Source: Utricularia gibba (taxonomy: Eukaryota > Plantae > Magnoliophyta). From it: a stretch of 64,000 nucleotides of DNA. The position numbers were made by a program, and so were the translations under genes. The notes beneath the pieces are model-generated. The model saw only the letters and a list, made by a program, of their open reading frames with translations, was not told the DNA's origin and ran no database searches. Shown here piece by piece: positions 1 through 64,000 of this stretch. The DNA lies in the NCBI GenBank assembly GCA_002189035.1, contig NEEC01000014.1:1116001-1180000 (forward strand), given 5' to 3'. Positions within the stretch are counted from its first letter, which is position 1, and every line of letters starts with the position of its first letter.

Positions 1-600
1 ACAACACAAACACCATTACCCATAGTTACAATACCAGAAGAAAATGAAAACAAAGAACTGGCGTAATGTGATTGTCTGATACAGATTTTGACTGGCAGAT
101 TCCACCGATGGCATCCATTTTTGGGACTGCGATGGGATGATGGAGGATGGGGAACGGTAACTTTTGAGTGGTTAAAATGGGGTAATCCATATGGGCGTCT
201 GCTGGATCCACAGTGTGTAAGAATCTCAGTGCAGCTCTTTTACCAGATTGAATGCTGCTGAAGATTTTGATTTTAACCCCGTGGGATAAAAACCCAAAAA
301 AAAAAGAAGAGAAGGGAGTTGCAATAATGCCGATGGTTTGAACATTTGACGACAGATGGAGGTGTAAAAGGAGAAAGACGTGGAGGAGCAAAACCAAGCG
401 CAGACGAAACCAGTTAATTTATTTCCTCTGCGCGAAGACTACCCAGAGGACCGCCACACACGCAGATATCCATCCTCTCCCCTTCAGTGAAACCTGGGGC
501 CACAAATGTAAATTCCGCTTCCTCTGGTCTCCTCCATCCACAAAATCTACGTTCTTTTTCTTCTGTGTGTTCACACGCGTTCATGAATTTCGCATTTTGC
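1..600 (-). other. Possible 5' portion of a spliced transcription unit running off the window start; product unknown
   Basis: TATA-like TATATACAAAAG near 617-628 on the minus strand, candidate donor CCCAG|GTTTC near 496, acceptor TTCAG(CAG) near 260, and an open frame 26-397. No protein family recognised. Confidence 0.25.
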
Positions 601-1537
601 ATCCGCGCCCCTCAACTTTTGTATATTTAATAATTAATATATAGGCCCTCCACCCGGAATTAAAGTCAGAATATTTGATATTAGTTAGTATTTGATTGAT
701 GCGATGCCATAGGACTATAAATATTTAATTAATAGTTTTAAATAATCTAGATATTGTATGAATTTTTTTTAATTCTGCATATATAAATTATTTAAAATTA
801 TATCATTTTAATTTAATAAAAATCAATTAATTCTATTTTCAATCTCAATAATAAAAAGTATCTAAAAAATCAATCTATTTGAATGAATTTTATTTAAATC
901 CAAGTAAATTAAATCTATTTAATTTATTTTATCAAGCATATGCAATTCAATCTTGAACTTTTTAGGATACGTATTCCAACCAAACCATCATTTTAAGAAT
1001 TGATTAATTTATAATAATCTAAACCATTTTAATTTATATCCACCTAACAAACTTGGACTTCCACTTAATATGCAAGCACAAAAACTATCCTCGAAAACAA
1101 CCATTTTCCCCTTTCAAACATGAAAGTAAATGAAAAAGAACCTGAAAATCAGGTTTGCAGGTCCTGCCACAAAACACTGCATTGATTTATGAGCTTAAGC
1201 ATTCTGGTAATCTTCAACTTCAAATCATTTTACAGAATTAAGCGCACCCTGGTAGGTAGGGAATACCCCCCTGAATGCGGTGTTCTTGAGCATTGCAGAG
1301 CTTTGTTTTCAATGGCCACTGGCATTGCAGGGCAGGTGGATATAGTAGGCATGGTAACTAATTCTATGCTTTAGAAGGATTGGAGTTCAGTCATGCCTCA
1401 ACAATGGCGCAGAGCGCGCGCAGCAAACCACATATATCATAAGGATGTCACAGTTGATCAATTGAACCACAGAGCAGTCTCATCATCGTTCGGCATTTTG
1501 TAAGTAAATGTACAAATGAAGAAGCAAGGAAGATGAC

Positions 1538-2410
1538 TTACAGGGGTTTGGTCTCAGTCAGCTGCAACCGCTTCTCAACCAGGCGCACAATGAATTCGCC
1601 ATCGCTCACCTTCAGCATTTCCGGGAGAGGCATCAGAAAACCGTAGTCCATCAAAAGCCGGTGTCTTGGCTTGATCTTCCTCTCTAAGCTGAAGGAGAAG
1701 TACTGAGGGAACCTCTTGATTTCCTCCAAGTCTCCATTCATTTCCTTCAAGAAGTACTCAACTTTGGGTCGGTAATTCTTCTCGACGCTCAAGGTCAGGA
1801 GTCTGGGCGACCTCAGGACCATATTTCTGACAACATCGTATTCGATCCCGAGACCCATAAAAAACTCGAGTTTGGGCATGAAAGTGGTCTCGACGCTGGA
1901 AACTAGGAGCAGGGTGGTTTGGGAGGTGAGCCTATTGGGACCTACGAACCCCAATCCGGTGAGGAAATCGAAGGCGGGCTTCAATTGCGAATCGACGTCG
2001 GAGACTAGAAGCCGCGGGCAGCGGCAGATCGATTTGCCGATTTCGGGGAACGGGAGCTGCACGACGTGAAGTAAAAAATCGACAACGGGGTAAATGTGAG
2101 AGTACGGATCTACCGTGAGAAGCTGGGGGTACATATCGAGAATCCTGCCGATGGCGGCGGCGTCGAGGCCCATGGAAGATAGTGATTGAGCGACTGAATC
2201 GATGGTAGAGATGGGAGCGGAACGGAGGTTCGGGTTTAGCTGGAGGGCTTTCGTAGGGTTTATCTTCAAGGATTGAAGGTAGACAAGTTTTTGCCTGAAT
2301 TTGACGCCGGCGTCCTCCACCACCGCCGCCGAGCCTTGCGAAGCGCCGAGATGAGCATTTACGGCGGTGCGGTGTGCGTTCAGCCACAGGCTTTGCGCGT
2401 GGAGCATCAT
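1538..2410 (-). CDS. MTERF1: Chloroplast mTERF family protein (MTERF1/SOLDAT10-like), intronless
   Basis: 290-aa ORF with mTERF repeats. [27 protein letters not shown] and [24 protein letters not shown]-type motifs match SOLDAT10 as recalled. Confidence 0.92.
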   Translation of the reverse strand: [290 protein letters not shown]

Positions 2411-2523
2411 CTGCTAACGCTTGGCTCCGAAGATCACGCACGCGCGTTATTTATTGGGCCTATTGATATCATTGGGTCCATTCCCACGAATGACATATGG
2501 GCCTTCATCACCACATAAAAAAT

Positions 2524-3181
2524 TAGAGCTGGGCATGAGTTCGACCCGTTAGATTACGGGTTGAACCGGCCTAGTCGAAAATCAATCAATTTTGTGACTA
2601 CGGGTACGGGTTGATGGGTCAAAATGGTCAATGCGTCCCATGTCATGGGTTGACTCTGGTCATTATAATATTAATTTTTGTATTTTAGGTAACCCAAACA
2701 TAGAATTGTAGTGTGTCGACGCCAAATAAGTATATTGTTTATCTTAGGCACCACAATCATAACATTGCGGTACCTCAACATTATTTTTAGATAATCATAA
2801 ACCTACCTTTTTGACGGTTACCAAACATTGCAAATAACATGATATTTATGAATGAAGCTTCAATGGTGGTTCCAAAAACGCAGCTAACTCACAATTTCTC
2901 TCCAAATGCATGATGAAGAGTAGCGACGAACTTCTTAAACAATGGAAGAGTAATAAAATTCAAACACATTTGCAAACCATGTATTTATACTCACACGAAT
3001 TGGGCTTAATTGGATTGTGCTAAGCCCAACGATAGTGCTGTCCAACCCATTTTTTATTGGGCTACGTGTCAGGCCCAATCCCACTAGCCCACCAAGTCGA
3101 CCCGTACCCATGTATCATGAACTAATACCATACCCATTTTTTATGTTGATGGGTCACATGTCTCACCCGTACCGTACCCTA
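2524..3181. mobile_element. Degenerate non-autonomous hAT-like element remnant
   Basis: Begins TAGAGCTGGGCA and ends GTACCCTA. Subterminal CGGGT motifs lie on the left (2556-2612) and ACCCG motifs on the right (3100-3175). No intact 8-bp TSD. Confidence 0.35.
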
Positions 3182-4017
3182 CTTTTAATAAATTACCTTA
3201 CTTTTGTTATTTGGTTTGCATTTTATCATACTATTGAATAAAAATTTTAATTAAAATGAAAAAAGTAAGTAAATTTTTTATATCATATTTTCTTTTGAAT
3301 TATGCATTTCTTTTATTCAAAATTTTTGAAAATACAATTTATTATAATATTTTATAATACATATATTATACATTTGTATTGTTTTGATTTATATTTCTTT
3401 ATAAGTAATTTATTTATTTCAATCATATGTAATATTATGAAAAAAGTATTAAAATCTATTTTCACTTTTCGATAAATAAAATAGTTTAATTTACATTTGT
3501 ATTGTTTGATATTTTTCATGAAATCTATTTTATTTTTTTATCATTAATATAGTATTAAAAAATTTTAACAAAAATAATGTACCATATTTTATTATTTTGA
3601 TAATTAGATTTTGTAATCTTTTAAAAAAGTGAAATGAATATACTATTGATGAAATTATAAAGTTATTTTTTTTATTTTTAATACAGATAAATTGCAAATA
3701 AATGTTATTAGTAAGATAAAATGCAAATAAACTATATTAGTAGGGTAAAATGCAAATAGCAGACGTCTGACAGCGGTTAGGTTAAAGGTCGACAGAGACG
3801 GCAGCAGCGGTTCATTCTGAAAATTACCCATTGTCCATTTCTCTCTCACACACCACGTACAAAAAATTGCACAGGGTGGTAGGTATATTTCTAACAAACA
3901 CAAAACATAATGAGTATTTTTCAAAAAAACCCCGGCAGCACCTCCGACATAAATGCTACTGCTTTAACTAGACCAAAGGAATACAGTCTGATGGTGAGAC
4001 TCAAGTAAATACTGAGT

Positions 4018-4833
4018 TTATGGAAACTGACCGCCGACGAAGGTGCCTCCGAAGGACCAGCCTTCCGGCGTAACATTCTCTGAGAGGATGCTACGACCGT
4101 CGCTGGTGGTGATGTTGAAAGAGAGGCGCTGGCCATCAAGGAATGAGTTGCTTTTCCAAAGCTGACCGAACTCTTTGGACATCGACTTCCAGCCCGTCTT
4201 GGTTCCCTTTACAGATACTGCGACCACGTCACCGGCGCCACCCACGTTGGAAATGAGTACAAGATTGAAGTAGGAGCGGCCCTTGATTGTGAATCTTATG
4301 CCACCAGAGACCTTACAGGAAACCCTCCGGTAATTGACAGGAAAGGTGCTTCCCCACAGAGCACTGGCATCGTATTCTGGTGGTTCCAAGACGATATGCC
4401 GCAATGGAGGGTTGGCATCCGTCAAAAAGCCGGAAATCTTAACAGAGATGGGAGCAGGGAGGAAACAATGCTCATAGGTAGCACATCTTATCTCCAAACA
4501 AACACCGCAGGTTGCATAGTTTGAAGCTGTGTGAACAGCACCAGTGTATTCTGTGTTCTGTTGGATCTCTCCATCGCCACAGGCACCTGCCAAATTGTGA
4601 AAACATATCAAACCTGCACCGGGCTCAAATGTGAAATGTAATTTGAATGATTCCAAAGAAGCAATACCCATAGTTTGATGAGAGGTGCTACTGCGGTTAG
4701 AAATGGAAGCATTTCCAAAATTCCAATCGAATGATTTAGAATTGTGTTGATCCTCACAATACGCAGCCATAGGGAGGATGAGAAGTATGAAGCCCACAAT
4801 ACAGGCTGAAAATTTCATTTGCGGCCACCACAT
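4018..4833 (-). CDS. Divergent alpha-expansin (EXPA-derived); 2 exons, in-frame 81-nt intron 4587-4667
   Basis: Signal peptide, TMG|ACG at the canonical phase-1 intron, CGVCLEIRC, YRRVSC..GGIRFTIKGRSYFNLVLISNVGGAGDV, WSFGGTF. Start may be at 4818 (MKFS). Confidence 0.9.
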   Translation of the reverse strand: MWWPQMKFSACIVGFILLILPMAAYCEDQHNSKSFDWNFGNASISNRSSTSHQTMGIASLESFKLHFTFEPGAGLICFHNLAGACGDGEIQQNTEYTGAVHTASNYATCGVCLEIRCATYEHCFLPAPISVKISGFLTDANPPLRHIVLEPPEYDASALWGSTFPVNYRRVSCKVSGGIRFTIKGRSYFNLVLISNVGGAGDVVAVSVKGTKTGWKSMSKEFGQLWKSNSFLDGQRLSFNITTSDGRSILSENVTPEGWSFGGTFVGGQFP

Positions 4834-5252
4834 GGAAAAACTGCAATTGCAATTTCAAGAAATTCTCCATCATGTATGCACTAAAACGCTCATATAGAAT
4901 GCAGTAACTTTACGCGTTGGAAAAGGATAAACCTTGTCATTATAAGTATGATGCATGCGCCACACAAGCAATCAGAAGAAAAATTTCGCGTACCTGTTTT
5001 CATTGTTTTTCCTTGGAAGCATTTCGTCAAACATATGGTGATTTGATCACTGATCTCTGATGTGATTCTTACACGGCCAACCCCATCCTGAAAATCCAGA
5101 GATATAAAACAAGGTTCAGCACCGGTAAAACAGAAATTCCTCCAAAATCTTCTAGATTGTCACGTTTCCAAAGGTATAGACGAATTCCCTGGTATAAGCA
5201 CTCTCCTCGTAATCCTCAAATTCAACACATTAAATTGGGGAAAAAACCACAA

Positions 5253-5531
5253 CGATTCGTTCGACAAAGCAAAAAAGAGGAAAAGTTCAAAACGGAAGAA
5301 CGCTACAGAGTTGAAGATCTCGGAAACTGGGTGTCTTCTTTGTTAGAAAGCAAAGCGACAGCAAAAAGAAAAAAAAAACAGCAAGTACACCAATGTTAGA
5401 AATCTCGGAAACTGGGTGTCTTCTTTGAAGATCTGGGAAACTGGGTGTCGATTCGTTCGACAAAGCACAGCGACAGCCAAAAAAAACAAGTAACCTTCCA
5501 AAAGGGGTACGGGTGTCTTCTTTGTTAGAAG
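5253..5531. repeat. Mosaic of shuffled short direct repeats
   Basis: GGAAACTGGGTGTC at 5322, 5407 and 5436; GGGTGTCTTCTTTGTTAGAA at 5329 and 5511; CGATTCGTTCGACAAAGCA at 5253 and 5449. Confidence 0.85.
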
Positions 5532-5798
5532 CTTGTGAGTATGTGGTAACAAGAGAATATTGGAGGTTGAAGCATGCGAACCTTTCAGTTGTAAACTTTT
5601 GGTTGCAGAAAACAGAATGCATTTTTCAACAACTCACTATAAATATTTCCATGTTTTGACCTTGGAATGTGACAGTTGCGATGGTTTGAACCAAAGTGTC
5701 CTTTAGTAGCTGTCTTGTTTACTGACGCAATCTCTACATTTCCACCATTAACACACTTGGGCCCAGCACCAGCAAACTATAGTAAATTTCGTTTCTTC

Positions 5799-5867
5799 CT
5801 CAATAAAGGAAACCACATGGAAACTCAATAAGGAAACCACATGGAAATTCAAAAAAGGAAACCACCT
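5799..5867. repeat. About 2.7 tandem copies of a 24-25 bp unit
   Basis: CTCAATAAAGGAAACCACATGGAAA / CTCAATAAGGAAACCACATGGAAA / TTCAAAAAAGGAAACCACC. Confidence 0.85.
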
Positions 5868-6015
5868 CGTTATTTCCGGAAATCAGTAAGTAAATATGCT
5901 CTCAGAATCTCGCGACTTCCTCTTCTGATCTTCATCTTATCGCGATTCTTCTTCCTGTTTATCTGAAACTGAGTCAATTCATCACCCACAAACATTCTTT
6001 TTATAAAAATGAAAT

Positions 6016-6397
6016 TGAAGTAAAAACCAACAACCGGGTAAATTTGGGAGTACGGATCTAACCTGAGAAGCTGGAGGTATACTTATCGAGAATCGTGCCG
6101 ATTGCGGCGGCGGCGTCGAGGCCCATGGAAGAGAGTGATTGAGCGACTGAATCGATGGTGGAGATGGGAGCGGAACGGAGGTTCGGGTTTAGCTGGAGGG
6201 CTTTCGTGGTCAAGGATTGTAGGTAGACAATTTTTGCCTGAATTTCACGCCGGCGTCCTTGACCACCGCCGCCGGACCTTGCGAAGGGCCGAGATGAGCA
6301 TTTACGGCGGTGCGGTTTGCGTTCAGCCACAGGCTTTTCGCGTGGAAAATCCGCTGACGGGCTCCGAAGATAACGCCCACCGAACGACCTATGGGCC
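6016..6397 (-). pseudogene. 3'-truncated duplicate of the mTERF1 5' end and proximal promoter
   Basis: Aligns by eye to ~2067-2460. The ATGATG start is replaced, there is a net 9-nt deletion, a 1-nt deletion near 6229, a 3-nt insertion and a second frameshift near 6070. Only about the first third of the CDS is present. Confidence 0.92.
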
Positions 6398-6534
6398 TGG
6401 CCTTATTCACCCTTTGCTTAGACCGAAGGAAAAGAAAAAAGGGATAATTACGTCATCGATGACGACAAACAGGATCGGTCCATTCGCGGGAAAATTGCAC
6501 AAATACGTTCGTTATTCCCAGGTGATGACAACTC

Positions 6535-9870
<3,336 letters not shown>

Positions 9871-10144
9871 TCAAAAGCTAATCGAAGTTCAAACTCCAGT
9901 TTCAGATCACCTCAGAGACAAAGCAAGGGGCATGGCAACACCATCATATTCATATAAAGCTACATGGAATTGATCAAAATGAGCTGCAGCAACATATTCC
10001 ACTCCTTAAAGGGCTCCAGAAAAGACTTTCCTTCAGCTTGAAAGAAGAAAGTACTTCATCAGCTCCCCTAGCTGCAACAAAAGTTCAGAGTTGAAAAGAA
10101 CCTGGAAGATAAAACGGTTGATCCATTGGAATCCTACTTCAGAG

Positions 10145-11006
10145 TTAGCTGCTACGACCCCTCATTGAGGGAAGCCATCTTTCTCCTCTCACTCTCTTAA
10201 GCTCAGCAACGCGCTCCTCCTCTCTTCTTGCTCTGGCTTTGGCAGCTGATTCTGCAGCTTCAAGTTTACTTAAAGACTTCTCCATTGCAGCCTTTGAAGC
10301 GGTGATTATGGCATCCCCATCAATGGCAACTGATGAAAGCTGCTTCTGGAACTACAAAGACATGATCTTGAGTATGAAAACTAAGCCACATGATTACATG
10401 TATGTGGATAGAGCTTTACTTAAGAAGAATATGCTCACCTTTTTGGACGTTTCACGAATCTCTGCTCCAGGAATAATCCTCGGTCTCTTTGTTGGCCCTG
10501 ATCACAAAAGGAAAACTAGTGTAAAGGTCAATGAATCACCAAAAAGCAATGGGGAAGATGCGATCAGGAGTCTTGTGGGGATGCCTTTTGCGTAAGCCTT
10601 GTTAGAGGGTGCAGCAGGAGGAGGATTTCTCAAAAGCCTAAACCCTGAAACCCCATTCGTCTGCGGTTCTTCAGGAAGATCCAGGTCCTTACCAGTCACA
10701 AATTCGAAACTTTTCTCCAGTTGTTCATGCAAAAAATTCTGCGCCTGTCAATGATTTCCTTCAAAATTCGTATATGCTGTAAATTGAAATGCGGAGGGAG
10801 GAAAAAATGTGTATGAATTTGATTCTTCAGAGAAGGCAGAAAGGGAAAACCTTGATTTGCCATAACTTGTCCTTAGGCGAGGAGCGCTGTTCAGCAAGGG
10901 CTTCTTTCGAGGACTGAGGACCAACGGCGACGGCGGCTACGACGGAACGTATGCCGGCCCTCCACTCCTCATCGCCGTCGTCCTCGTCGCTGCTACTCCG
11001 GCCCAT
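10145..11006 (-). CDS. Conserved uncharacterised plant protein (At5g64160-like), 3 exons
   Basis: SSSDEDDGDEEWRAGIRSV N-terminus, VAIDGDAIITA and EEERVAELKRVRGERWLPSM C-terminus resemble At5g64160 as recalled. Confidence 0.75.
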
Positions 11007-11279
11007 CACAATTCCCTCTTCCTCAATGATTGGGCCGCAATCTCTTCAATTACCCGGATCCGACCCACAAATACGAAATTGGGCCGTTATAACGGGGAAG
11101 AAAAATGATGGCATTCAAAGCAGTTGCCGATACAAACGGAAACGCGATCGTGATGAAGATACAGGATGACGAAATCTGTACGAACCTCATCTTCATCTCT
11201 TCATTTCCTTCTCTATATATAACCATATGCATGTTCTCTTCTTCACTGGAATTCCAGATCCCTAGAGCACTCCACGACG

Positions 11280-11842
11280 ATGCCCAACTCCATCCTCTTC
11301 CTCCTCCTCGCTCTGGCATGTCTCTCCACCGGTTCCGCCGCGAGTAATTCCTCTTTGCCGTGCATCCCGCAATTGCTCCCATGCCAGCCGTACTTGAAAA
11401 ACCCCTCGAATCCGCCGATGTCGTGCTGCATGCCCATGAATCAAGTGGTTGACACAGAGCTCCCCTGTCTCTGCGCCGTCTTCAACGATACCTCGATCAT
11501 GAGGAGCTTCAACGTCACCAGATCGGACGCCATCCTTCTCGCCACCAATTGCGGCGTCCGATCCGCTGGAAATCTGTGCCCTAGCGATCGTAATCTCGTT
11601 AAATTTCTGCGCGACTTTCTCTCAATTGTGTAAATTTCGATTCATGTGTTCCTTTTTTTGGTCTAGAATCGGAAGCACCGGATGCCTCACCCACCATACC
11701 ACCACCGACTCAACCCGCCGCCGCGGCGCCTCCTCATCCCGCTAATCCAGGTGTTGCACTGTCTCCACGCATCGGATTTGGGTGCATCGTCACGGCGCTT
11801 GGCGTTGCCCTTCATGCGCATGTACAGGAGTTCTGGGTTTAA
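11280..11842 (+). CDS. Non-specific lipid transfer protein, GPI-anchored type (LTPG-like); intron 11590-11666
   Basis: Signal peptide plus 8-Cys motif C-C-CC-CLC-C-C. Spliced exon 2 gives a Pro/Ala-rich spacer and a hydrophobic tail ending at TAA 11840-11842. Confidence 0.88.
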
Positions 11843-12441
11843 AGCTCCATATCCCCCATTTTTTTATAGACCGAATTGACTAAATTTTTATGTGCTATGC
11901 TCGTCATACATATAACATATTCCAAGACATGCAAATGAATAACAAAGATCATTGCAACGAGAAATTATCATAAAATATTACATAAAGGATTTTCTTGTCT
12001 CAAAATAACGTAGATTTATTTAATCAAATTCGACTATCAGTTTCGGTATCAATTAAATATAAAATGTGATTTGATTCGTTATATTAAAATTGTGAATCAC
12101 GTATTTCCAAATCTGAAATAATTTTTTATTTGGAATAATTTTATTTATGAAGATATTATAGAATTTTAATTTTTAATTTATTACAGTATTTTTTGATAAA
12201 TTATATCAAATATAGTTTAATAATTTCGACGTATTGAGGAAACATAATTGATAATTTATAAATAAAATAAAAAAATTGACAAAAATGTTTGTTCGTTAAA
12301 TATGAATATATTATATATATGTCTTGCTGGGTGGGCTCAAGGTGGACGGTTGCAACTTACGGTTCACGCTCGGCAGCCCAACGTTGGGGGAACAAAAAAA
12401 GCCCTAATTCCAGAGGTGTGGAGTGAAGGCGCAAGGCAGCC

Positions 12442-14190
12442 ATGAGAAGAGCCTTGCTCCGTTGTACCTCTTTGCGCTCTAGGAGCCTCATTCCTGCGCT
12501 GCCTGATGGTATCGGTTCGCATCGCATCTTGTGCGCACCTCTGCCGGCGGTGGGCCGTATTCCTCCGGAATTCAGATGTTTCTGTTCCGATAATGGTACC
12601 TCCGATCAGAAACTGCAGACAAGTAGCTCGGATGCCGAGGAGAAGAATTTGGCTTCCGTTGATGTGAGCGATGTAAGCAATAGAGGTATTTCTTCAATTA
12701 CACACCTTGACTTTTACTCCTTCCTTTTATGAATGCTGGCATTTCTTCAATTGTGATGTGTAAGCAGATTGCTTTCTTGCTCGTCTTTATGTTTACTTAA
12801 CGAAAACTATTTGCTTCTCTGACTGTTTGCAGAGTTCAAGGCTCAGTTGGAGAAGTATCTTCACCATTTTGACGAGGATGCACTGCCGGAAATTTTCGCG
12901 TCTGTGCTCAAAAGGAAGCTTTCTGAAAAGCACGAATATACAGATGATGAAATAACGGAAGAGTTTCGGTTAAAACCATTAGACAATGTAGATGACAAGG
13001 AATTTGACTCAGATCTTGACGCCGCCCTTGAAACTGATGAAGAAATCGATGATCTATACAATGCAGGGGACATAGTTATAAAGAGAATGGCATCAGATCC
13101 GTACTTCAATATGACTCATGAGAAATTCACTGACTTGATTAAAGGCGCCATCAAGCATGGCAATCTCCAGGATACAAGGGAGCTCGAGGAAACCATTGAA
13201 GACATGCAGCACTGGGACAAGCTTTTGCCCGGTATTGTTCACGATCCCTGTCCGGTGTTATTTCATTTTGCTAACGCGTTAGTCCCCTTCATCGGTTTTA
13301 AAGCCAAAATGCCCTTTTCGGATTACCAGTTCTCCTTTTGTTATTCCAGTTCTGTGTTCCTTACTGATAGCAGGGGTCCGGCCTTGTTCTTCCATTTACG
13401 TATGTTTGCAGCTAGGCGAATGAGAATTATTTGATTCTTACATTTGTTCAGATGACGCCAAGAAGCGGATTGAAAAGAAGTTCCATGAGATTGGGGACAT
13501 GGTCGAGAGAGGAGAACTGGATGTCGAAGAAAGCTACCCAATGTTCAAGGAGTTCGAGGATCAGATTGTTAGTGAACTGATAGAGCGAGAGGAACAGGAA
13601 CAGGGGCCTCCCCAGTTTAGCGAGCATGATAATCAGGAACTGGATGATCCACCAGGTGAGGGTCCGGTCCTGCGTTGGACGACGCGAGTTGTTTTTTCTC
13701 CAGGCGATGAGCAATGGCACCCCAAGAATAGAAAAGTGAAGTTGGCTGTCACAGTGAAAGGGCTAGGCCTCTCCAAGCATCAGTTTGTAAGGCTCAGAGA
13801 GTTGGCTGGGAAGCGATACAATCCTGGGAAAGATGAGCTCACCATTACCAGTGAGAGGTATGATCCTTCATTTTCTGTAATGCCACGCCACATTCACACT
13901 GCCTATCTTATGTTGAAAATTCATCTCCACTGTTCGTCTTGCTTGAATGTTATTGCCATGAACATATGTCTATGGTTCTTTATCCTCGCCTCAGGTTTGA
14001 GCATCGGGAAGAGAACAGAAAGGACTGCCTGAGAACTTTATTTGCTTTGATTGAGGAAGCTGGGAAAGCAAGGATACTTGTGGAGGAAGCACGAAAGTCG
14101 GAAGTAAAAAACCGACTCTTGGCTAATCCAGCCTTTCTGGAGCGATTGCAGAATGCAAAACAAGTTGCAGGAGAGCAAACCATGAATTAG
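12442..14190 (+). CDS. Mitochondrial ribosomal protein mS35 (S24/S35 family), 4 exons
   Basis: Mitochondrial presequence; WHPKNRKVKLAVTVKGLGLSKHQFVRLRELAGKRYNPGKDELTITSER|FEHREENRKDCLRTL. Confidence 0.9.
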
Positions 14191-14437
14191 GAGGCTTAAG
14201 GTGTTGCTGTGGTTCAGACAACTCCATTTTGACATGTGCTGCCCATAAGCTTTTGACTTCTCCGTTCAGCTGGAAGCATACCATGGAATAACAAACAGGC
14301 TTTATGCTTGATGTGAAACACCGAACTACGTTTACATGCAGGCAATTAACTCCCTCATCTTCTAGATTGAAGATATTCAACATAAGTTCAGCATCCCCAG
14401 TGCATAGCTTTGTATCCTACAGTTCTAGATGTTAGAA

Positions 14438-17400
14438 CTAAGCTGAACACAAGGATGCTCTTTGCTTTACCAGTAATTGCTTTAGCTTTTTTATCAACTT
14501 TGGATCAGAACAGATATGGTCCTGAAATGAACACCTTAATGACTGCAGCAATTTCTTGTGATCTGTAACCGGATCGATGTTGAGTAGATTTGCAAATAAG
14601 TTCTCCCAAAGATCCACTTTCCAATACCTGTAACATGGTGCAGTGTTTGAAAATCAGATACATGCCGGTGAAGATGGTGAGATACAGATTTGAAGATGAT
14701 GAAGACGAACCGCTTAAGACGTGATTTTGGGTGGTAGGTATGAGTTCCACCAGGAGACGGTCTCTTTTCAAGATCCACGTATGTATTGTGAAGCATCATA
14801 TGCACTATGACGCACAGTCCATACAGGTCCACCTGCATCAATGGAACGTTATGTGACAGCTGGACTAAGGTCAAGATCCTGCTCTGTGTAGACCTTCTGA
14901 ACATTGTTACTAATGTTGTTGGCTACTAAACCAACAACTGTTGGTAAATAAAAGAAGTATGCGGTTACCTGAAATGTCCATGGCTTACTCTCTTGCATCT
15001 CGATGCAACGAAAGCCAGAAGTCCTACAATCTCCATTAAATTGCGTGTTATTGGGAAAGAGGCCGAGATCTATTCCTCGTCCCCAGTCGACAAGACATAG
15101 TCCCTGACTTAGTGAGCAATATCAACATGATAAAATGCGAAGACACAGTACAAAATGCTTATTTTCACGTGTACAGAAGAAGTGGTTCCTTACCTGATCG
15201 CCCCATGGTCCAATACGATGACGGAATTCGTTCTCATTTTCTGTTGGGTCATCCCTACATGCGAACATGGTTATGGCTGTTGTATCCAACCAAGGCCGAG
15301 AATAATCAGGATGTGACTTAAAAGAGATGCACCATGGACCCAACACAGTTTCTGGTTTTACATATCACAGTTGGTATCAACAGCTTTTGAAGATATTTAC
15401 CTTGAATACCGAATGAGCAAATTATCAGGCTTGAAATCCCCATGGATAATACCAGCATCATGAAGTGTCTCAAGGATTTGGAGCATTTCTATGGTGTAAT
15501 ACATACATAATACTTCATCCATAAACCCACCTTTAACCACATGTGAGTTTATTGCATCCTGTGATAAGAAGTTTTCAATTCAGTAATGACTCATTCTTAA
15601 AGCTATCGCAGAAAAAAAAAAAGAAAAGAAAAAGGAGAACTCGGATGCATGAGGAAACCAAGAGCATTAAACGTGAACCTGAAGTGTCCCATGGGCAAAA
15701 TAATCAGAGACCAGGACACTGTAATCTGAGTATAGGTGCACTCTGTGAGCAACGCCAAAGCTCCTTCTCTAAAATCGTGATGATAATGATGAGAATAACA
15801 ATATGATTTCAGTATTTAAGAGAAGCGAAGTTGAGTTGTGAATCATGAGTTTGTACTGGCATACTTCTTTTTGTGGTATCCGCACATCAAGCTGACGGTA
15901 CATGTAAAATTCCCAGGGAAAAGGTGGTTTTTGGATCTGCAGAAAGAAGGATAGAAATTGACAGAAAATACAATTAGGAGCACAGTACTGGATCTAAATA
16001 AGAACATTTTCTGGGATATGATAATGCCTTGAGTGCAACAATATCATCCGGGTTGCTGTTGATGTATGCTTTGAACACTTGAGCGAAGCCCCCCTGACCA
16101 GCACAACCTTTAATCTGATATTTCTGTCCACCTTTTAAAAATCAAACGACAACCACTTAAGGAAAAAAGAAGGAGAAAAACAAGCAAATGTAAATTATTA
16201 TGGCTTCAAATGTGCACTGAAAATACCTATGTCCACTATTTTATTTCGTGCTGTTTTCAGCAAGGATGATAATGAAACCTTTGCGGGGTATGCCTTGTTT
16301 GTCGAATGGTATCCCTGAAGAAATCAGATGTATTTTCTCATTTTTTCCAAAAAAAAATATGTTGTAATACGAAATAGAATGGATTTCCCTCCTGACATGA
16401 TCTCTCACCTCGTAATTTACAACCTGAGCATTCATCTTCAATAATAGATTTTTTATTGTTAAAGGAGACCATGGATTAACCAAGTCCTCACAATTCTGCA
16501 TATGGAGAACGGCCGTTATGTTTAGCAAAGTTGAAAAATGCAAGCGAACATGAATGTATCATAAGATAAAGGATTACCACGGTGACACATAACGAATACA
16601 AAACCATAATTCTTACAAAGTCGTTACATGAAAAAAATGATAGAGATGAGATTAAGGTATACCTTCTGAACAGATCCTCTACTAACTTTCTCAGACATTC
16701 TCTCGAGAAACAGCACTTGTGCTTTTTTCAGTCGCCCCAGAGGCTGAGCATTTCTGGACAGACGTCTCAAGTTCTCATTTAACGTTTCAATAGAAGGACT
16801 TATTCTGCCTTGTTCAAACTAAACAAATAATAAAACTTGAGCTAATGAACCTGGAGATGCCAAGGTTGTACATGCCACATGCATCAATAAGCCTGCCTTT
16901 TGCTTCAAGGAACAAGGCTACAGATTCATAAAACTGCGCTTTTTGGTGGCAAATATGAAGCTCTTCCATCTCCCTGAAGACCGTTTCATAGTCAGGGCTG
17001 CCATCCATCTATCAATAGTAGGGAAAAAAGTAAAAGATCTTATCAAAAGACGAATACATTCAAAACCCGTTTAACTTAGTGAGAATCCACTACGTCTAGT
17101 AAAAGATAAATCATCATTACACTTACGTAAAGTATCCAAACTTTAAGAAATCTGACGTCGTCTCGATACCTTGAATCGAACTTGAAGGCATCGATACATT
17201 TCGATAACAACTCATAGAAATCAGAATATCCATTACCAAACTGAGTTTCAGTGTGAATCAGAAGCGATTCATGAATGGATCTGCATAAATTTCGCAATTC
17301 ATGAACCTAGCGCAAATACAAAGGAATCATACAACAACAAAAATGAAAAATCGCGCATCATTCATACATTAGCCAAGGCAACAGAGGATCAGCTTCAGCA

Positions 17401-17441
17401 TCTTCAACTATAGCGTTGACATTTGTTGGAGCGATGGCCAT
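14438..17441 (-). CDS. BUB1: Mitotic checkpoint kinase BUB1 (BMF1-like), multi-exon
   Basis: N-terminal TPR segment DPLLPWL..YRDDVRFLKVWILY. Kinase motifs GQGGFAQVFKA, VALK|IQKPPFPWEFYMY, HGDFKPDN and DLYGLCVIVHMMLH. Stop TAG at 14438. Confidence 0.92.
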
Positions 17442-17790
17442 TGAATTGTAGCACTGGATCTTCACTGTACGAGAGCGCGAAAGCTCGTGCAGAACCCAGC
17501 GCCTTGGTCTTACGAATTTTGAAACGTCTAGCTTTTCAAAAAATGGGCGGATAATTTACCGAAGAAAATATCTTGCTGCAAAAGCCCATAATGAATATAC
17601 GGAGAAGATAATGGGCCGGCCCAACATGGAAATGCCTTTTTTGGATTTCTTTGTTGAAGAAATTTATTTGGACATTTTAATGTGGCAAATTATGTAGTTG
17701 ATGTGAAGAAGCGAAAGAGCAGCCATTTTTCCGACGTCACGGCATTGGGGAGAAGCGGAGCGAAGGCAAAAACCCTCGAATCGGGGGAGA
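17441..17790. promoter_or_regulatory. Bidirectional promoter BUB1/AMSH1 with site II (TCP-type) elements
   Basis: Start codons are 349 bp apart, head to head. AATGGGCGG, AAAAGCCCAT and ATGGGCCGGCCCAAC (17611-17625). Confidence 0.6.
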
Positions 17791-20700
17791 TGGCTCCATC
17801 CTCCGAAGGAACAATTGATATCTCTTTATCCACCAGGAAGATTGATGTCGATAACAAGATTTCTTTGCGAACTTACTCCCGTATCGCTGATAATCTTCTC
17901 AGGCTGGTTTGTTCTTTTTTTTTTTTCTTTTTGAGTATTCTGTAGTTTATTGTGTTAATCAGCTCCATTTTGGCTTATAGAGTCCTAGTTATTGTGGGAT
18001 GTAGCGGGATTTTGTAGGGTAAATCAACCTTTTGACGCGTCCGAGTGTCTGGGTTTGTAAATTTGATCACCTGGGCTGGCTCTAAGGTTTTTTTCTGATA
18101 TAATTATTCCCAGTATTTTGTGATCAGTCGAAGAATTAGAGATGACGCTTTTAAAAACAACTGGTTAGGGTGTCTTTACGATTACCTGGAATTTTGGAGT
18201 CATATCCCTTCTTAGTCTCTTGTAAGAGTCCACATTATTGGTTTCTAAATGATTAGCTTGCTATTCCAGGCTGTGTTTATTCCCGTGACATTGCTTGTTT
18301 TCTATTTCCCTTTTCCAATAAAGTTGGTGTGTTCCATCTGTTCTATGTGTCGATATTTTTTCTTGTAGGCTGACATTTTTCGTCTAGAAGATAACACTAT
18401 TGACTTGTATGTTATGCTCCTTCGATTCTCAAGGTGAGGGGTATTGGACTGCTTATGTATTCTATTTAACTACATTCTCGCCCTATAGGATGCCAATTGC
18501 CAGTAAGTTTTATTGACTTGAGATGTATGGTCTCTAGTTTGGCTACAGAAACTATTCCCTCTCATAGAGACTACAAAACATTTCCCCAAGGAAGCAAACT
18601 TTATCTCAAAAAGGTAAAAAAAACCTGTTTCTTTCGTGTCAATGTTTTTTAGTTCATGGTTTCCATTCCAAAATTTTGCATGCATCTGATACAGAAACTG
18701 ATAACATCATTGGGAGAACTTGAAGAACTGAAACCAGTTGTTCAAGCTAAAATTCAAGCATTGAAAACTAGGAAAAATTTTCATCAAACCAGCCAGCAAG
18801 ATTCTTTGCAAATTCGTGATAAGCAGTATTCGTTTGATTGGCCTGCGAATGAGAGGCATTATAATACGGATAAGGTGATGTTGCTTTGTGTTTTCTTCTC
18901 TATATTGTATAACTGTTTTGAAGATATTTACCTTTGAAGTATCACGGCTTTCATTCAGCCAGTCTTGACATTTTATCTTCTAGAAATGTCATAAAGGAAT
19001 CGCTGTTGTCATGTGATCTGAATATAACAGAAACTACTTCAATTCACCGGACAAGATGGATACCCACGGCAAAATGGTGTCTCAGTTTCAGAACCCACCA
19101 ACAGGCATTTCCAATTGATGTAAGATAGCTGCATCTTTAGAAATGCCATCGTGGCTCCTATTACAGTTGGATCACTCTAGTACGCCTCTTTCATTTGAGG
19201 TCGTCGGCAGTCCTTTTTTAAAAAATTTTTAGCTGTAATTCGAAATTTTTTTGTATTTTACGTGTCAAATTAACTTCTTTCCTCACTTGGTACACAAAAA
19301 GATGCTGAAATGGTTTCTTTTAGTTTAGCTAGCCATCGTCATGCCAATATCATATACTATTCTAGTAACGACAGCTGCTTTGTTCAGATCCCAGGGTCTA
19401 CTCCGGCCAAAGGAGGAGACTCTTTCTAAACACTCTATTTTGGGCCCAACTGGGCTTTCTGGACAGTGGAAGCCTCCTAGTACCTATAAGGTGGAGTAAG
19501 TTCTAGTTGATATTGCCTTTTTTCCCCTTAAGAGTGGTTTTATAGTTTCTTTTTAATTTCAGATTCAGTATCCAAGCAATGCACAATTCACATCACTGGC
19601 GGTCACATGGTAAAGCATATATTAGAATTTCGCATATTTTCAATTTTTGTGTGGATGCTTTTTACATGTTTCCGAGCACAATTTTCTGTGTAATTTCTTT
19701 TTTCTGTGAATTTTCATTAACTTACATATTTTGGTTCGTTTATTGATTACTATGGGTATCGTTTTTTATTCCTTTAAGGAATAACCTTACTCAGCAATCC
19801 ACCAAAGAAGAGACTACTTCCAGAGAGAACGTGCAAAGCTCAGAACCAGAAGCTTTAGAGTTGGGATCATCGGCTGAAATGAGATATGATAAAAACCTGA
19901 CCGCAGAATCAGATTCCCTAATTTCTTTTGATGTCATTGAGAGTCCCCCGCAACCTGAAGTTATTAGACAACCTTCACCACCCCCTGTTCTAGCAGATGT
20001 GCAGGAATTGATGGCAGTATCAACTGTAGATACTCACCCCAATCCTTCACTACAAAATACCTCCAGTGATGTTTTAGCATGCTGTGAAGATCCTTTGGAG
20101 TTGCACATAGTAAGCGCATATAAGCTGTTTTAAATTTTGTCTTATTTTTTATTGGTTTTTTTCAACATTATATATTTTTATTTGCAACTTTCCTTGGAGG
20201 TTGAATAAGTTTTATTTCGTATTTCAGTCAACCACCCTTATGGACAGTTTCATGAGGCTCGCCAAGTCAAACACAAAAAGAAACTTAGAAACATGTGGTG
20301 TACTTGCTGGTTCTCTCGTAAGTGTTTGATGTATATTGATTTTGAATCTCCCAGTCACGTGTTTGCCATGTTTGTAATTTTGATGATCATGGTAGAAGCA
20401 ACCGTAGTAAATAAATAACTTATGTGCTTTTGCTAAAGGATTCTGCTCTTAGACTTGTTCAGTGAATCCATATCCCGTTAAGGACTCAACGCTTGCAATG
20501 TTTTTCATGTGTTGTTATTGTATATATACTTTCTTGACAAGGATGGTCTTCAATTTGCATCAGAAAAACCGCAGATTTTATATTACGGCCTTGATTATCC
20601 CAAAGCAGGAATCTACAGAAAACTCAGTAAGACTTGGTCATTTTGTTTTGAAAAGAACTGCATTTGTATGTTGCAATTCTCATTAATAACTGCTAATTTG

Positions 20701-21509
20701 ATGCTATTTATTTTGTATGTTCAGTGCCAGGCGACAAATGAGGAAGAAATATTTGAAGTACAGGACAAGCAGAGCCTTTTCCCTCTCGGGTGGATTCATG
20801 TAAGCTTATGCACTAGATTTATGCATTTGATGTTGGTTACTGTATTCCTTTCATGTGCGTTATTCACACCCTAATCACATGAATTCTAAGCTATCCTATT
20901 TTATTTACAAGCGAGGTCAGAGAATCTGGGGCATCATTTTCATCAAGTACAAAGTTTTTGTTTCCTACTGTTTTATACTCACTCGCTGCGTTCTTTTCCA
21001 ACTTTTTTTGGCAGACACATCCTACACAATCGTGCTTTATGTCATCAATTGATGTTCATACACACTATTCTTATCAGGTATATTTCTGTATTACTGAGTG
21101 TTGCTTCTCGATTTTCTCATTACACTAAAAAAGAACGAAACTTTATGGTCAACCGCCACTTCCCATCCATTAGTTTCTCACATGGATAATGTGCAGATAA
21201 TGCTGCCAGAAGCGATTGCAATTGTAATGGCTCCGACAGACAGTTCTAGGTAATTTTACTGTCTCATCATCTCACCCTTCTTGTATGAGACTTTGAACAT
21301 GTGACTGATTCACTCATCTTCCTGTTTGCTTATCCAGAACCCATGGCATTTTTCGGCTCACTTCGGGGGGGTTGTCAGTCATCAGACAATGCCCAAGACG
21401 TGGTTTTCATAGCCATGATCCCCCATCTGATGGTATGCCCATATATTCACAATGTACAGATGTTTACATGAATTCCAGTTTGCAATTCGATGTCATTGAT
21501 CTGCGTTGA
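17790..21509 (+). CDS. AMSH1: AMSH-like deubiquitinase (USP8-dimerisation/MIT-like N-terminus plus JAMM domain)
   Basis: IDVDNKISLRTYSRIADNLL, NLETCGVLAG and GWIH|THPTQSCFMSSID (JAMM motif); ends FDVIDLR*. Confidence 0.93.
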
Positions 21510-22645
21510 GCCAAGAGACTACTGCACCTCCATGCCTAAACTGCTGATTGTTTTGTGTATACACGATGCAGACTACAGTGTATAGTAACATGTATTTTGA
21601 TTTCTGCCCCCTGGCTTGATCACAAGTCAGGTTGGAATTCCTACACTTTGGTTTTTTGTAAGAAATCTACTGACTCTGTAAAATTTACCGGTCGCCAAAG
21701 CATTTGTAAGGCACTGTATCATATCCCGGCGGATCTCGTCAAGGGATTTGGCCGCCAATGGCGCATACTTCCGATCAGCCCATCGGCGAGATTCCGACCT
21801 TTCTTCTTCTACTACTGTAGTTCCTCTTCTTATGTGTTGCAGGATCCTTTTAACTGCGTATGCTTCTTTTCTGTATCTGGATTCGACTGAATGCAGCCCA
21901 GAACATGGAGTAGCAGGCGGCCGATGGCCTCGGGAAGGAGACCACTGAAACGACGTCGTATCCTTCCAAATCCACGAATTGAATGCTGCTAATTACATCC
22001 GCATGCTTCCTCTGTATTTTTAAATTAGATAACAGAACCGCGAGCGAGAAATTGTTGCAATACAGCGAATCAGCAGCTTCTGCCATGTCAGTCAGCCGTA
22101 GCTTTACCTGTTCTTCGTGTCGTTTCGCTTAATTTCATCTTGCGTGATACTTTCTTCTTCGTGTCCTTGATCATTGTATTCGCGTTTGGGTAAGCGGATG
22201 CAGCTTTGGTTTTGTAAGAAATCACTGTTCGATGCATCTGGTGCTGGATTGGTGCCGTTTCGGTCTCGTAGTTGCTTGGATTTGATTGATTTTTGTTTGA
22301 AACCTAATGAATTACGCGCCTCCGCGCCGACTTTTCGTGCTCAAGTGATCGCCTTTACTTGTAACCCTGCGTAGGCACCACGGAAGATGATTCACAGCAC
22401 CTAGAGTGCACTTTTGTGATGTTTTATATGAGTTCACCGCCAGTTATCATGTTTTTACTGCTGTAACAATGTTTTTGGCGTCTGTACTATATATATGGGT
22501 TACATTTTTTAAATCTCGCACTGTTGCGTTCACGTTTGGTCCAGTTTTTTCTCAGGCCTCTGGTAAGCAACACCAAATTTACTCGTTTCTTTTTCCTTAT
22601 TTGCAGATCTTTCTTATCTTTAATCATCAGTCTTGCGTGAGAGGA

Positions 22646-24003
22646 ATGGAGCCTTCAGATATTGTTGGTAGAACAAAAGAGGATGCTTCGCTACCCAAGG
22701 GTATGAAGTTTTTATTGTCCCATCCTCGTATCTGTTGTTTGCCCTTCATTTACGCATGTGGTGTATGGAGTTTTTTTTTCTTTGTGTGAACTTATCGTTT
22801 TGCCTTTTTTTATTGAAACAATGACTGTTTGTCTGCTCAACTGAATTTCATGAGATGGGTTGAGTTCTCATCTAGCTATTTTAATGGTTTCTTCTATGAT
22901 TTGTCTTGGGTTGGATATGACCAATTTTTAGTCGTTGCCTTTCATTGCAGCAACTATGACCAAAATCATAAAGGAGATGCTCCCTCCTGATGTTCGTGTT
23001 GCACGAGATACTCAAGATCTTTTAATTGAATGTTGCGTAGGTGTGTGATCACGTTTTGATTATTTCTACATTTTCTTTTTCCAGTTATATAATAATCAGT
23101 CTCAAATGCATTCTTCTTTTTCCTTACTTTAACTCACCTCCATACTCCAGTGATTTGTCTTTCTTCAAACAACCCAAATTTGATGTTCATTTTGCACCTT
23201 TAAAATTTGCATCGGGATTTTTGTAGAATGAATAGAATACTCTAGCAAGCATTTTATTATTGGAATAGTGGAGTTTCCTAGTCCTCTTGTTGTCTAGATT
23301 AGGCTTCCCTTTCAACATATATGCTGATGAAGTGAGGGATTTACTGCACTGATTTTTGCCTTTGTATTTCATTGCTGTTTATCTTAATCTGATTTTCGCT
23401 TCCCTTGGTGCAAAGCTTTATTCAGTTCTAACATGTTCCATGTCATTCCAGAATTCATCAATCTCATTTCATCAGAATCGAATGAAGTATGCAACAGGGA
23501 AGATAAAAGAACGATTGCGCCGGAGCATGTACTCAAGGCCTTGGAGGTATTGAATCTATTTACAGTCTCCTTTCAGGGTCTTGTCCAGAAGAGAAAAATC
23601 TCTTCCCATGTAAATGTTAATAAGCTTAAGTTATCTTCAATGAACGGGAGGCGTCTGTGCATACTGTTGATCTACAGGTACTTGGATTCGGGGAATATGT
23701 CGAAGAAGTTTACACTGCATATGAACAGCACAGAATGGAGACCATGGTATGCTGTTTTTCACTCGTCATTGGTAGCTTAGAATTTCTGGGAATTTCTGGG
23801 AATTGACTGTTCGAAATGGCTTCAACTTGAAGCAGGACAGTATGAAGAGTGGGAAATGGAGTAATGGGGCTGAGATGACTGAAGAAGAAGCAGCAGCACA
23901 GCAGCAAAGGATGTTCGACGAAGCACGTGCCCGGATGAATGGAGGTGCTTCGGCTGTAAATCCACCACCAGGTTCCGACACACATCCAAATGTAGAGGGA
24001 TAA
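22646..24003 (+). CDS. DR1: Dr1 / NC2-beta (NF-YB-like histone-fold repressor), 5 coding exons; spliced 5' leader
   Basis: MEPSDIVGRTKEDASLPK|ATMTKIIKEMLPPDVRVARD..EFINLISSESNEVC..TIAPEHVLKALE..EEEAAAQQQRMFDEARARMN. Confidence 0.95.
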
Positions 24004-24050
24004 AGAGTTCAGTTCATTCCCCTGGCAGTGAATCCTTTAACTTCCTTTCT

Positions 24051-24097
24051 CCGGAATAGATTCCGGCCTGGAGTTTAAGCACCGGAATAGATTCCGG
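24051..24097. repeat. Two identical 16-bp quasi-palindromes
   Basis: CCGGAATAGATTCCGG at 24051-24066 and 24082-24097. Confidence 0.9.
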
Positions 24098-24286
24098 TCA
24101 GGGGTCAGGGGCTTGACATCCTAGGGACGCATGTGGCAAACTTGCCTAATATGAAAATGAGGAGTCACCTAATTATGCAGTGCAGATATCACAGAGACAG
24201 AGACCACTTTGAAATCTACATACACATATATCCAGTTAGTCAGTACATTGACTGTGAAAGGGATCCTACCTAGGTGCTGATTGTGA

Positions 24287-25429
24287 TCAGCAACCACCAC
24301 CGCTTGCTGGCTCAATTGAGCTCAAAAGACCATTGCCTCTGAGCTGCATACAATGCTCCTCCGCATCAGCTTGTGCACAGATGATCACAACTGACATGCC
24401 GTTGTGGTGTGCTTCTTGCATGATATTCACAGCATTGTCAAGTGTCATCCCTGGTATAACCTTCATCAATACTTGCACCACATACTCCCTTTTATTATAG
24501 TTGTCATTATGCAGAAGCACACGGTACGGCGGTGATGTCTTCCTTGACTTCCTGCATCACAGAAAACTATCCTGTTAAAGAGTCTGCGGTGATCAAGCAG
24601 AGCTAATTTTGTATTGAACCAAAGGCTGATGGACACAATGCATGACAGAATACACTTGCAATAGGTGTTCTCAGACAGTTAATACAAAGGGTAGGCTTGC
24701 GATGCTGGAGATTAAAACAGGCACAGCATACCACAGATTACATAGAATGTTCCAACTGATGCAAGGGAAGGTAGAAAAAGGCCCAATACGCATACCTCAA
24801 ATCGAATTCGGATTCACGACCCGGGGTTGGTTTCTCTATTGCAGGTTTCTCCAGAAGGCCTCCTCCTTTCCCAGAACCGGCAACTATCTTTGCTATCAAA
24901 GCACTGCGATTCGAAAACCGTGTATGAAGAGGATATCTCTCCCTGAACACACACAAAGTGTCTATCATAAGAGAGCAAGATTCTGTCATACTGAAACCAA
25001 TGCGTAGAGCTACATCTGCCACAGAAAATTCTCAATGACAGCACTTAACACTTACAACCCAGGCTTAGAGTTGAGGAACCTTGGATTGCTCATAGATAGG
25101 TTAGAATGAACAGGTTCTGTTGCAAGCTATCTAATATTCTAACGAAAAACTGAAGTTCAACAATTCAACATCCATGAACAACAGAGACATGTTTGCACCC
25201 GAAAAAACGCCTCAATCAACCGGAAACTCCTAATTCTGCAACAACGAGTCTCAATCGGAATACTGAAGAAAGAGTAAGATCAACAATTCGAATAAAACCC
25301 AGGCACTACACCGCAATCCTCCCAACAACAATCAAACTCTAACAACCAAACACGCAGGTTACCAGACGGCGGGTTCAAAACATGATTCGGAGAGAGCGCC
25401 ACTCTTCCGCAGCCGATGACCGTCTCCAT
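24287..25429 (-). CDS. CLPS1: Chloroplast Clp protease adaptor ClpS1, 3 exons
   Basis: METVIGCGRVALSPNH..GGGLLEKP..TPGRESEFDLR|KSRKTSPPYRVLLHNDNYNKREYVVQVLMKVIPGM..SIEPASGGGC*. The exon 2 acceptor appears one G short. Confidence 0.93.
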
Positions 25430-26059
25430 TCGCCGGAGCACACGATCGCCACAAACCACGCGCAGATTATTATATTATTTAGTATTAATTAACATTTTTG
25501 TTAAAAAATCAGATCTCGACACGTATCCTTCAATTTATCACAAAAACTAGGATACGAAATTCCACGTGTATAAATCAGAAAAACCTGAAAACTATAAATA
25601 TTGGCATTAATTATGGGATTTGGACTCATTTGGGCATTAATATGTGTATTAAGCAGTAATTAATTTTAAATTTTAATGAAACATTTTCGACACGATTAAT
25701 AAATACTTAATTAATAATTTGATTAACTTACCAAATGTAAGACGTAATTAAAATAGAAAGTCTCTCTTTCTCTGACGAGTTAACAACGAATATTAATAAA
25801 AAAATTAAAAAAACATATTTTTGCAGGAGTCTCCGGATCCAGGAGGAGGAAACCCTACTGAGACACAAAATCCAAGGGCCAAGATTCTCCGACAACTTGA
25901 TCAGATCTTTCTCCCCAGTAAGGACAACCAGCAACCCATTTCCTGCTGCAAATCCAGATCCACACCCCGCAGAGAAGCTCATCCTCTGCAACCAAAACAA
26001 GCCACTCCGCAAAAAAGTCAATCCCATGGTTAAAAAAAGGAACACTGAGGGTGAGAAGA

Positions 26060-26173
26060 GTAGAGCTCCCTTCAATCCAAAGAAGGTTCAAACAAGAGGA
26101 ATCCATCCGTACAGCCACCATCTCCTTTCCTTCTGCTCTGCAAGAACCTCTTTTGGACTTTAAGGAGCTCCAC
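26060..26173 (-). ncRNA. MIR159: MIR159 precursor hairpin (mature miR159a 26061-26081, star 26150-26170)
   Basis: Exact TTTGGATTGAAGGGAGCTCTA on the minus strand. Complementary arm GAGCTCCTTAAAGTCCAAAAG. TATA-like TATATATG near 26427-26434 upstream. Confidence 0.96.
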
Positions 26174-27358
26174 TCTCAAACCCCAGAAAGAAACACAATT
26201 CCTTTCTTCCTACACGTTCTAACAAAGCGCTTCATTTCATTCTACAAACTGGAGTAAATTAAACAATCACAGCAGCAAACAGTAAAGCCACAGATCTAAG
26301 AAAGGGAAACCCTAGGAGATGAACCAGTCATGGAAAGGAAGCAGCAGGTCAGGGCTTGCCGAGAAGAGTAAAAACCCTAGAAAAAAAAACATGAGAACGA
26401 GGGAAGAGGGGGGCAACGAGAGGCCCATATATAGAAGAAGAAGATGAAGAAGACGACGATGACGACGAATAATAAATAATAAATTAATTCATTTCGGTTA
26501 TTATTACAATTTACTGCACTCTGTGAGGGTTCTCGGGAAACGTCGTCCTTTTTTTTATTTCTATTTAATTGATTAGATTCCCTTTTCACATGCGCGTGTC
26601 CATTGACTACCAAATATCACAATTCTTATTTTTAAATAAATAATAATTTTTCTTCACCATTTAACCATATTTTTAATTAAAATAATATACATGAAAATAA
26701 TTAATATTAATTCCTTCATTAATAGTGATCCATCATGATATCAAATGCAACAAAACTAAATATCATAACTATTACACAAATGGTGATATTTAACATTAAA
26801 TACATATGATGAAAGAGATGTGTTTAAATAGTAAAATCCTTATGATCTTGTATAAGATATTTTCTTCGAAAAAAGATAGCATAAAACTATATTATTTGGT
26901 AATTGAATTAATTTAAAAAAATGAGGAAAGATAAGAGCCATAAGTGATTAAACATTAATTATAAATGATTTTAAATTTTAAAATGAAGAAAAGTGATTTT
27001 AATATATTAATTTACATTGTAATCAAATAACGTAATTTATTATATACTTTTATTTTATAATTGTTTCAATTTAATACATAATTTTAAAATCCTGAATTTC
27101 ATTTTTAAATGAATCAATATTTAAAATAAGGATAGAAAAGATGAAAAACATAAAAACATAAAATGTAATTATATTACTTTATTTAACTCTTTGATGCCGT
27201 ACTACCCGTAAAAAGCGGGGACAGGAGAAATTGGTGCCCTAATGATATCATAGGGCCGTACGTTGTAAAACCTCAAAGAAATTGTAACAAAATAAATAAA
27301 TAAAATTAATTTTCATACTATTTTTAATAATTTGAATGGTAACTATCATTATTTAGAT

Positions 27359-27523
27359 CTTGTTTGGTTCGTGGATCTAGAAGGCTACTTACCGACCTAA
27401 GATTTTAAGATCTTGATCGGAATGAAATAGTTGAATACTATGATAAAACAATATGATAACGATTATCAAATATTTTTATATTAAACACAAAAAACATAAT
27501 ATTATTTTGACTAACCAAACAAG
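27359..27523. mobile_element. Tourist/PIF-like MITE remnant
   Basis: Perfect 11-bp inverted repeats CTTGTTTGGTT (27359-27369) and AACCAAACAAG (27513-27523), AT-rich interior, TTA on the left flank only. Confidence 0.45.
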
Positions 27524-27959
27524 TTTCATCTCAAATCATAAATCGAATAACTCACACCTTAATAATTCAATTTTGGATTTAACTCGTCACTTTAGATTTC
27601 TTGAGGATGATTTGCACAAGAGCATTTTTACTCGTTTTCGGAAATGCTGACATGGCATTTCTGATAATTGAGTTATTAGGTTTACTTTATTAAGTTTTCG
27701 TTACGTTTGTATTCATTTTCGAAAATCGTAATATTAAAATAAATATTATAAATTACATTTTAAATAAGAAACCCGATTTCCTCATTTCCGTTTCCGAAAA
27801 AAATAAAAATCAAGATTACTCATTTAAGTAACATTTAACTCATTTCTGGAAATGCCACATTAATATTTTTGGGAACGAATAAAGATGATCTAAATGTAAT
27901 TTTGAAAAAATGGGTTTATGATTTATCCGGCGTGACAAGGTGTACGTCGAGTGGCAGCT

Positions 27960-29269
27960 ATGGCTTCCTCCTTCCCTTATCTCTGTTTTACGCCTCTCAC
28001 GGATTCTGTTTCCAAGCGCACTCTGATCGAGTCCGTACATCGCAGATCTTTGGGCAGTTCTCAGATTTCTCCCAAGCTCGTCTCCTCACGAGCTGGAGCC
28101 ACTCTCGATGACAAGGGCTTCTACGGGGACTCTGCACCGGTTCCTTTGCAAGAGGAAGCACTGCCCTATAAGGTATTCAGAAGATCCTAATTTATGCGTT
28201 GTCCGGAATTGGGTATGCTTTACCTCTTTTGATTTCTTCCATTGGGCCCCTTCCCTTGTTCGTTTCTTTAAAATGCGTGTTTACCTTGTAATGTAGGCTA
28301 GGTGTATGATGAAATGATTGAAGCTGACACGGGTTTAATGTATGCGTAAATTATGTTAAGGAAGTGGAGGAGGCCATACGTGTACTCAAAACCGCTGCGA
28401 AGACTAGGAAAGTTGAGGCGAAGGAGATTCTTGGAGCTTTTTCTGTGATTGAGAAGGCAAAGCTTGATTCTGTTGGCTTTCTTGAGACACTTGGAGGAAC
28501 ACAGTCCCCTGGACGAACATGGATGCTTGTTTTTACTGCAGAGGTCAGGTTTCTCCGCTGTTCTCTATCCTCTATGTTCCATTCGATAATTCTTCTACTC
28601 CCACTTTTGATCAACAGAAAAAAATGGACAGTGGAAAATACTTCCCAATCACCGCTGTTCAGAGATTCGATGCTGCTGTAAGCTTCTTCTTGTAAATCCA
28701 GTTCCTGTTCTTATCTCCAGTTCTCCTAGAGATCGCCTCAATTCCAATATATATTCAACCGAAATTTGTGCTTGTGAAAATGAAATGTCCATTGTGTTTC
28801 TGTTTTGGGCCACTTCTGTTATTACTAATTGTCTCTACCCCTTATCATATTTACTGATTCTGACATCATAAGCAGCTTATTTCAACTTCTCCTAGACAAT
28901 CAAACTCATCAGTAGTTCTCTGCCTGACATATCCCTGGAAGTGTGTAACACTTTTTGAAGTTTCGGTTTTCATGGTGCAGGGAAGAGAATTGAGAATGGT
29001 GTGTACCTAGGTGCTCTTGGGAGCCTAACCTTTGAGGGGCGATTTGCATGGAAGAAGAGAATCCTCGCATTCGTATTCGAAGAGATTCGAGTAAAACTGG
29101 GACCATTTGATCCCTTAAAAGTGCGCTTCAACAGCAAAGATACTGAAAGGGAGCCAGGGAACAAGGATCCATTCTTCATCTGGTTCTATGTTGATGAGGA
29201 GATTGCTGTTGCTCGTGGCCGCAGCGGGGAACTGCTTTCTGGGTTCGTTGCCAACGTATAGGAGACTGA
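27960..29269 (+). CDS. Conserved plastid protein, fibrillin-like (At1g18060-like), 4 exons
   Basis: Transit peptide; LGGTQSPGRTWMLVFTAE, YFPITAVQRFDAA, IENGVYLG, DPFFIWFYVDEEIAVARGRSG. One missing G at 29226-29229 restores GTAFWVRCQRIGD*. Confidence 0.8.
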
Positions 29270-29522
29270 AGATAGCTAAAGTTTTTTTTTTTTGGGACAA
29301 ATGCAATGGTACAGAACTGCAGATATGTTCAATGTGTTGTGTATATTTGTGTTTTAATTTTCTAAATTTAAATATGATTGAAATTAATTATCTTAATTTT
29401 TATAATATAAAAATGATGAAATATTTAATTTGAAGATTTTAATAATATTCATGAATAGGGAGGGAGGGAGTGGCGTTGATAGCTGGCGGTAAACTCTGGA
29501 ACCCTAGTATCGGTGGCCGGAG

Positions 29523-30530
29523 ATGACGATTGAAGAAGAGGCGTCTGTTGAAGCGGCGGCGGAGGAGCGGCGGGAGAGGCTGAGAGCGCTCAGAGCTGCA
29601 AGGGAACTCCTCAACGCCCCTGAAGAGGACAATTCGGGAAACGATAACGATCTGCGCAATGGAGAAGGAGATGGTGCTCAAGATCAAGATGAAGAGGAAA
29701 CGTAACTCCCGTTCCCTTGGTATTCGAGATCAAGATGACGTGCTTTTGGTTGCGTTTTTTTCCCTGAAATTTGGTTGGAAAGTTTTTGATCCTCCAAGCC
29801 CTAATTTCTTGTGTTTTACAATCTTTTGGGCGATTTCTTACTCTATAACAAACGTTTTTGGTGTGTGGATTCTCTGAGCCTTTCTCTAGCTCTATACGTT
29901 CACTTGTGTGGAAGCTGTACTGAAGTAGCAGCTGCAATTCGATTTTGCAGTGATGTTAATGTGAAATTTCGGAATTACCTTCCTAATGACAAGCGGCTTC
30001 AACAAGGCAAACTAGCACCGCCAGTGTTACCAAAATTTGAGGAACCATCTCAAATTGCGGCTCCAATCCCAGAGGAGAAGAAAGAGGTGATTGATCTCAG
30101 GGGCTAACTAACTCCCTTTCAACTCACATTGCTTACATTACTTAGCTGAATAACCTGCAGGATCCATTTCTGCGCATTGCACCGAAGAAGCCAAACTGGG
30201 ATCTCAGAAGGGATGTGCAAAAGAAACTTGATAAGCTAGAAAGACGCACTCAGAAGGCTTTGCTGACACTCATGGGTATGTTTACTTCCTCACCTTGCGG
30301 TTAGCTTTATCTAGTTTTTGGCCATTAGCTTTATACAACACACACAAGCATCTCCAATTAGTGTCGCGGGAATTCAATGTACCATTGGATCAATCCCATA
30401 AGGCTTAGGCTACTTGCACTTGAGTTGGTAGCTTGTTTCGTTCATTCTAAGCCCATTATACATCTCATGTGCAGAAAGGGAGGAAGCGAAAAGAAAGTCA
30501 CCAGGAGAAGGCGAAGATGAACAAGGCTGA
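29523..30530 (+). CDS. Pre-mRNA splicing factor Cwf18/CCDC12, 4 exons
   Basis: EERRERLRALR, VKFRNYLP.D, IAPKKPNWDLRRDVQKKLDKLERRTQKA. Confidence 0.92.
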
Positions 30531-30696
30531 AAGTTTTTGTTCATCTCATCATTTTCATGTTAAGTTCATTCAGCTGCACTTGACTTTTTCTATTTAGATT
30601 TAGAAGTTTAAAAGTGAGTATTGAAAAAGAGTACTCCAAAACTTCAGATTTACAACCAACCGGATATGCTGAATGTCCCCTTGTCAGTTGCGAAAG

Positions 30697-33600
30697 TTAC
30701 CATTCACTCTCAGTTACCTGAGTTACAATACCCATGGCAATGGTTCTCCCGGAAGCTCTGAGAAACACCCTTCCCAGAGCCCTACACTTGCTATACTCTT
30801 CGACACAGACGGCTTCATCCAGAATCACCTGAGAAAAGGAAATGTAATTGAATCAAGAAGTAAATGCTACTGGATTGAATATTTCAATTCTTGAAGATGA
30901 ACCTCAATGATGGCGTTCTGCTTGGATACTAAACACCTTGGAGACTTTTTTGTCACTGCACCTGTCTTGGGATCAAGCACAGACAGTATCCTTGAAACTC
31001 TTGCAGCAGTTTTTGCGTGGTGTATATGAAACTCTACCTGCAACCAACCAATCAAAATGCAGGTTATGCAACAAAAATGCACAATAGCTCTTGCACTTAT
31101 GTGTTTTTTTTTTTTTTCCTGAAATACTTTTACCTGAGAACCCATGAGTATCGGTGTTGAGATATCAAGCACAAGGATCTTGAGTTCCAAACAGCTCGAG
31201 ACCTTGACTGGAAAATCGGGGTGGCATATAACGCCTCCGCCTGCCACATGATTCATGTCGATGCCTTGCAAAATAACTGTGACATTGTCTCCAGCCCGAG
31301 CGACGTCACACGGATGAGAATCGCGGCTCAAGGATTGAACTTTGGCTCTTTCTTTAGATGGCAAAACAAGAACCTGCAACGAAGAGGTGAGTGCTCAAAA
31401 CAAATAATCTTATTGTTTTGTTTCTACACTTGTACCTTATCTCCTGCACTGATAGTACCACTTTCCAGTTTCCCACATGCTGAGACCTGGTTTTGGGATT
31501 CTAGCTTGATCACATCACAGACCGGCATCAACAATGACTTGGAGTAATCTCTTACAGGAAGTTGAATAGAATCTATGGCTTCCAACAGGGAAGGTCCTTC
31601 AAACCTGCAGGAGTGGAGATTTTCGAGCAGGTCAACACATCAACGTCAAAAAGTGTACAGAGATGAAGCTGCCTAAAACCAACTAGCAACACATCACTAA
31701 GTCATCAAAAGGAGCGCAAGGGCTGGTGTGGAACTTAACCATGACAGCCTCGCATCTGAAGGCTTTTCTATCAAATTTTGGTTTTCCATTGCACTTGCAG
31801 GAATATATGTAACAGAAGAATCCTTGTATCCGCAAGAACGGAGAAACGTCCCTAGTTTCTGGGTAATGGCATTGTATCGTTCCTTGGAGTATTCAACCAC
31901 ATCCATTTTGTTCACAACAACAATGACTTGATCCACTCCAAAACTTCGAATGAGCTGCGCATGTTCCCTTGTTTGACCCCGGGATGCATCCATGCCTCCC
32001 TCGAAGGAACCCATGGAACCATCAACTACTAAGATTGCAGCATCCGCTTGAGTTGCTCCTGAGATCATGTTCGGAACAAGATCTCTATGCCCTGGAGAGT
32101 CCAGCAGAACCACATCATATTTTCTGGATTTCAAAAAAGCAACACCTACTGTCATAGTTATGCCCCTGTCTCTTTCTTCAGGGCTTTCATCCATGGCCCA
32201 TGCATAAGCAAACGAACCCTTGCCCTGGTGCAAGCATGGCAGAATAAAGTACTGCAATATTAAGGCAGAGGCACCTGAAGATTAAAAAAAAAAGAGTTAC
32301 ATGCTGTTTAGCTTCTTCAGCATATTTGTGCATCTCCTTCTGGGATATTCGTCCCAGCAAGTGCAACAGCCTTCCTGAAAGCGTTGATTTTCCAGAATCA
32401 ACATGGCCAACCTAGTTATACAGAAAGACATTATCAAAGTCTTGAGGATGTTATTATAGTGAAGGGCAACTGCAAAGCAGTAAGGGGTAACTTACTACTG
32501 CAAGATTAAGCTGATTTGACACGCCTTCTCGTTTCTCGGCAGTCTTCTGTTTGTTCAGGTTAGCTGAAGTCGATTTTTTCTCAAGATCAGTTTTTGCTTT
32601 CCCACGACCCGAATGTGAAGGCTTTGGTTTTCCACCGTTGGAAGCAGAAAAAGTTTTTCTTCCACTGACCAATTCTGAATCATCCTCAGCCAGTCCACTG
32701 TGATGATCCTTGGCAGCTAATTTTGACTCCATTGGAGCAATTCTCTCTCTTTTAGTGGACAAATTATCTACATTAAATATTGAGCAATTAGCAATAGCCA
32801 TCACATTTTGAGTAAAAAAACAAAATGAAAGCTCATATATGCATGCTAAACCAGAAAATCACATACCACTGGATTTCAATCTAACTCCTTTTAATCCATT
32901 TGATACCAAGTCATCAGGTGATGGAACATCAAACTTGAAAGGATCTGCTAAAACCATTTGCATTTTAGAACAGACACGGTAGGAATTGCATACAAAAAAC
33001 AAATACGTAAATGTCAATTTGGATGAATAAAAAGCGTTTTTTTCAGGTGACCAACAACACGATTTACAACCTATATGAACTTTTTGTTTGTTTTGAGAGC
33101 TAAATGCCTTGTGAATTTCTCGAAAACTGCCATTAGAAATTCCAAGTTTATGGAAAATAGCAGTGTCATCTTTCGAAGAAGAATCTTGCTGCACGGCAAA
33201 AAAAGACTTTTTGGCAGGCTGTGGCAAACATGATGCAAAGAGGGACTTGGCCATCAATGATGCTCTAGCATCTTTCCACATGCCATCCAATGCATGAGGA
33301 TCATCTAAGAGATAACAGAAATATGAAAATAACAGTGAAGCTTTTGGAGAAAAAATAAACACGAGAAAAAGTCCAGCCTTATAAACTTTCGCAATATATA
33401 ACTTGTACAAAAAAGAAATACAGGCAGTGCGACCATTTACTAAGTAAACACTAGACCCAGACGACGAATAATGCTTAAACATGGAGAGATAGAATAGACC
33501 AGAAACCCCAGAATCAGCAGAGTCATTAGAATGATTGTATAAAAGCAGATACATCCAAGCAATTAAATTCACACACAAAGTCCATTAGGCTCACCTTCAG

Positions 33601-34090
33601 AAGAATCACTTCTACTACTAGGTTTCACCAAAGGATTCCTCAGAACACCACATATGTCGCATGCAGTAAAGCTATCTTCATTATAATACGTACAAATTGG
33701 ACAAGACCAGCCTATAACGGCCACTTCCTGCCTTGACATCGCATTTGCATCTGTTCCTAACTCAAAAAAACCAACAAAGACTGAAATTCAGGCATGCGAA
33801 TAATCAAGGAAATTTAATCCTAAAACGTGTTGCCTACAGCTCCAAGATTAAACAATATCAACCATGCTCAGTTTCAATTATATTGAGTTATCTACAAAAG
33901 AGGTACCGTGGAATGTTCTGTAACCAAGATCGATTTTAACATGAACGGCCCAAGTTCACACCGGGTTAGGAAAGCTAACCTTGCAAAGTCCTACCACTTT
34001 CGGGAAGTTCATCGGCAGAATCGTAACCATAATCATCAAATTCATCATACTCATCTTCAAAATGTGCTCGATACCCCCCTTGTGAGGCAT
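30697..34090 (-). CDS. HBS1: HBS1-like translational GTPase (HBS1/SKI7) with RanBP2-type zinc finger
   Basis: WSCPICTY..CDICG zinc finger, PFKFDVPSPDDLVS, GHVDSGKSTL (G1), DSPGHRDL (G3), NKMD (G4), and EF1A-like domains II/III ending LGRVFLRASGRTIAMGIV. Apparent missing G at 34074-34079. Confidence 0.93.
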
Positions 34091-34532
34091 GTTCACCAGT
34101 TCTGCAACACGCAATCAACCAAAACAATTACTCATGGAAAGAGCACGTCCCAGAAGCAAACATTCCATTAAATACTACGAAAACTCACCACCTGAAGCCT
34201 AAACAATTCAATCAGAAATGTAATCCCTCTGGGCAAACTTCCAGTTCTAATTAAACACCATTTTCGCTGAATCGGAAAAAAAACGCCTACGCATTCGCGC
34301 CAATTTGCCGCGGCTTCCGCGTGCCCAATTTCTGAAATTGATTCCTAGTTACGGAGGTTTATGGCAAAACTCCATTTCCGCAGTTCAGGCGAGATATTAC
34401 CTAGGGGTATTTTAGGGAATCATCATTTGATCAAATTCTATTCCTAAGGGGTAGTTTAGGGAATTACCTTTTGATCAAAACCACGCCGTTGTACCGGTTT
34501 CCGCCATTTCTCTCCTACGGCGGAAGTTGAAG

Positions 34533-36108
34533 ATGGATGCTTCTGGAATGAGCCTTGACGTTGAGGAAGGAGAAGGAGACGTGGATCGGTTCAGTGCCTT
34601 GCCTGATTCTGTAATATGTCGCATTCTCTCTTTGGTAACAACTAAGGAAGCTGTGGCTACGAGCATCTTGGGGAAGAGATGGAGGTTTGTGTGGACGAAC
34701 CTTCAGAATTTGGTTTTTGATTTCAGAAAGCATAGGTTGGAAAATTTCATTGAGCGCGGATATTATACTCCGGGTAGCGGGCGAACGCCTTCTGAGACTG
34801 AACTGGAGAAACTTAATGATCGAGTTGATCAAGTTCAGGGTCCTTATAAAGAGATCGTCCATTCCAGTGATTTGGGCCTTGGTGCCATTCTTCGCAGGGT
34901 TTTTTCTTTGCATAATGCTGTGGATTTGGATATTTTCCAGCTTACTTATCGTCTTTTCGACTTGAAGGACGTTGATTTTTGTGAATGTATTGAGAAAGTG
35001 GTTGCTCGAGGGGTGAAAAATATTGAGATAGCATGTGTTTATGTATCTCCATTCTTTTATGGGAACAGGGTGCCAGTTTCTTTGCTTAACAGCAAGAATC
35101 TTGTTAGTATGAGGCTTAGTAGGTGTTATATCTGCATCCGGTCTGGTAAAACAGTTTGTTTGGTGAATTTGAAAAGGCTTTACCTGGATGATGTGAAGTC
35201 TCAGAAGACGACGACTCTGAGTCATTTGATTGCCGGTTGTCCAGTTCTTGAAGAGCTGACTGTGAAGCAGCTTCGTGTAGCAGACTTTCCTACATTCAAG
35301 ATAAAATCGCAGACACTAAGGGTCTTGAATGCTGTATTCACTGGGTTCGGTATGATTGACATTGATGGAATGAAATGGGACGTAGTAGCCCCTAATGTCA
35401 CCACATTCCGTTTGTCTTTTGGGAAGCTCCCGTATTCACTTGTTCCTCTTCCCTTCAAGGCTCTTCGTAAATTCTCTAATCTTAAGTGGCTTGGACTGCG
35501 CTACAATTTCTTCTCTGTATGTAATGCATGTTGGTTTTGTCCCTAGTTGTTTAGTTTTTTTTTTGTAAATCTAATGGAACTTTCCTGAGTGAAGCTTCTT
35601 GATGATCCTGTACCACGTATGGGATCAGCCCCAAAGCTACCCAACTTGGAAGGTCTTGAATTAGGCACTGATGTAGTTGGTCTCTTTCGGTTGCTTCAGA
35701 ATGCTGTTAATCTGAAACACCTCAAGGTTATTTTAAGGTGTAACATACACAGCCTTTTTCTTAACTCTACATCGAGATCTGAATGCCCCTTTTGCTTTTC
35801 AGGTCGAATATTACCTACTGGAATGGGAGTATCCCCCAAAAGCTCCTCGATGTTTGAAGCACAGTATTGAAACCATCTCGATTGTCGGGTTCTCTGGTGG
35901 TGAAGAACAGCTTCAGATCATCAATTACTTCATAGAGAATGCCACAGCCTTGAAGAGCATATCTGTTTGCTGCGATCCGCTTAGCTGCACTTCTGCGGAG
36001 GCAAAGCACCTTGAAGCCATTAAAAGGACTTTTAACTCGCTCGAATACCATGTCCATGAAGAGAGTGACGATCTTTGGAAGAGCGGCTGCTACGTTAACT
36101 CAGTCTAA
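34533..36108 (+). CDS. F-box/LRR/FBD protein, 3 exons
   Basis: DRFSALPDSVICRILSLVTTKEAVATSILGKRWRFVW (F-box), LVNLKRLYL..LIAGCPVLEELTV (LRR), PRCLKHSIETISIVGFSGGEEQLQIINYFIENATALK (FBD). Confidence 0.9.
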
Positions 36109-36309
36109 AGAGCTGGGGTGATGGATGATCTTCCAACCAGCTTTCCCCCTTTAATCCTTTTGAGATGGTTTTTAGCCAGAAAAACCACTTGTTTTGCGAT
36201 CTGCAGCACTTGGGAACACATTTTGCAAATATGAAGTTGCTGTTGCTCAGTTGTTTGTCTGTCTCCCTCACAACTCAACAATACAGAAAAGGTATGTAAA
36301 TTTGATCTA

Positions 36310-39300
36310 CTACACCATGGCAGGCCTTTGAGGAAGCAGAATATTGTAAAACTTGTCTTCCAAGAAGAAATGCTTTCCCATACTGTCCACAGCTTTCTTC
36401 CAGCCACACCAGCCACCGTTGATTATTTTCTTCAGATCTTCACCGCCGGTATAGTGGGGGTCGAGGATCAGGAACGCACAGTCGCCACTCTGTTCATCAT
36501 AATCAACTCCGAGGAGAGTGTAAGCAAGAACCCCTCCACCTGTATGTGACCAAAAACTATTAGTTATTCAACATGAAACTGGTAAACTGAGTGTAGGAGG
36601 AGGATGCAGATGCTTCTTCGCACCAATCATGACCGGAGTTCCTTGAGTCTCAAAATGCAATGCAAGCTCTCGGCATTTCTCCGGCAGCTCAGCTCCTGAT
36701 CTGACGTTGATGATCTTACAGCTTACCTGTTAGGAAGGATGGATAACCAGGTAATGAAGTGTGATCCAGACGAACAGATGGAAATGGCAGGAGGTTCAGA
36801 AATCACCCCAAGTAGCTTGTCCAAGACGAAGCTCAACTCGATCGCGCCGATCCAATCTCGAGATCCAACAAATGAGGGATCCTTATCTCCGATATCTACT
36901 AATGACTGCTGTATTTCACTGAGTTCATCAGAAGTCACAATGGAACCAAATCAGCACTAATTTCTAAACCAGTATTTGTTGATTCGAATCTCCATACAAG
37001 AGTTGCCAGGCAGAGAAGACAGTCGGAGAGGATGGCTACCTGTGCGTTGGAACATCAATGGAGGAGTAGTGCTGCAACCTGAACCATGATATGATTGTCT
37101 GTAGAGAACGATAAGCACATCCCCAGCCCTGCGCCATGAAATGTTAACCATCAACTTTACATGGAGTCCTAAACGATGTAATGGCATTTTAGATGCCTCC
37201 ATCATGAAAGCTGCACATGTTGCAGCTCCATTAAGATCCCCACAAGCCTGGAAAACTCTAACAAGAAACCAGAAGGACCTTGAAAAGATGTACAGGAGAG
37301 ATGAAGAAACTTTGTTACCGAATCATCAAATCCATCTTGGAGGTAATGATAGTATTCATAAGAACCTTGGATAAGAGAGACATTGCCATTGGAAACTGCA
37401 CCAGAAGAAAGGAAGGAAAATCAGCTGAGCAGGAAATTGCAGTCCAGAAGGCTTGAGATGACAATTACCTCCACTGGCTGGAATGCCATGATGAACATCT
37501 TTTAGCAAAAATGGTCCTACAGCAGGCGATGAACCATTCAGTCATAAGCAGTAAACTCTGACACATTGAACTATATGAAGATGCAAATACCCTTTGACTT
37601 CGGTTTCCCCTTGGAGTTGTCCTTTACTGGAGAAAAATTTATGGCATTGGCAATCCTCAGAAGAGGACGATCAAATGGCAAGCCCAATCTCTGGTGCAGT
37701 GACTTTCGGTACTCAACTACACATCATGAGCAAATTAAACTACCATTATCAAGTAGAATTCCAGACAGAGCTTCATACATTGTCAATAAACAACATTTCA
37801 GAAGCTAGAGTACTTCAAATAAAATCACCTTGCTTTATTTCTGTCTCCCCATAGCTGGTTTCGTATAATACTGTGATTGGATGAAGAATTCCGACAGGAA
37901 TAAAGTGGTATGGTTGCAGCTGTGAACGGATTAGAAGATGTTAGCAGCCATAAACTGGAGAAAAGAAGCTTCACTGAACATGGAAATTGTCTTTGCAGAA
38001 GACTACCCCTGGGAGCATGTTATACAGTTGCACTATATAAGCATTCAGATATACATCTCCCCGAGAAAACATTGATATTGACATACAATACGATATTGCC
38101 TCACCACTACTTGCCGGTTTTCAAGGTCTGGAAAAATCTTGCTTTTCATTGCTCTTAATTGATCCATTATCCCAGGGATGATTAACTTGGATATCACATG
38201 AATTAGCTGAACATCCCTTGAGGCATAAGAGAGAACTTCCAGCTTTTGGTTTACAACCCAAAACTTAGCCTCGCCATTAGCTGAAAACATTGTTCAGAAA
38301 AAATCTCAGCAAGCATAAGACATACATCAACGCAGATAGGCAGTAAGACAAGGTCTAGCAACAATGAGCCATTTCAGTATAAAAGGTGCAAGACAGTTAT
38401 ACCTTGGCAATATTCAGCAAAAGGTGCAGCAGGATTGTGGTTACTCCTCGACCTATTAAACATGATGCTGACTAGAATTACATCTGCATCCTAGTCCGAT
38501 GAAAGAATAGATAGGCTGAATATTACCAACATACTAGATTTTGATTACATTTCATTGAGATGGAAAGTGTACCTTCTCAATGAATGTAACCTGCCTTGTA
38601 GTTTCAGCTTGGGGTAAACGTGGGAACATGTGAGAGACTGTGCAAGAAACTCCTCGGAAGGACCATATGAGAAAACATTCTCAGGAAGCTCTTCAGGCAG
38701 CTCTAAGTCTGTTCCATGGAGAATGATGGGTGCAGATCCACATGAAGTGCTATTTTTCCCTTCTACGATGAATGCAGTTTCTGGACCCCTGAGTGTCTGT
38801 TCCACAAGATGGATAGCTTGTTCATATGCACCTTCCACATCTAGAAATGGAAGAATACTGAGCGATCAAAAACAGTTCAAGATGCCCTTCTGCATAAAAG
38901 CTAGAATATGGTTTGCAGTTCAACATGAAATAAACAATTCGGATTTGATCATTTCGCTCAACCAGACAAGGGAAGCAAAAGGTGTAGGATTGATGAAATA
39001 TTGTGGCTGTCAGGTATAAGATTTTCCATCTGCCACATTGTTATGAAGTCATAAAATCATTCCCCTGACACACACAGACAGATGAGATTCAGCAGCACAG
39101 ATTAATACTGCACCTTTGGGGTTGTTTGAGGAGCAATATATGGGTAACTTCAGCGGAAGTTCACAGCGAACAATGCAACTATTTTTCCAAACTTCCATCT
39201 CAGGCTGATCAACATAACCATCAGAAGCATTCACTTTCGTAAGATTATCAATCTTGCCCGCCCTTGATAAGTAGAAGTGCACATCTCCATCACCACTTGC

Positions 39301-39903
39301 ATTTTTCAGATCCAAGACACCACCAATCAGCATCATATCTTCATTAAAACTTCCAGCAAGGATCTTCCTTAAGTTCTTGGCTGCTGAAATAGCGAGAGCT
39401 GCAATTTTTTCTTCTTTCAAATTATCTTTCTCATGAGCAATAAGAGCCCCAATTACTTCAAACCCCCTTGGGAGGAGACCTCGCATTTCACCTGTCCATT
39501 ATCATGACATACGCAGTAGTATTATGGCTTATAATCTCATGAAGATATGCACATTCATCAAAAAAAAAAAAAAAAAAAAAAACAAGTCTTTAGCATGAAC
39601 TTCGAGAAACTGAATTTCAGCACAATATGAAAATTTGACATCAAAACCAAGGACCGTGTACATCAATTCCGCCAATGCCCAACCATCAAACTTCAACCTT
39701 GTGCACAAGTCGGGGGAACGCGAACCTGATTCCATTCGAAAATCGGGAGACAGGGGATCGCCTGGGAGAGAGTGGAGGCACTGAATCGTAGAGATGACGC
39801 TCACCGGAGGCAAAAACGGCGACCCAATCAGCCATTCCACTCCGACTCCCTTATTCGGTACCCCGAGATTCTTACATAGGATGCGTATTTGGACGTCACC
39901 CAT
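36310..39903 (-). CDS. UFSP: Ufm1-specific protease (peptidase C78), multi-exon
   Basis: [14 protein letters not shown]|[11 protein letters not shown] (catalytic Cys), [20 protein letters not shown] (DPH box). Confidence 0.93.
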
Positions 39904-40474
39904 GTCGGAAAATTTGTTACTCCGGCAAGAAAAATGGCAGAGTCCCAGTAAACCCTGGTGCCAGACAATAGTCAATGCCTGGGCTTTGGAGATACTGATT
40001 TATTGAACACGAGCGATGCTGATCCAAAAAAGTTCACTCTAAAATTTGCCATTTTATAGTATATTGAAGCTCATTCACTGGCAAGCAACAAGAACCATTC
40101 TTGAACCCGTTGAATTTCAATCATTTTCTTTTTCAGATTTTCGCTTCTCCGGAAAAAAAGCTGTTTAAACAAACTTAAATCCAATAAAGTGATTTCACAA
40201 ACTTGTCGACTAACATGCATCAAGAGAAATTCAGCATTTACAGAGACAATGGAAGAAATGATATACTATACAGATAAACTCTGCAGCATCCGTGCATGAG
40301 CCATAGAACCATCTAGACTGCTGATGTCTGTGAACTGAAGTGTATTTACACTCTTGGTAAAAAACCAGGGGTTGCTCCAAGATGTCATCTTGATGTGATC
40401 ATGGTGTCCTATCTTGGAGAAGCAGTCCATAATTTGGATGGAAGATCATTTTGGTAATCAGATTAAACTATGAA

Positions 40475-42703
40475 TCATGTCCAGATACGTATGCTCCCAT
40501 TCTTGTCTGAGGTAGCCAAAGGTTTCCCAAGATCACTCCAAGAACAGCATAATACAGGAGATGTATGTTCCTTCAGGCAGCTCACGATTTTCGAATTTGA
40601 CACTGACCAGATGTGTACACTCCCATCCGCAGATCCAGCAGCAACGTAGGCGTTATCAGGGCTCATGCAGGACCTGCTCCAGTTTGAAGCAATCCTACCT
40701 CCATTTCCTCTCAAGGTTGCACATATTTCAAGAGTCCGCATATCGAACAAGTTATGCACGTTGTCTCTCCCACTAGACAAAATCACGTTCCCATTTCTGG
40801 ACAACGAGACGGATGTCACAGCAACAGAGTGTGCTGCAACTTCACTCAGAAGTTTTCCAGTTTGAATATCCCATAAACGGAGATTTCCATCAACATGACC
40901 TGAGCAAATGGTATGGCCATCCATACTAAAAGAAAGAGCATTACAGTTGCTGTGGAACAGAAGAGTGTTAACACAGTATCCTTTATGAAGGTCCCAAATT
41001 TTAATGGTGCGATCATAGGCAGCACTTACGACATTTCGACTGGATACTCTGCTAGCATCAACAGCACATACCTTGTCCATATGTCCTGTGAGAGTATGTC
41101 GAACCCTGCCAGAACTAATATCCCATACATACAAGTTATTTTCACTGCTAGCTGCAAGAACTGTCTTGTTATCGTGAGTAATGCATATATCAAGTACTGA
41201 ACCCAGGCAACCATAGAGAGTACGAATTAGTGATCCACTGAACGTATCCCAGATTTTCACAGCTTTGTCTTGTCCCCACTAACCAATTTACTGGAATTAT
41301 GCTCGAATAAAATTGCCGAAGAACCACCCTCATGGGCAGGAATCCTAAAATTGGGCGTGGTGGGAATCTTAGACTCAACATAGTATTCTGCACCTTCTTC
41401 AAACTGGCGAACTATGCCATCAACTTGTTGATGGGCAAGCGCTTGGATGCTACTCCCCTGAAGGCTCTTCGCCTCGCCTTCAAAAATTGCATTTGCCTTC
41501 AATTGAAAGTGATTATGTTTAGCAGACTGACGATTAATAATGTGGAAACCAAAACTAGGATTGCTGACATAGTATGTGCATTCAGAAGCATTCAAAATCT
41601 GTGGTGCAGAAAATAAAACACACATGGATACCTCATTAAGGCGTTCAGCCTCTTTCATTTTTTCTAGCATCCAACGATCAATTAACATCTTATTTTCTGC
41701 CTCTAACTTGTCCGCCCTGGCAGTGGCTGCTTCAAGAGCGGCTTTTAGATCCTTATGCTCAGTCAGCAATAGCTCCAGAGCTTTGGTTTTTTCATCCAAA
41801 GTTTGGGTCAAAACAGAGCATTGCTCTCTGGGAACAAAGTGACCGTGAAACAAAGTCAAAAAAAAAAGTTGGTTCTTTACAAAATGATGGCATGAGAAAA
41901 AAACAATCTCAGGGAAGTATAGAAGCCTTGTACAAGTTACTGTGCAAGTCATATCAAGCCAAAAAAAAATCTCCGAAAAAAGAAAAAACCTTGATTGGCT
42001 TAGCTCATCTTGCAACTTAGAAACAAATGATTCTTTCTCTTGGACCAAAGCTTTTGCAGCCCTGGATTCAGAAACTTCAACCACAAGTTGCTCAGACAGC
42101 CGAGATTGAGCTTTGTAGCAATGTTGGATTTCGACCTCAAGATTTTCAACTTTCTCCTTCCATTCTGACCCTTGACTCAAGCCAAAAACATATGAAGGAT
42201 AATGTTCAGCGACTACAGAAATAGCATACAATGCTTACTCAGCACAAAAGGCTGGACAGAGGGTTTGTGAGGGGAAATCCAAGCCAAGTTAAACGGGTAG
42301 GAATGAATTTAAAACATTTCGCCTATCAAGAAGGTGATATGAAAAATATGTGGCATTGAATATCGACAAAGAAACGCCAACACAGAAATCATTACGCTAG
42401 AATCGGAAAAGCTAAATCATCTGAGAACGAAAAAAATAAATCTAGAAACACTACACGTACATGAGATAAAATCGGCCGAGAAAGAGCAACAAAGGCAGGT
42501 GAATGAGCACCCTCCTCGAGTAAATGACGCTTCTTGAGTGCCTTCATAGCATGCTGTATGGCTCTGGCAAATGCGTCATCTTGCGACCTAAAATGCAGAG
42601 AGCAAACCCATAAACCCACAAACAAAAGATCGCCATCATTGACTAGAAAAACCCAGATAAAGCAAACAAAACAATCAATTCATCAAAAAGGAAAAAATTA
42701 CAT
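40475..42703 (-). CDS. ATG16: Autophagy protein ATG16 (coiled coil plus WD40)
   Basis: ALKKRHLLEEGAH, YKAQSRLSEQLVVEV and LIDRWMLEKMKEAERLNE, followed by seven WD40-type repeats. Start ATG split by intron 42588-42701. Apparent missing G at 41274-41277. Confidence 0.93.
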
Positions 42704-44433
42704 GATTTTTCTGAGTTTTGTGTCCGGTAGCGCGGTGATCTTGTTGGTATTGATGTAAGGAGAGTGAACAAAGGATCAAACTTTTTGAACACTGGAATGC
42801 AGATACGAAAAGGGGTGAACGCACTCAAGAGTTGTTCTACAAATTAATCACACCGAATCGCAACACACGATCAGGAATCGGAAAGTCTTTCAAGAAAATC
42901 CAAACGTCTAGTTTTCCCTACCGAGGGGATAATCATTCAATACATTACGTGCATGGAACAACCACTCAAACAATCCCTGTAATCGAAGGTTGTATGCCAG
43001 ATCAATGGCGTATGGGAGTCACATCACTGGATATGAAAACTGGCATACCAAATGGAAATTGGGATTCGGAACTGGGAAGCAACAGCCCTCCTTGTAGTGT
43101 GTAAACCCCAGTTCCAAGTTCTGTTCTTTTTCTTTATTCTTTTCAATTTGTAGGTGAGATCCCTGTAATTAGTGCAGGACTCCGGGTTCGGTTGGCAGTC
43201 GGGTTTTGGAGGTAAAATTTTTAGGAAGGGGGCTAGGGTTTTTATTGCTATGCGACGTCTTCTTAATTTCATTTTGTCGACCAAATTTTCTCTTCATCTT
43301 GCCACAATTCGAGGGTTGGATTTCGGGATTCAAAGGCTTCATCAGTTGTTAGCATATTCTGGAACCAGCTAAAGAGCCTGGGTGAGATCACAGCGACTGG
43401 GATCGGGGTCTTCCAGAAAGGGAAAAACGGAGAGAGCTTTTATTGGAAGACGGAAATCGGGTGCCGAGCGAATCCCTCTACTCGCTTCAGGAATCGACAT
43501 CTTATTCCATTTATCTCGAAACGAGCTGAAGCCTCATCGGGAACTTGCCCAGAAAAAAATGATAATAACCCGTGATCTCAAGAGCTATATCTAAACTGTT
43601 CATCGGTTTTTGGGCGGGTACTTATCTTCTACTAGGAAATCTCTCTTTTTTGTGTCCTTTCAAGTTGTCTTTATATTTGTCTACCGCCTCTGCATTTTCT
43701 TTTCCCTGAAAGTTGCTTAGTTTTACCGTCAAGTGATTATGATTTTTAAGTTTTTGTAATTCTGATGTTCAGTAAAGTAGTGAAGTTTTTTTTTTTTTTT
43801 TGTTTTCTTCTCAACAGATTAGCTATTCTTCTTCTTGGCGATGTTGCCATCTCCATTCAAACGCTTGAAAAGATGATGTTGGCGAGCTGCTTTGAAAAAC
43901 ATCACTTGGTAATGATCCATTGGCTTTTGATGGTTTCAATAAAAAAAATAGCAATGTTTGTTGGGTATCAGTATTGCAATAAAGCGAAGTGTGCCAGTGT
44001 GTGCAATACGATTTATAAGAGAATTATCCGGTGCTGAGGCTTGGTGAATCTTTGGCTGCGCTCATATCTGTAAGTTATTTTAGCGTTGAAGTGTACACAA
44101 TATGGAAATTGTTTACTGAATGGATAAGAAGGCTTTTGCAGAATGGATTCATGATGCTTTGAGATTGTTATCCTTCATATATTTCGGCTGGAATCGTGGT
44201 GAGTGTAATTGTGCCTGGTTTCTGCAAGTGCTTTTTTGGCTTTGGTTATTTGGTACGTTACTCTCCTTTGAATAATTTCATATAACGAATGTTTGAGGAA
44301 CCTTGAAGATGATGATTCTACATCATTTGTTTTTCCTTCTAATAAAAAATCTATTCTAAGTCGTTTTAGTAATCATCTTCTTTGATCCTTTCATAGATTC
44401 GGGCTAGGAGATCATCATTTGATACCCATTGTT

Positions 44434-45713
44434 ATGGCGGAAGACAACAACTTTATGAACCTTGATCTCAATCTGGGACCTGTTGAGATTTCGAGTAATG
44501 ATGATGGTGAGGGTGTGCATGGGTCATATCCTCATATTACTATGAGGGTGGAGGATTTGTTTGATACTGCTGCAGCTCAGTTAAGGGGAGTTGCACAACT
44601 CAGAAGCCGTCGGTGGCGAACACTACGGAGGCATCTGCCAGTTTCTCCTGAGACACAAAGTCTTTCACTAGAACTAATCACCAGAAATGACCTTCAGATT
44701 GGTGAGGGTAGTGTCGCACCTGATGGACAGGCTATTGAGGCTGCTAAAATATGTGAGAATTGCACCAGCTATGCAGAAGATAAAGATTTAGTTACAAAGA
44801 AAGACTGTGAGAAAAATAATGGCGTTGAAGGCAGTTTCTTTGACTGCAACATATGCTTTGATTTGGCTATGGACCCTGTGGTTACTTGCTGTGGCCATTT
44901 GTTCTGCTGGCCCTGTATTTACCGATGGTTGTATCATCATTCTGATGTCAAGAAATGTCCCATTTGCAAGGGAGGAGTAACCATGAAAGATGTGACCCCA
45001 ATTTATGGTCGTGGTAGTGATAAACGGGAGACGAAGTTCGATTCCAGTCTGAAGATTCCCCGAGGCCTCAAGCTTGCAGCATTCAAGGTAGGAGGCACAT
45101 TTCCAGACCCACGTTTCCAATGGATGAAGTGATTCGGCACCTGGAAGATACGTATGATGTGAATAGACAGATTGCTGAAATACATGCCAGGAGTTCTGAT
45201 GGGATTTGGGATTCACAAGAGAGGTCTCCATATCCCCGGGTTTCTATAGTTAGAGGAATACATAGAGAGCAGCCTCCAGGCATGCAAAATGGTGATTTAA
45301 GTGACGCTGGAGGTCTGTACAGAGGAGCAGAACCAGCCCATTCTGTGACACCTGATGTTGCACTCAACTTGGTGGGAAGCAACCATCTTGCTCATGGTGC
45401 AAGAGAAATTCGTCGTCCGCGGTCTGTCGGGATTCGCAGGGCGCATGCTCAGCAAAGTGCTTTGTCAAGTCTCCTTGTGGACTCATACATTAACCTTAAT
45501 CCTCCGGAAAGAAACCAAGAACCAGACAGGGATTCAGTATCTAGCATAGTAGCCGCCATACATTCAGAGAGCCAAACAGTTGACAATGCAGTGGAAATTG
45601 ATTCCACAGTGGCCCGTTCGACTTCATCTTCCAGAAGAAGAGCTGATGCTTCGAGGATCTCAGACGTTGACAGTGGAGACTCACCAGCATCACGGCGTAG
45701 GAGACTCAATTGA
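44434..45713 (+). CDS. RING-HC E3 ligase, RMA/RNF5-related (At3g58030-like); intronless CDS, long spliced leader
   Basis: MNLDLNLGP; FDCNICFDLAMDPVVTCCGHLFCWPCIYRW..CPICK; C-terminal DRDSVSSIVAAIHSESQ..SDVDSGDS..RRRR. One missing C at 45058-45061 joins ORFs 44419 and 45120. Confidence 0.88.
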
Positions 45714-46266
45714 TCCTTCTTCAGAATAAGCCACCGCAGCACCGGCAGGATATTCATTCATTCCTGCCAATAGAGACCACCTCCTTGTTTATATGATGGC
45801 ATGCAACATATCAGGTTTTGTACCTATTGTTTCTATTGTACTGCTTACTATCTGAGAGCCCTGAGTTCATCAACATTTGTTCTCTTCCTGTTGTCTCCAA
45901 TGTCCATTGATATCTGATGTGCTCAATGCCAATGGCTTCCATTATAATATGTCCGCTTTCCATCTCCATCTCATTTTTGTGAAAATCTCCATGTTTTGCT
46001 CACATGAACCCCATCCCCACAACCTGCATTCATCATTGAAATCCATGCAGAACAAAGCAAGTGATGCATATGTCCACTTTGTATCCAATCCATGGTCTGA
46101 TTTTACATTGTGAGCATTTCCTTTTTCTCCCATTGCATGTATGCACCACCAGGTTCAACCCAAAACTACAGGCATCCTACAAATCTTCCTTGTTTGCAGA
46201 GCAGTTCTGTGTCATCTTCTTCGAATTTCCAGGTTTTAGCACGGGAGCAGTCATGGAATGACAGTT

Positions 46267-46472
46267 TGGGTCTGTTCGGTTTTAGTTTGAATAAAAATAT
46301 TTTTAAAAGTGATTTTTGAATAAAATATATATTAATTCTGTTTAACGTGGAGTTGAAACAGTGGAATATGTCAATTTTTTTAAAAGTTTAAATAATTTGT
46401 TTTAATAAAAACTAAAGTATCTTAAAATCATTTTTCTAAAGTTATTTTTTGGAATTATATCAAATGGATTTT
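46267..46472. mobile_element. Possible Tourist-like MITE remnant
   Basis: GGGTCTGTTCGGTT terminus followed by AT-rich sequence; only a degenerate far end. Confidence 0.3.
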
Positions 46473-46907
46473 TTGTTTATTATACAAATTTTGTATAATT
46501 TATTTAATTATAATTATAATTATTTGTTTTAAAAAATAATTTAAAATTATACCATTTCTTTTGGGGAAAATTAAGTTTATTTATTAATTTATTTCTTTTG
46601 GGGAAATTAAGTTTAAACTGTATTACCAAATATGTGTCGGTGGGTCACAGCATTTCTCCCGTTGGAAGAGATGAGCAGATCCAGTAGTCCAATTCAGTTC
46701 AGGGAGGCGTCTTGGATTACCTTCTTTCTTATCTGGACGGCGATCGGAAAATCAACTCCTTGAGATCCCCGTTTTTCTTCCTTCTTCTTCACAAGTTGCA
46801 GGCGTTCTGTGGCCCGGAGAGTTGTCACTGGTATGCACCTGGTTTCGTGAAGCGTGGTTTGTTGGTTCATTTGATTGCGAGCTTTTTGATCTGGGTTTGC
46901 TGCCGGG

Positions 46908-48542
46908 ATGAGGGAATTGAGTGTAACAGATCCAATTGGGCAAAACATCATCAAGCTGGTGAGCAATGTGTGTTTCTCTGCGTTTGTGTTGTCTGTACTT
47001 ATAATTACTGCCATTGCCATCACGTACCAACCGCCGGATCCATGGGAGTCTTCTAGGGCTCTCACCAAGGTTTTCACTCAAGTTCATAATGCCACATTCC
47101 AAACCGACACTTCTGTTCTCAGAACCGGGGAGGACATTTCTCAAGCTCTTGATGATCCACCGACAATAGCCATGCCTTTGAGCGAGAATCCCGATACGGG
47201 AAACATAACCCTGAAAACGGGTTGTGAAGATCAACCTGTGGTGAATTGTTCTGATCCTGGAGTTCTCATCACTATCAAGAGGTTTAACTCGAGGACTTTC
47301 AAATCTATTGTGTTTTTAGATTATCAGATTCCAGTCAATGGGTCTAAACCTGATGAGTGTGATGTAGCCTGGAGGTTTAGGAATAGAAAGGAGAAATCCT
47401 GGAGAAAGTATAGGGATTTTAGGAGATTTAGAATTGGGTATAAGGATGATTGTAGCTATAAGGTGATTCGCCCCGGGCGTTGGCACTCAGGTCTGAATGC
47501 TCGTCGTCCAAGCAGTCAAGTTGCCCCTAGAAGCGGCCAACAACCAAAGAGTGTTCCTCAATTTCGAGATGATGAGATTAATGATACAATTCCTGTGCTG
47601 GGATCTGATCAAGCTTTTAGGAATGGTAGGTACTTGTACTATTCAAGGGGAGGAGATTATTGCAAGGGGATGAATCACTACATGTGGAGCTTTCTGTGTG
47701 CTCTAGGTGAGGCACACTACTTGAACAGAACCTTCGTGATGGATTTGAGTATCTGTTTGGCTTCCTCCTACACGCAGAGCAACAAGGATGAGGAGGGAAA
47801 GGATTTTAGGTTCTACTTTGATTTTGAGCATTTAAAAGAAGCTTCTTCCATTGTTGAGGAAGGTGAGTTTCTGAAGGATTGGAAGACATGGGAGAAGAAT
47901 CATAAATCGAAGATAGCAGTCCGGAAAGTCCCAAGCTACAAAACCACACCAATGCAGCTGAAGAGAGACAAGAGCACAATCATATGGAGGCAGTTCGATG
48001 CTCCAGAGCCAGAAAATTATTGGTACAGAGTGTGTGAAGGCCCTGCTGCTAAATATATTGAAAGACCATGGCATATGCTTTGGAAATCTAAGAGACTAAC
48101 GAACATAGTTTCTGCCATAAGTGGGAGCATGGACTGGGATTTCGATGCTGTTCATGTTGTTCGAGGGGACAAGGCAAGAAACAAGGAGCTGTGGCCAAAC
48201 TTGGATTCTGACACTTCCCCTGATGCTCTGGTCGCCAAACTCCAAGAGACAATCACACCCTGGAGAAACTTATACATCGCCACCAATGAGCCCTTCTACA
48301 ATTACTTCGATAAGCTGAGATCCCATTACAAAGTTCATCTGCTGGACGACTACAGTCACCTCTGGGGCAATACAAGTGAGTGGTATAACGAAACTTCAAT
48401 CTTAAACGGCGGCCGCCCCGTCGTGTTCGATGGCTATATGAGAGTAGAAGTCGATACAGAGGTCCTCTACCGATCAAAGACGAGAGTGGAGACATTCTAC
48501 AACCTGACCAAGGATTGCAAAGATGGGATCAACACATGCTGA
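46908..48542 (+). CDS. SUB1: SUB1-like protein (SHORT UNDER BLUE LIGHT 1; O-fucosyltransferase-like), intronless
   Basis: 544-aa ORF; PIGQNIIKLVSNVCFSAFV..YQPPDPW, GRYLYYSRGGDYCK and ETFYNLTKDCKDGINTC match SUB1 as recalled. Confidence 0.9.
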   Translation: MRELSVTDPIGQNIIKLVSNVCFSAFVLSVLIITAIAITYQPPDPWESSRALTKVFTQVHNATFQTDTSVLRTGEDISQALDDPPTIAMPLSENPDTGNITLKTGCEDQPVVNCSDPGVLITIKRFNSRTFKSIVFLDYQIPVNGSKPDECDVAWRFRNRKEKSWRKYRDFRRFRIGYKDDCSYKVIRPGRWHSGLNARRPSSQVAPRSGQQPKSVPQFRDDEINDTIPVLGSDQAFRNGRYLYYSRGGDYCKGMNHYMWSFLCALGEAHYLNRTFVMDLSICLASSYTQSNKDEEGKDFRFYFDFEHLKEASSIVEEGEFLKDWKTWEKNHKSKIAVRKVPSYKTTPMQLKRDKSTIIWRQFDAPEPENYWYRVCEGPAAKYIERPWHMLWKSKRLTNIVSAISGSMDWDFDAVHVVRGDKARNKELWPNLDSDTSPDALVAKLQETITPWRNLYIATNEPFYNYFDKLRSHYKVHLLDDYSHLWGNTSEWYNETSILNGGRPVVFDGYMRVEVDTEVLYRSKTRVETFYNLTKDCKDGINTC

Positions 48543-49232
48543 GGTACTTCATCAAGTTGTTTCCCCCATCAACCTGGTGGTGCCATTGATGTTGCCATAC
48601 TTGCTTTCCTTCTTTTTCTCTCATGCGTCCGCCGTTTCATTTTCTGTATACCTGTTTCTTATGCAATATCTTGTCTCTGCTTCTGAGAGTGCTGCCTTAA
48701 CATTACAACCGCATGTTCTTCCCTTCTTTGGTAGACGCAAATATTATTATCTTAATAGGAATACCATTTGATTCATCAAATTTTAATCCTAATACCATCA
48801 TAATAACGATGTATTATACGAGATACGATATAATTATTGTATCATTCAAGATATGAATGCAACATAAACTTAATAGAAATATCATTTGATTTGTCAAATT
48901 TCAAATGTAAATATGATAAACCTAATATAAAATTTTGTTAAATTTAAAATTATAGAGAATTCATAATATTATGAATTAATACATTTTTAAAAATTTTAAA
49001 AAATATTTGAATCTTCATTATATAATTTTGATAACTTAAAGTTTTTTATTACAATTTCAAATTTGAATTATTTTTATTACAATTTGCTAAATTTTTAATA
49101 TTTAAATATTTAAAAATATAAATACGTTTTTATGTATTTTAAATAAGTTTTTTTTATTTAAGTTTTCTTTTTCGCCAAAATTTTCCAACGGTCAGTCAAT
49201 CTTATTAAAATCTGGAATTTCCAAGCGACAGA

Positions 49233-51640
49233 TCAAGAAATACGTTTGCCGAAGAGCTGAGCGATTCCCTCCGCCGGATCCTGGTGCTTGACAATGGATT
49301 CCCCCACCAGAACCTGATCCATCTCACGAAACACTAATCAGTCGCAGCACGAAATGGCTTCCCTTTGCCACATCAAAACACACAGAGGAACGGAGACTGT
49401 TCCCTGCTTACCGCTTTTACGCCTGCCTCCTGGACATATGCAATATCTGCGGGAGTGAAGAGCCCGGACTCGCCAACAACCTGGAGGCGCATTCGGATAC
49501 AGCTTAGTAAAGGAACAAGATACTTCCATGGATGGTTGTTAGGTACCGTAATGCCGCGTCGACGGATGCATTCGCCGCGCTCGCCTTCAAGAAGTTTTCT
49601 TGTGTTCTTGATATCAACCTCGAATGTTCCTGCATTGAGGCAGCAGCATGAGGGTGAAAATGAGCAAGCAAGCCATATTTTCTTTGGCATGAAGGGAATA
49701 TACCAAGGTCACGGTTGTTGATGCCGACAAGTTCGACGCCGTCGATGGCTAGAACTCGATCCATCTCCCTCTCATCATGCACCTGAAGAAGGATCAATAG
49801 AGTAGATGTTCATATGGGCAGATAGGAGGTTGCTGAGTAGGAGATCAACAGCCTCACCTCAACAAGTGCTGCTAGTCCCAGCAGCTTGCAGATTTTGATC
49901 ATGTACTTGATATCCAGATCAGGTAGGATGGCTGCAATCAGCAAGATGGCATCTGCGCCCTTGACTCGGGCGTAGTAGATTTGCCAGGCATCTATCACGA
50001 ATTCTTTACAGAGGAGTGGGCACTAGGCTCAAAGAATTTCAAACTTCAGTTTGAAAGTAAAATGTAAAATGCCACACCTGCACTATATTGAATAATAGAA
50101 TACCTGCACTCCCGAGCCTCTTATGCGTTCCAAATTTTCAAAGCTTCCCTGATGATATCCAATATAAGCAGGGAGTTGAAAATAAGTTATCCTGAACTGA
50201 TCTTCGGGGAATGATTTTCCACTTTTACCTGAAAATACTTCTCATCGGTCAACACACTAAGACATGCTGCACCTCCTCTTTCATAAGCCTTAGCAATCTG
50301 AACCTGTGAAAACAACCAAAAGCTGATATAGGGGTCAAGAATTTGAAATCTTGGGAACATGTGAATTTGGACCATACTCAACACACTAAGAATATGGAAT
50401 TTGGACTATACTCAAAGAGCAAGAGATACAACGAACTACAGGAAAACATGCATGGCATTCCTACGCCATACGCCCCACTTGTCAAAACTCTGATGTGTTA
50501 AACGAAATATACTAGATAAAAGAGACTAATGCTACTCTAGAAATTTTAGATAGGATATGGTGAATGAAATACATTAAATAAGAGAGATTCAGGGTCACTC
50601 AACATGACAGGAGTCTGATATGTTACATGAGATATAATGAATTGGACTTACAGGATCGAAATCTTCTCTGATAACTCCTCTGCTAGGAGAAGCCTTTTTA
50701 ACTTCAGCAATTAAACCAGGTAACCCAGTCCGGGAATTGGCTTCTTTAAGAGCCCAATGAAATTTCTAGCTGGAGGTTTATTTTCAAGCATCTTTTTGAG
50801 CAGGGCCAGTGGTTTTCTCTCCTTGAACTTACAATACCAAAGATCATTTATCATCTACTCATGCATCTTTTAGGAATCACATAAGATGAAAGCATGCTGT
50901 TTACCCAAATGTATAACTACCTGAGCCACTTCCTTGTCCTTGTTCCAAACAATCTCTTCGAGAATGCTACGAGGCGTGTTGCCCTCATTCTGTAGGCGGA
51001 ATTCAAAAGGACCAACGTAATGAAGAGGTGGACCCGTTAGTGGTCGTCTCCTAATTTTAATACCTTGTGTTGAGGCAACTTCATCTTGAAACATCCCTAT
51101 CTCCCAATCCTTTGCTTTGAGTGCATCTCCTTCAGAGATTTTATCATCCGAAACAGCCGATCCATCTTTCATTTCCATCTGACAGTGCATAAAAAAACAT
51201 CCATCAGATCCCAGATCATGCACTTCCACTTCAGTGCACTAATAAAAAAAAAAAAAGGTGGAACCTTTTTGGTTTCTAGCATGGCTCAGTTGGAAAAAAT
51301 GGAAGGTGGGATTCATGAAAATAAACCCATTTGTAAAAGAACAAAACTTAAGCCAATCCATTGAAACCAATCAATTAATATCAACGAAAGCGCCCAGAAA
51401 ACATTGTAACAGTTCTAGACGGGGGCACCGATCACCACATTAAGAAATCATACAGAAATCCAAAACGCACGCTTCACTTGCCTCCCGGGCCTGAACAGAA
51501 AATGAAAGCTTCTTCACATGAGTGTCAGTCTGCGGAGGCCTACAAGAAACCGGCTTGGAAGACGCGTATCTGAGCGATTTCTCGCTAGAGATTTTGTGGG
51601 CGCAAAGGGTCGAAGCTGATGATGCTCTTATCGCCATCAT
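49233..51640 (-). CDS. IGPS: Indole-3-glycerol phosphate synthase, chloroplastic
   Basis: [77 protein letters not shown]. Apparent missing G at 50753-50755. Confidence 0.95.
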
Positions 51641-52333
51641 TTTTCACACCAGTGATGGCGTTGCACTTCCTAAGTCCGCGATTATGAAGCAGATCAAGGA
51701 TGGGGATCCCGAACGGATTTCGCATAAATTCCTCGTCCAGAACAAATAAATCCCCAGAAATACAAGAAAAGGGAAAAAACAATAATAAAAAAACAAAATA
51801 TTTATGTAATTTCTGATAAAAAAAAATATGATTTTTTAAAAAAATACAAAAATGGAAATTGAAGGGCTTTTGGGCGGTTGATTTCGATCCAATCTCGTGA
51901 TTTAGGGCCGAAATTAACATAAAAAATCGTGATTTAGGGAAAATAAAACAAAATAATGCTACTGGAGAAAAGGAAGAGCCGGGGATCAGCTTAGCGGGTG
52001 GGGGAGGCGGAGCGGGGAAGCGCATTGCTTCGTCTTCTCATCGGAAAGGCTTAATCTTGTTAACGTTTCTTCATTTCGCCGTACAGAAATTGTGATTGCT
52101 GTATTCGTGCCGTAAATTCTCTGTGTTTGGAGGTCCGTTGATGTTTATATTTCTGTAATTCCGGCCGTTGAATCTGTAGTTGCTAGCGCATTGGGTTTCA
52201 CCTTGAATTGGGAAGAAGTTTTCAATCATCAGCGAGTGATGTAACTATTCGGAACTTTCAGCGTTAGATTCGAATCCTAGTGGGTTTTCGTTTTCTATAG
52301 ACTTTTTTTTCTTTCGTTGAATTCAGTTGGAGA

Positions 52334-54945
52334 ATGCCACCGGACTCTGCTTACGAGCCCGACCCGGACGATCCCGATGCTGAACCTGAGTTTGTTGAGG
52401 TTGACCCCTCCGGTCGGTACGGTCGGGTTCGTCCAATTTCTTGTTCTATACCTCATTTCTCTTTTTCTTTTTTTTTTTTAAATGATAATGTGTTGGCTTT
52501 TATTCAGTTTTGGAAGTTTAGCTTTGTGGCTGGTCTTTTTGTTGTTGAAGTACTAAGTTGTGTTTATTGCATTTTGGCAGTATAAGGAAGTTCTAGGCAA
52601 GGGAGCTTGCAAGAAAGTGTATCCTTTCTGTATTTATGAGTACTTCTTCTTTTTTATTATTTGTATTTATTCATTTATGTATATATTTTTTTTTTGTATC
52701 CTTTGTGTTTCTATTGGTTTTTGTGTACTACTTAACTATGTTATACAAGATATCGAGCTTTTGATGAATGGGAAGGGATAGAGGTAGCATGGAATCAGGT
52801 TAAAGTTGCTGATCTTTTACGGAATTCAGTTGATTTGGAGCGCCTATATTCGGAAGTTCACTTGCTGAAAACCCTCAAGCACAAAAATATCATCAAATTT
52901 TATAATTCTTGGGTTGATTCAAAGAACGAGCATATCAACTTCATCACTGAAATTTTTACTTCTGGAACCTTGCGACAGTACGTTATTTTGCTCTATCTTC
53001 TATTTTGGCTTTCCAGCTGGTGAGATGTCATTCTAACTTTTGTTCTGCATTATGCAGATATAGAAAGAAACACAAGCATGTTGATGTCCGGGCACTCAAG
53101 AAATGGTCTCGGCAAATCCTCGAGGGACTTTCATATCTTCACAGTCATGATCCGCCAGTTATTCACAGGGACTTGAAATGTGATAATTTATTTGTAAATG
53201 GGAATCAGGGGAGGTAAAAATTGGTGACTTGGGACTTGCCGCCATTCTTCAGCAAGCTCGTGCAGCTCATAGTGTCATAGGTGAGATGGCAGTGGATTAT
53301 GGCTTCTGTATTTTTACTTTTCTGGTTCATCGTCTAATTATGAAGAAGAAAGTTGATTTTTCATTCAGGCACCCCAGAATTTATGGCTCCAGAACTTTAT
53401 GAGGAGGAATACAATGAACTTGTTGATATATATGCATTCGGGATGTGTTTGTTGGAGCTGGTGACACTAGAGTATCCGTATGTGGAATGTTCTAATGCAG
53501 CTCAAATATTCAAAAAGGTTACTGCGGTGAGTTACCTTTCCATATGCCTAGGTGCTGTTGCAGAATTTAATGTGTGCCAATTTTTTTTCCTGCTCTCTTA
53601 ATTCCCTGGCGAAAAAAGAGATTTCATGTTATAATTTTCTGATCTTGATGCTATTTTTTTTGAATTATATTAAAGGGAATCAAGCCAGCATCTTTAGGGA
53701 AAGTGAAGGACGCTGCTGTTCGTGCATTTATAGAAAAATGTATTGCAAAAGTATCTGATCGGCTGTCAGCCAAAGAATTATTGATGGACCCATTTCTCCA
53801 ATCCAGCGAGGATTCCAAACGAAGCCAACCACTTGACGAGCCCCAGTCAAGTTCAGGTATATTTTGTTAGCTTTCTGTACTTGTAGAGTTTCTATTTCAT
53901 CATAATAATCGACTTTGATTTTCCCAGATCATAATGACAAAACTAATGAAGACCCTGTTCCGGAGGGCAGTCGTGACTTCACGGTGCAAGGTCAAAGAAA
54001 AGATAATAACACAATATTTTTGAAGCTCCGTATAGAAGATATTTCTGGTAACGTGTATATCCTATACTGTTGTGTCTTCGTCTTCAGTAAATCTTTTGCT
54101 CCATGAGTCTTTTCTCGTTTATACGAGCATCTGTTTCCTCTTTGACTGCAGGTAATGTCCAAAACATTCACTTCCCATTTGATATTGAAGCTGATACTTC
54201 TACAGCGGTTGCGAGTGAAATGGTTGAAGAGCTGAAACTGACAGATCATGATGTCACAGTGATTGCTGCAATGATTGATTCTGAGATCCAATCTCATATT
54301 CCTGACTGGGCACCTAAAGAAGAATTGAGCGTGAATAGCGCTGTTGGTGATGAAGCAGTTTCAGGGAGCTGTTTGGAAGACATTTCCATATTGCCAAATG
54401 ATGTGGACCAACCTAGTCCTCATCTTGTGGAGAGACTACCGTCCGGTCGCCAGTACTGGAAAGACTCACCCATTGCTAGCGCCGGAAACTCTCCGCACAT
54501 ACCTGGGCCATCTCGCCATTCAGTTGACTCAGGGGATAGCTGGTTTGAAGACGTTACACAGTCACCAAATAGCCATAGGGACTCGAGCTTTTCCTACACT
54601 GCTTCTCCTCTGAGGCATGTGGAGTTTGACTATCAGCATGCCAGTTATGAAAAAGATACAAAATGTGATGAATCTGGAAATCATCTGGAACTGTCTGATG
54701 AAGCACAATCCGAGGCCCGCCCAAGTGAGGTTGAAGGCATAGTGATGAAGCTCGAGCATATGTTGGAGGAGCAGATGAAGGAGTTGGAGGAATTGAAGCA
54801 AAAGCACAACAAAGCCATAGCAACCGTGTTGAAGGAACTTCCACCAGAGACAAGCCAGCTGGTTCTTGAAACCTGCAGCAAAAGGTTTCTCGGGGAGGAG
54901 AAAAGTAGCTACACGGTATCTGGCTCCATGGATGTGGTGGATTAA
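52334..54945 (+). CDS. WNK3: WNK kinase (WNK3-like)
   Basis: [13 protein letters not shown]|[13 protein letters not shown]|YRAFD with the WNK-type Lys in subdomain [18 protein letters not shown], autoinhibitory [11 protein letters not shown] and a C-terminal coiled coil. Apparent missing G at 53208-53211. Confidence 0.92.
52619..52749 (+). other. U12-type (minor spliceosome) GT-AG intron in WNK
   Basis: Donor GTATCCTTT; branch-like TACTTAAC about 15 nt before the AG; splicing restores KKV|YRAFD. Confidence 0.88.
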
Positions 54946-55401
54946 GCAATGCTGCTTGCTCGAATTGAAGTTCAGTGCTGGTTATATATACTCCAAAACA
55001 AACAACACAGGCTGCTTTTTTGGGGAGCTGATGTTTTTACAGGAACCATTGTTTCTTCCCTTTTCTGCAATGGAGAGAAGAAAAAGAAGAAACAAGGGGT
55101 GGTGGGATCAAGGACTACATAGTACAAGGGGTGACTGCTATTTTGTTGTCGCACTTTCTTGTTGCTTTATTTTATTGCAAAAAATTCATAAAATCATAGT
55201 ATTTTACAACCAATATATGAAACATACGAGGATTTCAGAACAGGCACAATTATCCAAGAGCATTCAAACCTTCGATACTGATCACTTTTGAGTTACAAGC
55301 AAAGGGAAATGATACTGTAGGGATACGAATAAGGGAGGAAGAAGCTATTCTAACACAAAGCAAAAGGATGACACAGAGATCAGTGTCTTTGTTGCAGCAT
55401 T

Positions 55402-56904
55402 TCATTCATCGTTAGAAGTACTTCCACACAAGAGGCTCCTGCAAAAACAAAATCTCGGGCTGGCTGAGTTTCATTTATGACAATGCAGAGCAGGAATTGA
55501 AAACCATGTAAGCAATGATAAGATGCAAGCTTTTATAGATGCTCACAGTATGTATCCACGGCGGCTCTTCTTCTTCTTTATCTTCTCACGTTGCTTCTGT
55601 GGAGGTTTGATAACTACCTTGATGGCTGCATCAAAAACGGCTTTCACATTCTGATAATGGGAAGCATGGAGCCAGAAGTTAGGAATTGGAAGAAGATGAA
55701 GAAAAAGAAACTGCAAGCCTGTGATCCCCAAGTCTGCAGTATGACTAAAGCATGACCTTTACATGACTAAGTACCTGCTGAGTCTTGGAGCTACATTCAA
55801 TGTAATAAGTTGCACCGATTTGTTTGCGCAGTTCTTCCCCCTGCAGATAAAAGCAGACGAAAATTTTCACATACAGGATGTGCACAAATAAGAGCACATG
55901 GGAAGCACACCTGTGCAGTAGTAACAGGAACCAATCCAGGGTGATCAGCCAAGTAATGCCGATCTTCGCGAAGATCTATCAATGAGATGTAACATTGTAA
56001 TAATCCCTTTACCATAAGCTTCTGAGTAACTAAAAAGAGCTAGTAGAATATCACACCAAGTTTGGTCCCAACCAGTACTATTGGAATTCCAGGAGCAAAA
56101 TGTTGAAGTTCAGGGATCCACTGCAAGTCAAAATGCTTTGGGTATCAGCACCGGATGTGCTAAAACCATCACTTTACAGTATGGAAGAAGTTGAAAAATG
56201 ATGCTGCCATAACATGATTTTCACCTTTTTGAGTACGTTCTCGTAGCTCGCCCGACTTACTAATGAAAATGCTAATACAAAGACATCTGCACCTCTGTAA
56301 CTCAAGGGTCTTAGTCTATTGTAATCTTCTTGTCCTGATGATTTGATTAGACTCAGCTTTCTTAGCTCAATGGAAATTGAACCTATTGCAAACTTATGAG
56401 AAACAGGACTTACCTGCAGTATCCCAAAGTCCTAAGTTCACTGTTGTTCCATCAAGTGATACATTTGCGCTGAAGTTATCAAACACAGTAGGCACATAGT
56501 CCTGATTTCAAAGCACACCACAAAACCCTAAGACCAGTAAAATCCAGAAATTGAACTGCAATTTCCAACACCCCAATCACAAAGTTGAAGATAAATGCCG
56601 AACTACAAAATCCCGGAAACAGAAAAAGGCACCCTCTTTACATAGAGAAACACGACCCCAGTCCAAGGGACTCCACAGACATCATATCAACAGAATTCCT
56701 ACAAATCCCCATCAAGCACGTCGCACAATTAAAAAAAGCGACGTTTTGCAAATCCCCATCCCCTACGCCAAAAATGCGGACGTCAAAGAACTCACTCACA
56801 GTTGGGAACTTGTTACTGGTGTAGCAAATGAGCATACAGGTCTTGCCCACGGCCCCATCACCTACGGTTACACATTTGATGAACCTTGAAACACTGGCCG
56901 ACAT
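55402..56904 (-). CDS. Type II ROP/RAC GTPase (ROP10/11-like), 8 exons
   Basis: [39 protein letters not shown]|[16 protein letters not shown], and an extra terminal exon giving [22 protein letters not shown] with no CaaL. Confidence 0.95.
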
Positions 56905-57669
56905 ACTCGCATCACAGCCCACTAGGCTCCCAAATCAAGAAAATACCCGCAATTGAAAACCCTGAAAGCAGCCAAAAAGAAGGAAGCTTCAGAGATCCCA
57001 GTTGCTCTGAAAGCAGGTTAACAGGGGAACGACATGTGAGCCAGCCTAACGAGGTTCCTTCCTCTCTTTTATAACAGCACACACCTCCCCTCAAATCCCC
57101 CTGTAAATACTGTCGGGCCTAGCGCGTTGGAAATTACCAATAAAAAGGGAACAAATATACGCTTTCTTTTCAATATTAATTAGAAAGTAGATTTTAATAA
57201 TGCGAATAAAAATTCAATTTTCACATTTAATGAAAAAAAAATTTGGTAAAATCGTAATAAAATATATTTTTTATATTTTAAATCTATGTTTGAGCAATAT
57301 TTCTATTTTTTATTACAAGGGTCCAAAAATAAATTGAAAAGGCAATCTCTTTTCCAACTGTGATGCACCACACTATTGGGTATTTTTGTAATTTCACCCC
57401 GGGTAAGCGACTAGTCATGCATCATGCAACTCTGTGCTGTTCTAAGTGGCGACATGGTCCGCAAACAAGAAAAACACACCACGGAGAACAACATGGAATG
57501 GATGCCGGGAGATGTATTGAATCCTTGAGCTCAACAACTTCTTTGCAGATTCTAACGTACCTCATATCTGGAGCAATCAGGGTGGGGATCGGATGTCGAA
57601 CCGAGGCGGTGGCCGGAGCATCCGGTGCAGTCTGATGGCTGGCTGCCTTCTCCATTACCTCCCTCACCC

Positions 57670-59826
57670 TCATTTCCGGTTATCGCCTCTGCAACAGCCG
57701 TTCATGAGGGAACAACCGCAGGTTTATAAGTTGATGTGTATTCATGTTGTACTGCTGATAGGTTTGTACTTACATGTTTCGGAGAGAAGAGTCCTGTCCT
57801 GGGGCCTGACCGAAAATTGAACTACATCCAAAAAAAAATAGTGACAAATCATGTGACTTGCTAGAAGGCTAAGTTCAGGTTGACTTGAATTGTTCAATAT
57901 GGAGAGACTTACCCACAGGTGGAGCATTTTTTCTGACTTTTGCAGAAGATGGACAAACAAACGGAGCATATGTAGCCCATGTCAATGGTGTTCTTGTGAC
58001 AAAAGCACCTGCAGATCCGTAAAAGAGAACATTGTGATACGCAGGTCACCAATGAACGGAACAGTATTTTGAAATATTCGAAGCTTAGAACAGTTTCCAG
58101 TGGCGTTTAATACTAAAAAGATTGAAATACAGATGATGAAGTTCAGCTTGAAATCCATTCACAGAGGAAATACAGTAGAACTCACTTACGAGGCACGAAA
58201 GTCCACTCCAGCAGGCCGAGGAAGCTGCAAGAAGCCACGAGAATGCAAGTCTGTAGCAAAAACTGTCTGCATACGATATCGACATCAGATTAATTGTGTA
58301 AAGCTTAAAAATTTAGGGAAGGTTATTCATACTCGTTAAGGGACAATCTGCTCAGTACAAATGCAACTCTAAAACCAAGGTATAGTTCCTACCGCAAGAT
58401 ATTGAAAGAGTCCATCCAATATTTGGGGTTTCAGATATACACCACCCGTTATGTAAGAAGCCTGTGTTATAGGAACTGCAATCAAAACCAAACCAACAAG
58501 GGATTTAAAAGCATCTGCACTCAAACAAGAATCTGCACCTGCTGCAGAAAAGCAGAATGTTGAGCTCCTACTATGCATGAATCAATGGGCACCTAGAAGT
58601 AAAGGACAATCGTACATGTAAAATTAGAGGGAAGGATAACGTTAAATCTAAAAACTACCGAATTACATATGAGAAAACAAGCCATTCAAAAACTGATATT
58701 TACCATCAAACGTTGGGCTGAAAAGATCGAATTCATGATAGCAACATACCTGCAAAAAAAAAAAAAAAAAAACAATTAGCGAACACATATGGTGATGGCT
58801 CTACAAAGACGTTTTTAAATAATTACGATACATACTGCCCTGGTCCATCTGGCGAACCGTGTAAGCATAATATCTGTGAGTTCAAGATGCGCACTTAATT
58901 AGCTTGCAGACCATTACCAAAGAACTATATTGTATACAAGGTACAGTAAAAATGGAAAACAAATTTTCAGATCCCAGTTGAAAATTGTGGAAATTTCAAA
59001 ACTTCCGCGTTTTGGAAGTACCACTGAAGTTATCCACAGACCTATCATGTGTAGTCCCCAGATTGAAGAAGTTAAATTTCAGGATTAAACTCACCCTAGG
59101 CTGAGGATGAAGCGGCCCTGATTGAAAGATCCGCTGAATATCTAATTCAGCCATCAGAAATCACAAACAATAATAATCTTTCCAATAATCAAACAAACCA
59201 CAAACTTTAGAAACAAAAGCACAACCTCAAGTTTCATCACATAAAGGATACAGCAGAGAGCCTTTGACAAGGATCCAGAGAGAAGAGAGTAATCAGGGCC
59301 ATCTACATACTCTTCATTACACAGTGACTCGTCCTTATCCACAAATTCCTCAAATTTCTGCAGTATATCTTCCGCACGCTTGGTCTGGCTCTGGCAGTTG
59401 GAGGAATCAAAGATATACTCACAGTAACTGTGACCAGTTGCTATAACAACAACATGATTCAGTTGGTTCAGCAAAAGTATAGAATTCAAGAACGCCAAAA
59501 CCTAAAACGAGATAAGAAAAAATTAACGTTTAAGTATTCCAATTTATAAAAGAACTCAATAATAAAGAGATAAATGCAACTTACATGCGACAGGAACTTG
59601 GAGAAAGGAAAACTCGATTTCATTGAATTCCAAAAGAAGGGATTAGTGTCCATCACTACCATCAACAAACTCACATCATCTGAGAAAACACACAGACCCA
59701 CAAAAGACAAATCCTTCAACCTTTATGCGGAACAACACTCAACAATCCTCATTCGACACAAAAAAAAAAAACAAAATGTCGAAAAAAATACGAACCTGTA
59801 AAAATTTTCGAACTTAAAGAACTCAT
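57670..59826 (-). CDS. TFB4: TFIIH subunit p34 / Tfb4 (GTF2H3), multi-exon
   Basis: [28 protein letters not shown]|[21 protein letters not shown]|[14 protein letters not shown]|[20 protein letters not shown]. The 3' end is either 57770 or 57670. Confidence 0.93.
59142..59251 (-). other. Probable U12-type GT-AG intron in TFIIH p34
   Basis: Donor GTATCCTTTAT at 59251; splicing restores ALC|YIQR; branch point match is weak. Confidence 0.75.
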
Positions 59827-60358
59827 CCTGCTTCCGTCTTAGAAGTAACTGAAATCAGCAGCTACAATACCTTACCGATTAATTAATAACATAAATCGGC
59901 AATCCCAAGCTTTTCTAGTCGCCGACGACGGAGGGCTCGCAAAGCGCCAACGGAAAAAAATCCAAAAATCACTGAACACAATTTGCGTGATAGAGAAACC
60001 TTAGAAAACCTGAATGAAATCCGTTTGCAGAAACTGATGAACAACGAGGAAAACGCTAACGCGACAGAACTCATGCAGCCAAACAGGCCTTCCTTATTGA
60101 GCCTTTAAACGGGCCGGCCCAACTCCACAAGGGAAAAGGAATAAAAACCATTATGAATAATTAATCGCATTTATCTGACTAAATTATCCATCAAACGTAA
60201 TTAATTTGATTGGCTATCGTCACTATCCTGGGCTTCGACTGTAAACCGGCGACCGGAGCAAATTAGGGCTTTTTTCCGGTACCAGTGAAATGAGAGATGT
60301 TTAGGGAGTCTCGTTGAACTTGCGACTTGCATCGAGATCCTCGACAAAAAGCTCAGCT

Positions 60359-62196
60359 TCAGGCGTCAGTGGATGTGGCGGGAGCGGCAGCGGAAGTGAA
60401 GTATCGCATGACGAAGCTTGAGAGTGACCAAATGCAGATGATTCCAAGGAATTGAAGAACACTGAGGAGCGTGGTCAATGAACCGTTTATGGCCAGGTTC
60501 TGCGGCGTCGTCTCGGCTCCTCGAACGGTGAACGACAGAGCCGTCACAAGCTGCGTCGCACGGTTCAACTGGTGCAACCGGTAAACCTGCACAAAGCATC
60601 CTTCTTCAACCACGGAATGTAATGAATGGTGTGAAAGGAGGAGTCAGGAGGGGATCACTTGCTTGAAAGATCACAGGAACGGCATGGAGAGACGGCGAAC
60701 CAGTGCGTCGTGCATACTGCTCGAACGCGAATTGGACGATGATCCCAACAAGGTATGGAGCTAAGGCAGCTGAAGCTGCAGGGCCAGTCCATGGCCAGAC
60801 CAGCCCCATTGTCACAGTTGGGACGACAACACTAAGAGCTAAGACAGCAACGGAGGAGATTCGGTATCCAAGATGAGCATCAAGATGCTTTCTAGCAGAC
60901 GGTATCGGACCGGCGGGTCTCCTCAAACGATCAATCACAAGAAGGAAAGCCGCAACTCCGCAGTAGAAGAGAACTTCAGTGAAGAACAGTATCAAAAAGT
61001 CTGCATCAAAGTGCAAATCAAGACACATATGAGAAGCAGCTGTAGTTTCTAAAGCAATGGCGGACAAGGAAGATCAGAGAACAATACCGGTTAGCAAGGA
61101 ATCCTCGAATACAGTGGAAATGATTCTGCGCAGATAGAGGGATGGGAAGACAAAAGATGCGACGAATAGCGTTGGACCACCAAACCACAGTAGGAAATGC
61201 TCATTTTTCTGAGTGCTTGCTGCTGCTGTAAGGGCATGATGATGGCTCTTGGAGCGGTGGTAAAATGAGGTGAATCCTGGCTTCCCTCCAGCAGCAGCAC
61301 TGTAGGAAATACCGGGCACCTGTTCGACATCAGGAACCGCCAAGCTATCGCATTCAGTGGGACGTTCTGATTCTTGAGCACCAGGTGTGGCAAGAGGAAT
61401 ATGTGATGCCCGTAGTGACATACCCTTTGTTGTTAGGTTTCCACATATGGGCTGGCATGACTTAGCAGCATGCACTGAGATAAGGGAACACAGAACCAAA
61501 TGATACAGTAAAGGATTGATTACAAAGAGTCATACAACAAAAGCAAAGAGCATGATTCTCACAGGAAGTCACTGAATGCTAAACATATGCACAGTCTCAG
61601 AAAATATTCACAATATGTATAGGTGGGTAAGTACCTTTGAGATTTCCTGAGCATCTACCTCTGCCAAGGTGCCCTCCTGTTCTTGAGCTTAACTACAAAT
61701 GAGCAAGCAATCAGAACAAGCAGGTCTGGGGTTGCTTATTTAACCATATAGATATGCCACTTTAAGCGAGCTATAAAAACTCAAAATCACAGCTTTCTGA
61801 AGAAAAGCTCAACCATCACCTAACAAATCTCTTCTGCATTGTCTCCTGACATAGCACGAAAACTGCTCTCGACAAACACAACATCCCTGAACTAGACTTA
61901 GCTAAAAAAAAGGGATCTTGCTATGAGTGAACTCTCTGCCAACTTTCCAAGACCCAATTTTTCCACGCGATTGCCAGTGAGCATCAATTCATTTCAGAAA
62001 ATAGCATGAGCCAATCCCACCGCACAAAAAGATACTTTCATCCCCATAATTCAAACTAACGCTAAATCCTGATACACAAATGAATGGAACTTATTCCCCA
62101 ACAATAAAACTGGAACATTAGATACTTTCAGAAAGAGCCGTAAATACCGTTTTTGCGTTGTCCCGAAACGATGAAGAAAGATGCAGAGGAACGCAT
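60359..62196 (-). CDS. Conserved multi-pass membrane protein, probably plastid (At5g63040-like); 5' exons unresolved
   Basis: LYLRRIISTVFEDSLLT|DFLILFFTE..VWPWTGPAASAALAPYLVGIIVQFAFEQYAR..|VYRLHQLNRATQLVTALSF. The candidate start MRSSASFF at 62196 is uncertain. Confidence 0.8.
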
Positions 62197-62905
62197 GTTG
62201 GCGAAGGAACCCTTTTCAACTTGAGTTCCATTGTTTTTTTCTCACTGGGCTGGATCCAAAATCAATTAAAACTAAACTCCGAATACTTCGTGTGAAAACG
62301 CCAAGTACAAAAACACAAGGCCACAATTCCCCAAATCATAAAGAACCCGACTTTATCCCTGGGAATTGAGAATAGCCGACAGAAGCTTGCTGCTTTTTAT
62401 TACATCCGTCGCGCCTCCAAAATACATAACACAGAGAGCCCAAAGCTCGGTTCTTCCGGACAAGTTTTTCCCCAGAGGTTCAGAAATCAGAACAACAGAA
62501 CACAGCGCCTTTCTTTGTGTAGTGTCTTGGGTTTTTGTTCTAATGTACATTAAGTAACAATTTTGACAAACTTGCACTTAGCTTACTGTAACATAACTTT
62601 CTGTGTTGGGAATCGCTTATGAATTTGTGTGCTGATAATAAGATTTTATTTCCATGCTGCAACAGTGATGAGTGAGGGCAACTTCTAAAAAGAAAAGCTG
62701 TTTAGAATGTGAGCTGATGGGCCAGTTCCAAACAAACCTTAAAACAAAGGCCAGAAACTTCATCATTGGAACCAAACAAAGGGCAGTTACAAGTAGGCAT
62801 TTTGATACAGGATTCAAATAAGACGTACTTGTATGAATCCAACTCCAAGAAGCACAGAAGAGTTCGGTGCTATAAATAAAATACTAGTTACTGAACGCAA
62901 GCAGA

Positions 62906-64000
62906 TTAGACCTGAGCAGTGCCTTCAGTGAATTTAGGATCGTCACATCTGTACTTGCCATCGGGTCCTATGCCAAATCCTCTGGGATCAGCAAAGACGT
63001 TCTCCAGCAGCTGGCTACGATGTGGAACCGGGCTTCCATCTGCGAATTCAACTGCATCTTCCACAATGTCATCGATCTTCTTTGAAATCGACTTCAACTC
63101 TGCTTCACTAGCAAGGTTGCTTTCGATTAGATACTTCTTCAACGCCGTGATGGGGTCTCTCTTGGCATAGTGAGCCTTTTCAGCTGCAATAGTAAGTAAA
63201 TCAACACCGATGTAAGATGATATAATCCAAGGGTTTCTTCAGGAGATGATGATATTCAGTCTCAGTGATGAATATGCACATAACAGGGAATATCTACTAT
63301 ACTTCATGAATGAACCAAGAAAAGTGGAAACTCTATCGGGGACTCAATCTGTATATGCAATGAGGACTGAGAAATAGAAAATCGCACCAGGGTCACGAAG
63401 CTCATCAGGATCAGCCAAAGAGTGCCCTCTGAATCTATAGGTTTCACATTCTACCAGAGTTGGTCCTTCACCCCTTCTGGCCCTGGCGATCGCCTCCTTC
63501 GCAACTTCTCTCACCTTTAATACATCCATACCGTCTACATGAACACCAGGCATCCCAAAGGCCGGACCTTTCTTCCAAATTTCAGGATCCGAGGTGGCCC
63601 TCAAATGGGACATTCCAATGGCCCATAGATTGTTCTCAACAACAAAAATGATAGGAAGTTTCCACAATGCAGCCATGTTCAAACACTCAAAGAACTGGCC
63701 ATTGTTGCAAGTTCCATCTCCAAAAAATGCAACTGTTACATCCTCACAATCCTCCTTCAAAACTTCTCTTCTATATTTGCTCGTGAAGGCAGCACCCGTA
63801 GCAACAGGGATGCCTTCACCAATGAAAGCAAAACCCCCCAGAACGTTATGCTCCTTGGAAAACATGTGCATCGACCCACCCTGGCCTCGGCAACAGCCAG
63901 TCGTTTTGCCAAAAAGCTCACTCATAACCTGGCGTGCAGCAACTCCTTTGCTCAATGCATGAACATGGTCACGGTATGTACTAACCACAGAATCTGTATT
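62906..64000 (-). CDS. PDH-E1A: Pyruvate dehydrogenase E1 alpha subunit, plastid (3' part; 5' end outside window)
   Basis: [22 protein letters not shown], ThDP motif [28 protein letters not shown], and plastid-type C-terminus [15 protein letters not shown]. Confidence 0.95.

Follow-up and report, generated by a model that had tools for sequence, protein, structure and literature searches.

The MIR159/319 family is the textbook example of plant precursors processed from the loop to the base by multiple cuts, and few features of any plant precursor outside the miRNA itself are as conserved as its upper stem and the distance between miRNA and miRNA*. Four cuts are made in these precursors, along ~80 nt of imperfect dsRNA made up of the miRNA and the stem above it (PMC3787264; preprint 10.1101/129684). 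Short loop-to-base precursors that are cut twice have a structured terminal region of ~42 nt, a small loop and no structure under the miRNA, and the signature of base-to-loop precursors is a lower stem of the length described below (16 nt), then a large internal loop (PMC3787264). Shortened forms of the family are not new as a kind: Li et al. 2011, who catalogued 278 stem-loops of MIR159/319, already recognised shortened or degenerate forms (types 2, 4 and 5), and described type 2 as 'shortened ... probably due to deletion' (PMC3118147).

The locus reported here lies on the minus strand of a 64-kb stretch of Utricularia gibba DNA (the window), and its hairpin is ~60 bases shorter than the MIR159 of other plants. 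The mature miR159, UUUGGAUUGAAGGGAGCUCUA (26081-26061), agrees with the canonical sequence at 21 of 21 positions and sits on the 3' arm, its near-canonical miR159*, GAGCUCCUUAAAGUCCAAAAG (26170-26150), sits on the 5' arm, and no other miR159-like site was found within the window. The two are separated by 68 nt, the distance that the first-pass annotation had read directly from the letters; the hairpin, which it put at 114 nt, measures 110 nt from the start of the star to the end of miR159. All structures given here are thermodynamic predictions. Folding 26040-26190 (minus strand), as that annotation had suggested, gave one unbranched, stable hairpin (-66 kcal/mol, z = -4.4, none of 200 shuffled sequences folding as well), and when the 662-nt transcript was folded whole the hairpin was kept, with pair probabilities mostly of 0.7-1.0.

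The predicted anatomy can be followed from the base upwards. A 12-bp basal helix is formed by 26198-26209 and 26032-26043 in the fold of 26020-26213, and the 5' strand keeps a low unpaired probability in the 662-nt context. Above it is an 11x1 internal loop, whose 11-nt single-stranded side (26187-26197) has unpaired probabilities of 0.75-0.97 in the full pri-miRNA fold, then a lower stem with 16 nt in each arm (26171-26186 on the 5' side, 26045-26060 on the 3' side). The miR159/miR159* duplex follows, at a predicted -25.7 kcal/mol, with 2-nt 3' overhangs and the central 2x2 internal loop typical of the family. The upper stem (5' arm 26127-26149, 3' arm 26082-26101, pair probabilities 0.5-1.0 on the 5' arm) is modelled as a 1x1 mismatch, 7 bp, a 5-nt bulge (26139-26143), 6 weak bp, a 1x1 mismatch and 5 bp, which makes 20 rungs on the 3' arm, and it is closed by a terminal loop of 25 nt (26102-26126) containing a weak 4-bp mini-stem. 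By alignment the 5' and 3' arms of this upper stem are homologous to the canonical 5' and 3' spacers respectively, and the terminal loop takes the place of the loop-proximal duplex and loop of long precursors.

To judge the shortness of the hairpin we compared it with 32 metagenome loci carrying exact miR159, 27 of which had a recognisable star and represent 15 distinct hairpins from probably few plant taxa. The spacing between star and miR159 in those 27 loci was 120-138 nt. A search of Rfam at gathering thresholds returned no match at the locus; with E-value reporting RF00638 (MIR159) matched it end to end at 56 bits (E = 2.7e-11), below the 74-bit gathering cut-off, with 25 nt standing in for 86 central model positions, whilst seven long MIR159 loci scored 106-119 bits against the same model. 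RF03483, the short MIR319e clade, matched the window weakly (37 bits). In a MAFFT alignment the compact and long forms are collinear and homologous from the 5' arm of the lower stem through the star into ~20 nt of 5' spacer, and again across ~20 nt of 3' spacer and miR159; between these segments ~26 nt here replace the ~85 nt of the long forms that hold the 5' conserved block, the loop and the 3' conserved block. The 3'-arm conserved block ACR3 (GCATATCT..GGAGCT) is absent from the hairpin when aligned with long MIR159, and of the 5'-arm block ACR5 just an ambiguous 11-mer, ATGGATTCCTC, is left. Alignment and Rfam thus agree with the earlier claim that the loop-proximal duplex is missing.

We considered whether the ACR5 block had survived and now served, by co-option, as one side (the 3' arm) of a newly formed upper stem. 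In tobacco, tomato and the hairpin L003 the core of ACR5 has exactly the letters of the 11-mer ATGGATTCCTC, and the match is significant against L003 (p < 0.002); against most hairpins it is not (p 0.2-0.4), and its TTCCTC, which lies in the 3' arm of the upper stem, is also collinear with the canonical 3' spacer, both in the alignment and in the spacers of L016 and L007. For these two reasons co-option is unproven and we rejected it.

The MIR159 shortness is real and unusual. A metagenome scan for the pattern of a star, 55-85 nt and miR159 found no compact MIR159, a scan for miR159 alone led to long precursors only, and a literature search with the hairpin's own sequence found no match. Two further metagenome sites carry the exact 21-nt miR159 with no upstream star (L009:307-327, over ~300 nt, and L019:5964-5984, over the only 113 nt before the contig end); they are probably chance or target-like sites and not MIR159 genes, because the star is missing and the L009 site lies in apparently coding-looking sequence.

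Compared with canonical type 1 MIR159 (RF00638, e.g. ath-MIR159a), the U. gibba locus has an identical mature miR159, likewise on the 3' arm, a star with the same central 2x2 internal loop, and homologous 5' and 3' spacers and lower-stem 5' arm. It differs in having no ACR5/ACR3 duplex and no long stem (68 vs. 120-138 nt, 56 vs. 106-119 bits) and in having a stronger lower stem, and with ACR3 gone and ACR5 reduced to an ambiguous 11-mer it lacks the 'bi-duplex' of ACR5 and ACR3 between star and miRNA by which type 1 is defined. It shares the lack of a loop-proximal conserved duplex with types 2 and 4 of MIR159/319, including the MIR319e clade (RF03483). At 68 nt it lies outside the miR*-miR distance of type 2 (<= 60 nt) and falls formally into type 4 (D > 60, no ACR, unbranched stem). 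No compact hairpin with canonical miR159 occurs among types 2-5 in the sequence file of Li et al. 2011, the entries there being members of MIR319, long hairpins (ath-MIR159c is one) or candidates of doubtful status; shortened hairpins are thus known as a kind, whereas the U. gibba variant is absent from the 2011 catalogue. The closest engineered counterpart is the Arabidopsis mir159a.13-mix (Imran et al. 2022, PMC9201385), in which the miR159 duplex and the middle duplex are kept and the loop-proximal miR159a.2 duplex is removed and which complemented mir159ab; unlike the U. gibba hairpin it is artificial and still ends in the terminal stem-loop of Arabidopsis, and the direction in which it is processed was not mapped. 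Base-to-loop precursors cut in two steps, of the MIR172a type (Bologna et al. 2013, PMC3787264) belong to unrelated families with variable, usually unstructured terminal regions, whereas the U. gibba hairpin retains a 20-rung upper stem; what it has in common with them is the predicted base-to-loop signature, a lower stem with a large internal loop.

The obvious artefact would be loss of the upper stem through assembly or sequencing collapse. We examined assembled contigs from four independent data sets: DNA from a second sample (X3) and from another study (X9), and RNA from two studies (X5 and X10). The DNA contigs of X3 (25057-27081) and X9 (24300-26165) span the 68-nt region without an indel, as do the RNA contigs of X5 and X10, so that all four cross 26082-26149 intact, and the chance that the short form is an assembly deletion, which the first-pass annotation had named among the results that would overturn its claim, is practically nil.

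The RNA contigs also delimit the transcript. X5 covers 25766-26165 and 26136-26387, and X10 covers 25726-26165, giving an apparently unspliced pri-miR159 that extends at least over 25726-26387, on the minus strand as judged from the hairpin and the TATA box, the contigs themselves being directionless. Both flanks are silent in X5 (24970-25640 and 26444-27900), and the RNA signal is therefore transcription and not DNA carry-over. A TATA box (TATATAT, 26427-26433, minus strand) is situated ~40 nt upstream of position 26387, where the RNA contigs have their 5' end. X9 is from a diverged accession that differs at ~25 places over the kb following the hairpin downstream, yet it has no difference in 25966-26183, where ~5 would be expected (Poisson P ~0.005), and the sole variant in the RNA, at 26128, replaces A-U by G:U in the upper stem. 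That the hairpin is invariant in the diverged accession while its flanks vary is evidence that it is under constraint.

A sequence present in both X9 (DNA) and X10 (RNA) matches 26136-26183 exactly and continues upstream into different sequence (plus strand TAAACCCCCATCTGATAAAGG...), and the shared 48-mer has ~2x the local depth in X9; the diverging sequence comes either from the second copy of MIR159 or from an allele in which the 5' region of the pri-miRNA is structurally different. Folded onto the 3' arm of the present locus, this variant 5' flank is predicted to form a lower stem of ~15 nt with different pairings.

The gene has transcribed neighbours on both sides. A spliced minus-strand gene at 24422-25406 lies only ~320 nt downstream of the 3' end of pri-miR159; RNA contigs join its 24550 to 24795 across an intron that reads CT..AC on the plus strand (GT..AG on the minus), and X10 also joins 24942 to 25362, a junction that is less certain because its ends are non-canonical (CT..TA) and one side is just 45 nt long. 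On the other side there is a further transcribed block at 27926-28173, and between these two neighbours the MIR159 gene occupies a gap of ~2.5 kb, a compact arrangement. The interval 26001-28000, which covers the promoter side of MIR159, has the lowest G+C of the window (0.30 vs. ~0.40-0.47 elsewhere). X3 contigs are missing from an AT-rich stretch at ~27114-27381, reads being apparently cut at the repeat 27285-27314. Contigs of X9 pile up within 27650-27783, with a word depth of ~530 over 27706-27765 vs. ~38 nearby, which suggests a short high-copy repeat in the X9 accession.

In the minimum free energy structure the 16-nt lower stem consists, from the duplex downwards, of 5 bp, a bulge, 2 bp, a 2x2 loop, 4 bp, a bulge and 3 bp, and a second fold, which has 7 bp and a 3x4 loop, differs little in energy; the two versions coexist, because pair probabilities at 26176-26177 are only 0.33-0.65. 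The length of ~15 nt proposed earlier is close (~16 nt), whereas the layout given with it, 7 bp, a 3x4 loop and 4 bp, is not that of the minimum free energy fold and exists beside it as the alternative. Within the 17 nt under the star 14 positions are paired, against 3-13 in the long MIR159 hairpins (12-14 compared), and the arm-to-arm energy of the lower stem is -13.5 kcal/mol, against -6.4 to -10.2 kcal/mol in 12 long hairpins, which makes it the strongest of the 13. Long MIR159 hairpins have structured lower stems too, though weaker ones, and that of tobacco has a 5' arm nearly identical to the U. gibba one, so the lower stem is inherited and at most tightened.

Set against the published rules, the predicted structure falls on the side of base-to-loop precursors. 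The 16-nt lower stem with the modelled 11x1 loop and 12-bp basal helix beneath it has the form described for them in PMC3787264, which bears out, at the level of structure, the base-to-loop mark that the earlier annotation had seen. Counted upwards from the duplex base, only ~41 rungs (21 + 20) precede the loop, against the ~80 nt of dsRNA used in four cuts from the loop, and the hairpin does not fit the two-cut loop-to-base form either, with its terminal region of 68 nt, its loop of 25 nt and the structured 16-nt lower stem. A distance of 16 nt from the junction of internal loop and lower stem coincides exactly with the base-side cut of canonical miR159, whereas 15-17 nt measured from the terminal loop would end 3-4 nt above the miR159 5' end. 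The duplex, at -25.7 kcal/mol, exceeds the ~17 kcal/mol needed by two-step precursors, a figure obtained by another energy method. Processing from the base-to-loop MIR172a backbone has been shown to work for a miR319 duplex (PMC11317159). Because the base-to-loop rule fits and the others do not, the 16-nt register is exact, the duplex is stable and miR319 works in a MIR172a backbone, we favour base-first, two-cut processing of the U. gibba hairpin, and give it an even chance of being the right description.

On this model the locus is a functional, Pol II-transcribed MIR159 gene from which, we infer, mature miRNA is produced. Its hairpin has lost the distal third of the canonical fold-back (~85 nt replaced by ~26 nt); what it keeps is the duplex of miR159 and its star, the spacer duplex in the middle and a lower stem that has been tightened. 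DCL1 would most likely recognise it as a two-step base-to-loop substrate. The first cut would be set by the junction between the 11x1 loop and the 16-nt stem and define the 3' end of miR159 and the 5' end of the star, a second cut 21 nt higher would release canonical miR159, and the remaining upper stem would be a tolerated relic.

The strongest competitor is that the loop-to-base order was kept with fewer steps, the canonical pathway of four cuts being naturally shortened to three or two; it might begin with a cut at the loop/stem junction ~21 nt above miR159 followed by two more, or with a cut directly atop the duplex guided by the upper stem. A shortened route of this sort is possible because engineered Arabidopsis MIR159a lacking only the loop-proximal duplex complemented mir159ab; the miR159 duplex alone did not (PMC9201385). 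The same result speaks against base-first processing, and so does the conservation of the MIR159 processing mode within the family in every species tested so far (PMC8688358). The upper stem points the same way, as it is homologous to the canonical middle duplex, measures about one DCL1 step in its ~20 rungs on the 3' arm and shows no difference in X9, and the lone variant at 26128 preserves its pairing. Base-first cutting is further disfavoured by the two bulges and the 2x2 loop in the lower stem, by the lower stems that long MIR159 hairpins possess as well, with a tobacco 5' arm almost like the one here, and by the reported dispensability of lower stems in MIR319a. A loop-first route would nevertheless have to start without a 15-17-bp guide helix above the junction cut, where there is just the 25-nt loop with its weak 4-bp stem, and a count of 15-17 nt from the loop would leave an offset product, 3-4 nt short of miR159. 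The 68-nt terminal region agrees neither with the ~42 nt of loop-to-base precursors cut twice nor with the ~84 nt of the register that we derived for one extra 21-nt duplex, and part of the upper stem is weak (pair probabilities 0.5-0.7). Taken with these points, a retained loop-first order seems to us somewhat unlikely.

The base-type determinant and the sizeable structured upper stem are both present, and a single precursor may be recognised from both ends, as described for example for MIR825 (PMC3787264), so that productive cutting from the base would be accompanied by some cutting from the loop, productive or abortive; this is the default position whenever two signals coexist, and we regard it as improbable. 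It is more improbable still that the hairpin is a decaying or poorly processed pseudo-MIRNA, a transcribed relic yielding little or no miR159. Li et al. 2011 did propose that stem-loops without the loop-proximal duplex may fail in processing (PMC3118147), and the Arabidopsis miR159a.1-solo construct gave no rescue (PMC9201385), but here miR159 is canonical at all 21 positions, the star retains the mismatch pattern of the family, the hairpin is invariant in a diverged accession with variable flanks, and the locus is transcribed in two studies. Moreover, a U. gibba small RNA study (PMC8333044) gives exactly two MIRNA loci, called by ShortStack, in which miR159 is the major RNA; one of them is only 116 nt long, which is about the span of the compact hairpin, and in the same study miR159 is one of five families that together account for 94% of miRNA reads.

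That genome compaction deleted the upper stem, as the first-pass annotation had proposed, is conjecture. A saving of ~60 nt is hardly selectable for genome size; a simpler account is that the deletion was tolerated because a usable lower stem was already present. If both MIR159 copies are compact, the deletion is probably older than the duplication that gave rise to them and was then maintained. Tentatively, and with somewhat less confidence than we place in the order of cuts itself, we suggest the following for an ancient miRNA family in which, from mosses to flowering plants, precursor length and loop-first biogenesis by four cuts are conserved: in this lineage the upper duplex that guides processing would have been lost and two cuts starting at the base would have taken over, a change fixed in both MIR159 copies, which would still supply abundant miR159.

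A naturally truncated, transcribed and constrained MIR159 is a ready test of which signal DCL1 chooses when both are partly present, and the compact hairpin offers artificial miRNAs of the miR159 type a natural backbone of minimal size. If the direction is unchanged, loop-first processing has a smaller minimal requirement than Arabidopsis deletion studies imply. If the direction has switched, processing mode is evolvable even for an essential and ancient miRNA, and a switch in both copies would be a natural demonstration that the recognition modes of DCL1 are interchangeable in evolution for an essential miRNA.
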